Shown one piece after another: positions 1 through 64,000 of a DNA stretch of 64,000 bases. A model generated the notes under the pieces. That model saw only the letters and a list, made by a program, of their open reading frames with translations, had not been told where the DNA came from and ran no database searches. Position 1 is the first letter of the stretch, and each line of letters starts with the position of its first letter. The translations under genes and the position numbers were made by a program. Where the stretch lies: contig CAVPOM010000007.1 of NCBI GenBank assembly GCA_963707025.1, forward strand, positions 320,001-384,000, given 5' to 3'. The stretch comes from an uncultured Verrucomicrobiae bacterium (GTDB taxonomy: Bacteria; Verrucomicrobiota; Verrucomicrobiia; Limisphaerales; Palsa-1400).

Positions 1-297
1 AAGAAATCCGGCCTGCCCCTCGCCTGCTTCGGCCACGCGGGCGACGGCAACATCCATGTCAACCTCATGTATGACCCAAGCTGGCCGCGCGCCCAGTCCC
101 GCAGCCGGGCTGTGCAGGACGAATTGTTCCGGCAGGTGGTGGCGTGGGGTGGGGCCATCACCGGCGAGCACGGCATTGGCCTGGCCAAAAAGCCGTGGTG
201 GACCCTGGCCGCGTCCCCGGCGCTGCGCTTGCTGCACCGGCGGATCAAGAAAAGCCTGGATCCAAAGCGTGTTTTGAATCCAGGCAAGTTCGTTTGA
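1..297 (+). CDS. FAD-linked oxidase (GlcD/D-lactate dehydrogenase family), C-terminal part, truncated by the window edge
   Basis: Frame 1 reads FGHAGDGNIHVN...ITGEHGIG..K...LNPGK, the conserved FAD-oxidase C-terminal motifs. Confidence 0.9.
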   Translation, partial: KKSGLPLACFGHAGDGNIHVNLMYDPSWPRAQSRSRAVQDELFRQVVAWGGAITGEHGIGLAKKPWWTLAASPALRLLHRRIKKSLDPKRVLNPGKFV

Positions 298-312
298 GCA
301 GACGGGCGCGTG

Positions 313-330
313 CCTCCGCCGGCGCGGAGG
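313..330. terminator. GC-rich hairpin between convergent genes, possible terminator
   Basis: cctccgc-cggc-gcggagg 7-bp stem; no strong U tract. Confidence 0.35.
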
Positions 331-350
331 TTCAGAGATTTGACGAAAAA

Positions 351-719
351 TCAGCGATACCCGCCGCCGCCGCCGCCGCCGCCCCGCCGGTCTCCCCCCC
401 CGCCGCGATACCCGCCGCCGCCCCCGCCACGATAGCCGCCGCCGCCGCCGCCGCCGCCGGGAGGACGTTCTTCACGAGGCCGGGCTTCATTGACGGTCAA
501 GGGGCGACCCTGAAAGTCTTTGGAGTGGAACATTTGGATCGCCTTTTCCGCGTCTTCCTTGGAAGACATTTCGATGAAGGCAAAACCGCGGGAACGCCCC
601 GTCATCCGGTCTTGCATGATGTTAACCGACACCACAACGCCCGCTTGCGCGAAATGATCTTGCAAGTCGTTTTCTGTGGCCGTGAAGGTTAGATTACCGA
701 CGAATAGTTTTGCTGACAT
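351..719 (-). CDS. RRM-domain RNA-binding protein with Gly/Arg-rich tail
   Basis: RNP2 LFVGNL, RNP1 RGFAFIEM, C-terminal GGGGYR repeats. Confidence 0.95.
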   Translation of the reverse strand: MSAKLFVGNLTFTATENDLQDHFAQAGVVVSVNIMQDRMTGRSRGFAFIEMSSKEDAEKAIQMFHSKDFQGRPLTVNEARPREERPPGGGGGGGGYRGGGGGGYRGGGGDRRGGGGGGGGYR

Positions 720-914
720 ATGACTTTACTGTTTACCCATTTCAGTGTGTGTCGCGCGGTTCCCCGTGCAGGGCATTATTAAACCGAACGTTCGGCTTCG
801 GGCTATAAGCTGAATGGCGCGACCTTAAGAACAATCCCGCTGTTTAGCAACCAAAAAATGGCCGCAAAACAAACCATTAGAGCCTGTTGAATCATTAGCC
901 ATCAATTTGGGGCC

Positions 915-2348
915 TTATCCTTCCGCGCCGCCCGCTTCGCTCTCCTTGCCCTTGACGCCGTATTCGTTGAGCTTGTTGCGCAGGGTGCGGATGCTGATGC
1001 CCAGGACCTTGGCGGCATGGGTGCGGTTTTGGCGGGTCTTTTCCAGCGCGGCCAGGATGTGGTGCTTCTCCACTTCGGCCAGGGAAACCAATTCGCCGCC
1101 TTCGGCCGGCGGGGAGGACGGGGCGGCCGGGGCGAACGGGTTGGACGGAGGCAAGGGCGCGGCCGGCGCGGCAGCGCCGGAGCCGGTGAATCCGAGGTGT
1201 TCAGGTTCCAACAAGCCGGCATCGCCACAGAGGATGACGGCGCGCTCGATGACGTTCTGCAGTTCGCGCACGTTGCCGGGCCAGTGGTGGGCTTCCAGGG
1301 CGGCCAGGGTCGGGTCGGCCAGGCCATGCACGCGCACGCCGTGTTTGCGGGCATAGCGGGGCATGAATTGATGGGCCAGGAAAGCGATGTCCTCCTTGTG
1401 CTCGCGCAGCGGGGCCACATGAATGGGGACGACATTGAGGCGGAAGAAAAGGTCCTGGCGGAATTCCTTGCGCTCGACGCTTTCTTCCAGACGGCGGTTG
1501 GTGGTGGCGATGACGCGCACGTCCACCTTGATGGTGCGGTTGCCGCCGACCCGTTCCAGTTCGCGTTCCTGGAGGACGCGCAGGAGCTTGGCCTGGAGCT
1601 GGGGTGGAATTTCGCTGATTTCGTCGAGCAGGATGGTGCCGTTGTGGGCCAGCTCGAAGCGGCCTTCGCGCTTGGAAACCGCGCCGGTGAACGCGCCCTT
1701 CTCGTGGCCGAAAAACTCGCTTTCAATCAAATTCTCCGGCACGGCGGCGCAATTGACCCTGATGAACGGGGCGCTGGCCCGCGGGCTTTGCCGGTAAAGC
1801 GCCCGCGCCACCAGTTCCTTGCCGGTCCCGCTTTCCCCGGCAATCAAGACGGTGGCCTGGGTGCGGGCGACCTTGCGGATCAACTGGCGCAATTGTTCCA
1901 GGGCCTGGCTCTTGCCGAGCAACTCAAAGCCGGTTTCATCCACCTCGGCGTGGTTGAAATACTGGTTGACCTTGAGGAGCTGGTTGAAGTTCTCCGCCTT
2001 TTTCAGGACCACTTGCAATTGGTCGGAGGAAAAGGGCTTGAGCATGTAGTCGAAGGCGCCGTTGCGCATGCACTCCACGGCCGATTCGACCGAGCCGAAA
2101 CCGGTGACGATGACGACCAGGGGCTTTTGCGGCTGGGACTGGAGTTCGCGCAACAGGTCGGTGCCTTCGCCGTCGGGCAGGCGGACATCGAGGAAAACCA
2201 GGTCGAAGGTGTCGCGCTCCATCAACTCGCGCACGCCGGCCAGGGTGCCGCTGACGGCGACTTCGTAACGCTGCTGGCGCAGTTGTTGTTCCAGGTTGCG
2301 GCGGACGATCAGATCGTCCTCCACCACAATAATCTTATCAATCGGCAT
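915..2348 (-). CDS. Sigma-54-dependent response regulator (REC-AAA+-Fis HTH, NtrC/FlgR-like)
   Basis: Receiver domain, GESGTGKE Walker [18 protein letters not shown]-terminal HTH. Confidence 0.95.
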   Translation of the reverse strand: MPIDKIIVVEDDLIVRRNLEQQLRQQRYEVAVSGTLAGVRELMERDTFDLVFLDVRLPDGEGTDLLRELQSQPQKPLVVIVTGFGSVESAVECMRNGAFDYMLKPFSSDQLQVVLKKAENFNQLLKVNQYFNHAEVDETGFELLGKSQALEQLRQLIRKVARTQATVLIAGESGTGKELVARALYRQSPRASAPFIRVNCAAVPENLIESEFFGHEKGAFTGAVSKREGRFELAHNGTILLDEISEIPPQLQAKLLRVLQERELERVGGNRTIKVDVRVIATTNRRLEESVERKEFRQDLFFRLNVVPIHVAPLREHKEDIAFLAHQFMPRYARKHGVRVHGLADPTLAALEAHHWPGNVRELQNVIERAVILCGDAGLLEPEHLGFTGSGAAAPAAPLPPSNPFAPAAPSSPPAEGGELVSLAEVEKHHILAALEKTRQNRTHAAKVLGISIRTLRNKLNEYGVKGKESEAGGAEG

Positions 2349-2360
2349 GTCGGAGAAAGC

Positions 2361-2780
2361 TCACGACGTGCATTGGCGGCGGTAAAGTTCGGCGACGAAG
2401 TGCGGGCGCTGCCGGTTAACGGAGGGCAGTTGGCGGGGCGGGACCAGCCCGCGGCGGAGCAAACCCTGCTCGTTTTCGCGGTCAAGAAGAATGAACTTCA
2501 TGGCCAGATCCTGGTTTCTGCGCAGGAGCGGGCCGACCTCCGGCTGGCGCGCGCGTTCGTCGGAACTTAAGCTTTGCCATTTCACACGGTGCTTTCGCAG
2601 GCTATCTAGCGTCTGATTGAGGCGGGGAAGCAAGTTCTTTTTTAGCTGGCAGAATTCAAAGAGGGAGGGCTGGTCGGAGCGGCGCAGGGCCTGCGCCTCC
2701 CCTTCGGCGATGGCGAGCAGCTCCCGGCACACGGCCAGATGGGTGTTGAGTTCTTCGACGAGGTCCGGGTTGGTTGGCAT
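2361..2780 (-). CDS. Small helical protein, FlgN-like flagellar chaperone (tentative)
   Basis: 139-aa helical ORF co-oriented with the sigma-54 regulator; family assignment by resemblance only. Confidence 0.45.
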   Translation of the reverse strand: MPTNPDLVEELNTHLAVCRELLAIAEGEAQALRRSDQPSLFEFCQLKKNLLPRLNQTLDSLRKHRVKWQSLSSDERARQPEVGPLLRRNQDLAMKFILLDRENEQGLLRRGLVPPRQLPSVNRQRPHFVAELYRRQCTS

Positions 2781-2816
2781 GGTGAAAGGAGTCGAGGGTG
2801 AATGATCCAGGGTGTT

Positions 2817-4269
2817 TCAAGGCAGCGCCACGAGGGGCGCGTTGGTCGGTTCCGGCGGTCGCAGGGCCAGGTTGCTCAATCTGGCTTTCTGCATCCAGGC
2901 GACGTAATCCTTGCGCCACTGGGCCATCTCCAGCAGCAAGGCGAGGGTGGGTGTGTTGTTGCCTGGGCTGAGTTCCTTTTGGCGGTCCAGGATGCGCGTG
3001 TAAGTGTCGGTGGCCTTCTGCCACTGCTGCAACTGCTCATAAACCATGCCCACCTGGTACCAAACCGGCACCTGCCAGGCCGCGGATTGATCCAGTTCCG
3101 CCAGGCTGAGATAGATTTCCAAGGCGTTGAGGTAGTCCCCTTCCTTGTAGAGCTGGTTGGCGATTTCGTTGCCGGCGCGCCGCTGCCAGTAAGCCCAGGT
3201 TTCGGGGTCCTTGTTCACATTCTCCTGCGCGGACTGGAGGAGGAGGAGAACCTGCTGCAGAGCCTCGGCATTGCGCCCCGTGCTCTTGAGGGCGCTGGCC
3301 AGGAGGAAGCGGACTTCGGGCAGGTTGGACGATTTGGGAAACCGGGTCAGGAAGGACTGGGCTTTGCCGATGGTCTCGACGTGGTTGGTGAGATTGGACA
3401 GGGAGCGGATCAACTTCCATTCCAACTGCTCCCGGTTGGCCTCCCCGTCCCCGCTCTTGAGAATGCGGTTGAAAAAGTCCGCCGCCTCCTCGAACTTGGC
3501 GTCCAGATAATAAGTGTCGGCGATTTCGGTCTGCGCCTGCACGACCAGGTTTTTATAGTACGCCAGGTTGTCCAGTTTCAATTTCAAGGCGCTGGACATG
3601 ACCGCGTAAAACTTGGAGATGGCGAACGCATCCACGCCCATCTTGCGGTAAAGCAGCCCCTGCCGCAGCAGCACGTCCGGCACGGTCGGGTCCTCGGAAT
3701 AAACGTGAAGATACTGCGACCAAATCTGCTGGGCCGGGCGGCTGCTCGTCGTCCTGCATGACCAGCGCCAGCTCGAACAAGGCCTGGCGCTGCAGGGCGG
3801 GCGGGGCGTTGGTATTGAGGATGCCTTCCAGAATTTGCGCCGCGCCCCTGAAGACTTTATTGTGCCGTTGCTGCCGGGCCAGTTCCAGGTTGATTTCAAG
3901 TTCCGCGTCGGGCGCCGGCTCATTGGTCACGGCCGCCTGGGGGGAGTTGGGGTCCGCCGGCGCCGGCTGGCCGGGCGCGGCGGCCGGGGCCGCGTTGGTG
4001 GCCGCAGGCGCGGCCTGGCTGGTCGCGGCCTGGCTGGCCACGGCTTGGTTGGTCGCGGCTTGGTTGGTTGCGGCTTGGTTGGTTGTGGCTTGGCTGGCCA
4101 CGGCCTGGTTGGTCGCGGCCTGGTTGGTCGCGGCCTGGCTGGCCACGGCTTGGGGCGCGGCCGCCTTGTCCGCACCGCTTGAATTTGTATCTGACACACC
4201 GGCCAGACCCGCCGGCGCCAGACCGGCGATTGCGCAGCAGAAAAGGAAATGACAGGTCCGGCGTTTCAT
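2817..4269 (-). CDS. Secreted TPR-repeat protein, split by a frameshift near 3730-3742
   Basis: Signal peptide and low-complexity linker in ORF 3553-4269; TPR-like helices continue in ORF 2817-3923. Confidence 0.75.
4010..4153 (-). repeat. 15-bp coding tandem repeat (about 9.5 units) encoding AATNQ/AVASQ
   Basis: Units such as gcggcctggttggtc / gcggcctggctggcc repeated in register. Confidence 0.9.
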
Positions 4270-4281
4270 GCGGTGGCGGCT

Positions 4282-4767
4282 CTATTTGGGTTGGGTGGAA
4301 TAAGTCGCCGTGCTGGAGGCGGGTTTTGACCCCGCCGGGGGCGCGAAGTCCACCGGGGCGATGACCCCGCCGACCGTGCCGTTGGTTGACCGGTTGAAAT
4401 ACTTGAGGAGCATTTGCGGGGAAATCATCGGCTCGGACCCGGAGGGACTTGCGTCCGGCCCGGTCGGGCTGTTCGTGGCCGCCGGGAGCACGGGGGCGGA
4501 GGATGGGGCGGCGGCGGGCGGGGCCGTTTTGGATGCAGTGACCACGGCGGCGGGCGGCGTGGATGGGGCGGACCGCGGCGTGGACGGAGGCGGATCGGGC
4601 GGCGGGAGGGGCATTCGCACCAAGTCGGCGACGGACGGGGCGGCGGGGCGGAAGCGCAAGGCGGCAGGGCCAATGACCGGCAAATAACCGGGATTGGCCG
4701 AAACGCCGAAGGCGAGGCCCAGCAATGCGGCCCCCACTTCGGCCCAATGGCGCAAACGTCCAAACAT
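4282..4767 (-). CDS. Pro-rich hypothetical protein with N-terminal hydrophobic segment
   Basis: Co-oriented ORF directly upstream of the TPR gene; start uncertain. Confidence 0.55.
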   Translation of the reverse strand: MFGRLRHWAEVGAALLGLAFGVSANPGYLPVIGPAALRFRPAAPSVADLVRMPLPPPDPPPSTPRSAPSTPPAAVVTASKTAPPAAAPSSAPVLPAATNSPTGPDASPSGSEPMISPQMLLKYFNRSTNGTVGGVIAPVDFAPPAGSKPASSTATYSTQPK

Positions 4768-5090
4768 CAAGAATTGCTCCTGTTCAGTCACACACCTTAT
4801 CGGCGGTCCCGGCAAAAACTTGAGGCGGGGACCGGATCGTTGCCGGCATCAAGGCCGGCCACCGCGAAGTTCCGGAGCTTGTTGAAATGCCGTGAAGGTT
4901 TTGAGGCTCGAGTCATCGAATAATCTTTGATGCAACCTGCCCCCTGCGGATGTTGACATTCCATTTTGTCCCGCCGCCGTGTCGCGCCGAAGCCAGGCGA
5001 AGGCACCAGCCTGGCGGCGGCGGAAGCGGCGCGACGGCGGGCGCGGCAACCCCGCCAGCCCAATCGCCCCGCGCCAGGCAGAAACTCGGC

Positions 5091-5117
5091 TAAACCTTTG
5101 GGCCGTCCTTCCGATAA
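5091..5117 (+). promoter_or_regulatory. Sigma-28 (FliA)-type promoter
   Basis: TAAA-N15-TCCGATAA versus consensus TAAA-N15-GCCGATAA, directly before the ATG at 5122. Confidence 0.6.
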
Positions 5118-5121
5118 GGAA

Positions 5122-6042
5122 ATGATGATTTCGCTGTCAAATTGGCCGAGGTTGGCGTGCCGTCCTTTGGATCACAAACAAATCGAGTCCCGCCTCAACG
5201 GCGCGGCCTGTCTGCCCTCGCTGGGCAGCATAGAAAACGCATTAAAGGAACTTTTAAGCGCCGACCAGCGTTACACGACGCAGATCGCCGAAATCATCCG
5301 CCGCGACCCCAGCCTCACCTCCCGCCTCTTGCACCTTGTCAATTCCGTCTATTACGGGCTGGCCAATCCGATCAAAAACATCGAGGAGGCCGTTTTTTTC
5401 CTGGGGGTTCGCCAAATCCGCCAACTGGCCATGGTCACTCCCATCATCGAAGATTTCCAGAAACTGACCCAGGACCGGCGCTTTCCCTGGCGGCAATTCT
5501 GGCGCCATTGCATCGGCACGGCCCTGATGACGAGGGAACTGGTGGACCTGGTCAAATCGCCCGAAGGGGAGAGCGATTACGTTTCCGGCCTGATCCATGA
5601 CGTGGGCAAAATCGTCATGTCCTCGGTTTTCCCCGAGCACTTCCATGCCATTTATTATGCCGAGCCGGACCAAGGCGGCGACCTGGTGGAGATGGAAAAG
5701 GAAATCCTTGGGATGGACCACGCCCAACTGGGCGCCCTTTACCTGCAAAAGCAACGTCTGCCGGACATCTTTATCCAAGTCACCCGATTTCATCATGATC
5801 CCGCTCAGACGCCCAGCCACGGCAAAACGGTGGCGGCGGTGCAAGTGGCCGACCTGATGATCCGCCACACCAAAATTGGGGACAGCGGCAACCACGCCGA
5901 AGTGGCGCAGGACAGTTGGATGGCGTCGGCCGGATGGGAAATCCTGTTTGCCGGGCAAAGCGACGGCGAACAAACCATTGCCGTGGCCAGCCTGAGCCGG
6001 AGCCTGGCCCGGATTCCCGCCATCCTGGAAAGCATTCTGTAA
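5122..6042 (+). CDS. HDOD-domain signal transduction protein
   Basis: LPSL..., IRRDPSLTSRLLHLVNS, FWRHC, GLIHDVGK, LGMDHAQLG, FHH. Confidence 0.9.
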   Translation: MMISLSNWPRLACRPLDHKQIESRLNGAACLPSLGSIENALKELLSADQRYTTQIAEIIRRDPSLTSRLLHLVNSVYYGLANPIKNIEEAVFFLGVRQIRQLAMVTPIIEDFQKLTQDRRFPWRQFWRHCIGTALMTRELVDLVKSPEGESDYVSGLIHDVGKIVMSSVFPEHFHAIYYAEPDQGGDLVEMEKEILGMDHAQLGALYLQKQRLPDIFIQVTRFHHDPAQTPSHGKTVAAVQVADLMIRHTKIGDSGNHAEVAQDSWMASAGWEILFAGQSDGEQTIAVASLSRSLARIPAILESIL

Positions 6043-6065
6043 GGACCCACCGCGAGGTGCCAATT

Positions 6066-7927
6066 GTGAGCGCCACCCATCCTTATCGAACGCTGATCAT
6101 TGACGACGACCCGTGCGTGCATCAAGTCTTCGCCAACATGCTGTCGCGGGAATTCATCCACTCCGCCCACTCCCAGCCCGCCGGCCTGGCCCTGCCGGGC
6201 GAAGCCTTTCCCAACGCCCAATTCCCCGTCTTTGAAGTGGATTCGGCCTTTGGCGGGGAGCAGGGGCTGGCCTGCGTGCAAAAGGCCCTGGCGGAAAAAA
6301 GGCCCTACACCATGGCCTTCGTGGACATGCGTATGCAATCGGGCTGGAACGGCATCGAAACCATCGGCCACATTTGGCGCGAATGCGCCGATTTGCAGAT
6401 CATCATCTGCACGGCCCACACCGATTTCACCTGGCATGACATCATCAAGCGCTTCGGCCACACCGACCGGCTGCTCACGCTGAAGAAGCCCTTTAATGTC
6501 ATGGACTTGCGCCAGATGGCCTACGCCCTGGCCGAAAAATGGAACCTTTTCAACCAGGCCAAAAGCCACCTGGAGCGCCTGCAAAAGCTCGTGGCCGAGC
6601 GCACCGCCAAGTTGCAGGAGAGCAACGAGTCGCTCCAGCACAAAATCGCCCAATATAAAAAGGCCCAGGAGGATCTGCGCCGGCAACGGGACTATAACGA
6701 CGAGATCATCAAGGGAACTCCCGCCATGGTGGCCGGCATAGCCCCCTCCGGCCTGGCCACCTTCGTCAACCCCTCGGTCTGCAAACACACCGGCTGTCTC
6801 CCCGGTGAAATCATCGGCCGGGACTGGTGGCGCCTCTTTTATCCCGGCCCGGAATACCGCCAGGTCGAACACCTCTTCTCCCTCCTCCAACACGGCCCGG
6901 TGCGCGACTATGAAATGGTCCTGACCACCAAGGGGGGGACAAACGCACTGTCAACTGGAATTTCTTCAACAAATGCGACGAGACCGGCCAGCCGGCCGAA
7001 CTGATCGGCTTTGGCAACAACGTCACCGAACAAAAGCAGGCCGAGCAGGGGCGGCGCATGATGGAAATCCAGCTCCGCCACGCCCAGAAACTGGAATCCG
7101 TCGGGCAACTGGCCGCCGGCATCGCCCATGAGATCAACACCCCCACGCAGTACATCGGCGACAACATCCGCTTTTTGCAACAATCCTTCGCCCGGATGGC
7201 GCCGCTGCTCCGCCAGCACGAGCGCCTCCTCGCCGCCATCCAGGCCAACGCCGCCACGCCGGAACTGGTCGCCGGGCTGGAAGAAGCCCTGCGCGAATGC
7301 GATCTGAATTTTCTCATCGCGGAAACGCCCCGGGCCATCGAACAATCCCTGGAAGGAGTCCACAGCGTCACCCGCATTGTCCACTCCATGAAGGATTTTT
7401 CCCATCCTGGCAGCGGCGAAAAAATCCCGATTGACCTCAACCAGACGGTGGAAAGCACCCTGGTGGTGGCGGCCAACGAATGGAAGTACGTCGCCAACCT
7501 GGTCAAGGACTTCCAGCCCGACCTGCCGCGCGTCCTCTGCCTGCCCGGTGAACTCAACCAGGTGATTCTCAACCTGGTCGTCAATGCCGCGCACGCCATC
7601 GCCGGCGTCATTGGCGGAGAGCCCCGCCAAAAAGGCACCATCACCATTGCCACGCGGCGCGACGGCGACTGGGCTGAAATTCAAGTGGCCGACACCGGCA
7701 CCGGCATACCGGAGGCCATCCGGGACAAAGTGTTTGATCCCTTTTTCACCACCCGGCCCGTGGGCGAGGGCTCCGGCCAGGGCCTGGCCATCGCCCGCAA
7801 CGTCATCGTAGGTCGCCACAATGGCACGCTGACCTTTCAAACCCAGGACGGCATCGGGACGGTCTTCACCATCCGGCTGCCGATCCATCCCGTCCCGTCC
7901 GCCCAGCCAGAGGAGAAAGCGGCATGA
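6066..7927 (+). CDS. Hybrid sensor histidine kinase (REC-PAS-HisKA-HATPase), frameshift in the G run at 6932-6938
   Basis: Adding one G gives ...TKGGDKRTVNWN...NVTEQKQAE..., running into the H-box AHEINTP and the N/G boxes. Confidence 0.85.
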
Positions 7928-9120
7928 AAAAAATTCTATTCGTGGACGACGAACCGAACGTCCTTTCCGCCATCCAGCGCCAACTGCACCAGCGCTTTGA
8001 AGTGCAAACCGCCGTCGGCCCCTTGGCCGGCCTGGAGGCCCTGCAACATGGGCGCGACTACTCCGTCGTGGTGGCCGACATGGGCATGCCCAAAATGAGC
8101 GGCGTGGAATTCCTGGCCAAAGCCTGCGAAATGGCCCCCAACGTCGTGCGCGTCATGCTCACCGGCTACCTCAACCAATCCACCGCCGTCGAAGCCATCA
8201 ATCAAGGGAGCATTTTCCGTTTCCTCAACAAACCCTGTTCCACGGAAAAACTGGTCCAAACCCTCGAAGCCGCCGTCGCCCAGCACAACCTGATCACCGC
8301 CGAGCACGATCTGCTGGAAAACACCCTGGGGGGCAGCCTGAAAATCCTCTCCGAAATCCTGGCCCTGGCCGAGCCAAAGGCCTTCGGCCAGGCCGAGGCC
8401 CTGCGCGACGCCATCCGCCTGTTCGCCGGCGCGTTGAACCTGACCCCGACCTGGTACTTTGAAGCCGCCGCCCTGCTCTGCCAAATCGGCTCGGTCACCA
8501 TTCCGCCCGAACTGGTTCTCAAATCCCGCCTGGGCCACGCCTTGAGCGCCGGGGAAAAAGAAATTTTCAACCAAATCCCGGCGGTGGGCAGCAGCCTGCT
8601 CGCCCAGATTCCGCGCCTGGAAGGCGTGGCCCGCGCCATCCTCTACCAGAACAAAAACTTCGACGGCAGCGGTTTTCCCGAGGACAGCGTGGCCGGCGAA
8701 GCCATCCCCGTGGGCGCGCGCATGTTAAGAATTCTAGTTGACCTTGCGCGGCTTGAGTCGGGCGGCCTGGCCCGCCGGGCTGCCCTCCAGCAACTGCGCA
8801 CCCGCACCGGCTGGTACGATCCGCGCCTCCTCGAGGCCTTGGAGCACAGCCCGGGCGCCGCCGCGGCGCCGTCGGGGGATCCGGCCATCGCCGCCGCCAC
8901 GGTGGCCTTTACCGATCTGCGGGTGGGCCACGTCCTGCGCAGCAATTTGGAAACCAAAGGCAACATGCTGCTGGTGACGGCGGGAAACAAGATCACCCCC
9001 ATGCTGATGCATCGTCTGCGCAATTTCTCCTCCCTCTACGGCATCCAGGAACCCATTTACATCGAGGAAACCGGCACCACCTTCTTCACCCGCTCCGAGC
9101 CAAAGCCCGCCAAGGCATAG
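7924..9120 (+). CDS. Response regulator with degenerate HD-GYP-like output domain
   Basis: REC domain ILFVDDE; NFDGSGFP...IPVGAR; ATGA overlap with the kinase. Confidence 0.85.
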   Translation: MKKILFVDDEPNVLSAIQRQLHQRFEVQTAVGPLAGLEALQHGRDYSVVVADMGMPKMSGVEFLAKACEMAPNVVRVMLTGYLNQSTAVEAINQGSIFRFLNKPCSTEKLVQTLEAAVAQHNLITAEHDLLENTLGGSLKILSEILALAEPKAFGQAEALRDAIRLFAGALNLTPTWYFEAAALLCQIGSVTIPPELVLKSRLGHALSAGEKEIFNQIPAVGSSLLAQIPRLEGVARAILYQNKNFDGSGFPEDSVAGEAIPVGARMLRILVDLARLESGGLARRAALQQLRTRTGWYDPRLLEALEHSPGAAAAPSGDPAIAAATVAFTDLRVGHVLRSNLETKGNMLLVTAGNKITPMLMHRLRNFSSLYGIQEPIYIEETGTTFFTRSEPKPAKA

Positions 9121-9269
9121 ACGCCATGACCGCTTAAGGTCCTGCCCGCCCCACCTCTCCCGGTCCAGCCAAAACAGACCTATGGCGGGCCGGCTTGCCT
9201 TTGCAGAATTGAACCATCGTCCATGGCGCAGGCGCGCCAGGCCGCGGAAGCAAGCTCAGCTCTGCGGCG

Positions 9270-9857
9270 CTACCGGCTCGTCCCGTCCTTGAGATTTTTG
9301 TTTTCCACGAAAACCAGCGAGGCCGAATTCAGGCAGAAACGAAGGCCGGTCGGACGCGGGCCATCCTCGAAAACATGGCCCAAGTGCGCGTCACAGCGCG
9401 CGCAAAGAATTTCCGTGCGCTGGCCATCCCGGTCCGGCTGGGTCACGACATTTTCCCTGGCGACAGGCTGGAAAAAACTCGGCCAGCCGGTGCCCGAATC
9501 AAACTTCGCCGCGGAGGTGAACAGCGGCAGCCCGCAACAAACGCACTCATAAACCCCCGGCTTGTGCAGGTCGAAAAACGCGCCGCAAAAGGCCGGTTCG
9601 GTGCCTTTGCGGCGCGCGATGGCGTACTGCTCGGCGGTCAATTGTTTCTTCCATTCGGCGTCTGTCTTCACGACCTTGGCCGTGGAGGTCAGCGGGCCGG
9701 GCACCCCTTTTTCATCCAAAAAGCGCACTTGAATCATGGTGATTGGGTTGGCAGTTGAAGTTCGGGCCTCCACGGCGGGATCCCCATCGGTGCAGCCCGT
9801 TTGAGCCGTCACCAGGAGAGCCGCCGCGACAACGGTTCTCAGGCTGAACGTGTCCAT
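9270..9857 (-). CDS. msrB: Peptide methionine-R-sulfoxide reductase, exported
   Basis: GTEPAF, KFDSGTGWPSF, HLGHVF.DGP..TGLRFCLNS; N-terminal signal peptide. Confidence 0.95.
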   Translation of the reverse strand: MDTFSLRTVVAAALLVTAQTGCTDGDPAVEARTSTANPITMIQVRFLDEKGVPGPLTSTAKVVKTDAEWKKQLTAEQYAIARRKGTEPAFCGAFFDLHKPGVYECVCCGLPLFTSAAKFDSGTGWPSFFQPVARENVVTQPDRDGQRTEILCARCDAHLGHVFEDGPRPTGLRFCLNSASLVFVENKNLKDGTSR

Positions 9858-10040
9858 TACGCTTGATTATACACCGTCTCCGGGAATGTTCAAGCCGGGC
9901 GAACTCAATTTTCCGCCGCCTTTGGTCCCCGGCGGCCGGACATTGAAGTTCGCGCCTGGTTAATTTCCTGTTTGCATGGGGCGGCATTCTGCTTTAGATT
10001 GCCTGGCAAGCGCAGTTAATTTAGAACAGTTGCAAAGTTA

Positions 10041-10445
10041 ATGAAAAGGCATCCACGCATTTCGCCCGCGGAATGGCAGGTGATGAAAATTATTTGGGCC
10101 GGATCCCCGATTTTGGCCCGCCAAGTCATCGCCCGGCTGGCCGTCCGTCGAAATTGGCATGCCAAAACCATCCGCACGCTCCTGGCGCGGCTGGTCAAGA
10201 AGCGCGTCATCAGTTTCCAGAAGCAAGGCCGCGCCTACCTCTACCGGCCCCTGCTCCAGGAGGCCGATTGTGTCCGGGCGGAGAGCCAGTCGTTTCTGGA
10301 CAGGATCTTTGACGGCGCCCTGGTGCCGATGCTCGCCCATTTCCTCGAAGGCCGGGAGATTTCCGATTCGCAAAGGCGCGAACTCAGGCTTTTGCTCGAG
10401 GCGAAAAAGGAAGCGGCCGGACGCAGGTTTGAACTTTCCTTCTGA
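10041..10445 (+). CDS. BlaI/MecI/CopY-family transcriptional repressor
   Basis: ISPAEWQVMKIIW...W..KTIRTLLARLVKK...GRAYLYRP. Confidence 0.9.
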   Translation: MKRHPRISPAEWQVMKIIWAGSPILARQVIARLAVRRNWHAKTIRTLLARLVKKRVISFQKQGRAYLYRPLLQEADCVRAESQSFLDRIFDGALVPMLAHFLEGREISDSQRRELRLLLEAKKEAAGRRFELSF

Positions 10446-10482
10446 AAGTCCAACTGTTACACCTGAAGCTCCTGGAACCTTT

Positions 10483-11472
10483 ATGAGCAAAAGTCCAATT
10501 CATGTCGCGGTCACCGGCGCGGCCGGGGCCATCGGGTATGCCATTCTTTTCCGGCTCGCTTCGGGCGAAGTCTTCGGCCCCGACCAACCGCTGGTGCTGC
10601 GCCTGGTTGATATCGAGCCGGCCGTGCCGGTGTTGGGCGGAGTCATCCTCGAACTGGAGGATTGCGCCCCGCCCGTGCTGGAGAAGGTCATCGCCACGGC
10701 CGATCCGGCGGAAGGTTTCCGCGGCGTCAACTGGGCGCTGATGATCGGCAGCGTGCCGCGCAAGCCGGGCATGGAACGGAAGGATTTGCTGGCCACTAAC
10801 GGAAAGATCTTTACCGGCCAGGGCCGGGCCTTGCAGGACAACGCGGCCCGGGATGTCCGCATTCTGGTGGTCGGCAATCCTTGCAACACCAATTGCCTCA
10901 TCGCCATGAACAGCGCGCCGGAAATCCCGCCCGAGCGCTGGTTCGCCATGACCCGCCTGGACGAGAATCGCGCCAAGGCCCAGCTCGCCCGCAAGGCCGG
11001 CGCCAGCGTCGGCGCGGTGGCCAATCTGGGCGTCTGGGGCAATCACAGCCCCACCATGTTCCCCGATTTTTATCACGCCAAAATCAACGGCCAGCCGGCC
11101 ACCGCCGTCATCCCGGATGAAAACTGGCTCAAGACCCAATTCGTCGCCACCGTGGCCCAGCGCGGCACCGCCGTGTTGAACGCGCGCAAACTGAGCAGCG
11201 CCGCCAGCGCCGCCAACGCCGCCATTGACACCGTCAAATCCATCCTCCATCCCACCCCCGCCGGGGACTGGCACAGTGTCTGTGTTTGTTCGGACGGCAG
11301 CTACGGCGTGGAAAAGGGCCTGATCTGTTCCTTCCCGGTGCGCAGCGATGGCAAATCTTTGCAAATTGTGCCGGGACTGACGCATAACGATTTCAGCCGC
11401 GCCAAGATCGCCGCCAGCGTGGAGGAATTGAAAGGGGAGAAAGCCATCGCCAAGGAACTCGGCCTGCTGTAG
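10483..11472 (+). CDS. mdh: Malate dehydrogenase
   Basis: VAVTGAAGAIGY, PRKPGMERKDLL, VVGNPCNTN, MTRLDENRA, WGNHS. Confidence 0.97.
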   Translation: MSKSPIHVAVTGAAGAIGYAILFRLASGEVFGPDQPLVLRLVDIEPAVPVLGGVILELEDCAPPVLEKVIATADPAEGFRGVNWALMIGSVPRKPGMERKDLLATNGKIFTGQGRALQDNAARDVRILVVGNPCNTNCLIAMNSAPEIPPERWFAMTRLDENRAKAQLARKAGASVGAVANLGVWGNHSPTMFPDFYHAKINGQPATAVIPDENWLKTQFVATVAQRGTAVLNARKLSSAASAANAAIDTVKSILHPTPAGDWHSVCVCSDGSYGVEKGLICSFPVRSDGKSLQIVPGLTHNDFSRAKIAASVEELKGEKAIAKELGLL

Positions 11473-11540
11473 CGGCGGTCTGTGACCGCCGCAAATTACC
11501 GAATATCGCCTGGCGGCGGCGGTCATAGACCGCCGCCACA
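11468..11540. repeat. REP doublet (REPIN), GTAG type
   Basis: tgtagcggcggtctgtgaccgccg ... cggcggtcatagaccgccgccaca inverted pair, each an internal hairpin; overlaps the mdh stop. Confidence 0.75.
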
Positions 11541-11541
11541 A

Positions 11542-12048
11542 TCAAGCCGGCTTGGGGGAGCGGTTGGCCAGGCCGCGCGCGGTTTGTTTGCGGCGGAATT
11601 CCTCGTAAGCGGCGCGATGCTGCGGATGTTTGTTGCCCAGGATGGCAGCAGCCAGCAGGGCGGCGTTGACCGCGCCGGGTTTGCCGATGGCCAGGGTGCC
11701 GACCGGAACACCGCCGGGCATCTGCACCATGGAGAGCAGCGAATCCATTCCGTGCAGCGCCTTTGAGTCCATCGGCACGCCCAGAACCGGCAGACAGGTT
11801 TTCGCGGCCGTCACCCCGGCCAGATGGGCCGCGCCGCCCGCCGCGGCGATAATCACTTCCAAACCGCGCGCCGCCGCGCCGGCAGCGTACTCAAAAAGGA
11901 GGTCCGGGGTGCGATGGGCCGAAATGACCAGGCTTTCATGGGGCACGCCCAATTCATCCAGTTGCAGGGCGGCGTGCTGCATCGTTTCCCAATCCGACTG
12001 GCTTCCCATGATGATGCCCACGAGGGGCGGACTGTTTTTGTCTGACAT
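11542..12048 (-). CDS. purE: N5-CAIR mutase
   Basis: [35 protein letters not shown]. Confidence 0.97.
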
Positions 12049-12112
12049 CGGACGGAAGGCTAGAGATATTGGCTCAGAATTTAAAGCGTAAAGTCACGTC
12101 TCAGTCCCGGGT

Positions 12113-12167
12113 GGTAGGGCGCGCACTCCGTGCGCGCCGCGGCGGGCAGCGGAGTGCCCGCCCTACC
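12113..12167. repeat. REP doublet (REPIN), GTAG type
   Basis: ggtagggcgcgcactccgtgcgcgcc / ggcgggcagcggagtgcccgccctacc inverted pair. Confidence 0.75.
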
Positions 12168-12208
12168 TTTCGCGGCCTGTCCAAAACTGGCCCGTTATCC
12201 CGTAAAAT

Positions 12209-14280
12209 CTACTTCGCCGCCTGATCCAGGGCGTGGAGGACGATGGCGGGGGTCAGGATGGTCGGAAGCACCTGCGGTGGCCGGTTCAGGTCTTTGGAAT
12301 AGACCAGCACCAGCGGCACGCCGGCCGAGCCTCGCCATCGCACCAATTCCTGCGCAATCACCGGGTCTTCATCGGTGAAATCGGCCTCAAATGACACCGC
12401 GCCGATTTCCCGCAGCTTGGCCCGCGTCTGCTCAATTTCCAGACTGGAAGCTTTATTGGCAATGCAAGTCAGGCAGGTTTTCGCCGTGAAATCCACCAGC
12501 GCCGGATGCCCCTCCTTGCGCGCCTGCTCGACGGCCTGTGGGTTCCAGGTTTTCCAGGCGATGCCGGTTCTCGAAGGGTTGGGCAAAAGCGCGAAGCCAT
12601 CCGCCGCCACCAGCAAAAGGCATGCGGCCGCGGCCAAACCTTTGCGGCGCGTTCCCCGTTGCACGAACTGCCCCCAGACCCACGCCGCCAACGCCAGCAC
12701 CACCAAAAAAACTCCAGCAACAGCATGTCCGCCTGGTTTCGGGTGGACCCATACACCAGCCACAGCGCCGTCGCCAGCATGGGAAAGCCCATGGCGATTT
12801 TGAATTTTTCCATCCAGGCGCCGGGCTTGGGCAGCGCCTGGAGCAGGCGCGGTTGCCAGCAAATCAACACAAAGGGAAAGGCCAACCCCGCGCCAATCGC
12901 CAGAAACACCAGCAGCGTGACGACGGGCGGCTGGGTGAAGGCGAATGCCAGCGCCCCGGCCAGATATGGGGCGGTGCAGGGCGTGGCCAAAACGGTGGCG
13001 AGAACACCGTTGCAAAACGCCCCGCCGTAGCCATGCCGCGACGCCAGGCCGGAGGCCGATCCCATCATCCCCGCGCCCAGGTTGATTTCAAACAGGCCGA
13101 ACAGGTTGAGGGCGATCAAAGTCATCAACACTGTCAGGATCACCCGGAACTGCGGGTGGCGAATGGCATCACCCCAACCGGCCGCGCCGCCGGCCTGTTG
13201 CGTCCCAATGGCCAGTCCGGCCAGGACGAGAAATGAAATCATGACTCCGGCCCCATAGACCAATCCGAGACGCCTCACCCGCCCGGGCGTTTCCTTGGAT
13301 TGATTGACAAATCCGAGCGCCTTGAGCGCAATGACCGGCAGCACGCACGGCATCACGTTCAAAATCAGCCCGGCCAGGAACGCAATCAGCAACTCCAGAA
13401 CCAGCCCCGCCGACGAAGCGGCGGCGGCCGCCGGCTCCTGCAGCGGCAGATTTACCTCCACGGCCAGCAGCCTTTGCGAATTATTCGTGGCCACCAGGAT
13501 TCCGGCCAGCCGCTCCGGCCAGGGGCCTTCGCCCTTCTTGACCATTTTGCGGAGGCGAACATGGCCCGGTTCTCCCGGCAAAATATCCGTCGCCCCCTGC
13601 ACGTCGGCCGCCGGTTGTTCGTAGGGGTAGAAATCGGCCGGTTTGTTCCCCGATTCCCAGTCAATAATAACGGCGCGCGGGCTGGCCGGCGCGGCGCTTT
13701 CCCATCGCGCCGCCGCCGCCAGGGGCGCGCCGGTCTGCGGCAGCCGGGCGCGCCATTCTTCCAGCAAGCCCGCGTTGGCGGAAGGCTTGTCCTCGGCCCC
13801 CACGGTCAAGCTGGCGCTCACCGCCGCCTTGCAAGGAACGCAGGAATCCTTGCATTCCAACCACCCCAGCTCCGCGCTCAACTGCACCGGGCCGGGGCGC
13901 AAATCCGCGGCCAGCCTGATGGGAACCAGCAACACCACCCGGCCCTCGTAGCCGTAAGTGTAGAGCGAGACGTCCCCGGCGGTGGTGACCGATTTTTCCG
14001 GGATGGGCCACTGGATTTCGCCCGCGCTGATGCCCCGGGGAAGAGTCCATTTCGCCGTGGTCGCCAAGCCGGCATCGCCGCCGTTGCGCCAATAAGTATG
14101 CCAGCCGGGGGCCATTTTCAGTTCCAGCCCGGCCCAAATGGTCTCCCCCGGCCTGGCTGATTGGGCGGACAGGAGCATTCGCGTTTGCGTGGTGGCCCCG
14201 CCAAAAACCGCGCCATCGCCCTGGGCCAGGACCGGGAGCGCCAGGCCAACCGCCAAAATCGTGAGAGACAAACGCTTCAT
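12209..14280 (-). CDS. dsbD: Thiol:disulfide interchange protein DsbD family, frameshift near 12705-12720
   Basis: N-domain GWHTYWRN, C..SC; transmembrane LNVMPCVLP, LATPCTAP; thioredoxin-like DFTAKTCLTC in the second frame. Confidence 0.88.
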
Positions 14281-14384
14281 CCGCGCACACAATAACCATC
14301 GAAAGGTTGATCCCGCAAGGCGGGAGCAAAACACAAATCGTGAACGTCAGTAACGGAGCGGCCGAGTGGTGCCAGACTCTCTCC

Positions 14385-14445
14385 CCATCACTCCATCACT
14401 CCATCACTCCATTACAGCACCGCTCCACCACTCCATCACTCCACT
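14385..14445. repeat. Intergenic CCATCACT octamer tandem repeat
   Basis: Three exact units plus degenerate units; same unit recurs at 56817-56843. Confidence 0.8.
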
Positions 14446-14448
14446 GCC

Positions 14449-15585
14449 ATGAGTCACCACAGCGCCATTGACGCCGCTGACCAGATGGATTTTCAGTGGC
14501 TGCAAACTGGCGCGGAGGCGCTGGCCGAGATGCTCGCCGCCATCGCGGCCGCGCAGCGCTCGGTCCGGTTGGAGATGTACCATTTCGATCCCAGCCCGGT
14601 GGCGGACCAGTTTCGCGACGCCCTCATCGCCGCCGCCCGCCGCGGAGCGCGCGTGCAAGTCCTGGTGGATGCCTTCGGTTCCATGTCGCTGCCCGACGGC
14701 TATTGGGAAAGCTTGCGGGCGGCGGGGGGACAAGCGCGTTGGTTCAATCCCGAAAGCCTCAACCGTTTCGGGATTCGCGATCATCGCAAAATCCTGGTGT
14801 GCGACGACGCGCTGGCCTTCATTGGCGGCTTCAACATTGCCGCCGAATATCAGGGAGACGGCATCATCTCCGGCTGGCGCGATTTGGGGCTGAAAATCCG
14901 GGGACGGCTGGCCGGAGAATTGGCGGCGGCGGCGGATGAAATGTTTGCCGGGGCCAATTTCCGGCACAAACCGTTTTTCCGCCTGCGCAAATCGTCCCGG
15001 CAAAAGACCGTTTCCTTCACCGGCGGCAAGCTGGTCCTGACCGGACCGGGGCGCAACAACGCGATCAAACTCGCCTTGGCGCGCGACCTGAAACACGCGC
15101 GGCGGGTGGCCATTATCTGCGCCTATTTTTTGCCGCCGCACCGCCTGCGGCGCGCGCTGGCCCGCCTGGCCCGGCGCGGCGCCAAAGTGCGGTTGATTCT
15201 GCCCGGCAAGTCCGACGTGCTGCTCTCGCTGCTGGCCGCGCGCAGCCTCTACCGCCAGCTCCTGGGCGCGGGGGTGGAGATCTACGAATACCAGCCGCAG
15301 ATTCTCCATGCCAAATTGTTTCTTATTGACGATGTGGCCTATGTGGGGTCGTCCAACCTCGATGCCCGCAGCCTCAACATCAATTATGAGCTGATGCTGC
15401 GGTTGCCCGATCCCGGGCACGCCTCGGCGGGACGCGAGATCTTTGCCAGTGTTCTGGCGCAAAGCCGGCGCATTGAACTGGAGCCCTGGCGGCGTTCGCG
15501 CACCTTGCTGGACCGGATCAAGGGACGGCTGGCGCGCTGGCTTCTGTCGCGGGTGGACCCGTACCTTGCCGGAAAGTTTTCCTGA
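14449..15585 (+). CDS. cls: Phospholipase D-family cardiolipin synthase (ClsB-like)
   Basis: Two HKD motifs, HRKILVCDD and HAKLFLIDD, plus GSSNLD.RS..NYE. Confidence 0.85.
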   Translation: MSHHSAIDAADQMDFQWLQTGAEALAEMLAAIAAAQRSVRLEMYHFDPSPVADQFRDALIAAARRGARVQVLVDAFGSMSLPDGYWESLRAAGGQARWFNPESLNRFGIRDHRKILVCDDALAFIGGFNIAAEYQGDGIISGWRDLGLKIRGRLAGELAAAADEMFAGANFRHKPFFRLRKSSRQKTVSFTGGKLVLTGPGRNNAIKLALARDLKHARRVAIICAYFLPPHRLRRALARLARRGAKVRLILPGKSDVLLSLLAARSLYRQLLGAGVEIYEYQPQILHAKLFLIDDVAYVGSSNLDARSLNINYELMLRLPDPGHASAGREIFASVLAQSRRIELEPWRRSRTLLDRIKGRLARWLLSRVDPYLAGKFS

Positions 15586-15670
15586 GAGCCTGGCGAAGGG
15601 CCGTCATTTTTCACTGGAACCACCCGCCGGCGCGGGCGCCGGTTTGTGCGACATAACCTCTGAATCCGGG

Positions 15671-16541
15671 CTACTTGGCCAGAGCAACCAGGTAGCGCTG
15701 CAAACGTTCGCTTTGGGCCGGGGATTTCAGATGGGTGTAAATCTGGTGGAGATTGACGCAGATTTTCAGCAAAAGGCGGCGCGCGCTCACCGGGGCCAGA
15801 CAGCTTTCGTCGAAGGGATGGCGCAGTGTCGCCACGTACTTGACGCAATCGGCCTTGGCCAGCAGACGGCCCTTGCGGAACGGGTCAATATAAATCTCAT
15901 GCCCGGCTGGATTGGTAGCGGCAGACAAAATGACCGGGCAACCCGATGCCCACCACCGGCAGCTTCAGCCGGCGCGCCACCAACAAATACACCACGCTCA
16001 GGCTGATGTGGCTTCCCTTCCGCCGGTCCAGCACCCGGTTGAGATAACTGTTCTCAGGATCGTGAAAATTGATTTCATCCCCCGTAAATTTCTGTTCCGC
16101 GAACAAATAGTCGCCCATGACGCTCAGGATCTGCACCGCATCCCCGCTCAAATCCAGGCGGTCGCGCAATTCTCCCGCCAGATGGTCCAGCAGCGCGCTG
16201 TAGGCCTCCATATTGATGCCGGGATACTGCGTCCGCGCCAGGAGCAAGGCCCCCTGCTCAAGATCGAAGTCCTCCCCTTGGTTCAAACAAAAGGCCAGCA
16301 ACTGCGTGTCCGCGTCCTGCCGCGAAAAATAATGGATGATCTCCTGGGCGTGGCGGCGCAGCACCGGATCGTTGCTCAGGCAATGTTCCCGCACCCACTG
16401 GGTGGCGATGGGGCCATAGGAGAGGATCTTTTGCCGCACCGTCCGATACACCGCCGGATCCTCGTCCGCCAGCAGGCTGACCAGCGCTTTCCGCTGTTTT
16501 TCATCCAGCTTGCCTGATGTTTTGGCGGTCATCGAACTCAT
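15671..16541 (-). CDS. SirB1/transglutaminase-like protein, frameshift near 15902
   Basis: NSYLNRVLDRRKG..ISLS..Y...GIGLPGHF, continuing as EIYIDPF in the adjacent frame. Confidence 0.82.
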
Positions 16542-16726
16542 AGGATACTCCTGAGCTTGCCATAAACCCCCAGGAACTTCAACCATAATTTCTGCATTTA
16601 TCGAAAAAAGGCGCCTTTCACCTTTCTGGCGGCCGCTCCCTGGCCCCGTCCTCATCTCATTCCCAAGGGCCGGAGACGGGTGCCGGGAAGTGTTTTTTGA
16701 ACGGGAATCCTCATTTGGGGTCTTTT

Positions 16727-16743
16727 ACTTTGTGATACAAAGT
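16727..16743. promoter_or_regulatory. AT-rich palindrome, candidate operator
   Basis: actttgt-gat-acaaagt in the divergent intergenic region before the radical SAM genes. Confidence 0.5.
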
Positions 16744-16781
16744 TAACCTCCATTTCGCCCGCGCCGCCCCGCGCCCACACC

Positions 16782-18362
16782 ATGAATCCGCTCTCTGCCC
16801 TTCTGGGAAACGTCCCCGCCAATCCTTTCTACCAGCCGCGGCCCGCACTCTGGCTGCCGCGCGAAATGGCGGAGGCGCCGCCGCTGCCGCCGCTCCACCC
16901 CGGCGCCCGCCGCCAGCCCCGGCTGGCCCTGCTCATCAATCCGTTTTACGCCAAATCGCCGCATTCCAGCTTCGGCAAACATGTTCTCACCCCGACCCTG
17001 GCGCTGACTTCCGTTGCCGCCGCGACGCCGGAGGATTGGCAGGTCCGCTGCTGGGATGAAAATCTTCTGCAAGGCCCGCCGCCGGCCGACCCGCTGCCGG
17101 AAGTTGTTGGCATCTCCGTGCATTTGACGTTCTCCAAACGCGCCTTTGCGCTGGCCGGGTGGTATCGCGCCCACGGGTGCAAGGTCATCCTCGGCGGCTT
17201 GCACACGCTCGCCTGTCCGGAGGAATGCGCGCCGCACGCCGACGCGCTGGCCATCGGCGACGGGGTTGTCTTGTGGCCGGAAATTTTGCGCGATGCCGCG
17301 CTGGAGCGGCTTCGGCCGCAGTACGCCGCGGCTTACCAGCGGGCCGGCGACCTTGATCCGGCGCCGCGCCGCGACCTGGCGCCCCGGCGGAGTTTTCTCA
17401 CGACCACCAGCCTGATGGCCACCTGGGGCTGCCACAACCGGTGCGGCTTCTGTTACCTGGCGACCGATGGGTTGCGAATGCCCTACCGCATGCGGCCGCC
17501 GGAGGACATCCGCCGGCAGTTTGAGGCGGACGGGCAGCCCTATGGAGTTTTTATTGACAACAATCTCGGCTCCCGGCCGGAATATCTGCGCGCCTTGTGC
17601 CAGGCGCTGCGGCCGCTGGAAAAGATCTGGAGCGCCGCCGTCACCCTCGACGTGTCGGACGACGCGGCCCTGGTCCGGGAAATGGCGCTGGCGGGTTGCA
17701 CGGGAGTGTTCATCGGCTTTGAATCGCTTTCGGACCGGAACCTGGCCGGGGCGCGCAAGCGGACGCCCCTGGTTGAAGACTACGCGCGACGGGTGCGGCT
17801 TTTTCACGACCACGGCATTCAGGTCAACGGGAGTTTTGTTTTCGGGTTTGATGGCGACGGCCGCGACGTTTTTGCGGCCACCTCGCAATGGATTGAATCC
17901 GTCCGCATGGAATGCGCCACCTTTCACATCTTGACTCCTTATCCGGGCACGCCGCTGTTCCGGCAACTGGAGAGGGAGGGACGCTTGCTGCATCGGGATT
18001 GGGAGAAATACGACACCGCTCATGTGGTTTTCCGGCCAAAGCAAATGACGGAGGAGGAATTGCTGCTGGGCTACGATTGGACCTACCGGCGGCTTTTTTC
18101 GCACGCCTCGATCTGGCGGCGGCGGCCGGCCGCGCTGGCGGCCTGGTCGGCCTACCTGGGGTCGGCTTACCTCTACAAGCGGTCCAACCGCCTGTGGCAT
18201 TTCTTGATTAAGCACCAGTTGGTTCATGCCGTTTGGCGGCCCATGGTGGAACTGACGCGCATTCGCCATGTGCGATTTCGCAACCGCCTGGCCCGGGCCA
18301 CGGCCAGCCCGGCGGACTCCCGCCCCAGCCAGCGGCGAAACTTTGTGCCCGCCGGAGTTTGA
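16782..18362 (+). CDS. B12-binding-domain radical SAM protein
   Basis: KVILGGLH, CHNRCGFC (CX3CX2C), FIGFES, GSFVFGFDGD, TPYPGT. Confidence 0.88.
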   Translation: MNPLSALLGNVPANPFYQPRPALWLPREMAEAPPLPPLHPGARRQPRLALLINPFYAKSPHSSFGKHVLTPTLALTSVAAATPEDWQVRCWDENLLQGPPPADPLPEVVGISVHLTFSKRAFALAGWYRAHGCKVILGGLHTLACPEECAPHADALAIGDGVVLWPEILRDAALERLRPQYAAAYQRAGDLDPAPRRDLAPRRSFLTTTSLMATWGCHNRCGFCYLATDGLRMPYRMRPPEDIRRQFEADGQPYGVFIDNNLGSRPEYLRALCQALRPLEKIWSAAVTLDVSDDAALVREMALAGCTGVFIGFESLSDRNLAGARKRTPLVEDYARRVRLFHDHGIQVNGSFVFGFDGDGRDVFAATSQWIESVRMECATFHILTPYPGTPLFRQLEREGRLLHRDWEKYDTAHVVFRPKQMTEEELLLGYDWTYRRLFSHASIWRRRPAALAAWSAYLGSAYLYKRSNRLWHFLIKHQLVHAVWRPMVELTRIRHVRFRNRLARATASPADSRPSQRRNFVPAGV

Positions 18363-18389
18363 ACGGTTGGAATTGCCCAAAGGCGATGA

Positions 18390-19469
18390 TTGCAGGATGA
18401 TGACGCTGTGATCGGCCAACCTTCATCGCCGCGCGGCCGGGGCGCCGCCAGCAACCCGCCCAATCGCTTTGCGCCCATCCGGCTGGAACGGGACCCGGAC
18501 TGGAATCCGGAGGAGGACCCGGCGCCCAGGACCCAGTTCTTGCGCGATCTGTCCCAGACCATCATCAGCTACAACGACAGCCCCGACATCCCGTTCAAAG
18601 CCAGCCTCAATCCTTATCGCGGCTGCGAGCATGGCTGCAGTTATTGTTACGCCCGCAACACCCATGAGTATCTGGGTTTCTCCGCCGGCTTGGACTTCGA
18701 GACGAAAATCATGGTGAAGGAAGACGCGCCCGAACTGCTGCGGCGCGAGCTTTCCTCGCCAAAATGGAAACCCCAAACATTGGCCATGAGCGGCGTGACC
18801 GACTGCTATCAACCCATTGAGCGCCGGCTGCAATTGACCCGGCGATGCCTGGCCGTTTTGGCCGAATTCAGAAATCCGGTGAGCATCATCACCAAAAATT
18901 ACCTCGTGACGCGGGACATTGATCTGCTGCGGGAACTGGCGGCCCACCAGGCGGTGACGGTTCATCTTTCCATCAACTCACTCGACAGCGATCTGGCCAG
19001 AAAACTCGAACCGCGCGCAGCGTCCCCCAAAATGCGGCTGGCGGCAGTCGAGGCCCTGGCAAATGCCGGCGTGCCTGTGGGTGTGCTGGTTGCCCCGGTC
19101 ATCCCCGCCCTGAACGACCACGAGATTCCGGCGGTCCTGGCCGCAGCCAAAGCCGCCGGCGCGGTCTCGGCCGGCACCGAAATCCTGCGCTTGCCGTTGA
19201 CGGTCGCGCCGGTTTTTGAACAGTGGCTGGAACAGAACGTTCCCGGAAAAAAAGACAAAGTATTGAACCGCATCCGCGCCATGCGGGGCGGCCCACTCAA
19301 CGATCCCCGTTTCGGTTCCCGCATGAGCGGCCAGGGGATATTCGCCGACCAGATATCGCAGATGTTCCACGTCGCGCGCCGCAAGGCGGGCCTGCCTGAG
19401 GATGGCCCTGAGCTTTCCGCCGCCGCCTTTCGCAGGCCGGATGGAGCGCAGTTGCGGTTGGGCTTTTGA
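18390..19469 (+). CDS. Radical SAM protein, PA0069/Rv2578c family (SplB-like)
   Basis: NPYRGCEHGCSYCYAR, SGVTDCYQP, LEPRAASP. Confidence 0.9.
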   Translation: MQDDDAVIGQPSSPRGRGAASNPPNRFAPIRLERDPDWNPEEDPAPRTQFLRDLSQTIISYNDSPDIPFKASLNPYRGCEHGCSYCYARNTHEYLGFSAGLDFETKIMVKEDAPELLRRELSSPKWKPQTLAMSGVTDCYQPIERRLQLTRRCLAVLAEFRNPVSIITKNYLVTRDIDLLRELAAHQAVTVHLSINSLDSDLARKLEPRAASPKMRLAAVEALANAGVPVGVLVAPVIPALNDHEIPAVLAAAKAAGAVSAGTEILRLPLTVAPVFEQWLEQNVPGKKDKVLNRIRAMRGGPLNDPRFGSRMSGQGIFADQISQMFHVARRKAGLPEDGPELSAAAFRRPDGAQLRLGF

Positions 19470-19654
19470 ACTTTCCAGAGGTGCGGTTTCCACCGGCCGG
19501 ACGGACCGCCCCAGACATCGGCGTCAGGCCTCAACCCGGACCTGGAAGACCTCTCCAAAATCGCGCCAAAACTTTTGTTGGAACAAATTTTCAACTTGGC
19601 ACTCGAACAGAGGAGAACAGGAACTACTGAACCGCGCATCATACGAAAATCAAT

Positions 19655-21967
19655 ATGAACACGACACGATTCGGCCGTGAGAGCCGCTGCTCTCCACCCT
19701 CCGTGACTCAACCAAGTCGAACCATTGCCTGCGCCGCCTTGGCCCTCCTTGTGGCCATGGCCGCGTTAAATCCGAAACCTGCCTGGGCGCAGAATGCCTT
19801 TGTCCAGAGCAATCTTGTCTCCGACGTAACGGGACTTGCGGCATTCACGGACATGAACCTCGTCAATCCCTGGGGGATCGCCGTTTCCGGGACCAGCCCG
19901 TTCTGGATTGCGGACAACGGGACGGGCCTCTCCACCGTGTACAACAGCGCCGGAGCCATCCAGTCGCTGCTGGTCACCATCCCGCCGCCCGCCGGACAAA
20001 CCAACACGGCGGCTCCGACCGGCATCATCGCCAATGCGGCGACGGGCTTTCTGGCGACCAGCACCAACACGGCCCATTTCATCTTCTGCACGGAGGATGG
20101 GACCATTTCCGCCTGGAACACCGGCAGCGCCGCTGTCCTCAAAGTGGATTACTCCGCTTCCAATGCCGTTTTCAAAGGACTGGCCGCCGGGGTTAGTGGC
20201 GGAAGCAATTTCATTTACGCGACCGATTTTCATAACGGCCAGGTTGATGTTTTCGATACCAATTACGCGCAGGCCGCCCTGGCTGGCTCCTTTCTCGACG
20301 GCGCCCTTCCGGCGGGATACGCCCCCTTTGGCATTCAAAACATCAATGGAGACCTTTTTGTGACCTACGCCTTGCAGGATGGCGCCAAACACGACGATGT
20401 GGCCGGCCCCGGCTACGGCTATGTGGTCAAGTTTGATACCAGCGGCAATCTGCTGCAGCGCTTCTCTTCTCAAGGAGCGCTCAACGCTCCCTGGGGCTTG
20501 GCCGTGGCTCCTGCGGGCTTCGGGCCTTTTACCGGCGATGTTCTGGTCGGCAATTTCGGAGACGGACGCATCAACGCTTTCGATCCGCAAACCGGTGAAT
20601 GGCTGGGGGCTTTGAACAACGCCAGCGGCGCGCCTTTCGCCGTTTCCGGTCTCTGGGCCATCCTCTTCGGCAATGGGCATAGCGGAGGCAGCACGGGCAA
20701 GCTCTATTTCACCGCGGGCATCACTGGCGAAAGCCAGGGCCTGTTTGGAAGTCTTGCTCCGCTTTATCCGGGCGCCACCAACGGCAGCACTTACCTGCAA
20801 AACAATCTGGTCTCAGACATCGCCGGACTGGCGGCGGTCACGGACACGAACCTGGTCAATCCTTGGGCAATCGCCATTTCCGGCACCAGCCCGTTCTGGA
20901 TTGCGGACAACGGGCCGGGCCTGTCCACAGTGTACAACAGCGCCGGAGCCATCCAGTCGCTGGTGGTCACCATCCCGCCGCCCGCCGGACAAACCAACAC
21001 GGCGGCTCCCAGCGGAGCCATCGCCAATGCGGCGGCGGGCTTTCTGGCGACGGGCACCGCCACGGCCCATTTCATCTTCTCCACCGAGGACGGCACCATT
21101 TCCGCCTGGAACACCGGCAGCGCCGCTGTGCTCAAAGTGGATTATTCCACTTCCAACGCGGTCTTCAAAGGACTGGCCGCCGGGGTCAGCGGCGGGACCA
21201 ATTTCATTTACGCGACCGATTTTCATAACGGGCAGGTGGATGTCTTTGCCTCCGACTACACTCAGGTCACCCTGGCGGGTTCCTTTTCCGACCCTGCCAT
21301 TCCCGCCGGATTCGCCCCGTTCGGCGTGCAGAATATCAACGGAGAACTCTTCGTCACCTACGCCTTGCAGGATGGCGCCAAACACGATGATGTGAGCGGC
21401 CCCGGCAACGGCTACGTGGACATATTTAGCACCAGCGGCGTTCTCCTCCAACAATTCGTCGTCCAGTCCGTGCTCAATTCGCCGTGGGGCGTGGCGCTGG
21501 CCCCGGTTGGTTTCGGCGCGTATGGTGGGAATATTTTGATCGGTAATTTTGGCGATGGCCGCATCAACGTCTTCAATCCCACGACCGGCGCGTGGTTGGG
21601 CGCGCTGATGAACAACACCAACGGAGGCCCGATCGAAGTGAGGGGCCTTTGGGGCCTGGCCTTCGGCAACGGCAAAAGTGGCGGCGACGTTCACACCCTT
21701 TACTTCACGGCGGGAATCAACGGCGAAGACGATGGCTTGTTCGGGAGCATTGCCGCCGTTGCGCCGATGTTCACGGGCGTGGCCAACAATGGGACCAACC
21801 TCTCGCTCAGTTGGGGGGGTGGCGGCCCCGGCCCCTTTGTCGTGCAGGAAAGCACCAACCTTTCCAGCGCCAATTGGTCCACCGTCACCAACACGACGAA
21901 TTCGAGCGTGATCATCAGCAGCACCAATCAGAATGCTTTCTTCCGCTTGTTGAATCAGGGGGACTAA
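19655..21967 (+). CDS. Secreted TIGR03118-family protein with two tandem domain copies and a C-terminal FFRL-type domain
   Basis: NLVSD...LVNPW...PFWIADNG...VGNFGDGRIN...GLW...LYFTAG occurs twice; signal peptide. Confidence 0.85.
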   Translation: MNTTRFGRESRCSPPSVTQPSRTIACAALALLVAMAALNPKPAWAQNAFVQSNLVSDVTGLAAFTDMNLVNPWGIAVSGTSPFWIADNGTGLSTVYNSAGAIQSLLVTIPPPAGQTNTAAPTGIIANAATGFLATSTNTAHFIFCTEDGTISAWNTGSAAVLKVDYSASNAVFKGLAAGVSGGSNFIYATDFHNGQVDVFDTNYAQAALAGSFLDGALPAGYAPFGIQNINGDLFVTYALQDGAKHDDVAGPGYGYVVKFDTSGNLLQRFSSQGALNAPWGLAVAPAGFGPFTGDVLVGNFGDGRINAFDPQTGEWLGALNNASGAPFAVSGLWAILFGNGHSGGSTGKLYFTAGITGESQGLFGSLAPLYPGATNGSTYLQNNLVSDIAGLAAVTDTNLVNPWAIAISGTSPFWIADNGPGLSTVYNSAGAIQSLVVTIPPPAGQTNTAAPSGAIANAAAGFLATGTATAHFIFSTEDGTISAWNTGSAAVLKVDYSTSNAVFKGLAAGVSGGTNFIYATDFHNGQVDVFASDYTQVTLAGSFSDPAIPAGFAPFGVQNINGELFVTYALQDGAKHDDVSGPGNGYVDIFSTSGVLLQQFVVQSVLNSPWGVALAPVGFGAYGGNILIGNFGDGRINVFNPTTGAWLGALMNNTNGGPIEVRGLWGLAFGNGKSGGDVHTLYFTAGINGEDDGLFGSIAAVAPMFTGVANNGTNLSLSWGGGGPGPFVVQESTNLSSANWSTVTNTTNSSVIISSTNQNAFFRLLNQGD

Positions 21968-22095
21968 CATCGCGATACGCATGGCCGGGCGCAACCTTCG
22001 GGTCATCCTGGCCGCCACGGAGGACACCTGGACTGGCTGGAGCAATTTCATGAAAACTGCAGCCGCACGGAAGCCGGCCAAACGGCCTCCTCTCC

Positions 22096-22158
22096 CCGGA
22101 ACTCTCCAGCACCGCCTTGCGCAGGCCGGATGGGTCCCGGTTGGGGCCGGGCTTGTAG
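22096..22158 (+). pseudogene. Diverged duplicate of the 3' end of the radical SAM gene (19407-19469)
   Basis: PELSSTALRRPDGSRLGPGL* versus PELSAAAFRRPDGAQLRLGF*; 46/63 nt identical by manual count, ungapped. Confidence 0.7.
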
Positions 22159-22172
22159 TGATTAACTCCCAA

Positions 22173-23850
22173 CTACCTGGTTGTGTCCAGGATCAAAACG
22201 AGTTTTCCCGCACCGTCAGGAATGAGCCGAATGGCGCCATTATCCAATTGCCGGCAGGAACCGGCGTCGGGAGCCAGCCTGAGTTGATAGTTCATTCCAG
22301 TGTAATGATACGCGATGCTGTTGGGCGTGACGGTCTGTACGGCAGATTTTTGCCTGGCGCCGCCGATCATGTCCCAGGCCCAGCGCAAGGGTTGCCCTTG
22401 TCCGTCCACGCCGCTGAAAGTTACATTGCTTTCACTGCAAACGATGGCAAAGGTCCCGCCACCGCCCAGGGGCTGCCTGATACTCAAATCAGTTGGGTTC
22501 AAGTTCCTGACCACCGGTGGGCCGTCCGGCGCCATGGGTGATTTTTCGCCGTCGGATGAGAGCACCACCGGCCAGATGCCTGCCTTTTCTGTCCCCGACC
22601 ACAGCGATCCCTCCATCACGGGCAGGGTGCCATAGGCCAAAGACCTCGACGTGAGAGCAGTGTCATGGGTTGGAGAAACCATGTTTTCGTCGAAGCAGTG
22701 GAGATCGCGGATGAAAAAAGCGCCGTTCTCCCAAAGAAAATTGATGCGATAAAAGCGGCTGTCATACCAGACGGTCTTTCGGTTTTGATGTTTCCAATCG
22801 TCCAGGGCAACCACCGCCGTGGGCGGCGTGAGGGAATAGTGGCGATGGAACCATGCGCCCGCTTGCGCCAGCGTCTCGACTTGGATCTCTCCGGCCGCGG
22901 CCTGTTTGGCCAGGAGCGCCACTTGCAGCGTCAAGCCCGTTTTCATCGCCTCCCAGCCAAATGAGTTTTCTTGTCCGGCCTGGGTATAGGCAAAGGCCAG
23001 GGAGGGTTGATGGATCAGATTATTCATGAACCACGCCACCCAGTCTGCCGAGCCTCCCGCTTTTGGATAGACCGGTTCGAGAGTGAACATCCCCGGGGAG
23101 TTGGCATATTGATAAATGGGATCGCTCCCCAGCATCCGAAAGATCGGCACCTCAATCTGTCCCGCCCTGGTCTGTGCCGGCATATAGGCGTTGAGGCGGC
23201 TGGGATAGTAGGCTTGATTCCAATAGCCGCCCCACAGGGTGTAGCCATCCGTGCCAACCTGGTCTTTGCAATTGCAGGAGGCCACAAGGCCGTAATGCTC
23301 CGCCAAGTAAGCCAGGGTGACTTCATCCATATACCAGGAGCCGGCCGTGCGGGGATAATAACCAAAAATCCCCTTGAAATCGGCCATATAGACGTCCACC
23401 AGCTTGCGCCGTTCTTCCGGCGTGTAGCCCGGTGAAAAACCGACATTGGCCGTCGGATCCCACTCATGCCGGCCCCGCCATTTCAAGCCGGCCTTTCTCG
23501 GCCAATGGTCGCGGAATCTCCCACCAGGCCGCAATCTCCTCATTTGTTCCCAACTGCTCCTTCAAGAGCTTCTGATAGCGGGGGTTGATCAGGGCATCAT
23601 ACTGCAGAGCCCAGGTCGCGGGCAAGTTGGCCTGTTTGATCAACTGTATTTCCTGCCGGGTGGCTTCATAAAGGACCTCTTCGGAATTGGTCAGGCGATA
23701 ATCGGAGTTGCGCACGAAATTATAAATATTCACAATGCGCGGTTCGCTGGCGTCCGCCGCTGGCAGCGTGTCCGCCAAGGAGACACCGCCCAGCAGGAGA
23801 AAGGAGAGGCTGCCTCCCAGAAACGCGTCAATCATTGCCTTGGGCTTCAT
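22173..23850 (-). CDS. Secreted hypothetical protein (possibly carbohydrate-active), frameshift near 23494
   Basis: ORFs 23464-23850 (signal peptide) and 22173-23543 join as ...PLAEKAGLKWRG... Confidence 0.7.
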
Positions 23851-24107
23851 CGGAAGAGGCCAGTTTTATGAGCGGTTGGCTGGGAGAGAGAAACCATGGC
23901 CATGCCGGAGAGGCGTGACTGGATGCAGCGAGTGATTCTTAAGCATCATTTTCAAAGCCATCCCATGGAAAATCGAAACACGTGAGGGCTTGACCTTTTG
24001 AACCTGCCACACGGCAGGCCTGAAAAGCAAAAAATCAAACTCACACGATCCCGGTTTAACATTTTGCGCCAGATTGGCAATCTCATTCCTGAGCGCCAAT
24101 TCTCCGA

Positions 24108-24212
24108 GGGCGCAACTCGACACCCGCGCCGCAGGGCAGGCTTCCAGCCTGCCGGTGCTGGGGGCATCCTTGCCCCCAGTCTGAATTCTGGCGCGGGTGT
24201 CAAGCTGCGCCC
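24108..24212. mobile_element. Miniature inverted-repeat element (variant) carrying REP-like hairpins
   Basis: 23-bp terminal IR gggcgcaactcgacacccgcgcc / ggcgcgggtgtcaagctgcgccc (2 mismatches); ends related to the elements at 34352 and 46861. Confidence 0.65.
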
Positions 24213-24287
24213 CCATCGGGTGTCATGGGAATTGGCTGGACAGCCGGAAGTTTCCCGCCACAATGACTCGCCGGCAAAGCCCATCCT

Positions 24288-25736
24288 ATGAATGCTTTTG
24301 TGACGAGCGCAACAGTTGCCGCGACGCGCATGAGGAAACCCCCAGTCGGGCGATGGGTCGCGATTGCGGCGATTTTTCTGGCGGCGCTGGGTAGTCTTGA
24401 CGGAAGGTTGTCCAGGCTCTACGCCCAGAACCAGGATGTTTCAGCGCAGTTTCCCGAGCCTGCCCTGGTGACGGCGGATTACCCGGATGACGCCCAACGG
24501 TGGGGCGCCTTTAACATTCTGCGCCAGGCGCTCAACAGCACGGCGCCCAAGCCCATGTCCAAGGCCGCTTACGCAAAGTTTTTTGCTTACGAGGCAGCTT
24601 ACAACGGGATCGCTAACGCCATCATGGCAAAGGGGGGAGTGCAAAACCAGGCTTACAAGGATTTCAACACTCGCTGTGACAAACTGCTCTCCGACCCGGA
24701 CTTTGGGCGCTCGGTTCTGGAAAAGTATCATCTCACGGCCTTGGTGAAGCGCCAGCGCGAGGCCGCCGCCGCTCCTTCCGCTCCAGGTTCGCCCAACCCT
24801 GCTCCGGTTGCAGTCCCGCCGCCGGCCGCGCCCCGCCTTTTCGCGCCCCCGACACCGCAAAGGAATTTTCTCGACGATCCCTGGCCCTATCCACAGTCCT
24901 TTCCCCTGCTGCTGATTTTTTTGTTGCCGGTGGCATTTTTCACCTGGCTGGCATTGCGCGGGGCGGGGCCGGGGCGGAGGATTCTTCGGACGCCCCCACC
25001 TGAGCCGGGCGGCCTGCCGGCCTTGCCCGAATCTTTGCGCGTGGTGACCGTGCCGGGCGTGCGCTACGCCGTTTATGTATTGTCCGGGATGGTGCTGCAG
25101 AAGGAGTCCAATACCTACCAGCAGAGTTACACCCAGACGACGGGCGGCCAGGCGACCCACATGGGCGGAGGCCAGTTTCAATACACTGCACCGACAACGA
25201 CGACCCACACCGAGACCACGCGGGAGGAAATCATCTGGGTGCGCACGCCGGACAACCACGAAAAGCCGTGGACACTTTACAACAGCCAGTTTCAGTCGCG
25301 CCCCGGGCAAATCGTCAGTGTGCTGGTGCGCCCGCTGACCGCCGATACGGGGGACATTATCCTGGCCTACAACCACACCACCGCAAACATGGAGATGTGT
25401 CCGGCCATGCAAAAGGCGCACGGCACGGGCGGGTTCCTCCGCCGCGAATTTGTGCAATGGACGGCGAACCTGACGGCAGCGGCCGGCTCAGCCATCGTGG
25501 CAAGACGGTATCTGCCCATGTATTATCACGGCTCCCTCTACGCGGGCTTTCTGGTTTGGTGGATCTTTGGGACGGTGGTGCTGGTGACGATTTCGTTTTT
25601 AATTGTGACTCCGATCCTTACGAAGATGCTGCAAAAACGGCGCGATGCGTCCTTCAAAAGAAAATACATGCCCGGACTTCGCCAATTCTTCGAGCAGGGC
25701 ACGGCGATTTTGCAAAGAACGTTCGGCCGGGTTTAA
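24288..25736 (+). CDS. Hypothetical membrane protein
   Basis: 482-aa ORF with signal-like N-terminus, Pro-rich linker and hydrophobic segments. Confidence 0.7.
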   Translation: MNAFVTSATVAATRMRKPPVGRWVAIAAIFLAALGSLDGRLSRLYAQNQDVSAQFPEPALVTADYPDDAQRWGAFNILRQALNSTAPKPMSKAAYAKFFAYEAAYNGIANAIMAKGGVQNQAYKDFNTRCDKLLSDPDFGRSVLEKYHLTALVKRQREAAAAPSAPGSPNPAPVAVPPPAAPRLFAPPTPQRNFLDDPWPYPQSFPLLLIFLLPVAFFTWLALRGAGPGRRILRTPPPEPGGLPALPESLRVVTVPGVRYAVYVLSGMVLQKESNTYQQSYTQTTGGQATHMGGGQFQYTAPTTTTHTETTREEIIWVRTPDNHEKPWTLYNSQFQSRPGQIVSVLVRPLTADTGDIILAYNHTTANMEMCPAMQKAHGTGGFLRREFVQWTANLTAAAGSAIVARRYLPMYYHGSLYAGFLVWWIFGTVVLVTISFLIVTPILTKMLQKRRDASFKRKYMPGLRQFFEQGTAILQRTFGRV

Positions 25737-25787
25737 AAAGCAGGTTCTCCCCGCGCGCATCCGGCCCTTGGGTCGGATCAACCATTG

Positions 25788-26927
25788 TCAGCGCCAATAA
25801 CCCTCGAGGCGTTTGACCAGAAGTTTGTCGCAGCCTTCCCGCGAAGCCGGCTGGATGGCCTGGTAATCCGGGTGATGGGAGTTTTGCATGTCCGCGATGA
25901 CCCACTCGCCCTGGCGGTCGCACACCACGAAATGCACGAATCCCTGCTCCCAGTTCTGCGGATTGAACGCGTAATCCGGGTAGAGAACATAATCGGCGTC
26001 CGGCGGATTTTTCCTGGCGTAATCCCGGAATTCGCGCGCCAGGTCCCACAGCGACTTGAGTTCGTTGGGATCGGCCTGCGACGCCTTGAGCAACAGGGAT
26101 TGATTCGCCGCCGACGCCTTGCACAGTCCCGCCTCGTTGATCATCTTGGCCAGGCTGGCGGCGCTGGCGGCATCCGCCTCACGGCCATGAACGCGCGCCG
26201 GGAAGATGAGGAGCGTCGCCTTGCCTTTGGATTCCTTCAGCAACTGCTGGCGTTGCGGCAGGGCCGCCCTTTCCTCCCCGGGAGGCAGGCCGCTCCGCTC
26301 ATCCAGGAGGGCCGCCAGCTTGCCCGGTTTGGCCGCCTTGGCCGTGGCTTCGTTGAGGCCCAATTGCGGACTCAGCCGCTCGACGAGCAGAACGGACATC
26401 GTCATCGGCTCCCGGGCGTCGTTCTTCTGGAACGCTTTGTCCTGCGGCGTCTGCCGGTCCGTCCACACGACCGCGCCGGCCTGATCCACCACGACCGCGC
26501 GCAGTTCATTCAAGCCGGTTTGACGGCCGCCATTGTATTCGGCGTAAAGCGCATGGCCGGTCGTGATCGGATTCGTCTTGACAAACGCCCCGACGGCGGC
26601 GGCCAAACTTTCCAAATTCGCGGCCGCCGGCGCGCACGGCGTTTTGCCAAGCTCGATGTTTCTCAATCCCTGCTTTTCGAGCAGAACGCCCACCACCTCG
26701 GTCACGCGATCGAAGGGTTGGCCGGCCAGGCGCACGGGGAGAATGGTCAGCGAGCCGTCCGGCCCTTTGGATTTCATCAACTCCAGCCGCTGCTGCTGCT
26801 CCGGCGCAACGCCGCCTTGTGGTCCGGCGGCCGCCGGGCAACGGCCCGCCCACATCGCGGCCAGGACCAGGGACATCGCCAGGGCCTTCGCGCGGAACCA
26901 ACTCATCGTCGTGCTTGGATTTATCAT
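25788..26927 (-). CDS. Secreted hypothetical protein with two internally repeated alpha/beta domains
   Basis: AGGAG RBS, signal peptide; LTILPVRLAG/LLIFPARVHG and VVVDQAG/VVCDRQG repeats. Confidence 0.7.
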   Translation of the reverse strand: MINPSTTMSWFRAKALAMSLVLAAMWAGRCPAAAGPQGGVAPEQQQRLELMKSKGPDGSLTILPVRLAGQPFDRVTEVVGVLLEKQGLRNIELGKTPCAPAAANLESLAAAVGAFVKTNPITTGHALYAEYNGGRQTGLNELRAVVVDQAGAVVWTDRQTPQDKAFQKNDAREPMTMSVLLVERLSPQLGLNEATAKAAKPGKLAALLDERSGLPPGEERAALPQRQQLLKESKGKATLLIFPARVHGREADAASAASLAKMINEAGLCKASAANQSLLLKASQADPNELKSLWDLAREFRDYARKNPPDADYVLYPDYAFNPQNWEQGFVHFVVCDRQGEWVIADMQNSHHPDYQAIQPASREGCDKLLVKRLEGYWR

Positions 26928-27048
26928 GGTATTGCTCCTGTAGTTTGCGGTTTGATTTGTTTCATGGCCAGGCTGTTTTCTCGTCAGCACATTACCACCG
27001 CCGGCGGGAGAGCGTTAATTGATAAAACAAGCACCAACATTGACTGTC

Positions 27049-30000
27049 TCAATGAACGTCCCTCACGTCGCCTAACGAAGCGCGATAGAGATGCCGGTCA
27101 AACTGCGCCCACAAGCAACCGCCGCCGATCTGGATACGCTTCACTGAGGTTGCCGGGATGTAACAAAAGTTTCGGACCTTTTGTTGCGTCAAATCAACCC
27201 TTGCGATATATCCCTCGCCGCCAACCCACAATTCGTCCTGGTCCAAAGCCATCGTGTTCGGCGGATTCGGCAAGCCTTCCGCATCCTTGAGCGTCTGCCA
27301 GCGGGCGTCGCGAAGGTTCCATATTTCCAGACCACCTATGTCGGTAAGCTCGCCAGATCTCGTGCGAACCCACAGGTTGCTATTGGCCCGTGCGTTCGCG
27401 GTTGCCTGGGCAAGTTGATCCTCTGACACGACGAATTCAGTATTTTCGCGCTGGATATTGGCCGTGCCATTCCCACGGCGGCTTACAATTCCGACCCCTA
27501 TTTGGCGGATGCTGACGCCTTCAACCCAATATTGTTGACCTACGGCAATGGAATCAATTTTGAAGCCGTTTCGATTCGGCAACATCTCCCAGATATTGCT
27601 CGCGGCAGCGAACTGTTGCAGCCCCTTCCCGGAAACCAGCGCCAAAACACCGCCATTGGCTGGGCTGGCAAGGTCAACCACCGGATGCCGGGGCGGACCG
27701 TCAGGCGGATCAACCGCGATCACGGGATAATAGCCATGGTTGTTCAACGACGGCAGATACGACGTGAACTGCCGCGACGACAAGTCGAGTTTGCCCAAAC
27801 CACCATCCTTCCCATGGCCATAGCCAATCCACAACATGCCGCCGGCGAGATGGAGTTTAGAAACGGAATTCATCAGCAAACCATCGTTGACCGTAAATAG
27901 GCGGTGTCGGCCGCCGGCTTTGTCGGTTTCGATCAAACCAGCCCCGTCGGATCCTGCCCAAACATTTGATTCGCCGATGCAAATGCAGGTAAACGGCGCA
28001 TTCCCATCCATGTCCAGGGGGATCCTCAAGTTGCTTTTCAATTTGAAATCCAAATGTGTTATTTCTCCGCGTCGCGCAATCCAAAGCCCGGTTAAATCGG
28101 CGGAAAAACAAGACGCATCGTCAAGGTCAAGGCAGGCGCTACCCATCTCAAATTCTCGCGCATCACGAACGTGTGGCAGTCCCAGTCGCTCCTCGCATTT
28201 TGCCGTGTATCTTCCCGTGAGCACCGGCCCGCGCCGCTCAATCCAGCGACCGCCGATCCACCCCTCGGACAGGGCGAGGGGAACGGGGCGGTTTGAGTAG
28301 CACTTGAATATTTCCAGAGCGCTCGCCCATTGCTGATGCTCGAAACACTCAAGCGCAAGGGCGAGCCTTTTATCTCCGAGACTCCCGAACCAATTGCCGC
28401 TTGGATCACCAGCCTTCTGCCCGCGGTCAACAATCATTGAGGCCAATTGAAAACACCCGTGCTCATAGCACCAAGGCAATAACTCGCCATCCATATCTGT
28501 CCAAAAGAGCATTGACCTGTCGAAACGCAGCGAATTGGTGCCGGGATTGTCGGCATGCTCAGGATGCTGAATGTACTGGTCGAGCGTCTTCTGAAATTCA
28601 GCAATGATCGGCGCATTCGTGTCCACCTGCAATTTTACAACGGCAGCCTGCAAGTAAGGTGTCAACTCGGGGAATTTTGCCTGCAATTCAGGCAGGAGAT
28701 CCTGCGCCGCGCCGACGGCGGCCGATTGGTTTGTGCCAAAAGCTTCTGCAAACGCCGCCATCGCGCCCAGGGGTGAATTATAGCCGCCACCTCCAGTGAA
28801 GTCCTTGAATGACTGAATGGCGTTTAGCAGTTGGATTTTTGCCTGATCCAAACTAACGGGTTTGGCAGGTTCCCTCTCGCCCTGCAAAAACTTGAGATAC
28901 TTGGCCGCAGCATCGGCTTGTTGTTGAAAGTAGGTTCGCGCTTTCGGGTTGGCGCTGTGGGCTGCGGCTTTTGCGTACCAAGGCTGCTCCCCCCAAGGCC
29001 CTTCGCCTTCAAAGGACCATAATAAACGGAACTGGGCTTCACTCACCCATTTGTCATCCAGGGGTTCGTCCAGCACCTGGCGATACTGCTCGCGGGCCTC
29101 CTCGCGACGGTTCAAGACGGGGTCCTGCAGACAATCGCCAAGGCCAAGCCTGGCTTGTCGGTTGGTGGGATCAAGTGCGATTACGGTTTGGAACGCACGG
29201 ATGGCTTCTTCGAGATTCCTCCGGCGGCGGATCGCCTGCTCACCGGTGAGAGATTTATCTCTGTTTTCCAAATAGATGGATGTTCCGTGCTCAGTTAACA
29301 ACTCCTTGCCGATGTCCATCTGGTTGATAACCTCCGTGCGGCGGCTCAGCACCACGGTGGACGCACCTTGTTTGATTTGGGTTGCTATGGTTTGCTGGAT
29401 CTCCCGAAACAATCCTTCTCCCGGCAGACCACGCAACGCCGTTTCCTTCGGAAGACGACCAAAAATACGGGCGACATTCAGCAAGACCTCCACTTCAGTT
29501 CCATTGTTCCCGTAGGACTGATAACGGCCGGTCACCAACCACCAGGCCGACTGCAAGGGTTGCGCGCCGGCGCTGCTTGATTCGGTCAGTCCGGCGAGGT
29601 CTAATTGCACTTCCTGCAACAATGCATCCACATATTCCCGCTCGAGCATGGTGACGTTGTCCGCACGAAAGGCGGACATCAAATACCCCCGCAGTTGTGC
29701 TGGAAAACCGGCCTGGCGATTGTTGAGGCTCAAATCTTCAAATGCGCTGATAGCAAGATAAACATGCGGTTTTGGCCGGCTGGCGCCTTGTCGGGACTCG
29801 CGGACAAAGCCTGCTAATTCCCTGGCTAACTGTGGCGCTCCTTTGTCTTGCGGACAAACCCCTACATCTCGCAGAATTCCCGTACGCACGTCCACCAAGC
29901 GCACCACAGTGGAGTTTGTGCCGCCGGCCGTGGCCGTGGTTCCAAGCAGAAACCAGTCGGCTTTCAATAATTTGCCAACCCGCACTGCATCTTTGGCGCG

Positions 30001-30393
30001 AATGAGGCTCGACAAACTCATTTCCTGCTCGCTCAGAACGCGATCAATGGACTGCCTTTCGACCAGTTCCAAACCCTGAGCTCGCGTCAATTCAGCCGTG
30101 ACCAGGTCCGCCATCTGACGGTTTTCAGCGTCATTCGTCATGCCCAGGCAGCCCACGGCCAGTCGCACCTGCTGTTTCGGATCCAGCAGAACCGGGACAG
30201 CGGCGGCGGGTGTTGCCGGCGCAAGATTCAACTTTAAGAAGGCGTCGCGGATTTCTTTGTCAGAAAACGGACGCTGATACGCGGGCCGTTTGCCATCGGA
30301 ATCATCCGATTGGCCAATCTGGAAAACGAGGAGAGCCGTCAAACCAGCCAGAGCCAAAAGTCCACCAGCAATATAAATGGATTTTTTCTTCAT
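27049..30393 (-). CDS. Large membrane-anchored protein: CsgG/HfaB-like domains, TPR, beta-propeller-like C-terminus
   Basis: LVERQSIDRVLSEQEM...VGKLLKADWFLLG...VRLVDVRTG; second MLEREYVDALLQE; W.G repeats; visibly lower GC. Confidence 0.7.
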   Translation of the reverse strand: MKKKSIYIAGGLLALAGLTALLVFQIGQSDDSDGKRPAYQRPFSDKEIRDAFLKLNLAPATPAAAVPVLLDPKQQVRLAVGCLGMTNDAENRQMADLVTAELTRAQGLELVERQSIDRVLSEQEMSLSSLIRAKDAVRVGKLLKADWFLLGTTATAGGTNSTVVRLVDVRTGILRDVGVCPQDKGAPQLARELAGFVRESRQGASRPKPHVYLAISAFEDLSLNNRQAGFPAQLRGYLMSAFRADNVTMLEREYVDALLQEVQLDLAGLTESSSAGAQPLQSAWWLVTGRYQSYGNNGTEVEVLLNVARIFGRLPKETALRGLPGEGLFREIQQTIATQIKQGASTVVLSRRTEVINQMDIGKELLTEHGTSIYLENRDKSLTGEQAIRRRRNLEEAIRAFQTVIALDPTNRQARLGLGDCLQDPVLNRREEAREQYRQVLDEPLDDKWVSEAQFRLLWSFEGEGPWGEQPWYAKAAAHSANPKARTYFQQQADAAAKYLKFLQGEREPAKPVSLDQAKIQLLNAIQSFKDFTGGGGYNSPLGAMAAFAEAFGTNQSAAVGAAQDLLPELQAKFPELTPYLQAAVVKLQVDTNAPIIAEFQKTLDQYIQHPEHADNPGTNSLRFDRSMLFWTDMDGELLPWCYEHGCFQLASMIVDRGQKAGDPSGNWFGSLGDKRLALALECFEHQQWASALEIFKCYSNRPVPLALSEGWIGGRWIERRGPVLTGRYTAKCEERLGLPHVRDAREFEMGSACLDLDDASCFSADLTGLWIARRGEITHLDFKLKSNLRIPLDMDGNAPFTCICIGESNVWAGSDGAGLIETDKAGGRHRLFTVNDGLLMNSVSKLHLAGGMLWIGYGHGKDGGLGKLDLSSRQFTSYLPSLNNHGYYPVIAVDPPDGPPRHPVVDLASPANGGVLALVSGKGLQQFAAASNIWEMLPNRNGFKIDSIAVGQQYWVEGVSIRQIGVGIVSRRGNGTANIQRENTEFVVSEDQLAQATANARANSNLWVRTRSGELTDIGGLEIWNLRDARWQTLKDAEGLPNPPNTMALDQDELWVGGEGYIARVDLTQQKVRNFCYIPATSVKRIQIGGGCLWAQFDRHLYRASLGDVRDVH

Positions 30394-30725
30394 TGCCGGC
30401 TAGGGCTGTTGCCGGTGACCGGAACGATTTCGATCCGCTGCCTGGCTGTGAGCTTCATCAAGGCCTCCGGACCGCCCTTTTGACGCTCACCAATCCGAAG
30501 CTTGAGATCAAAAGGGGCCATGTGCGCTTATCTTTAAGTTATATGACAGTCCCGCAAGAGGAATCCTTTGATAAATCATCCGAAAAATCGCCCGATGAGC
30601 TTGCGGATTCCAGACCCCTGCCAGAAAATTTGCCGGCATCAACGTTTTCGTCCTGCCGGGGCTTGCGTGCTGGCGAGTCTGGAAACTCCTCCCCCCAATG
30701 GAGGCCTTTCTGATGCCCGGCCTTG

Positions 30726-32042
30726 TCACGGGCGCGGACCGGAGCCGGTCCGGTTGAGTTTCATGCCGAGCCACGAATCCATTTTGGAAAAAAACAAGTC
30801 CTTTTGCTCCGGCGAAAAGGCGCTGACCCGCGCCCCATGATGGCTGTCGGCCACCACGATTTTAACGGCGTCCGTGCGCCCGAGCAGTTGCATTTGCGTG
30901 GCCGACCAGGCGTCCAGTTCGCCATAAACGTAGATGACATGATTGGCCTTGTACTGGAGGAAATTATAGACAAACGCCATCGTCGCCGGATTATACACAA
31001 TTTTCGCGCCGTCGGGACAAATGGCCAGGTTGGAGGGGTTTTTCAAAGTCTTCATGTACTTCTTGAAATCGGTGATGTCATAATTGTAATATCCGATTTC
31101 GGTGAAGGCCTGGTATTGGAAGGCCTGAAACTGCCTTTTGCCCGCGTCGGCGTAATAACGCATGGTTCCCACCCGGTTATAGTATTTGGCCAGGCTTTCC
31201 GCAGAGGCGTCGGACGGCGGAATGTTGGTCGCGCTCTGCCCGTACTGCCAGAAATAATAGGGGTATTCCAGGACGCCGTACTCGTAAGCCTCCGCCAGGC
31301 CCATGGAAATGGTCCACCCCTGGCCATCGGCGTATTTCTTGACGTAGGGCAGGATCTCGTCCTCCCGTTTGAACAGCGCGATTTGGAGCTCCTTTATTTT
31401 CTGGCGGGTGGCGGCGTCGCCCACCGTTTCGATGAAATGATTGATGCGCGGGTCTTCCTGGGTGACGTTGACCGGCGCGACGTAGGCCACCGTCGCATCC
31501 ACATCCTCCGGATAATAGCATTTGTAAAACAGCGCCGTCTGTCCGCCTTTGCTGCTGCCGGAGCTGACCCACTTTCCCTTGTAGAGCGTTTTGAGCGCGG
31601 AGACGATGGCGTGCATATCGTCCGCCGCATTTTTGACCGTCAGATATTCCCACTGCACCGGAGCAGGCATCGAATCCCCAAAAAAACGGTGTTCGACCGT
31701 GACCAGGTTGCCGCCGAGCATGGATTGCAGTTCGCCGCCGGAATTGCCGCGGGCCGCATAACCTTCCGTTTCCAGCAGCACCGCTTTGTCGTAACCGGCA
31801 TGGGAGAGGAAGCATTTCTGGTGGAACTTCGGGCCGGCTGGATTCTGGTGGTCCAGAAGCTGCTCAAAGGTGATGGTGAAAGATTCCTGGAACGCCCCCC
31901 GCGCCGGGGTGGCGCGCACCGCCACCACCCCGGGCAATGCCTTGAGCTTTTGATACAGCTCCGATTCGGTGTTGGTGGTTTGCGCGCCGCTGCCAAGGGA
32001 AACCAGAACCAAGGCGGTCAAAATCAGGTGGAGACGTTTCAT
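30726..32042 (-). CDS. Secreted serine aminopeptidase (S28/S37, tripeptidyl aminopeptidase-like)
   Basis: QLLDH, VEHRFFGDS.P, GSSKGG nucleophile elbow, YVYGELDAW. Confidence 0.85.
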   Translation of the reverse strand: MKRLHLILTALVLVSLGSGAQTTNTESELYQKLKALPGVVAVRATPARGAFQESFTITFEQLLDHQNPAGPKFHQKCFLSHAGYDKAVLLETEGYAARGNSGGELQSMLGGNLVTVEHRFFGDSMPAPVQWEYLTVKNAADDMHAIVSALKTLYKGKWVSSGSSKGGQTALFYKCYYPEDVDATVAYVAPVNVTQEDPRINHFIETVGDAATRQKIKELQIALFKREDEILPYVKKYADGQGWTISMGLAEAYEYGVLEYPYYFWQYGQSATNIPPSDASAESLAKYYNRVGTMRYYADAGKRQFQAFQYQAFTEIGYYNYDITDFKKYMKTLKNPSNLAICPDGAKIVYNPATMAFVYNFLQYKANHVIYVYGELDAWSATQMQLLGRTDAVKIVVADSHHGARVSAFSPEQKDLFFSKMDSWLGMKLNRTGSGPRP

Positions 32043-32225
32043 GCTTTTTGGATTCTCAGCGCCCCGAAATTAGGACCCTGCGGCGGGCTTGTCAAGGAAG
32101 GCCGGCGGGCGAGGCCACGAAGCAAATTAAGATTATGATTAAGATCAGGGGCAGATGCCCAAAAAAGTGAAAAGCGCCTCCCCGGCTCAAAATTAACCTT
32201 TTCACCTCCCGCTCCCTCCCTTAGA

Positions 32226-34328
32226 GTGCCCCTCATGCAAACCGATTCTGCAAAGGATATACGCAATTTTGCCATCGTCGGCCACGCCTCCTGCGGGAAA
32301 ACCTTGTTGAGTGAAGCCATGCTCGCTTGCAGCGGCGTGATCGGCCGCATGGGCCGCATTGCCGACGGCTCCACCGTTTCCGACTACCACCCCAGCGAAA
32401 AACAGCGCCAGATTTCCACCCAGGCCTCCCTCCTCCACACCACCTGGTTGGGGAAGAAGTTCAATCTGATTGACACCCCCGGCTACCTGGACTTCGTGGG
32501 CGAGGCCCTCAGCGCCTTGCGCGCCGCCGACCTGGCCCTGGTCGCGATCCATGCGCGCGACGGCGTCGGCGTCGGCACCTCGCGGGTCTGGAACTACGCC
32601 AGCGAACTGGGCATCCCCAAGATTATTGTGGTCAACGTCGTGGACAAACTCAACGGGCGCTTCGATGAAAGGCTGGCGGCCCTGCGCGAGCAGTACGGGG
32701 CCGGGGTTTTTCCCTTGAACCTTCCCGTCAATCCCGGGGCCGGCTTCAACCAGGCCCTCGATGTCCTGCGCAGCGAGGTGGTCACCTATGACACCTCCGA
32801 CGGGCGCGGCAAATTCCGCGAGGAGGCCGCCGAGGGGGCGTTGAAGGAGACGGTCACGCGGCTGCACCGCGAGTTGATCGAGCACATCGCCGAATCGGAT
32901 GACGCCCTGCTCACCAAGTTTTTCGACCAGGGCGGTCTGACCGAGGAGGAGTTTCGCGCCGGCATTCACGACGCCGTGCTCAAGCAGCATTTCATTCCCC
33001 TGTTTTGCACGGCGGCGGAGACCAGGGTGGGCGTGGCCCGCCTGATGGATTTCATCGCCAAATACGCCCCTTCCCCCGTGGACCGCGACCGCCAGACCGG
33101 GCGGGACGCCAATGACGCGCCGGTCGAGGTGCGCCTGGCCGGGGACGCGCCGGTGGTCCACATTTTTAAAACCATGGCGGAGGAGCACTTTGGCGAGCTG
33201 TCTTTCTTCCGCGTTTACTCCGGCGCCGTCCGTTCCGGCATGGAACTGTTCAACGCCGACCGGAACACGACCGAACGCATCGGTCAAATCTACCTTCTCA
33301 ACGGACGCGAGCGCAAGGCGGTGGACGAGTTGCGCGGCGGCGATATTGGCGCGGTGGTGAAATTGAAGGACACGCACACCGGCAACACCCTCGGCTCGGC
33401 CGCGCGCCCGGTGCGCCTGCCCAAGGTGGAGTACCCGCGCCCCACCATCCATGCCTCCTTGATCTTCAGCGTCAAGGGCGAGGAAGACAAGGTCGCCGCC
33501 GGCCTGGCCGCCCTGCACGAGGAGGACCCCACCTTTGTCCACCGGGTTGATTCGGAACTGCATCAAACCATTATTTCCGCGCAAGGCGAACTGCATCTGG
33601 AGGTGGTGGTGGAGCGGCTGCGCCGCCGTTTCAATGTCCATGTCGAGCTGGGCGAGCCGCGCATTCCCTTCCGCGAAACCATCGCCGCCCCGGCCGATTC
33701 CCGTTACCGCCACAAAAAGCAAACCGGCGGCGCCGGCCAATTCGCCGAAGTCTGGATGAAAATCGAGCCGCTGCCCCGCGATTCCGGCGTTGATTTCACC
33801 GAATCCCTCACCGGCCAGAATGTGGACCGCGTCTTTGTCCCCTCCGTCGAGGAAGGCGTGCAGAACGCCTGCCGCGAAGGCATCCTGGCCGGCTACAAGG
33901 TGGTGGACGTCAGAATTGATTTCTACGACGGCAAAATGCACCCGGTGGACTCCAAGGACATCGCCTTCCAAATCGCCGGCTATTTTGCCTTCAAAGAGGC
34001 CTTTCTCAAAGCCCGCCCCTGCCTGCTCGAACCCATTCACCAGGTCGAGGTCCATATTCCGGAGGACTGCCTGGGCAAAGTCATGGGCGACATTTCCAGC
34101 CGGCGCGGCCGCATTCTGGGGGTGGACACCGACGGCCTGTTCCAGGTGATCAAGGCCCTGGTTCCGGCCCGCGAACTTTACCGCTACTCCAGCACCCTGC
34201 GTTCCCTCACCTCCGGCCGCGGCGTTCACTCCGAAGCCTTCGATCATTACGAGGAAATGCCCCGCGACATGGAACAAAAAGTGATCGAGGAGGCGAAAAA
34301 GCGCAAAGCCGAAACCCATGTCAAGTGA
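32226..34328 (+). CDS. fusA: Elongation factor G paralog (EF-G II type)
   Basis: IRNFAIVGHASCGKT, IDTPGY.DF, QGELHLE, KKQTGGAGQF, GKMHPVDS; not in a str operon. Confidence 0.9.
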   Translation: MPLMQTDSAKDIRNFAIVGHASCGKTLLSEAMLACSGVIGRMGRIADGSTVSDYHPSEKQRQISTQASLLHTTWLGKKFNLIDTPGYLDFVGEALSALRAADLALVAIHARDGVGVGTSRVWNYASELGIPKIIVVNVVDKLNGRFDERLAALREQYGAGVFPLNLPVNPGAGFNQALDVLRSEVVTYDTSDGRGKFREEAAEGALKETVTRLHRELIEHIAESDDALLTKFFDQGGLTEEEFRAGIHDAVLKQHFIPLFCTAAETRVGVARLMDFIAKYAPSPVDRDRQTGRDANDAPVEVRLAGDAPVVHIFKTMAEEHFGELSFFRVYSGAVRSGMELFNADRNTTERIGQIYLLNGRERKAVDELRGGDIGAVVKLKDTHTGNTLGSAARPVRLPKVEYPRPTIHASLIFSVKGEEDKVAAGLAALHEEDPTFVHRVDSELHQTIISAQGELHLEVVVERLRRRFNVHVELGEPRIPFRETIAAPADSRYRHKKQTGGAGQFAEVWMKIEPLPRDSGVDFTESLTGQNVDRVFVPSVEEGVQNACREGILAGYKVVDVRIDFYDGKMHPVDSKDIAFQIAGYFAFKEAFLKARPCLLEPIHQVEVHIPEDCLGKVMGDISSRRGRILGVDTDGLFQVIKALVPARELYRYSSTLRSLTSGRGVHSEAFDHYEEMPRDMEQKVIEEAKKRKAETHVK

Positions 34329-34488
34329 AATGCTTCCGCCGCGTCAGCGCCGGGCGCATCTTGACACTGTTGCTGGCGGAGTGCGGCCGTCCCCGGCCGC
34401 AGCAAGCCGGGGATTCTTTGGGTGCGCAGAAAGATCACCGGCGCCCCATGCTTCCCACGCTGCTGCGCCCGAGGACGGGGAATGGCGC

Positions 34489-34836
34489 TTAAATAAGACC
34501 TAAAACTTTCTTACCCAGCCTCTTACGACGCGGGGGATGCGGGATGGTTTCAAACAAGACCTGACGGCTCAAGCGTTGCATGGCTTTGATGGTGGCTTGC
34601 ACCTCCCGCCACTCGGCAATGGCGTCATGGAGCCACTCATATTGTTCTTTGGAGAGAGCGACACTGACCGTTTTGCCTTTGACCTTGCGGGTCCACTGAT
34701 AACAAGGGCCGCCTGCTCCGGGGCCGCGGTCTTGCACGTAGCCCTCGCTGATCCAGCCGGTTCTGGCCAGCCGGTCGCGTAATTGGGCGTATTGGGCCTG
34801 CCATTGGGCTGGCCGGGTTGTTTTGTGAGTCGGCAT
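34489..34836 (-). CDS. Small basic IS accessory protein (DUF6788-like)
   Basis: G.V......GPCYQWTRKVKGKTVS..LS.EQ pattern; stop codon lies in the left TIR. Confidence 0.7.
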   Translation of the reverse strand: MPTHKTTRPAQWQAQYAQLRDRLARTGWISEGYVQDRGPGAGGPCYQWTRKVKGKTVSVALSKEQYEWLHDAIAEWREVQATIKAMQRLSRQVLFETIPHPPRRKRLGKKVLGLI

Positions 34837-34861
34837 AAAGAAAAGAGTAGCAGACGTGTCA

Positions 34862-34887
34862 ATAAGGCGGTATATATACCGCCTTAT
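34862..34887. promoter_or_regulatory. Perfect 26-bp palindrome between the divergent IS genes
   Basis: ataaggcggtatatataccgccttat equals its own reverse complement and overlaps the transposase ATG. Confidence 0.8.
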
Positions 34888-36373
34888 GCCCGACACCCCC
34901 TTCTTCCCGGCCTGGCGGCCCCGTCTGGCGGCGGCGGGCCGCCGCTGTGCCCACAGCCTGGCGCGCCTCCGTCACGCCACCTTGAGTCAGATCGAGGACC
35001 GCCTGGCTCCCGCCTTGCCCACCGACCTCCTGCGAAAACCGGCCGCCGGCGACTACTCCCGCGAGCAGGTTTACACTCTGGTTCGCACCTGGTGGTGCTG
35101 GGTCTGGCCAGTCTTCCAAGCCAACACTTCCTGCCGCCACGTCGTCCTTCAGGTGCAGGCCCTGCTGGCCTTGGTCCAAGGCCCGGAACCGGAGCCGGAC
35201 AGCAGCGCCTATTGCCAGGCCCGCGCCAAACTCCCCCTGGCCTTGCTGGAGCAAGCCTTCGCGGCCAGCGCCGACAGCGCCGAAAAGCGCGCCCCGGCCA
35301 GTACGCTGCTACAGGGCCGCCCGTTGAAAGCGGTCGATGGCAGCGGCACCCACCTGCCCGACACCCCGGCCAATCGGGCGGCCTTTCCCCCCAGCCAAAG
35401 CCTGCAGCCCGGCGGCGGCTTTCCCCACCTGCGCGTGGTGGCTCTGTTCTCCGCCGCCAGCGGCGCCCTTTTGGCCAAAGCCACCGGCAGCCTGCGCTCC
35501 TCCGAACTGGCTCTGTTTCTCCACGGCTTGCGCTCGGCTTTGCACCCCGGCGACATCCTCTTGGGCGACCGCGCCTATGGGGTTTATATTATCGCCGCCG
35601 TCCTCCAACTCCTGGGCGTGGATTTGCTCGCGCGGGTCTCCGTGCGCAACCGCAAGGTGGATTTCCGCCAGGCCCGCCAACGCCTGGGTCACTGGGACGC
35701 GCTCTTTACCTGGTCCAAACCCGGCCGGCCTTCGCCCCTGCTTTCGTTCCTGGAATGGCTCGGACTGCCGCCGCAGATCACGGTGCGGGTGCTGCGCGCG
35801 CGCCTGAGCCGGGCCGGCTTCCGCACCCGCCACCTGACCCTGGTCACGACCCTGTTGGATGCGGCGCTTTTTCCAGCGGAGGAACTGGCGGCCGCTTATG
35901 CCCGGCGCTGGCGCATGGAACTGTGCCTGGACGATCTCAAAACCACCCTGGGCATGCAGAGCCTGCATTGCCTCTGTCCCCGCATGGTGGAGAAAGAACT
36001 CCTGCTCTTCCTCACCGCCCATAATTTCCTGCGCTGGATCATGGCCGAAGCCGCGCAAAGCCAGAACGTGGACTTGGATCGGATCAGTTTCAAAGGCAGC
36101 CTGGACGCCTTCCGGCAATGGACGCAGGCACTGGCACAACTCGGACACGCCCGGAACAAAGGGGGACGGCGCCGCCAATTATGGCAGCGGCTGCTCCGAA
36201 GGCTGGCGACCGATCTGGTGCCCAGGCGTCCGGGAAGAGCGGAGCCGCGCGCTGTCAAGAAACGATCCAAATACCCCCATTTGAACAAATCGCGGCATCA
36301 ATACCGCCAGCCCTGGAGCCGCAATAAACGCCGCCGTCTGGCCCGGGCCAAAAGAAAGGCTTCCCTTATTTAA
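34886..36373 (+). CDS. IS4-family DDE transposase
   Basis: AVDGS, LGDRAY, YARRWRMELCLDDLK (YREK motif); stop codon lies in the right TIR. Confidence 0.93.
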   Translation: MPDTPFFPAWRPRLAAAGRRCAHSLARLRHATLSQIEDRLAPALPTDLLRKPAAGDYSREQVYTLVRTWWCWVWPVFQANTSCRHVVLQVQALLALVQGPEPEPDSSAYCQARAKLPLALLEQAFAASADSAEKRAPASTLLQGRPLKAVDGSGTHLPDTPANRAAFPPSQSLQPGGGFPHLRVVALFSAASGALLAKATGSLRSSELALFLHGLRSALHPGDILLGDRAYGVYIIAAVLQLLGVDLLARVSVRNRKVDFRQARQRLGHWDALFTWSKPGRPSPLLSFLEWLGLPPQITVRVLRARLSRAGFRTRHLTLVTTLLDAALFPAEELAAAYARRWRMELCLDDLKTTLGMQSLHCLCPRMVEKELLLFLTAHNFLRWIMAEAAQSQNVDLDRISFKGSLDAFRQWTQALAQLGHARNKGGRRRQLWQRLLRRLATDLVPRRPGRAEPRAVKKRSKYPHLNKSRHQYRQPWSRNKRRRLARAKRKASLI

Positions 36374-36458
36374 GCGCCATTCCCCGAGGACGGGCGCACT
36401 CCTGTAGCCTTCTTGCGCCTGACTTCGGTAGCAGTGTCAAGATGCGCCCGTCAGCGCC

Positions 36459-37832
36459 TTAACGATTCGGGGCGCGGTCAATGGTAACGCGGTTGGTGGA
36501 AATATCACCGGCGTTGGTCAGGATGTCGTCCAGGCGCACGCCGTGAAAGGAACAATCCTCCAGGCGCACGCCGGCAATGGTGGAGTTGGTCGTGCCGATG
36601 ACGGAGAGCACGCGCGGGCTGTTTGCCGCCGTGACGTTCTGCATCACCACGTTGCGCACGACCGGCGGGAACGGCCCGGAGTTGACCCGCGAATAAACCA
36701 GGTCAATGGTCAGCACCTGTTCCTTGACGCTGCCGACCTCGATGTTGCGCATGAAGACGTTGGCAATGACGCCCCCGCGCTGGGCGTTGGATTTCAGGCG
36801 CAAGACGCAGTTCAGGTTCGGGCTGTCCATCCGGCAGTTTTCGGCAAAAACATTGCTCACGCTCCCGGAAACTTCGCTGCCCACCACCACCCCGCCGTGC
36901 CCGTCCTTCATCACGCAGTCCCGCACCACGATGTTTTGCGAAGGGACATGCACGCGGCGGCCATCGGCGTTCTTGCCGGACTTGATGGCGATGCAGTCGT
37001 CGCCGGTGTCAAATGTGCAGTTTTCGATGAGCACGTCGCGGCAGCATTCGGGATCGCAGCCGTCGTTGTTGGGGCCGTGGCTGGAAATGGCGACCCCGCT
37101 CACGGTGATGTTGGTGGAGAGAACAGGATGGATTTCCCACATGGGAGAATTGGTAATGCGCACGTCCGCGATGAGCACATTGCGGCAGCGATAGGGCTGG
37201 ATGAAATTGGGCCGCAGTCCCCCGCCTTCGCCGAAGACGCGTTCCGCCACCGGCAGGCCGGCGTCGGCCTCGTCCATCAGTTTTTTGCTGCCGCCGCCCG
37301 CGCCCTGCGCCCGCAAGCCCCACCACGTCTGCGCGCCGGACCCGTCGAGAGTGCCCGCGCCGGTGACGGCGATGTTTTCCTGCCCGAAGGCATAAATGAG
37401 CGGCGAATAGTTCATGCACTCGGAGCCTTCAAACCGCGTGAAAACAACCGGCAGAAATTTCGCGCGGTCGGGGCTGAATCGCAGCGTGGCCCCCGCGGCG
37501 ATGTGCAGGTTCACGTTGCCCAGCAACTGCACCGCCCCCGTGAGAAAGGCGCCGCCGGCCACCACCACCCGCCCGCCGCCCGCCGTGTGGCAGGCGGCGA
37601 TGGCCTGGGCGATGGCGTCCGTGCAATCGGTCGCGCCGTCCCCCTTCGCCCCAAACCCGGTGATGGGGAAATCGCGCGCCGGGAATTGCGGCGGCTGAAT
37701 GCGGGCGAGAATGGCGGGAACGAAGTTCCACCCGGCCGCGCCGGCCGTGGCGCCGGGTTCCTTGGGCGCAGGATGCAGCGCGCACGAAGTAACGGCGACT
37801 GCCAACAATAAAATAACCGGATGATTCTTCAT
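36459..37832 (-). CDS. Glycoside hydrolase family 28 (polygalacturonase-like), lipoprotein-type signal
   Basis: NNDG.DP, TGDDCIAIKSG, GHGGVVVGSE, RLKS. Confidence 0.92.
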   Translation of the reverse strand: MKNHPVILLLAVAVTSCALHPAPKEPGATAGAAGWNFVPAILARIQPPQFPARDFPITGFGAKGDGATDCTDAIAQAIAACHTAGGGRVVVAGGAFLTGAVQLLGNVNLHIAAGATLRFSPDRAKFLPVVFTRFEGSECMNYSPLIYAFGQENIAVTGAGTLDGSGAQTWWGLRAQGAGGGSKKLMDEADAGLPVAERVFGEGGGLRPNFIQPYRCRNVLIADVRITNSPMWEIHPVLSTNITVSGVAISSHGPNNDGCDPECCRDVLIENCTFDTGDDCIAIKSGKNADGRRVHVPSQNIVVRDCVMKDGHGGVVVGSEVSGSVSNVFAENCRMDSPNLNCVLRLKSNAQRGGVIANVFMRNIEVGSVKEQVLTIDLVYSRVNSGPFPPVVRNVVMQNVTAANSPRVLSVIGTTNSTIAGVRLEDCSFHGVRLDDILTNAGDISTNRVTIDRAPNR

Positions 37833-37833
37833 T

Positions 37834-38058
37834 CTAGCGATGAAGCATAAACTCTTCGATTGTCATCCCTATGTCCCTGGCAATCTGGCGCAGCAGAAAT
37901 GGCGAAATATCCCGTCCCGAATGAAACGGCACGGTTGTGCCTCGTCCGTCCGGATGCCGGTATTGTTTATGGGAACCACGCTGCCGCACGACGCTGAAGC
38001 CAGGGTTTTCAAGAATGCGACCGACCTCCCGCGCTTTGAGAACCGGGATCGCGCCCAT
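37834..38058 (-). CDS. hicA: HicA-family toxin
   Basis: GF...[20 protein letters not shown]. Confidence 0.92.
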
Positions 38059-38060
38059 GG

Positions 38061-38270
38061 CTAAGGCACGGTGACGGTTTGTATGCCGAGAAACTCAGCC
38101 TCCAGCCGGGGTTCGCCATCCTCTGTCAACATCGCGATCACTTCCTTTAGATTCTGGTTCATCTCATCCAGCGTCGCGGCTTGCGAATGAGCGCCCGGGA
38201 AACCGGGAACGTAGCCTGCCAGAAGTCCAGTCTCAGGACATCGCTCGACGATGGCAGTGTATGTTTTCAT
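38061..38270 (-). CDS. hicB: Short HicB-family antitoxin
   Basis: YTAIVE...G....[15 protein letters not shown]...NL.E.I. Confidence 0.9.
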
Positions 38271-38384
38271 ATCGCAATCATAGAGTATTCCCAACTTGTG
38301 GACTGTCAACCCCAGCGCTCTTCCGCGCGTCCATCACTCGGCTGGCACTGTGTTTATTGCAAACAAAAAAACTTGGCCGCGCGA

Positions 38385-41300
38385 TCAAAACTCCATCACC
38401 TTTTCCGCCGTGGTCACAAGTTGGACCGGCCCGAGCAGACCCGAAATCATCAAGGGCGTCCGGCGCGTCAGCTTGCGGATGTTGGTCTGTGTCACGCGCT
38501 GGGCGGCGGGCAGGAACTGGTCGCCGATGATGCGATTGGGCCAGAAGTTGGTCACGCGGACGACCAGCCTGTTTTTTCCGGGGCGGGCCGCGCCCGTCAG
38601 GTCCACCCGCCACGGCGGCTTCCACAAGATGCCCAGAGGATGGCCGTTGAGGACAATTTCGGCCAACTCATGAACCTCTCCCAGATCAAGCCAGAGATGA
38701 AGGCCGCTCCCCAACCGGGCCGAGTCAAGATCAATTTCCCGCGTATATTGGAGCGTGCCGGAAAAGTATTTGAGCTTGGGGTCGTCAAACTCCGTCCAGG
38801 ACTTCAACGACGGCAACGGCATGGCTTGGGTTACGGAACTGTCAAGTTCGTGCAGCGGCGCCTCCAGCGTCCAGCCGTCCGCCAGCGCGACGGGATCGGG
38901 CAAGGGCGCAACGATGACCCGGGCAACGCGTCCGAGTGAGTCGGTCAGTTCATAGCGGCCCGGCGCGCCGGTTTGCAGGACAGACTGGCCGCCACGCTCC
39001 GACACCTGCACCGCGCCGGAAAAATCCCGTGCCGAGCCGGTAACGAAAACCGGCTGGCCGTCCTTGCTGGCCCCGATCACCGACGCCCGGGCAGGCCCGC
39101 GAAAGAGGACGAAGGCGGAGCCGTAAGGTTCCAAGCGCAAGGGCACGGCCGTGCGTCCCTCCTTTTCCTCGCAGGCAACGCCGCGGCGGATTTCCCCGCT
39201 GTCCGGCAGCCACAATTCCGGGGCCTTGCCCGCCACCCGGAAGGTGCAGGTGACGTTTTCCCAGTGGTTGGTGGGGTTGGCCACAAAGTAAATCTCCGTC
39301 GCGCCATCGCGGCGATGGATGTAGTCCAGGACCACCCCCGGATTGGCGCCGCTGAACTCGAAGTCCGGACGGACGCCGTCGTCCAGCAGTACCTGGCGCG
39401 CGGCTTTTCCCCAGATGACACGGCCTTTGCCAAAGGAATGCCCGGTTTTGGCGGGGTCGTTGGCGCCGCCCCAAAGTTCCGCGGCCAGCGCGGCCACTTC
39501 CACGTCGCATTGGGGGAAATTTTCCAGGCCGGTGGCCGCGACCGGGCGCGGGCCGATGACGGTCGCGCCCCCGGCCACCAGGGTCTTGACCTTGCGCAGG
39601 ACTGGCAGGGCGATGCGATTGTCATCGGGCAGGACCAGGAGGCGGTAGCTCATGCCATCGGGCAGGACGATGCGCCCATCCCGCGCCGCCATGCGGTTGA
39701 GGAGGACTTCCTCGGTGGCAACGTCGTAGTCGAAACCGGGCAGGACCCTGGCGGTGTTGGCGCGTTTGAGCTGGGTGAAGTTGGGCACGCCATCGCCATA
39801 GTATTGACATGCGTCGGCGACAAAGAGGCCCTGCTGCATTAAAAACTGGCAGCAGTTGAGGTAGGAGACAAAGGGGCCGGAAACGGGCCACCAAGTGGTG
39901 TTGGGATTGATATGGGTGCCGGCGAAGTATTGCTGGCCGGGCAGGCCCATGGCGGCGGGGGAGCAGACAAAGGCATGCCAGACCAGCCGGTTCAAGCCTT
40001 CGCCCAGGGCGCGGTCAAAGGTCGGTTTGAGGTTGTCCCACAGCGTCTCCTGCCAGTGCAGCCCGATGTCGGTAAATCCTTCCCCCACCACCAGACGCCG
40101 CCCGTAGGTGTGCGCCGCGCTGGCGGGTTGCTTGATGAAAAACCGGTCGGTGTCCGCTATCCGATGGATGGGCGACCGCGCCCAGAACTCCGACATGGGC
40201 GCGTCGTCCAGGCCCAGGCATTGCAGCGAGTCCACCGGCACCGAGTGCGGGCCGCCGGACTCGGGGTGAATTTCCATGCCGTGCCGGTGGGCGCCCTCGC
40301 TGAAAAGCTTGAAATGATTGTCAATGGCCAGGTCCCCGATGGTGCGGCGGAAATCGTGCAGAAAGCGGTCGCTCACCCGCCTGCTGTCCACAATGTATCC
40401 CGCCAGCACCGGCAAAAAGGGCAGCAAATCGTAGCCGCGCCGGCGCTGGAATTCCGCCCGCAGGCTGGGCGTCCAGTTGAGCACTTCCACCTCCCAACTG
40501 TCGGTGTGCAGGTACTTCAGGGTCTTGCCCGCCAGCGGCCCGGCGTCGGCGATCAACGGTTCCACCGCCTGGGCCCAGTAGGAACGGAAAATGCCGCCAT
40601 CAATCGGATCCAGCGCGTAGCCCTGCCAGGTCTGGCTGCTGGTGGAAACGCGGCTGTGGTCGTTGAGCGTGTAACCCAGCCGCAGAATCTCCCAGTCGCC
40701 CGCCGGCGCGTCCCAGCGCAACACCCCGTCGCCGCCCAGCCCGGCCGTGATGTCAATAACTTTTTGCGAATGGGTGTCCTCCTCGCCCGCAATGTCCGGC
40801 CATTCCTGCAACAGCGGCGCGCAATCCGGGGTGGACCAGCCCAGGCCCTTGATCAGGGCCTTCTCGCTCCAGTTCTGGAGGGGCGGCCGCGGATGGGCCG
40901 CTGGGTCCACCGGAAAGGCCAGCACACAGACCTCGCGGTACAATTCGGGGGCGTGCTTCGGCAGGGCCAGCGAGTTGCTAAACGAGAGCGAGCCGTGGAC
41001 GCGGGTTTCCGACCAAGTGAGCTTCTTGGGCGCGTCTTCCGCCTTGATCATCGGCCCGCCCAGATTCCAGCCGCTCTGGATGTTCAGGCTCATCTCCAGG
41101 CCCAGCCGGCTGGCTTCCTGGAGGGTGAATTTAAAAAGCGCGCGCCATTCCGGGCTGAGGTAAGCGGGACCGGCCGGGACCTGGGCGTTGCCCTCCTGGT
41201 CCGCGCCGCCGGCGTCGGTGATGATGGCGCCGCCGAAACCCTTGGCTTTCATCTCTTCCAGATCGCGGGTGATGGCCGCCTTGGTGACATTGCCATTGAG

Positions 41301-41435
41301 CCACCACCAATAAGCCCTCGTGCGGGCCTCCGGCGGCGGATTGGCAAACCCGGCCGCCAGCGCGTCCTCCGCCCGCGCCCCCAAGCTGGTCGCCAGCAGA
41401 ATCACGAGCAAAAGCAGTGATATCCTTGGGATCAT
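38385..41435 (-). CDS. Glycoside hydrolase family 106 (alpha-L-rhamnosidase-like)
   Basis: F.NPP..AR...WWWLNGNV, HTDSWE, PMSEFW, C-terminal LDLG.V...G.N.L...VTN.W.NR. Confidence 0.85.
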   Translation of the reverse strand: MIPRISLLLLVILLATSLGARAEDALAAGFANPPPEARTRAYWWWLNGNVTKAAITRDLEEMKAKGFGGAIITDAGGADQEGNAQVPAGPAYLSPEWRALFKFTLQEASRLGLEMSLNIQSGWNLGGPMIKAEDAPKKLTWSETRVHGSLSFSNSLALPKHAPELYREVCVLAFPVDPAAHPRPPLQNWSEKALIKGLGWSTPDCAPLLQEWPDIAGEEDTHSQKVIDITAGLGGDGVLRWDAPAGDWEILRLGYTLNDHSRVSTSSQTWQGYALDPIDGGIFRSYWAQAVEPLIADAGPLAGKTLKYLHTDSWEVEVLNWTPSLRAEFQRRRGYDLLPFLPVLAGYIVDSRRVSDRFLHDFRRTIGDLAIDNHFKLFSEGAHRHGMEIHPESGGPHSVPVDSLQCLGLDDAPMSEFWARSPIHRIADTDRFFIKQPASAAHTYGRRLVVGEGFTDIGLHWQETLWDNLKPTFDRALGEGLNRLVWHAFVCSPAAMGLPGQQYFAGTHINPNTTWWPVSGPFVSYLNCCQFLMQQGLFVADACQYYGDGVPNFTQLKRANTARVLPGFDYDVATEEVLLNRMAARDGRIVLPDGMSYRLLVLPDDNRIALPVLRKVKTLVAGGATVIGPRPVAATGLENFPQCDVEVAALAAELWGGANDPAKTGHSFGKGRVIWGKAARQVLLDDGVRPDFEFSGANPGVVLDYIHRRDGATEIYFVANPTNHWENVTCTFRVAGKAPELWLPDSGEIRRGVACEEKEGRTAVPLRLEPYGSAFVLFRGPARASVIGASKDGQPVFVTGSARDFSGAVQVSERGGQSVLQTGAPGRYELTDSLGRVARVIVAPLPDPVALADGWTLEAPLHELDSSVTQAMPLPSLKSWTEFDDPKLKYFSGTLQYTREIDLDSARLGSGLHLWLDLGEVHELAEIVLNGHPLGILWKPPWRVDLTGAARPGKNRLVVRVTNFWPNRIIGDQFLPAAQRVTQTNIRKLTRRTPLMISGLLGPVQLVTTAEKVMEF

Positions 41436-41475
41436 GGCGGGAGCCTGGTATTAGTTGAAGAGACCGGGCACATGG

Positions 41476-44400
41476 TCATTTGAGCGGCCAACCGCCATGC
41501 CGTTCGATGCTGGCGTCTATTTCTCCCATGAACCGCCGGGTTTCCGTGAGCGCCCAGATGATGCGTTGATATTCCGCCTGTTCGTCGTAGCCGAGCGTGC
41601 GGCCGATGCGGTCTTTCAGCCAGCGTTGGGCAGGCAGGTAGCCTCCGATGGGAAATGTCCAGGCAGTCTCCGGAACAGGCTCGAAATACTGTTCGTCATT
41701 GATCCAAACACGACCAGCCTTAATATCAGGCCAAGAACCCGTTTCAACCCGACCACAGGGTGTGGAGCTTCTCATTTTTTTTGCTCCGGAAAGAACCAAG
41801 GATGCAACAGGTTGGAACCGAATGTCGGTGACCTTGTCTGTTCCTTTGACTGGATGAAGCACCGGAGTGTTATTGCCCTGTCCGCGCGCGTGCAAATCCA
41901 CCAGCCAGCCTCCCAACCCCGACAATTCTTGAAAAAGGTTCAAATTGCTCGTAAGTGGGAGACGTGGAAAATCTGCGCGGAGGAATTCCACGTAACGTTC
42001 CCGATAGGCCGGACTGTGAAAGACCGCGTAGGCGTAGTTGAAAATACAATCCGGACCGACTTCCCTTTTGGACGGGCGACCAAAATCGTCCGGCACGAAC
42101 TTGACCTGCAACTTCTCGCAAGCATCCTTAATGAACGCGGCGCTCAAGTTCGGGCGGCGACCGTTGTCGTGCGGGAACAGGTCTTCCGCTGGCAGCTTGC
42201 CATTCGGGTAGAGATAAAGGGGAAAGGCAGAATTGATGTCATAAGCAGCAACAGATTTATGGGCAATGAGCGTCTCCGCCGAAAACGCAGCCCAATTGTC
42301 GCGTGTTTGCCTCGTGAGAATCATTGCGAGATTCCTCCCTGCAATCATGTGGGCCATTACTTCGTGTCTCGGCATACAAAGGAACCCACGAGTCGTTCCG
42401 CTGTAATAGGTCCAACGCCGATCAAACGGGCGATAAAGAATGTTCTTTATTTTAGTGGAATCAAAACCTGTATTGTTTATGTCCTCTTGCGCGAGGTGAA
42501 CTTTCCAGTCGCGAGCGTCAGGCCCAAGCTTAAATTCGGCACGGGCCTTTTCAACAGAATAGGAAGCAAAACTTTTGACACGAGGTCCCACTTCGGACTT
42601 ATTCCAACAAATGGTCAGCGCATCACGCGCCGTAACTATTCCAGCGCTGTTCACCGGCATCATTTCCGTGACTTTCCAACCGGCCTCGTATTCCTTGAGC
42701 CGTCGGGTGTGTTGCGGAATGAACAAATATTGCGGCGCAGTTGGTTCGAGCCTTTTCCAAACTGTGCTCTCCAACTGGCTGGCGTCCAGCCAATCGTACT
42801 TCGTCTGACGCTGGGCGCCCCAAAGATGACAATGACGCACAATCGCATTTGCTTTCTCCTTCTTGTTTGCCCGCGCGTCGGACGGCAGTTTTACGAAGAT
42901 TCCAATTGCCACGCCTTGCTGGATGTCGAAAACATTCTTGTCCGCTTCGCCGCTGTTAGGAACGGTTTCCTTTTTGTTTGTATTTCCGTGTAAATCGAGG
43001 ACGTAGATCTCATCGAAGGTTTGCATGAGATTCTGTCTCATGCCGCGGAAGGTCGGGTTGTCGAGATAACCGTGGTTGGTGATGAAGGCCAGCACGCCCT
43101 GTCCAGTCTGCTCAATACGCCATTGGCCCCAGCGCAGGAACTTGACGTAATCATCCTGCAACCATTTGGGATTGCGCTCGCCAAGCGGCTGGCCGTCGCA
43201 GAAGTAGTAATCGCGGACCAGCTTGGAAATCCATTCGCCCGTGTTCGCGCTGTGGCCGGCGTAAGGCGGGTTGCCCAGCACCACAAGAACGGGCTTGTGC
43301 TTCTTGACCTCGTAGGCGGAGTTGGCCTCGTTGCTTAAGGCGCGCAGCGGGCCAAGCTGTTCGGCGGTGTGTTCCAGGTCCTCCAGCGTGTTGGTGAGAA
43401 AAATGTTCACGCGCTCGTTGCCCTGCGGTTCGTAGCTCCATTGCTGGCGGAAGAGCGGCTCCTCATCCATCGCCGCCAGGGCCAGGCCGATCTTGAAATG
43501 CGCCACCGCGTATGGCGCCATCAGCAGTTCAAAGCCAAAGAGCCGCGGCAATAAATGTTCGTGAACATAACTGCCCCACTGGCCCGCGTTTTTCCTGGTC
43601 TTGAACTGTGAACGGATGAAATCGAGCACCGTGTAAAGAAATGTGGCCGTGCCGGTGGCGGGGTCAAGAATGAGCACGCGATGGGTCTCGTCTGTGATCT
43701 CGCGCTCACCCTCCTTGCGCTTCACGGTGATTTTCTGGTGGTCGGCAAGCCCGGCCTTGATGCCGAATTTGTCCTTCAGAAGGCGGTCAATGCTCTGGAC
43801 GATGTAGTTCACCACCGGCTCGGGCGTGTAATAAACACCCCGCAGTTCGCGCAGCTTGGGATCGTAGGCTTGGAGGAAAGTCTCGTAGAAGTGAACCACG
43901 GGATCGCGGCGGCGGCCATGTTTGCCAAAGTCTTCCATCACCCGCCCCATGTCCGCGTGGTCAAGCGTCTGGATCAAATCCTCAACAAACCCGGCAAACG
44001 GCTCATCATCCAGCGCCGCGCCGGTGATCTGCTCAAAGAAGGTGCGAAGAAAAGGATTGGTGCGCGGGATGAGTTTTTGAGCTTTCTCGCGAGTGAACTT
44101 GGTGCTGCCGCTGGCAGCGCGGGCGCTGAACAAACCATAGGCCAGTGTCTGCGCAAACATGTCGGCGAATTCGCTTACGGCTTCGGCTTCTTTCGTGGCG
44201 TCGGGGTGCTGTGCGAGTTCGGGCAAGAGCGTGGCGGCGAAGGCCCCGCGCCAGTCGCGGAGTTGCTGCGAAGCCTGCCCGGTGAGAAACGCGCGGATGA
44301 TGATGTCGCGCATAATGTGCGTGAGATTGGCCAGACGCCGCGCCAGTTGCTCGGCGGAGACTATGTCCGCCGGCTTTTGCGAAGTAAAACCCAGCAGAAG

Positions 44401-44886
44401 AAGGCGGGCACGTTCCATTTCGTCCGCTGCAACCGGCGCAAGTTTGCCACTCGGGGCGACGTTGGCCAGTCGGAAGGTTTCGCGCTTCTCGCCCTCCACA
44501 AACCAGCGGAACTCGAGATAATCGGTCAGCAGCAAATTGGGCATCCCGGGGAGATAGCGCTTGAGCTGATCGCCGCCCTCGTGGTCAGCGAGCTCCGCGC
44601 CGATGTTCTTGGCCTCGATGTAGCCGATGATAAGTTGGTCGCGCTTGCGGGAAACGACGTAATCCGGCGCACCGCAGGAGGATCGCTTCGGTTCGTTGGT
44701 GCAGATGACGTTTTCGTCAAGGGCTTCGATCAACTCCTTGAGCGCAGGGCGATGGGTATGTTCGGTGGCATCGCCGCGTTTGAGGGCGCGTTCGAGTTTG
44801 CGCAGATATTCCGTGATCGGATCGGGTTTGCCGCCGCCCCCGTATGCTGGGGGTTCTTCGTGAAGAAAATCGGCGCCGGTCATCAT
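41476..44886 (-). CDS. Single-chain restriction-modification enzyme (nuclease, N6-adenine MTase, Type ISP-like specificity domain; no helicase)
   Basis: GAPDY...GYIEAK nuclease, GVYYTP, LDPATGT, GNPPY, YRPFD, DFPR.P, IGGY...WLKDR. Confidence 0.9.
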   Translation of the reverse strand: MMTGADFLHEEPPAYGGGGKPDPITEYLRKLERALKRGDATEHTHRPALKELIEALDENVICTNEPKRSSCGAPDYVVSRKRDQLIIGYIEAKNIGAELADHEGGDQLKRYLPGMPNLLLTDYLEFRWFVEGEKRETFRLANVAPSGKLAPVAADEMERARLLLLGFTSQKPADIVSAEQLARRLANLTHIMRDIIIRAFLTGQASQQLRDWRGAFAATLLPELAQHPDATKEAEAVSEFADMFAQTLAYGLFSARAASGSTKFTREKAQKLIPRTNPFLRTFFEQITGAALDDEPFAGFVEDLIQTLDHADMGRVMEDFGKHGRRRDPVVHFYETFLQAYDPKLRELRGVYYTPEPVVNYIVQSIDRLLKDKFGIKAGLADHQKITVKRKEGEREITDETHRVLILDPATGTATFLYTVLDFIRSQFKTRKNAGQWGSYVHEHLLPRLFGFELLMAPYAVAHFKIGLALAAMDEEPLFRQQWSYEPQGNERVNIFLTNTLEDLEHTAEQLGPLRALSNEANSAYEVKKHKPVLVVLGNPPYAGHSANTGEWISKLVRDYYFCDGQPLGERNPKWLQDDYVKFLRWGQWRIEQTGQGVLAFITNHGYLDNPTFRGMRQNLMQTFDEIYVLDLHGNTNKKETVPNSGEADKNVFDIQQGVAIGIFVKLPSDARANKKEKANAIVRHCHLWGAQRQTKYDWLDASQLESTVWKRLEPTAPQYLFIPQHTRRLKEYEAGWKVTEMMPVNSAGIVTARDALTICWNKSEVGPRVKSFASYSVEKARAEFKLGPDARDWKVHLAQEDINNTGFDSTKIKNILYRPFDRRWTYYSGTTRGFLCMPRHEVMAHMIAGRNLAMILTRQTRDNWAAFSAETLIAHKSVAAYDINSAFPLYLYPNGKLPAEDLFPHDNGRRPNLSAAFIKDACEKLQVKFVPDDFGRPSKREVGPDCIFNYAYAVFHSPAYRERYVEFLRADFPRLPLTSNLNLFQELSGLGGWLVDLHARGQGNNTPVLHPVKGTDKVTDIRFQPVASLVLSGAKKMRSSTPCGRVETGSWPDIKAGRVWINDEQYFEPVPETAWTFPIGGYLPAQRWLKDRIGRTLGYDEQAEYQRIIWALTETRRFMGEIDASIERHGGWPLK

Positions 44887-44926
44887 GGCATGGTGATTCG
44901 TTCCAGGCTGTTTGACGACCAAATTA

Positions 44927-46795
44927 TCACTTGAAATCCAGTTCGGGCCGAAGCTGGTTGAGAATGGGCATGTCCAGGCCCGCCACCTCGGGCTTTTCCG
45001 GGCCGGGCAAGTCCAGGATCACCACTTCATTCTGGCCGGACTTGAGCCAGGGACCGGGGACATACAGGGTTTGCGCCGGGCCAATGTTCCAGAATCGTCC
45101 CAGGCAATGTCCATTAACCCACGCCACGCCCTTGCCCCAGGGGCGCATGTCCAGAAAAGTGTCGCCCGGATGCGCCACCTCCACGCGCGCCCGCCAAAAC
45201 GCCGGCCCCGGTTTTTCCCGCGCATCGCGGTATTTCAGGCCGGCCAGCATCTTCGCGTCGAGCGGCAAGTTATAGACCTGCCAGCCGGTCAACGGCGTCG
45301 TCCCCGCTGCGCCGGCCAGCGTAAATCCGCCAATCACGCCTTTGTGATCGTGAATCTCCACTCCAAAATTCACCCGCCCCGCCGCTTCGACCAGGATGTC
45401 CAGCCGGGCCGGATTCTTGCGCTCCGGCAGCCGGACTTTATAGCTGCGGTTGCGGCGGTCCATGAACCCCACCCGTTCGCCGTCCAGATAAACAAACCCA
45501 TAGTCATGGATGGCTTCCGCCGCCAGCGTGGCCTCCGGGCCGGGCGGCAGCGTGGTCCTGTAAAGAATACAGCCGTAACCCTGGCCGTATTCCTCCATGG
45601 CCCTGGCGTGCGCGTCCGTCCTGGGCGAAGGCAGATTGGCAAAAACCGGCGCGCATTGCGTGGCGGCGGCGGGCGCGATGGCAATGACCGGGTTTTTCGG
45701 AGGCGGCTCGGGGATGGTTTCGCCGGGAAGAAGATGCCGGGCGAACAATTCACGCGTCTTGAAAAATTTGTCAGTCGTCCAGCCCGCTTCGCTGATGGGC
45801 GCGTCATAATCGTAGGTGGAAGTGTCCGGCTTGAACGGATGATCCGCGCCGGACCACAGGCCGAAGGTCGTGCCGCCATGCGCCATGTAGATGCTGAAGG
45901 AAGCGCCGGCGTTGAGCATGTAATCCAAATCCCGCAGGTAATTGCTCGTGTTGCCGGTGTGATGCGGCGCGCCCCAGGTATCGAACCAGCCCGGATAAAA
46001 TTCCCCGCACATCAGCGGCCCCTTGGGCAGAATGTCCCGCAGGGCCTTGAAGCTGCCCGCCGGATCGGCCCCGAAGTTGACCACCGGGAAAAGGTCCGCC
46101 CGGTATCCGTTCTTCAGATCCCCGGTTGGATTGCAGGCAAAGAGCGGCACGTCAAAACCGGCCTCGAGCAGGCTCTGGCGCACCGCGCCCATGTATTCGG
46201 CGTCCTTGCCGTAAGAACCGTATTCATTTTCCACCTGCACCATCAGAATCGGGCCGCCATGCGTTATTTGCAAAGGCCCCAGGACTCGTCCCACTTGCTT
46301 GAGATAGAGCCGGGCCGCGTCCAGATAGAGCGGGTCGCGCGTGCGCAATTTGACCCCGTCATTTTTCAGCAGCCACCAGGGCAGGCCGCCCATTTCCCAT
46401 TCCGCGCAGGCGTAGGGGCCGGGCCGGAGAATGACCCACAGGCCCTCCTTCTGGGCCAGCCGGCAAAACTCGGCGATGTCCGCCTGGCCGCTCCAGTTGA
46501 ATTTGCCCGGCTGTGGTTCGTGCATATTCCAGAAAAGATAGGCGCAGACCGTGTTCAAGCCCATCGCTTTGGCCAGGCGCAGCCGGTGCTGCCAGTATTC
46601 GCGCGGCACGCGGGCGGCGTGAATCTCCCCGCAGCGGATTTGCAGCCGCTGTCCGTCCAGCAGAAAATCATCCCCGCCGATGGCAAAGGTATGTGGCGCC
46701 GGCGCGGCGGGGGGCGGCGGAGGATGAAAACATCCGCCGCCCAGGCAGAGCAAAGCGGCAGTCAGCCCCATGGTAAACAGGCTTTTCAGTTTCAT
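44927..46795 (-). CDS. Glycoside hydrolase family 35 beta-galactosidase
   Basis: GEIHAARVP, MGLNT, RPGPYACAEW, GGPILMVQVENEYGS, EFYPGWFD.WG, YDYDAPI. Confidence 0.94.
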   Translation of the reverse strand: MKLKSLFTMGLTAALLCLGGGCFHPPPPPAAPAPHTFAIGGDDFLLDGQRLQIRCGEIHAARVPREYWQHRLRLAKAMGLNTVCAYLFWNMHEPQPGKFNWSGQADIAEFCRLAQKEGLWVILRPGPYACAEWEMGGLPWWLLKNDGVKLRTRDPLYLDAARLYLKQVGRVLGPLQITHGGPILMVQVENEYGSYGKDAEYMGAVRQSLLEAGFDVPLFACNPTGDLKNGYRADLFPVVNFGADPAGSFKALRDILPKGPLMCGEFYPGWFDTWGAPHHTGNTSNYLRDLDYMLNAGASFSIYMAHGGTTFGLWSGADHPFKPDTSTYDYDAPISEAGWTTDKFFKTRELFARHLLPGETIPEPPPKNPVIAIAPAAATQCAPVFANLPSPRTDAHARAMEEYGQGYGCILYRTTLPPGPEATLAAEAIHDYGFVYLDGERVGFMDRRNRSYKVRLPERKNPARLDILVEAAGRVNFGVEIHDHKGVIGGFTLAGAAGTTPLTGWQVYNLPLDAKMLAGLKYRDAREKPGPAFWRARVEVAHPGDTFLDMRPWGKGVAWVNGHCLGRFWNIGPAQTLYVPGPWLKSGQNEVVILDLPGPEKPEVAGLDMPILNQLRPELDFK

Positions 46796-46860
46796 CTCCA
46801 AAAATGATTCCGCCTGAGAAATGCAAGCCAGCCGGCCGTTTGTCAAGGACGCCAGCTAAA

Positions 46861-47043
46861 GGATGCATCTTGACGCTGCTGCCGGCGGAGTGCGGCTGTC
46901 CCCGGCCGCAGCCAGCCAGGGATTGTTTGGGCGCTCTGGGAAATCACCGCCGCGCCGTGTTTCCCACGCTGCTGCGCCCGAGGACGGGCGCGCTCCTGTG
47001 GCAATCTTGCGCCTGACGCTGGCAGCGGTGTCAAAATGCGCCC
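46861..47043. mobile_element. Uninterrupted 183-bp copy of the miniature inverted-repeat/REPIN element
   Basis: Colinear with 34352-34479 plus 36395-36449; single cccgaggacggg site; imperfect TIRs. Confidence 0.85.
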
Positions 47044-47216
47044 CGACGGCCTCGGCCTTTCTGCCATTACGGCGCGACAGTCCTGCCTGCCCGGCCATTC
47101 TCATTCGCCCCCGTGGCGGCACGGTTTGCTGATCTTCAACGGTTGGCGGGCCTTTGCAGCCCTTTGCGATTACAAATCTTCTCGCTTCTCGCCGTGGTAT
47201 TTTCAATGCTGGGGGC

Positions 47217-47874
47217 GTGCCGAAGTGGGTGAAAATGTTCGTCGGGATTCTGCTGCTGCCGGTCTGCGCCGCAACGGCCAAGGCGGTCTGGCTGGTCCTG
47301 GCCCAGACCAGCGGCGGGGCGGACCGCGTTCTGGCTCCCCATGCTGGCCGGGGCGGCCTGCTGGATTGTCTTGTTCCTGCTCCTGCCCAAGCCCATGTGG
47401 GTCTATGTCTTCGGCCATGAATTGACCCACGCGGTCTGGACCTGGATTTTCGGCGGGAGCGTGAAAAAATTCAAAGCCGGGGCGGAGGGCGGCCATGTGG
47501 TGACCACGAAAAGCAATTTTCTCATCGTGCTGGCCCCGTATTTCTTCCCCTTGTACGCCGTGCTGCTGGTGGTGGTTTTTGTGGTGTGCATCCTGGTTGG
47601 GGCCTGGCATCGGGCCTACGTGCCGTGGTTTTATCTGCTGCTCGGCGCGGCCTGCGCTTTTCACCTCACCCTGACCTGGCACATTTTGCGGACCCGGCAA
47701 ACGGACATCACCAGTCAAGGCTATATTTTTTCCGCCGCCGTGATTTTCCTGGGCAACGCCTTGGTGCTGCTGATCGGGGTGCCGCTGCTGACCCGGCACA
47801 GTTTGCTGGACGCGCTGATTTCGTGGCTGAAATGCAACCAACAGGTGCTGCACCGCATCGCGCAGTGGATTTAA
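47217..47874 (+). CDS. Membrane protein with HExxH motif (M50-like), frameshift near 47325
   Basis: YVFGHELTHA, LAPYFFP; hydrophobic N-terminus in the adjacent frame. Confidence 0.65.
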
Positions 47875-49751
47875 GGGATGGTCTTGAGACGGAGCAGGGT
47901 CGCGCCTTTGGCCCGGCCTGGAAGGGAGGCTTCGACCACATAGTTTTCCCGCAGCCAAGGCAGGATCTTTTCTCCCAACTGGCCGGGGGCGCCAAATTGG
48001 GCGATGTTATGTTCCCGCAAATCGCGCGAGATGATAATGACGTAATCCGGCGGCGTGCGGGCCAACTCTTTGACATATAAATCTTCCTGGGAGAAATCCT
48101 CCGGCAAGGGCCTGCGATGGCGGGAGAGGTAGTTGATCATCACTCCCTCCGGCAAAACTTGCAGGGTGGCCTGCGGCGGAATGGTCCGCAGGCGCTCCAC
48201 CGCCCAATTGACCAGCAACCCCGTTTCATCCACCTCGGGATCGAAGGCGTAAAAGCGGTCGCGGCCGGCTGCGACCGGCTGGGTTTGGTCCGCCCGGATG
48301 ATGGCCGATTGCGCCACGAAGGAAGAGCAGGCCGTGCCCAGCACGAGCAGGCTGCCGAGCGCCGCCAGACGCCGCCCCCACAAGCCCGGGCCGGTCCATC
48401 GCGGAATCTCCGCCACCATTACGGCCGAGGCCACCATGCCCGCCAAGGCCGCCTGGGAAAAACCAAAATGATCAATCCGCGCCCGCAAGATCATGCGGGC
48501 CAACATCGCCCCCGCCAGCAAAACCAGCGCCAGCGCCATGAGGGCGCGCTTTTCCGCGCGTCCGTTTTGCCGCCACTCGCGCCGCAGCCGCACCGCCACG
48601 ATCACCAAGGCGATGGCCATCAATCCCGGCAGGCACCGGCCCGCATAAGAGTCAAAATGAATGGAACGGATGACGGCCAGGGCATTAGCGAGGCTCGGGT
48701 GCAAAACCCAGGAGGCGATTGTCTTTCTCTGTATGAAACAGACTGCGGCCAACGGGGCCAGCGCGGCGACCCAGCGCAACGCGCGCGAGCGGAACCGGTT
48801 GACCAACCATCCGGCCGCCCAGATGGTCCCGATCACCACCACGGCGCGGCAGGCGGCCTGCAATTCCAACCCGGCATTGCGCCAGGGTTGGTCAAAGCCC
48901 GTGAAAAGCGACTGGTGAACCAAGTCGGCGCGTTTTTCGTGTTCCACCAGCACCAACCACCAGGCCTGGCAGGAATCCACCAGGGCGGCCGGCCACGCTT
49001 CGCCGCGGGCCAGCCAGGCCGCGCATCCCAGGGTGGGCAGCGCCACCCCGCCCAGGATCAGCGCATACTCCGCCGGGCGCACCGGCGGTCCTTGGCGGCG
49101 GCGCACCAGCCAGCCGGCGATGGCCAAAATTCCTGCCGCCAGCATGAACTCCGGTTTCAACACCGCCGCCACCCCGCCGCACAGGCCGAGGAAAAAGGCC
49201 AGCGGGCGCGAGGCTTGCCGGCACCATCGCACCAGCACCAAGGCCGTCACCAGCAGGAGCAGGATGCCGTGGGTGGCTTCATGGGTGTAGGGCGTGGCAT
49301 AATTATAATTGCCCACCCCGTTGAGAATGGAAAAAGAGAAAACCGAAATGAAAACCGCCAAAGCGGCGAAGGCGGCCAGCCGCCCCCACGCCGCGCGAAA
49401 GGCAAGGTAAGCCAGCACGACAATCGCCCCATAAACCACCAGGTTGGCCGTGACCAACACCATCATGCCCGGGCCAAAGCACTTGAAGAGAAGGCCGTTG
49501 CACAGCAGGGACAGCGGCCCATAGTTCCAGACAAAGTCATGATAAGGCGCCGCGCCCTGCGACACCCGCCAGATGTCATACCATTGCGCCCCGGTGTCCA
49601 CGATGGCGTCCGGCCACTTGCGCCAGGACAGATGGAGGAAGCAGGCCGCCAACAGCGCCAGGACCAACAGGCCAACCCACTCACCAACCCCCGCCCGCGG
49701 GAACAAAGCCGGCTGGTCTGCGCTGTCATTGCGTTCCGGGCCTGTTGCCAT
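47871..49751 (-). CDS. Polytopic membrane protein, GT-C glycosyltransferase-like
   Basis: SWRKWPD..VD.G, PY.D....YGPL, KPE motif, many transmembrane segments. Confidence 0.65.
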   Translation of the reverse strand: MATGPERNDSADQPALFPRAGVGEWVGLLVLALLAACFLHLSWRKWPDAIVDTGAQWYDIWRVSQGAAPYHDFVWNYGPLSLLCNGLLFKCFGPGMMVLVTANLVVYGAIVVLAYLAFRAAWGRLAAFAALAVFISVFSFSILNGVGNYNYATPYTHEATHGILLLLVTALVLVRWCRQASRPLAFFLGLCGGVAAVLKPEFMLAAGILAIAGWLVRRRQGPPVRPAEYALILGGVALPTLGCAAWLARGEAWPAALVDSCQAWWLVLVEHEKRADLVHQSLFTGFDQPWRNAGLELQAACRAVVVIGTIWAAGWLVNRFRSRALRWVAALAPLAAVCFIQRKTIASWVLHPSLANALAVIRSIHFDSYAGRCLPGLMAIALVIVAVRLRREWRQNGRAEKRALMALALVLLAGAMLARMILRARIDHFGFSQAALAGMVASAVMVAEIPRWTGPGLWGRRLAALGSLLVLGTACSSFVAQSAIIRADQTQPVAAGRDRFYAFDPEVDETGLLVNWAVERLRTIPPQATLQVLPEGVMINYLSRHRRPLPEDFSQEDLYVKELARTPPDYVIIISRDLREHNIAQFGAPGQLGEKILPWLRENYVVEASLPGRAKGATLLRLKTIP

Positions 49752-49881
49752 AACTGATTCTGGTCCGGCCACTATACGGGGGCCACGAGGCCGGGTGTCG
49801 AGCAAATACGTGACATGGCCATTGGGTCATGCAATCCTCGGGCCGTCACGGAAAAACAGATCAAGCCACGGACGCGGATCT

Positions 49882-49923
49882 TTCACCATTCACTATTCAC
49901 CATTCACCATTCACCATTCACTG
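49882..49923. repeat. Intergenic TTCACCA heptamer tandem repeat (6 units)
   Basis: ttcacca/ttcacta/ttcacca/ttcacca/ttcacca/ttcactg. Confidence 0.85.
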
Positions 49924-49939
49924 TTCGTAATTCCAGTCT

Positions 49940-50626
49940 TCACTGCCATCCATGCATGGAATCGTAGCGGAAGGTCATTTCGGCGGGATTGTAGGCCTTG
50001 TACCATTTGACGTGGCTGTCGGTGAAAAGAATGTTTTGGCCGCCGCTGTGGACCTGCCAGCCCTCCGCCGGGTTTCCATTGGTGGCGCCGCCCACGCAAT
50101 TCTGCGAGTAATCATCCTTGTCCGCGTCCGCCGCGCTGCCGATGGTCCAGAGCGTGTCGCCGGAGAGCACCTGGGCGGCAGGGAATTGAACCAGTTTGGT
50201 GTCCACCGATCCGAAAGTGCCATAGAAAATGTAAGCGGCCCGCGCGCCGTTGAAGTAGCTGAACTGACTTTGCAAATCCGACGGGCAACGGAAGATATTG
50301 CTGCTTTTGGTGAAAGGCAGGATTTGCTCCATCCAACTCTGCTCGTGGGTATTGGGATCGGTCTGGTCCCACAGAATGGTGCCGCCCGACTCCGGGTAAA
50401 AGCCTTTGAACTCGTCGCCATACATGACCATGCCCAGGCCAATTTGGTGGAGATTGGAAGCGCATTTGGTTCGGATGGACCACTGTTTGGCCCCCGCCAG
50501 GGCCGGGAGCAACAGGGCCGCGAGAATGGCGATGATGGCAATGACCACCAGCAATTCGATCAGCGTAAACGCCCGCCGGTCGCGCCTGGCCAAAGTTGCA
50601 TAAGTCGGCTTCTTCATCGTAGCCAT
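49940..50626 (-). CDS. Prepilin-type N-terminal methylation domain protein with H-X9-DG-like C-terminus
   Basis: AFTLIELLVVIAIIAILAALLLPAL, C.SNLHQIG, HSGGQNILFTDSHV. Confidence 0.9.
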   Translation of the reverse strand: MATMKKPTYATLARRDRRAFTLIELLVVIAIIAILAALLLPALAGAKQWSIRTKCASNLHQIGLGMVMYGDEFKGFYPESGGTILWDQTDPNTHEQSWMEQILPFTKSSNIFRCPSDLQSQFSYFNGARAAYIFYGTFGSVDTKLVQFPAAQVLSGDTLWTIGSAADADKDDYSQNCVGGATNGNPAEGWQVHSGGQNILFTDSHVKWYKAYNPAEMTFRYDSMHGWQ

Positions 50627-50730
50627 GCTACCCGCCGGGCGCGCTCCTGTCGAGAACTGGTTCGGGGGAATTCGCCGTGGAGCGCTCGGAAAAAAATTGC
50701 CGGAGCGGGGGGATGGGACAATAATGGGCG

Positions 50731-51553
50731 GTGATGCAGGATCCGAAAGCCACCGCCGCGCTGCTGAAAAAGGAGACGCGGTTGCGCCCCGCCCTGGCCA
50801 TGGTGCTGGGGAGCGGTTTTCAACACGCCCTGGGCGAGTTTGACCCGGCCTTTGAAATGGCCTACGGCCAGTTGCCCGGCTTCTCCACCGTCGGCGTGAC
50901 CGGCCACGCCGGCAAGGTGGTCTTCGGACACTTCGACCACATCCCCGTCGTCGTGCTCAAGGGCCGGGCCCACTATTACGAAGGGCACGACCTGGAGCGG
51001 GTGACCTTCCCGGTGCGGGTGCTGGCGGAACTGGGCGTGCGAACATTATTGTTGACAAATGCGGCCGGGGCGGTCAACCGCCTGTTCCGCTCGGGCGATT
51101 TCATGGTGCTGGAGGACCACATCAATTTGATGGGGGCCAATCCCCTGCGCGGGCCCGGCCTGGCCGGGCTGCCGCGTTTTGTGGATTTGTCGCGGGTCTA
51201 TGATGCCGGGCTGGTGAAGCTGGCCAAAAAAGCGGCCAAGGCGAGCAAGCTGCGCTGGCACGCAGGCGTGTATCTGGCGGTGTCCGGCCCCAATTATGAG
51301 ACGCCGGCGGAGATTCGGGCCTTTCGGCGGCTGGGAGCCGACGCGGTGGGAATGAGCACCGTGCCGGAGGCGATCGTGGCGCGGCAATGCGGGCTGGCGG
51401 TGGCGGCCATTTCGTGCATCACCAACCTGGCGGGCAGCGACCCGGAGTCCGGCCCGGTGGCGCATCAAGACGTGCTGGCGATGGGCGAAAAAAAAGAAGG
51501 ACGCGGTCGCCAAATTCCTCAAAGTTTTCGCCCAACTTTATGCGGGCCGATAG
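50731..51553 (+). CDS. Purine nucleoside phosphorylase (trimeric type), frameshift in the A run at 51488-51495
   Basis: VLGSG, GRAHYYEG, TNAAG, GPNYETPAE, GADAVGMSTVPE; corrected frame ends FAQLYAGR*. Confidence 0.9.
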
Positions 51554-51642
51554 CGGGGGCAATGGCCCTTGGACGATCGGATCACGTTTGGACGGTGTAA
51601 GAATTGATTGACCCGGCACGGCGGGCGTGAGATGTTACAGTA

Positions 51643-52002
51643 ATGAGCGGATGTCTCGCGCAATCAGATTTTCAAGAGTTGGGTGAGTCGTTTCTGCACG
51701 AATTTGATGTTCGTGTCCCCGAACTTTCACCTGGTTTGTGCAACCCGTTTAATCAAGAAGCGCGGCAGTTGGAAGCGCATCTGACCACCCTGTACAAAAT
51801 AGTGGCAAAGCTGGCCCGTTCGGAGGAAGACATGGAACGTGTTGCGGCCTTATGGGGCATGATGGTTCACTTTTGCGATGAGGCGGCGCAGAGAATCTGC
51901 AAGCTTTCCAGCGAGCACCCACACTGTTCAGCCGGCCAATACTTTGACAGAATTTGTGATATGGGGAAAAAATGCCAGCGCCTCGCCATGATGCATTCGT
52001 AG
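51643..52002 (+). CDS. Cys-rich helical hypothetical protein
   Basis: 119-aa ORF in a lower-GC patch. Confidence 0.65.
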   Translation: MSGCLAQSDFQELGESFLHEFDVRVPELSPGLCNPFNQEARQLEAHLTTLYKIVAKLARSEEDMERVAALWGMMVHFCDEAAQRICKLSSEHPHCSAGQYFDRICDMGKKCQRLAMMHS

Positions 52003-52243
52003 ATCATATCTCCAGGGCGAGGTTCGACGCCCTTGTTGGTCTGTACGACAGATTTGCTCATGCTATTGGCCCAACGACCCTGGCGCGGACGATGCGGAGC
52101 GGGCCTTTGAGGCTGAATTAACAAGTTGTTACGATAATCTACCCGAAGGTCCGAAGCCACCTTACAAGAATTTTCAAAGGGCCGTCATTTGGAGGTGCAA
52201 GCAGCAAATCATAAAGTCCCTCAAAAAGCCAGGCTCCATTTGA
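51972..52243 (+). CDS. Small hypothetical protein (about 90 aa) overlapping the previous gene; needs one frameshift near 52070
   Basis: Manual translation MPAPRHDAFVDHISRARFDALVGLYDRFAHAIG / PNDPGADDAERAFEAEL...KKPGSI*. Confidence 0.45.
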
Positions 52244-52285
52244 TGTGTTCCGCGCTGGAAAACAATAGGGAAGCCCACCATGGAC

Positions 52286-53411
52286 CTACTCTTGATTGGC
52301 GGCGGTGGTTGGGCCGGCGTGGACCTGGAGGTTGGCCTCGAAGACCAGTTTGGCCGGGGAAAACACTTTGGCCGAGGCCAGGTCAGGCTGATGGTGGGCG
52401 GAAACGGCCTGGACGATCGGCAGATCCAGCCCCCAGAGGCCGAGCAGACAGGCTCCCACCTCCGCGTGAGAAAAGCCCAGGACTTGGGTCTCCGGCTTGC
52501 CAAAGGGGCTGGGGTTGTCTTTTGGCCAGGGCGAGGATGCCGGCGTAGGTTTCCGGGGAATTGGCGGCCAGCATGACTTTGCCGACGTTGTGCAAAAGCC
52601 CGGCGATGAAGGCGAACTCGATGATGGCCGGTTTGCCGTGGTGCTCCCGGGCCAGCTTTTCGGCGGTGCGGGCCACGGCCAGGGCATGTTGCCACTCGGC
52701 GGCAGGACTGAATCCGCGGCACATTTTCTCGTCGGCAAAGGAAAAGGCCCAGGCGGACATGACCAGGGATTGAAGGCGGGCGGCGCCCACCAGGGCGATG
52801 GCGTCGGGAATGGAGTGGATGGGGTGGGCCAATCCCAGGGCGGCCGAGTTGACGATTTTAAGCAGGTGCGCCGTCAGGCCCACGTCCTGGGCGACCAGGC
52901 GCGCCACCCGATCCAGTTCAAATTGCGGGTCGTGCAGGGCTTCCACCACGAGGCGATGGGACTCAGGCAGGCTGGGAATGTTGCGCAGACGGAGCAGGAT
53001 CGTGCGAAATGCCGGCCGGGCCAGCCACTGGTTGACCAGCACGGCCCGTTCGATGCGGTCGGCCCAGGTTTCGGAGGATTCTTCCTCTCTTAAGATGGTG
53101 GGGGGAAATCCCTCGAAGGTTCGATACGGCCCGTCATTCAGCCGGGAGCAAACCACGAAGCGCGAACAGGCGGGACATTGCTCCTCCAGAAGGTGCAGGG
53201 TGATTTTGACGACGGAGACTTTTTCGGAGTAGAAAATGATGCCGTCCATGCGCTCGGCCTTGATCAGGTCGGCCAGTTCCTGGCCCTGACAAGAAGTCGC
53301 CAGCAGCGACCGGCGGAATTGGGAGAGACGGGTTTCGATGTGATGGCGCCGCTCCGGGGTTTCCACCCAGAGACACAAGCGTTTTGCACCGGTGGCTTCT
53401 TTGGCCGTCAT
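52286..53411 (-). CDS. HDOD-domain protein with degenerate receiver-like N-terminus, frameshift near 52497
   Basis: [45 protein letters not shown]...HH in the second frame. Confidence 0.82.
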
Positions 53412-53553
53412 GTCTTGACAGGGCGTGAAAAAGCCGTCGCGCGATTTTCCGCCTTCTGCTTGAGGCAATACCTTGGCACGACCGGCTTGGCGGAGCAAGG
53501 GAAAATGGCATTTTCCTTCCCTTTGCCCAAGCGGGGGGTAAGTTTTCCGTGGC

Positions 53554-54753
53554 ATGAAACTTGAATTTGACCCGATTGAATCGGTGGTGGCCGAGTTGCG
53601 CCGGGGACGGATGGTGGTGGTGGTGGACGATGCCGATCGGGAGAACGAAGGGGACCTGATCATGGCGGCCGAATGCGTCACCCCGGCGGCGGTCAATTTC
53701 ATGGCCAAGCACGGGCGCGGTCTCATCTGTGTGCCCACCACTTACGAACGGCTCAAGCAGTTGGGCATCGAACAAATGGTCACGCAGAGCGCGGACAATT
53801 TCCGCACCGATTTCCAGGTCAGCGTGGACGCGGCCCAGGGCATCGCCACGGGCATCAGCGCGGCGGACCGGGCCAGGACCATCAAGGTCATGGCCAACCC
53901 GACGGCCGTGCCGGACGATTTGGCCCAGCCCGGCCATGTCTTTCCGCTGCGGGCCAAGCCGGGCGGGGTGCTGCAACGGGCCGGCCACACCGAAGCGACA
54001 GTGGATCTGGTCAAGCTGGCGGGAGCGCGGCCCATGGGGGTGTGTTGCGAGATCATGAGCGATGACGGCTCCATGGCCCGATTGCCCGAATTGAAACGAT
54101 TTGCCCGCGCCCACAAACTCAAGATTTGCACGGTCGAAGACCTCATCCATTACCGCCGGGCGCGGGAGAAACTGGTGCAGCACCTGGAAGTGGTGAAGAT
54201 GCCGACCGCCTACGGAGACTTTGAATTGCATCTTTATGTTTCCCAGACCGACGGCCAGCATCACCTGGCGCTGGTCTGCGGCCAGGTGGCGGGGAAGAAA
54301 AATGTCCTGGTGCGGGTGCATAGCGAATGTCTGACCGGGGATGTCTTCGGCTCGCGGCGCTGTGATTGCGGGCCGCAACTCCACCAGGCCATGCGGCAGA
54401 TCGCGGAGGCGGGGCGCGGGGTCATTGTCTATATGCGGCAAGAGGGCCGGGGCATTGGCCTGCCCTCCAAGATCAAGGCTTACAAGTTGCAGGAGCGCGG
54501 CTACGACACGGTGGAGGCCAATCTCAAACTGGGCTACGGCAAGGACTTGCGCGAGTATGGATTGGGGGCGCAAATCCTGGTGGATCTGGGGTTGAAAACC
54601 ATCTGCCTGCTGACCAACAATCCCAAAAAAGTCGTCGGCCTGGAAGGTTACGGCCTGGAAATCGTCAAGCAGCTTCCCATCAAGGCCGGCGCCAACCGCC
54701 ATAACCGAAAATATCTCCGCACCAAGCGGGACAAGCTGGGGCATCTCCTGTGA
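53554..54753 (+). CDS. ribBA: Bifunctional DHBP synthase / GTP cyclohydrolase II
   Basis: [48 protein letters not shown]. Confidence 0.97.
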
Positions 54754-54763
54754 GTTTTTATTC

Positions 54764-55231
54764 ATGTTGACACCGGTCAAAAGCAGAAAATGGAGCGCGC
54801 AGGGCAGCGCCTTTGCCATTGTCGCCTCGCGTTACAACTCCCGTTACGTGGACGCGATGCTCATCGCCGCGGTGCGCGAGTTGAAACGGGCCGGCGCGGA
54901 ACGCATCCAGGTGGTGCGGGTGCCGGGGGCGTATGAAATTCCGGTGGCGGCGGCGGGACTTTTGCAGGGGCGGCGGGCGTGGGCGGGGATCATCTGCCTG
55001 GGCGTGATCATTCGCGGCGAGACGGTCCATGCGCGGCAGATAGGCGATGCGGTGAGCGCGTCGCTGGCGCGCCTGCAAATCGAGCACGTCGTGCCGGTGA
55101 TTCACGAGGTGCTGCTGCTGGAAAACGAGGCGCAGGCCCGGGCGCGTTGTCTGGGCAAAACCCACAATCGCGGCGCCGAGGCCGCCCAGACCGCCCTGGC
55201 CATGGCCCGCGTGATGGCGACGCTGGAATAG
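54764..55231 (+). CDS. ribH: 6,7-dimethyl-8-ribityllumazine synthase
   Basis: AIVASRYN, VPGAYEIP, LGVIIRGET.H; follows ribBA. Confidence 0.93.
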   Translation: MLTPVKSRKWSAQGSAFAIVASRYNSRYVDAMLIAAVRELKRAGAERIQVVRVPGAYEIPVAAAGLLQGRRAWAGIICLGVIIRGETVHARQIGDAVSASLARLQIEHVVPVIHEVLLLENEAQARARCLGKTHNRGAEAAQTALAMARVMATLE

Positions 55232-55319
55232 TCTTGTCTTAAAGAAGTTCAATTGCTCAGAGAATCATGAGGATTGCCAGGAAGCCGGAGGAAATCAGAA
55301 TTGTTGAAGGAGTCGGCGA

Positions 55320-55739
55320 ATGAAAGTTGTGTTCGACACTAATGTGTTGGTCGCGGCGGCACGATCCCGGCACGGAGCCTCGCATGCGTTGCTCTCGCGC
55401 TTGCCCGACCCTTGCTTTTAGCCGGTGATCTCCAACTCCCTTTTCTTCGAATATCGTGCCGTCCTCCTCCGTGAGGAGAATCTGCTCCAGCGTCCAGCCT
55501 CTCAGGCTGAGGGTTTTCTCGATTACCTTCTCGCGGCTGGCGATCTACAGGAGGTCTTCTTCCTCTGGCGACCCTTCTTGCCGGACCCGGATGACGATCT
55601 TATTCTTGAACTGGCAGTTGCGGCCGGTTGCAGCTATATTGTGACGCACAATCTCCGGGATTTCCGGGGAATGGAAAGATTTGGAATCGAAGCGGTTACC
55701 CCGTCCGATTTCCTGAAACTGATTGGGGAAAAAACATGA
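55320..55739 (+). pseudogene. PIN-domain toxin with an in-frame TAG at 55419-55421
   Basis: MKVVFDTNVLVAA...F*PVIS...EY...DPDDDLILELAV....IVT.N.RDF in one frame. Confidence 0.8.
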
Positions 55740-55972
55740 GCACATTGACCATCCAAATGCCCGAAAGTCTGGCCCGGCAACTCCGGGAATGCGCGGCCAA
55801 AGAGGGCCTGACCTTGGACCAATTGCTGTCCTCCGCCGCCGCGGAGAAATTAAGCGCCCTGATGACGCTGGAACACCTTCGCCAGCGCGCCCTTCGGCCC
55901 AAGCGGGAGGATTTCGCCGCCTTTCTGGACGGCTCGCCGGATGTCCCGCCCCTGCCCGGAGACGAAATATGA
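55736..55972 (+). CDS. Putative RHH-type antitoxin
   Basis: MSTLTIQMPESL...A.KEG....Q....A.AEKLSAL; ATGA overlap with the PIN gene. Confidence 0.78.
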   Translation: MSTLTIQMPESLARQLRECAAKEGLTLDQLLSSAAAEKLSALMTLEHLRQRALRPKREDFAAFLDGSPDVPPLPGDEI

Positions 55973-56077
55973 TTGTCGTTGGGCGAACGCGCCGCCGGGC
56001 AGGCGGAAATTGCTGCGCAAGCCCCAACTGTGGTCGCAACATTTGGCGGCCAAACTGTTCTGCAACCTCGTAAAAGG

Positions 56078-56237
56078 AAAAGAAAAAGGGGTCAAAAGAA
56101 AAAGGGGTCAGTTAATGGTATTGTCATATCGCACGGCATGTCGCACGGTCGAAACATCAGCCGGCGAGACAACGCGGCTACTCTCGCCAACTGCTCAGGA
56201 GTCAAGAATTATATTACAATACCATTAACTGACCCCT
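56078..56237. repeat. 22-bp perfect inverted repeat plus a 16-bp tandem duplication at its left end
   Basis: aggggtcagttaatggtattgt (56103-56124) / acaataccattaactgacccct (56216-56237); aaaagaaaaaggggtc twice. Confidence 0.85.
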
Positions 56238-56264
56238 GCTTTCAGTCCATGTAAAGCGCAACAC

Positions 56265-56582
56265 TCACTCAACCTGGAGCCGCGCCTGCAACGCCGCCCG
56301 GGTCAATTGTCCGGCGGTTTCACTCCGCCGCCGGCGGTAATTCTCCAACTGACCCTCCATTTGGCCGTCCAACTCGGTCTTGTGGTCGTGGTAATAGGAC
56401 AAGGCCGCGTGGAGCTGGGCCAGCGAGAGATGAGGATGGGCCGCGTGCATTTCCTCCGCGTCCCAGTCGTATGCGGCGTGGTCCATGGCGACTTCAATCA
56501 CCTTCACATTGCTGTCCGCGATCCAGGCCACTCCGCGCTCGTCCAGCCGGATATGGGTAATGGGTTCAACGACTAACATCAT
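56265..56582 (-). CDS. DUF433-domain protein (antitoxin-like)
   Basis: I...G...I....V.V..V......EE....HPHLSLAQ.HAAL.YY. Confidence 0.82.
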   Translation of the reverse strand: MMLVVEPITHIRLDERGVAWIADSNVKVIEVAMDHAAYDWDAEEMHAAHPHLSLAQLHAALSYYHDHKTELDGQMEGQLENYRRRRSETAGQLTRAALQARLQVE

Positions 56583-56722
56583 CCCATTGTAGCCGCTTTC
56601 CCATGGCTGGCAAGCGATTGTGCGGCAGTTGAAACAGCCGGGCGCATCCATCTTTGCCTCCCAAAACAACCGCGGAGAACACAGCGCGGCCGGCCGCCCC
56701 GCCAAAATCCCGGAACTTTCCG

Positions 56723-56751
56723 TTGACAGGTTCTGACTTAACCACTACTAT
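56723..56751 (+). promoter_or_regulatory. Sigma-70-type promoter reading toward the group II intron
   Basis: TTGACA-N17-TACTAT. Confidence 0.6.
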
Positions 56752-56816
56752 TCGCTCAGTGATGACGGATCGCGCAAAGGGCGGGCGATGCGGCACGGCA
56801 GTTGGCCGCGCCCCCA

Positions 56817-56843
56817 CCATCACTCCATCACTCCATCACTCCA
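56817..56843. repeat. CCATCACT octamer tandem repeat
   Basis: Three exact units, same unit as at 14385. Confidence 0.75.
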
Positions 56844-57016
56844 GAATCCTTCAATACTCTACCAACTTACTGTACTTTATGATTCCCTGCGCATTCCCTG
56901 TCCTCCGCAGCTTTCAGCGAAGGAGAATGAGCCTTTCTGTGGAGAACCGTTCCAAGATACTGTCCATGAACAATTTACATATAATACGGAGCTTCCAAGG
57001 TCAAACCAGGTCAAAC

Positions 57017-58974
57017 GTTGCGCCAGTGAAGTTGGTTGGAACGCGGGTGAAAGTCCCGCCCGTCGAATTAGGCTGTTCACGACGGAACACGACCTCAACA
57101 GCGCCGCCGCGAGGCGGGGTTGGAAGCTGAGGGAGATGAACAGACGGGCCGTAATGAAAATGAACCACATCCAATGAGCCTCGATAAGTTTAGAACCGGA
57201 GACAAGCCGAGCCGCTGTTTGACCGGCGAAGGCCGCAGGGAGGAGGCAGGGCAACAGTCAGAGCCTTCTCAACGCTCCGGCGGGGTCGGCGTGGACGGCA
57301 CGTCTGGAAGTTCAACCAAGGTAAGCTGGGAGAACTCCGGCGGCGGGCGGCCAGCCCAACCGCCCGCGCAAGCTGGCAAGACCAGTCAGGCGAGCGGCCC
57401 TGCCGGAGAAGTCGGAGTTCCTCATAGTAGCGTGGACTTGTTTGCGCTCCAGGCGGATTTCCGCCGGGAGTTGCGCGAGCGAACGCAAAGGGGGAACACT
57501 TGCTCAATGCGTGGAGGCGAAGCGAAGGATGCGGGGATGGCCGGGGCGACCCGGATAGCAACCCCGGAGAAAGTTCGGCAGCTTCAAATCGCGCTCTATC
57601 GGAAAGCCAAAGCAGAGCCGAAGTATCGGTTCTGGAGCCTGTATGGGGAATTGCTGCGCAAGGACGTGCTCGAAACCGCCTTGGCAGCGCAACAGCGCAA
57701 CGGCGGGGCCGCGGGAGTGGACGGACAGAGTATGGAGTCCATCACCGCCGACCCGGCCCTGCGCCAGCAATGGCTCGACCGCCTGCAAGCAGAACTCAAA
57801 GCCAAGACGTATCGGGCCAGCCCGGTGCGGCGGGTGATGATTCCCAAGAGCAGCGGAGGGGAACGGCCGTTGGGCATCCCGACGGTCAAGGACCGGGTGG
57901 TGCAAACGGCGGTGTATCTGGTGCTGATGCCGATCTTGGAGGCGGACTTTCATCCGCGCTCCTACGGCTTTCGGCCCAAACGCCGGGCACACCAAGCCAT
58001 TGCGGAAATCCAACAAGCAGTGCAGCAAGGCTACGTGGAAATCATCAACGCGGACCTGACGAAATATTTCGACACGATTCCGCACCGGGAACTGATGAAG
58101 GCCGTGGCCCGGCGGGTCAGCGACGGCAGCGTGCTGCGGCTCCTCAAGAGCTGGCTGCGCGCCCCGGTCGCGGAGGAAGACCAGGACGGCACCAAGCGAG
58201 TGATCCCCAACCGGCGCGGCACGCCGCAAGGCGGGGTCATCTCGCCGCTGCTGGCCAACCTCTACCTCAACCCGCTGGATCACGGGGTGAACGAGAAAAC
58301 CTCCGGCCAAGCCCGCATGGTGCGCTACGCCGATGACTTTGTCATCGCGTGCGCGGCGGGGTGCGGCGGAGGGCTGATAGCGCGGCTCAAGAAATGGCTT
58401 CGAGCCAAAGGGCTGACCCTCAACGAAGTCAAAACCCGAATTGTGAACATTCGCAAGGAAGGGATCAACTTCCTGGGCTTCAACCTGACCTGGCGCAAGT
58501 CCTTTGGAGGGCGCGGCTACCTGCACGTTCAACCCAGCCAGAAAAGCCGGGGGCCCTGCGCGAGAAACTGGGCGGCATCCTCAACCACTGGACGCAGGGG
58601 CGTCCGATACAGGAGGTGGTCAAAGAGGTCAACCAAGTCTTGCGCGGATGGGCGGGCTACTTCCACTACGGCAACAGCGTCTCGGTGATGAACCGGATGA
58701 AACACTACAGCCAAAACCGCTTTCGGCGCTGGCTGTGGCGCAAACACGGTTGCCGCCGCAGCCTGTGGGAACACTACGTTCCCGAGCAGTTGCACCAGCG
58801 TTATGGACTCTATGAACTGCCGACCACGGCGAAGTGGAAGGCGGCCCGATGAATGAGTTCGGAGAGCCGAATATGGGAAATCCGTCCGTTCGGTTCGATG
58901 AGGGGCGAAGTGGCAGCGCGAGACTGACAACTGCGGTCAGTTCAATCCGCCTCCTTCCACTTCGCCTACTCTAC
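57017..58974 (+). mobile_element. Group II intron (ribozyme plus RT/maturase ORF)
   Basis: Domain V gagccgaatatgggaaatccgtccgttcggttc near 58864-58896; domain VI and 3' end ctactctac; EBS1 loop gtttgac (57217-57223) complementary to the 5' exon gtcaaac. Confidence 0.9.
57537..58852 (+). CDS. ltrA: Group II intron reverse transcriptase/maturase without endonuclease domain, frameshift in the G run near 58548
   Basis: RPLGIPTVKDR, SYGFRP, GTPQGGVISPLLAN, RYADD, FLGF; domain X VN..LRGWAGYF in the next frame. Confidence 0.92.
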
Positions 58975-59285
58975 CAGGTCAAACCATATTCATGAACCTT
59001 GACCATCCCCAACACCCCAAGACGGAAAAGCTCAGTTACTCTATCATTTTACTATAGATTAAGTGTCTCGTGCGGCAAACCAGCTCCCAATTCCCGGTTA
59101 ATCTCATTTCTGACATGACCCAAAATCCGGCCCTCTTTCTGGCGCTGCCGGACGGGAAAGGCAGGGTCCCGGCCCGCCGGGACTGCCCGCCGCCGGACAT
59201 TGGCAGAAGAAGCAACGTCGTGCTGCGGTCGCGCAATTTTCGGGGATGGTTGTTTCCCGCGCCTTGTTTACGGCTAACGATTGGT

Positions 59286-60451
59286 TTAGGCAGGCGGCGG
59301 CAGGACTGGGCTTTGCGGCGGCAGCCCATAGGCGGCGCGGGTTGGGGCAAACGCCTTGATGAATTCCGGATCGCTCAAGCTGTAGGAACGCGGATCATCG
59401 AACAAGGCCTGCACCGCGTCGGAGTGCCTGAGGTTGCCGCTGTCGCTGGCCCAAGTCATCCACCAGCACCATTTGGGCTGCTGGGCCAGGACAGCCAGCG
59501 TCGGGGGCGGCCCCACTTCGGCCAGGGTGATGGGCTTGCCGTTGGCCAGCTTGAGCAAGTCCTCGTAGAAAGACTGTTTGAAGTCGCTGCCATAGACATC
59601 CAAGGCGGCAATATCAACGTACTGAGAGCCGGGAAAACATTCGGCGAACTGCAAGGAGGGCGGGTTGGCCCTGTCAACACTCCAAATCCAGATGAGATTG
59701 TTGAGTTTGTGGTGATTGACCAGCCGGTCGTAGATTTGGATGTACAGGTCTTTGGTTCCCTTGATGCCCTTTGCCGGGTCGGCCCGGCGTCCGCCCCGCC
59801 AAAACCATTGGCCGTTCATTTCATGGTAGGGCCGCCACAACACCGGGATGTGCGCGTCCTGAAGCTGTTTGAGGAAACCGGCGATGACGTCCACCTGGGC
59901 GCACCAATGCTGGAACAGATCGGTCCCGGGCGTCGTCACATCCTGCCACTGCGCATCGGTCAGCCGGCCCTGCACACTGGCGAGCAGCGGGGCCGGCCCG
60001 CCTCCGCGTTGGTGGCGGCGGCGGCGCGTCCGCGTCTGGGCGGTTGGAAGGTCACCGGTTCATCGGCGGTTGGAGGCACGGCGTGCCAGCACAGGGCGAT
60101 GATCGAGCCATTGGCAAACTGCCGTTTGACCTCGGCGATCATGTCGGGCCGGGAGGTGTAGGCGTCTTTTCGGCCGGGAGAGTCGAATCCGAAATCCTGG
60201 CCAAAGATGACCGGGACTTTATGGTAGGCGCGGGCGGCGCCTTGGGTGGAGGCGTCCTTGGTGGCCGGGAAGTTGTGCTGGCCGGTCAGGATGTGGTTGC
60301 CGGATATGCTGTAGATAAAGTTGAGGAGGGCCCGGGCTTCCGGGGTGGCGTTTGGATTGACGGGCGGCAGGGGAGCATCGGACCCGCGGGCCAGGGTTGC
60401 GGCGCAGAGCGCGGCCGCCAAAAGCCAGGATGGGGTGCCATTAAGTTTCAC
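59286..60451 (-). CDS. Glycoside hydrolase family 26 (beta-mannanase-like), frameshift near 59980
   Basis: PVNPNATPEA..L, ILTGQH, WH; WRPYHEMNG.WFW, PG..YVD...DVY, LAEVG. Confidence 0.88.
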
Positions 60452-60777
60452 AGCCTGAATTTCCTTTTTGCGGTGAAGGCGGAAGGATGCGGCGTTTTGT
60501 TGTCTGCCAGGCCTGGCCGCTCCCGGCAACAGACATCGGACAACTTGTCGCTTATAGGAAAACCAGCCCCAGATCTATGTGGGGATTCGAGGCATTTGGC
60601 GCAGGGGTCAGGCACGGCAGCAGCCTGTTGCGCCACGATAAGAATGTCAATTGACAAACAGGAAACGACCCGTGACGCCGGGATCATCGGTCCATTGGCC
60701 ATCCACGACGAAGCGGAATTCGCACCTGCCAGGCCTGAGCGCCAAGTCCAGCAGCCAGCGCCCCCTTGCGCAAGGCT

Positions 60778-61200
60778 TCAATGGCGTGGGGGCGGGCGGC
60801 CAGTTATGGAAGGCTCAGAGGGCAGGGACAGGGACTTGTGTTTTGGCCGGGTTCTCGCCGCGGTGGCGGTTGCTTCGGCGTAAACTTCCCGGAGTTCGTT
60901 GCGCCCATCGCTGGGCAGATAGAGGTAACGGCCGCAATTGTCGCACATTTGAATGTCGTCGGCATGCATCAGCCTGATGACGGCGCCAATGGGAATACGC
61001 ATGTGGCAGCCCATGCAGACCTGATGACGCACGGCGGCCATTCCTGTTTTGCCCCGGGCGGTCAGGCGATCGTAGTGCTCGAGGATGGGCAGGGGGATTT
61101 TTCGGCGCAGTTGGGAAATGGCCGCTTCCACGCTGCCGTTGCTGAGTTCGCCGAACTCCAGCTCCTGGAGCCGGAGCAGATTCTGAAAAAGTTCTTTCAT
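60778..61200 (-). CDS. C4-type zinc-ribbon domain protein (DUF164-like)
   Basis: Y.RL......A.V....CMGCHM.I...CDNCGRYLY. Confidence 0.85.
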   Translation of the reverse strand: MKELFQNLLRLQELEFGELSNGSVEAAISQLRRKIPLPILEHYDRLTARGKTGMAAVRHQVCMGCHMRIPIGAVIRLMHADDIQMCDNCGRYLYLPSDGRNELREVYAEATATAARTRPKHKSLSLPSEPSITGRPPPRH

Positions 61201-61317
61201 GGGACTGATTTGATTTGCGGGAGGCAATGTTTTACTGGAAAAGGAACCGACGCCGGTTCCTCCAAACTTTCGGCGCCGATTCCCAGATTCATTGGAGGTG
61301 AGTCGAGGCGGATCGGC

Positions 61318-61494
61318 TCAGTGCTGTTTACGGGTTTGGCGTTTAAAGCCTTTTTGTGTGGGCGGCGCGGGTGCCGGCGTGCTGGCGGGTTGGGCCTGGG
61401 GTTGCTTTTGGGCATCGGCACACGGGGTGGGTTTGCACCCGCAGCCGGTTGGGGCGGCGGTGGCAGTGGACGGAATGTTTGCGGATTCACTCAT
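61318..61494 (-). CDS. Small hypothetical protein with CGC..C motif; may extend to 61197 through a frameshift
   Basis: AAAGGA RBS and upstream sigma-54 promoter; an alternative frame ends in an ATGA overlap with the zinc-ribbon gene. Confidence 0.5.
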   Translation of the reverse strand: MSESANIPSTATAAPTGCGCKPTPCADAQKQPQAQPASTPAPAPPTQKGFKRQTRKQH

Positions 61495-61544
61495 AATTCC
61501 TTTTGTTTGTTGGCGTGCAGTTGAATGCAGCCAGGCAGACTTAT

Positions 61545-61560
61545 CGCAAGAGACGTGCCA
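61545..61560 (-). promoter_or_regulatory. Sigma-54 (-24/-12) promoter
   Basis: Minus strand TGGCACGTCTCTTGCG matches TGGCAC-N5-TTGC. Confidence 0.75.
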
Positions 61561-61642
61561 GCCCGATTTGCCGGCGGCAAATGAATGCAAGACGTTGTGT
61601 TGCAGCAGGATGCAGCGAAAGAATGGAAAGGCGTTTCGCCTG

Positions 61643-61669
61643 CGATAATTCGCAACTTGCGAACTATCG
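61643..61669. promoter_or_regulatory. Palindrome, candidate upstream activator sequence
   Basis: cgata-a-ttcgcaa-c-ttgcgaa-c-tatcg, about 85-110 bp upstream of the sigma-54 promoter. Confidence 0.55.
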
Positions 61670-61856
61670 TTTGCAAAGGCCGCAACCGGGTTGGCAGCCA
61701 GGCGCAAATTCAATGAAGAGGTTGGCAACAAATGGTGAGCATTACTCGCTTGCGGCGATAGCTTGGGAGGTATGTTGAAGCGCGGTGGAACAACCGCAAG
61801 GGGTGAGGAGAAGGACCGGACCTTGCGCGCGTTGCGCCACTGCCGAGCGATGACTT

Positions 61857-63512
61857 ATGCCATTGGCACCTGATTATGAACCGGAGTTCGATTCGTTGAG
61901 AGATCTCCTGCTGGAGATTGCTCCGGAGCGATCGGTCGAGCACCTGCTGCAGAAGGTGGTGCAAAAGCTCGCCGAACGTCCCCACGCGTTGGTGGCGCGG
62001 CTGTGGCTGCTGGAAAAAGGGGATCTTTGCGCTGCCTGCCCCATGCGTCCCCGGTGCCCGGAGCAAACGCGCTGCCTGCACCTGGTGGCCAGCGCCGAGT
62101 CGTCGGTTGGGGAGCCAAGGGAAGAGCCGCGGCCAGCGGAGCGGGAACTGCGGCGGATTCCGGCGGGCGTGGGAGCGATTGGGCGCATTGCGGCCACGGG
62201 CCAGCCCATGGTGAGCAACCACCCCGGCGAAGACGTTGACGGATTCGGTGAGCCGGGATGGGCGGGTCGCCAGGGCATTCGCGGATTTGGCGGGCAGCCG
62301 ATTATTTTTCAGAACGAGGTTCTGGGGGTGATCGCCCAATTCAACCGCATTCCGACTCCGGATCACAGCCCGGCCTGGCTGAGGATATTTGCCGATCATA
62401 TCGCCGCCGCCATCGTCAATGCGCGCGCTTTTGAGGAGATCGAGCAACTCAAAGCGCATCTGGAATTGGAGAATACGTTTTTGCAGGAGGAGGTGCAGGA
62501 GGCCAAGGCGCTGGGCGAAATGATTGGGCAGAGCGCGGCCTTGAAGAAGCTGCTGCGCCAGGTGGAGATGGTGGCGCGCACGGACGCCACGGTGTTGATT
62601 CTCGGCGAATCCGGCACGGGCAAGGAGTTAATCGCCCGCGAGATTCACAAGAACAGCCGGCGCGGCCAGCGGCCCTTGATCCGGGTCAATTGCGCTTCGA
62701 TTCCCCGGGAGCTTTACGAGAGCGAGTTTTTCGGGCACGTCAAAGGCGCCTTCACCGGCGCGGTCAAGGACCGGGCGGGCCGCTTCGAGGCGGCGGCGGG
62801 CGGCACCTTGTTTTTGGATGAGGTGGGCGAAATTCCATTGGAGCTGCAAAGCAAGTTGCTCCGCGTGTTGCAGGAAGGCCAATATGAGCGGGTGGGCGAA
62901 GAGAGAACCCGCACGGTGGACGTGCGCATCATTGCCGCGACCAACCGGGACCTGCCCAAGGATGTGGAGGCGGGGCGCTTTCGCCAGGACCTTTATTACC
63001 GGCTCAATGTTTTTCCGGTCAAAGTGGCCCCGCTGCGCGAACGCAAGGAGGACATCGCTCTGCTGGCGGCGCATTTCCTGGATAAAGCAATTCGCAAACT
63101 CAAGCTGCCGCCAGCCCGGCTCACCCAGGCGCATATCGCCCAGTTCCAAAACCATGATTGGCCCGGCAACGTGCGCGAATTGCAGAACATGATCGAACGC
63201 GCCTTGATCCTCGCTCAAAATGGAGTGCTCTGGTTTGACCTCCCGGACAGCCAGCGGACCACGGCGGCCGGGCCGGTGGCGCCGGGGGTGGAGGACGGAG
63301 TGGCGCCGGCCATTCTGAGCGACGCCGAGCTGCGGCAGCGTGAGCGCGATAATGTGCTCGCGGCCCTCAACAAAACCGGCTGGAAAATTCATGGGCCTGG
63401 CGGCACCGCCGAACTGCTCGGTGTCAAGCCCACGACCTTGATCTCCCGTCTCAAGAAACTGGGACTGAAAAGGCCCGCGGCAAAAGCGGCCCTTGCAGCC
63501 GCGGGCATTTGA
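61857..63512 (+). CDS. GAF-domain sigma-54 enhancer-binding protein (FhlA/NifA-like architecture)
   Basis: GAF with C..C..R..C....CLHL insert, [23 protein letters not shown]-terminal HTH. Confidence 0.92.
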
Positions 63513-63537
63513 CGCTGGCGGCTGTTCTTTCCATGAA

Positions 63538-63595
63538 CCCTCACCTCACCCTAACCCTCTCCCCTCCCATCGGATGGGAGCGGCGAGGGAAGAGC
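63538..63595. repeat. CCCTCACC/CCCTCTCCC-type extragenic hairpin repeat
   Basis: cctcaccctaaccctctccc...ctcccatc-g-gatgggag...gaggg after the activator gene. Confidence 0.55.
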
Positions 63596-64000
63596 AGACG
63601 GACACGAATTGATCCAGGAGATCTGTCGAGCAGCGGCGGGTTCATGGTCCCATTGCTCGCCAGAATTCTGCGTGGAGGCTAAACCATTGCCAGGGGGAGC
63701 CGGTGGCTCGAAATCGGCGCACAGCGCCCACTCTACAACAGTCAAATTAAGAGACTGCCCTTTGCGACGAGAAACCGCAGTCCGGTTGCGAGAAGTCGCA
63801 ATCTGCGAACCTTCGCAGAGAGCCGGGAGGGGGGCCGCCGTTGTGCATCGTCTTAAACGCCAGCGACTTGGGTTTTCACAACCTTTTGGCACAAGGATTG
63901 ATAAAGGACGGGTATCAATGATGCCAGCCGACAACCACTTTTGAGAAAACCGAATCGTTATGTTGCGCCTGAATCCCATCCAAGCCAATGAGTTTGGCAA

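Follow-up and report, generated by a model that had tools for sequence, protein, structure and literature searches.

A single soil Verrucomicrobial genome contains 16 full-length, near-identical copies of a group II intron, of which 14 lie in GGTCAAAC arrays, one lies in an CCAAATCAAG array, and one (C11:46161) occupies a lone GTCAAAC with no array. Judging from sequence features, this is very probably an active or very recently active, endonuclease-less, IIB-like group II intron (D1D4-6 type) that homes by base pairing into decamer arrays. The copy in the window (i.e., the whole 64,000-nt stretch of DNA that was analyzed) is complete, comprising D1-D4, D5/D6, and an open reading frame (ORF) for a reverse transcriptase (RT)-maturase, with GGTCAAAC decamer units on either side. 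The original prediction of a group II intron between decamer repeats, homing into a dispersed simple repeat, is thus borne out by the Rfam matches, the ORF, and the locations of the copies. The features of the locus are as follows.

56997..57016, + strand: 5' exon, two decamer units, AAGGTCAAAC and CAGGTCAAAC
57003-57006 (positions -14 to -11), + strand: IBS2, AAAC
57010-57016 (positions -7 to -1), + strand: IBS1, GTCAAAC
57017..58974, + strand: group II intron, 1958 nt (Rfam, sister copies)
57017..57022, + strand: 5' end GUUGCG, with one extra U relative to the GUGCG of relatives
57050..57295, + strand: domain 1 core (match to Rfam RF02005, group-II-D1D4-6)
57188..57191, + strand: EBS2, GUUU, located within a D1 internal loop that is asymmetric
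57211..57227, + strand: EBS1 hairpin, GCCG-CUGUUUGAC-CGGC, with stems GCCG and CGGC
57217-57223, + strand: EBS1, GUUUGAC, in the hairpin loop, complementary to the last 7 exon bases
57537..58852, + strand: RT-maturase ORF, 438 aa in intact copies (TIGR04416, RVT_1, GIIM)
58864..58896, + strand: domain 5 hairpin with the AGC triad at 58865-58867 and a 2-nt bulge (RF00029, fold)
58900..58971, + strand: domain 6 with a bulged branch-point A at 58968 (fold)
58975..58984, + strand: 3' exon, third decamer unit, CAGGTCAAAC
58985..59004, + strand: further part of the composite repeat, made up of CAT, a spacer rich in A/T, and an inverted CCTTGACC, a sequence that follows most arrays

The locus is laid out as ...cc AAGGTCAAAC CAGGTCAAAC / GTTGCG...CTCTAC / CAGGTCAAAC cat. 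The Rfam search that had been proposed as a check placed both ribozyme parts above cut-off, with D1-D4 matching RF02005 at 57050-57295 (62.2 bits; cut-off, 49) and D5/D6 matching RF00029 at 58862-58974 (42.6 bits; cut-off, 40). At paralogous empty sites of this genome the sequence is GGTCAAAC/CAT, which defines the inserted DNA except for an ambiguity of one base (C). Together with the Rfam matches and an EBS1 loop that covaries with the exon, these sites show that both boundaries, 57017 and 58974, are right. The gtttgac loop of the gccg...cggc stem, said to be complementary to the last seven exon bases, was found at 57211-57227, and the EBS1-IBS1 pairing reaches the 5' splice site (7/7 pairs in the window copy). 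Reading the flanks as decamer units was also correct, although the quoted 'caaggtcaaac' has 11 letters and the first unit (56997-57006) is one base unlike the other two. In the predicted D5/D6 fold (z = -4.2), domain 5 has the form usual for group II introns (~34 nt, AGC triad, 2-nt bulge), and the bulged A lies 7 nt from the 3' end, compared with 7 to 8 nt in group II introns generally; the 3' end reads ...CUAC and fits the AY-type 3' end of these introns. Both neighboring genes in the window lie on the strand opposite to the intron. None of the contigs assembled from sequencing runs joins 57016 to 58975 or skips 57017-58974, and neither a spliced exon junction nor a lariat was seen in these contigs; intron-internal joints of RNA run X15, which have sides of <30 letters, were left out.

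The intron-encoded protein (IEP) matches NCBIfam TIGR04416 at 382 bits (cut-off, 300), and its closest solved protein is the GsI-IIC RT (E = 1.6e-60). An endonuclease domain is absent, as had been noted, since a Pfam search of the IEP returns RVT_1 and GIIM only. In the window copy and eight others of this assembly, a frameshift interrupts the ORF; it lies at the G-run at 58549-58553, which has five G's where 7 of the 16 copies have six. The frameshift may be an assembly error; as assembled, the window copy may not be autonomous.

The GTTGCG start proposed in place of the canonical motif is real. It is conserved in all six introns of a homology alignment, which is independent of the GTTGCGCC pattern search by which the 17 loci with GUUGCG at 17/17 5' ends were all selected. 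Relatives at 53 to 57% IEP identity start with GUGCG or GAGCG. In these comparisons, GUUGCG appears to be the start of all introns in the subclade, with GUGCG in more distant relatives. The extra U departs from the 5' consensus GUGYG of group II introns, but this deviation concerns a single motif and does not disqualify the intron as a family member. Among the open-access matches listed, none dealt with a GUUGCG start in group II introns. The conserved GUUGCG seen here is a naturally occurring departure from a catalytic motif that hardly varies.

The 16 copies vary at only 7 of 1959 alignment columns (sister copies that carry the additional G have a length of 1959 nt), and all 16 have C at position +1. 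To relate their positions to the pairings, sites were counted in the genome with the introns removed, which contains 1427 GTCAAAC sites. A genome-wide count, of gtcaaac arrays, had been suggested in the original prediction. Of the 41 fully paired sites (AAAC at -14 to -11, plus a C at +1), 12 are filled, compared with 3 of 1386 elsewhere (Fisher p = 2e-17), the latter comprising 3/494 sites with C at +1 and no AAAC and 0/892 remaining sites. Two filled sites carry AAAG in place of AAAC. A finding that adds to the prediction is that the unit before is read as well, through a 4-bp pairing of EBS2 with IBS2, which makes a 10-bp period necessary. Accordingly, unit junctions are filled in 14 of 49 cases when the previous unit is 10 bp away and in 0 of 25 cases when it is 9 bp away (p = 0.0017). 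This contrast offers direct evidence, from the genome itself, for the importance of a 4-bp EBS2 in mobility. According to the accessible text of PMC3753933, EBS2-IBS2 is dispensable for in vitro self-splicing of class E and F introns, and the role of EBS2 in mobility was left open there by Nagy et al.

Comparison of the flanks of homologous introns, likewise proposed as a check, showed that EBS1 tracks the array unit in other genomes and that EBS1 and EBS2 change together with the unit in related Verrucomicrobial genomes. The EBS1/IBS1 pairs are GUGUGAC/GTCGCAC in G020 (EBS2/IBS2, GUGC/GCAC) and GUUUGAU/ATCAAAC in G019 (GUUU/AAAC), whereas G014 combines EBS1 GUUUGAU or GGUUGAU with ATCAAAC or ATCAAGC (CUUU/AAAG), and in G014b position -2 is mismatched (G.G or A.G). 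In G003, EBS2/IBS2 is GCUU/AAGC, and EBS1 pairs at 5/7 positions by hand count. EBS1/IBS1 is CUGCCUG/CGGGCAG in L022 and ACCCGAA/TTCGGGT or CCGAAAU/ATTTCGG in L023-27. EBS1 pairing covaries with the exon in G019, G020, G014, L022, L023, and L029. In the pairing table, which covers cognate intron-target pairs only, IBS2 pairs at 4/4 positions in 10 of the 14 rows that give an EBS2. No D1 column covaried consistently with the +1 base in the relatives; one EBS3 candidate, a column with A in G014 but G in the majority of introns, did not hold up in G003, L023, and L029. The occupancy of sites follows the pairings and EBS1 covaries with the array unit, which upholds the view that the target is chosen by EBS pairing and not by DNA structure.

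Outside the Verrucomicrobial lineage, the Geobacteraceae genome G072 carries a relative with a 47%-identical IEP, and all nine of its copies are in ATTCGTGTNN decamer arrays and co-oriented with fork movement, provided that the terminus lies opposite dnaA. The wider clade does not share the habit throughout, since several relatives, namely, L022 and the L147-type introns (Geobacteraceae L147, L150-L152, and L155), lie outside obvious arrays.

The arrays are intergenic, and they are one module of a larger composite repeat rather than free-standing. The window contains 11 decamers with <=1 mismatch, against 3.7 +/- 2.1 expected, and none of 100 shuffles reached 11. The genome-wide site counts are a stronger test than these window shuffles. 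In a contig from a wetland RNA library, the 5' end of a 95%-similar intron is linked with a (CCAATCAAGG)n array. For the ~150-nt module upstream of many arrays, the sole Rfam match, to RsmW, is sub-threshold and on the other strand (E = 0.15), and the promoter scan did not accept its TTGACA-N16-TAATCT as a promoter.

These observations are consistent with the following course of events. The RNA would be transcribed together with intergenic host sequence and spliced with the help of its own RT-maturase, after which the lariat RNP would reverse-splice into DNA. The target would be chosen by base pairing, with EBS1 GUUUGAC reading the GTCAAAC of one unit, EBS2 GUUU reading the AAAC of the unit 10 bp upstream, and C as the first 3' exon base. 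Such a 12-base target would be expected by chance less than once per genome, yet about 40 are present, only because GGTCAAAC(C) units form dispersed arrays of 10-bp period between genes. The protein has no endonuclease, and nascent DNA at replication forks therefore probably serves as the primer for cDNA synthesis. A point against is that replication-strand bias in the Verrucomicrobial genome is weak and unconvincing: 11 of 16 copies show positive GC skew on the intron strand, as do 9 of 14 filled arrays compared with 11 of 31 empty ones. The array would be restored by splicing, so insertions should cost the host little. Homing here would be a variant of the ordinary EBS-guided kind, with dispersed decamer arrays as its target.

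Could the copies have multiplied instead by duplication or recombination of an intron-bearing host repeat? Several upstream flanks have modules of 60 to 330 nt in common, the 440-nt upstream flanks of C4:375642 and C6:312861 are 99.8% identical, and the flanks of the window copy and C3:117502 are 85 to 86% similar on both sides. However, apart from the pair C4:375642 and C6:312861, flanks are only 74 to 92% alike where alignable, whereas the introns vary at so few columns; most downstream flanks are unrelated, as are the housekeeping genes that lie downstream of the copies, and duplication would not produce filling by EBS register (14/49 versus 0/25). We consider this explanation highly improbable. 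Scarcely credible at all is the idea that the intron itself made the arrays, as target-site duplications or repair scars. It would account for the IBS1 sequence in every array unit and for the units on both sides of the intron at three loci, the window included, but 31 arrays in the genome are empty, and many short tandem array families unrelated to the intron exist there (e.g., AAGATT, 141; AAAATGC, 60). Furthermore, of 41 related genomes, 7 contain the array pattern, including G002 (89% complete) and G023 (95% complete), in which the intron query found no match. Reverse splicing of group II introns makes no target duplication.

A subtler alternative is that, beyond base pairing, the array is also recognized as a structure or via a bound host protein. 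Access would then be through a repeat that is slipped or single-stranded when at the fork, or through an array-binding factor, comparable to the hairpins of class C. In its favor, just 12 of the 41 perfect sites are filled; the habit occurs in two separate subclades with unrelated units and the same ~10-bp period; an endonuclease-less intron probably needs single-stranded DNA at forks; and the G072 copies are all co-oriented with replication. Against such recognition, C11:46161 sits at a lone GTCAAAC, the relatives named above are outside obvious arrays, and the EBS registers alone explain the difference between 10-bp and 9-bp junctions. A contribution of this kind seems unlikely, though less so than the two preceding explanations, and homing guided by pairing is the reading that we retain.

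With regard to classification, upstream of IBS1 the window intron has a 4-bp pairing of EBS2 with IBS2 (positions -14 to -11), as expected of IIB-like introns (classes B, D, E, F, and CL), and its domain 4 encodes an IEP with RT and maturase (X) domains, as expected of mobile introns. It falls outside class C (IIC), whose members insert directly behind a hairpin or terminator and have an IBS1 of 3 to 4 nt and no EBS2. Class F sensu Simon et al. 2008 is said to consist of introns whose IEPs group with Ge.ur.I1, So.us.I2, and P.th.I2. The monophyly of class F is disputed (PMC3552965), and Table S2 of that paper contains no Verrucomicrobial full-length intron.

On this reading, base-pair homing has been directed at a generic, multicopy, harmless target, an intergenic decamer array family, which explains how an endonuclease-less intron has reached 16 copies in one genome. 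The results also provide a natural series across genera in which EBS1 and EBS2 track changes in the repeat unit, and they point to the composite short-repeat elements of these genomes. Tentatively, the introns may represent a distinct, recurrent strategy, in which endonuclease-less IIB-like introns exploit arrays of ~10-bp period by placing EBS1 and EBS2 on successive units, guide and unit coevolve, and the array promotes invasion, although we regard this broader reading as doubtful. It is based on the Verrucomicrobial GUUGCG lineage and the Ge.ur.I1-like introns. The accessible text of a 2015 review on how group II introns evolved distinguishes three target specificities of bacterial introns (homing sites, terminators, and attC; PMC4424553). 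If the broader reading were true, it would add a fourth mode to those of unique homing sites, terminators, and attC, and invasion would be promoted by the periodic array itself, perhaps in a slipped or single-stranded state at forks. Among the open-access titles and abstracts listed, none describes group II homing into short tandem repeats.

The nearest known system is Ge.ur.I1 of Geobacter uraniireducens (class F, IIB-like; Simon et al. 2008; Nagy et al. 2013). The G072 introns are 2073 nt long, the length given in Table S2 of PMC3552965, and have the same IBS motifs; they are probably the published Ge.ur.I1. Their exclusive occurrence in decamer arrays indicates that the array habit is wider than the Verrucomicrobial lineage and was already partly visible in print. 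As far as the accessible text of PMC3753933 goes, Ge.ur.I1 resembles the window intron in its RT-X protein without an endonuclease and its multiple copies in noncoding DNA, and its repeated IBS motifs give rise to alternative 5' splice sites, at 9 and 19 nt upstream. That text treats the repeats as alternative splice sites and not as a homing strategy. The suggested RT phylogeny, although reference sequences for classes A, B, D, E, ML, and CL were absent from it, placed the G072 and window IEPs in the same clade (support, 95/95), not as sister groups, with hairpin-preceded relatives (~40% identity) in a separate clade. The two also differ in that G072 starts with GUACG and has FADD, a D1 below the RF02005 cut-off, and contiguous IBS2 and IBS1 within one period, whereas the window lineage has GUUGCG and YADD and the window intron has a D1 above the cut-off and a 3-nt gap between IBS2 and IBS1.

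Class C introns (e.g., B.h.I1, GsI-IIC, and S.ma.I2) likewise lack an endonuclease and occupy a dispersed generic motif between genes, but their motifs are terminators and attC rather than decamer arrays. They recognize a DNA hairpin and have a short IBS1 and no EBS2, according to the accessible text of PMC4424553 and PMC1702495, in contrast to the window intron, which has a 7-bp EBS1 pairing, an EBS2, and no inverted repeat or hairpin before its insertion site. RmInt1 of Sinorhizobium meliloti (class D, IIB3) is reportedly also endonuclease-less, uses EBS1/EBS2/EBS3 pairing to reach a multicopy element of the genome, and has the lagging-strand template as its substrate for insertion. Its target, however, is a single site in the insertion sequence ISRm2011-2 rather than short tandem arrays, and its EBS2 is longer than the 4-nt EBS2 of the window intron. 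Finally, according to the accessible text of PMC2882425 (Mohr et al. 2010), the introns of Thermosynechococcus elongatus (CL/IIB1) similarly combine family proliferation with EBS divergence. They reportedly spread to many unrelated sites by EBS change; the window lineage, unlike them, stays in one kind of target, with its EBS tracking the repeat unit.

The intron occupies window positions 57017-58974 (+), and the stretch from 56996 to 58985 reads cc-AAGGTCAAAC-CAGGTCAAAC, then GTTGCG ... CTCTAC, then CAGGTCAAAC-cat. Rfam confirmed the group II assignment, with the models for both ribozyme halves scoring above their cut-offs. The intron and its surroundings contain the following features.

53657-53760 (-): full-length Rfam match to V_AS9 (Vibrio antisense RNA AS9), 63.8 bits (cut-off, 50)
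55425-55739 (+): ORF with a PIN_3 domain
56265-56705 (-): ORF with DUF433
56818-56846: three to four repeats of the octamer ATCACTCC
57050-57295: group II D1-D4, RF02005 (group-II-D1D4-6), 62.2 bits (cut-off, 49)
57188-57191: EBS2 (GUUU)
57211-57227: EBS1 hairpin, GCCG-CUGUUUGAC-CGGC
58549-58553: variable G-run
58862-58974: group II D5/D6, RF00029, 42.6 bits (cut-off, 40)
59286-60529 (-): GH26 glycoside hydrolase gene, broken by a frameshift into two overlapping ORFs (N-terminal, 59960-60529; C-terminal, 59286-59975)

The D5/D6 segment folds at -50 kcal/mol (z = -4.2; none of 200 shuffled sequences folded equally well), and the predicted structure comprises D5 as a 33-nt hairpin with an AGC triad and a 2-nt bulge and a long D6 in which a single A bulges out at 58968, 7 nt before the intron 3' end. 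The ORF between the ribozyme halves encodes RVT_1 (E = 1e-38) and the maturase domain GIIM (E = 3e-16), which lie in separate frames in the window copy. The intact intron-encoded protein (IEP), read from a sister copy, has 438 aa and scores 382 bits against NCBIfam TIGR04416 (cut-off, 300); its best solved-structure match is the class C GsI-IIC RT (E = 1.6e-60). A Pfam search returned only RVT_1 and GIIM for this protein and no D/En region, in agreement with the predicted lack of an endonuclease domain. Genes on both sides of the intron lie on the opposite strand. The PIN_3 and DUF433 ORFs to its left are likely toxin-antitoxin-type genes, and the V_AS9 match is unexpected in a Verrucomicrobial genome.

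The source genome assembly (6.96 Mb; 18 contigs) holds 16 full-length copies of the intron, which vary in 7 of 1959 alignment columns. Flank modules common to several loci are 74-92% identical, and most downstream flanks are unrelated. Since nearly identical introns stand between diverged or unrelated flanks, the copies are recent separate insertions, not products of large-segment duplication, with a possible exception in the pair C4:375642 and C6:312861 (contig:position), whose upstream flanks are 99.8% identical. The G-run has six G's in seven copies, leaving the frame open, and five in nine, including the window copy. Because a short-read contig of DNA run X1 (probably the source sample) has the extra G and the neighboring GH26 gene is also split, possibly by a similar assembly indel, the frameshift in the window IEP may be a homopolymer error of the assembly. 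The genome also carries a second, distinct group II intron (L017; C15:111169-111571; 66% DNA identity over 400 nt), whose protein clusters with those of Gemmataceae and Pirellulales introns and of the Geobacteraceae family in genome G072.

Insertion into a decamer tandem repeat, originally proposed from the window copy, proved general: 14 of the 16 copies sit after two to four (N)GGTCAAAC units, cut between GTCAAAC and C every time. The copy at C4:331259 lies inside a CCAAATCAAG array after GCCAAAT, which forms 6 of 7 pairs with EBS1 (hand count, G-U included), and that at C11:46161 follows a lone GTCAAAC. Empty arrays of the family read ...GGTCAAACCnGGTCAAAC/CATTTTTTcaaCCTTGACCatgccc(ATCACTCC)n (slash, insertion point) and therefore define both ends of the insertion apart from a one-C ambiguity, which upholds the 5' boundary at 57017. 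A 5' splice site one base rightward was ruled out, as its product (AAACG+AT) matches no empty site.

The atypical GUUGCG start also stands. All 17 5' ends picked by a GTTGCGCC pattern search (17 loci from the source genome, G003, G004, G014, G016, G019, G020, and the L022 MAG) begin with GTTGCG, these ends being motif-selected, and so do all six introns of a homology alignment that is independent of this selection. Because the next relatives begin with GUGCG (L023-L027 and L029) or GAGCG (L028) with the EBS1 loop register unchanged, the extra U is a derived, conserved one-base insertion of the GUUGCG subclade and not a mis-set boundary. We found no mention of a GUUGCG start in group II introns in the open-access literature searched.

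The EBS1 hairpin is located at the EBS1 stem-loop position of the Rfam model, and its GUUUGAC is complementary to the final 7 exon bases. EBS2, detected as a second variable patch in an alignment with homologs from other genomes, lies in a 13-nt asymmetric internal loop just 5' of this hairpin. Its partner is AAAC at exon positions -14 to -11, i.e., the same four letters in the preceding unit if the spacing is 10 bp. We removed the introns in silico and classified all 1427 GTCAAAC sites on both strands of the source genome.

Filled (intron-carrying) GTCAAAC sites by sequence context
AAAC at -14 to -11 and C at +1: 12 of 41
C at +1 without AAAC: 3 of 494 (two AAAG, one lone site)
remaining sites: 0 of 892

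Fully pairing sites were thus filled in 12 of 41 cases, versus 3 of 1386 for the others (Fisher p = 2e-17). Among sites with C at +1 and a previous unit matching in at least 6 of 7 letters, 14 of 49 were filled at 10-bp spacing and 0 of 25 at 9-bp spacing (p = 0.0017). These counts bear out the reading of the preceding unit by EBS2-IBS2 pairing. The 12 specified target bases would occur by chance ~0.4 times per genome (estimated from base composition) versus roughly 40 sites, which therefore owe their existence to the arrays alone. The proposed homing into a dispersed repeat by EBS pairing is accordingly supported and extended, in that filling follows both the EBS1 and EBS2 registers.

Under a strict definition (at least two units, with C after the last), the genome contains 45 arrays, 14 filled and 31 empty, of which 43 lie outside ORFs (crude GC3-based gene call). 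Of the 35 arrays for which a downstream gene was called, 26 have the closest one on their own strand. When 20 downstream ORFs were compared with Pfam, 3 had no match and 17 were unrelated ordinary genes; downstream genes include DUF1501, ThiF, MgsA, fucosidase, arabinofuranosidase, ABC-F, PrmC, FtsJ, and epimerase. The array is a single module of a composite intergenic element, ordered as TGCATT repeats, a C-rich stretch, GGTCAAAC units, CAT plus a T-run, inverted CCTTGACC, and ATCACTCC repeats; the octamer family seen in the window trails most GGTCAAAC arrays elsewhere. A TRF census identified many other short intergenic tandem families (AAGATT, 141; AAAATGC, 60; ACTCCATC, 44; AACGGGGTGT, 20). 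Seven of 41 related genomes, all from the same family, contain the exact two-unit pattern (reversed control pattern, 0 or 1 match). The intron query found nothing in two of these, G002 and G023; the arrays are therefore independent of the intron.

A multicopy module of ~150 nt (27 nhmmer hits; C13:75749-75896 and about 15 further strong copies, outside the window) often lies 250-450 nt upstream of GGTCAAAC arrays in the same orientation. It opens with TTGACA-N16-TGcTAATCT, and GC-rich hairpins come next (GCGGGAGC...GCUCCCGC and then UUUUG); Rfam gave no match (top hit, RsmW on the opposite strand; E = 0.15). The module may act as a dispersed promoter and leader, or it may be a small RNA; in the former case, the array and intron would be transcribed as one. 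At five or more loci, two GGTCAAAC arrays flank a conserved mini-ORF of 16 codons (MWKTLTCKVLLSHLDV, with GAGGG ahead of it), for example, in introns-removed coordinates, on C7 ~110 nt upstream of the intron at 414182, at C13:76153-76264, and at C18:613648-613759.

A protein-guided scan of one genome per species identified IEPs 85-86% identical in other Verrucomicrobial MAGs and further IEPs at 66%, 57% (five copies in one genome), and 53-55% identity, including Akkermansia records. The intron's first 404 bases were present in 10 of 40 relatives (11 of 41 with the source genome; DNA search).

Sites and guides of homologous introns in other genomes
G020 (4 copies): cagTCGCACccgGTCGCAC-type arrays; EBS1 GUGUGAC, EBS2 GUGC; IBS1 7/7 (one G-U) in 3 copies and 6/7 in 1; IBS2 4/4 in 3 and 3/4 in 1
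G019: 5' exon ...GGTCAAACtgaATCAAAC; EBS1 GUUUGAU, EBS2 GUUU; 7/7 and 4/4
G014 (6 copies): GTCAAAGtgaATCAAAC or ATCAAGC; EBS1 GUUUGAU or GGUUGAU (two variants), EBS2 CUUU; IBS1 7/7 in 2 copies and 6/7 in 4; IBS2 4/4 in 5 of 6 (one with G-U), the sixth being a non-array site with 2/4
G003: AATCAAGCcaaATCAAGA; EBS1 CCAUGAU, EBS2 GCUU; IBS2 4/4, EBS1 5/7 (hand count)
G004: five ATAATCGTGC-like decamers; truncated copy
G016: GGTCAAGGtcaGTCAAGG; internally deleted copy; EBS2 ACUU, IBS2 3/4

The site of L022 (the 66% relative) is no obvious array, yet its EBS1 CUGCCUG pairs 7/7 with CGGGCAG, and its EBS2, in a shifted position, pairs with as many as 7 exon bases (hand alignment). The 57% relatives L023-L027 again read two similar adjacent words (EBS1 ACCCGAA/TTCGGGT; EBS2 CCGAAAU/ATTTCGG). 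A wetland RNA-library contig carries the start of a 95%-similar intron joined to CCAATCAAGG-CCAATCAAGG-CCAATTAAGG, although this library may hold DNA carry-over. Derivatives of the GUUGCG intron that are ORF-less or internally deleted occur in G020 (L098), G003 (L102), and G016 (L103). Those of 683 and 691 nt retain D1 (RF02005) and D5/D6 (RF00029), are located in arrays, and are candidates for non-autonomous copies mobilized in trans; a 452-nt derivative is more degraded.

As far as sequence comparison indicates, the introns appear to move by ordinary EBS-guided retrohoming. The novelty lies in the target, a dispersed array of 10-bp period read across two units, in the apparent covariation of EBS1 and EBS2 with the array unit across genera, and in a conserved non-canonical 5' end. 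The target specificities given in a 2015 review are homing sites, terminators, and attC only (PMC4424553), and we found no description of array homing by group II introns in the open-access literature searched.

In a tree of 33 IEPs, which included no references of classes A, B, D, E, ML, or CL, the intron falls inside a Verrucomicrobial clade (100/99) that is weakly sister (82/73) to Geobacteraceae introns also matching RF02005. These two groups, RF02003-type introns, and the G072 Geobacteraceae family form a 95/95 clade. A 100/100 clade of its own unites the relatives at ~40% protein identity, which lie behind inverted repeats as class C introns do. Other Geobacteraceae relatives (L147, L150-L152, and L155) are not in obvious arrays.

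Of the nine introns in G072, eight measure 2073 nt and the other 2081 nt; every one sits in a aaCATTCGTGTTTATTCGTGTCATTCG/TGGCTAAC array (slash, insertion point). In this 5.1-Mb genome, numbered from dnaA, six occupy the (+) strand between 1.44 and 2.40 Mb, and three occupy the (-) strand between 3.39 and 4.81 Mb. With a terminus opposite the origin, all nine would therefore point in the direction of fork movement. This orientation would be that expected of an endonuclease-less intron entering the lagging-strand template, a mechanism described for RmInt1 (PMC8914252). The 2073-nt length equals that published for the class F intron Ge.ur.I1 (Table S2, PMC3552965), and the exon words agree with the AUUCG and CGUGU reported by Nagy et al., who also described alternative splice sites lying 9 and 19 nt upstream (PMC3753933). 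The published Ge.ur.I1 data hold the array pattern, unnamed as such. Two G072 introns lie one unit earlier, with the array resuming after the intron exactly as in the window. Given the Verrucomicrobial and G072 sites, array homing occurs in at least two separate branches.
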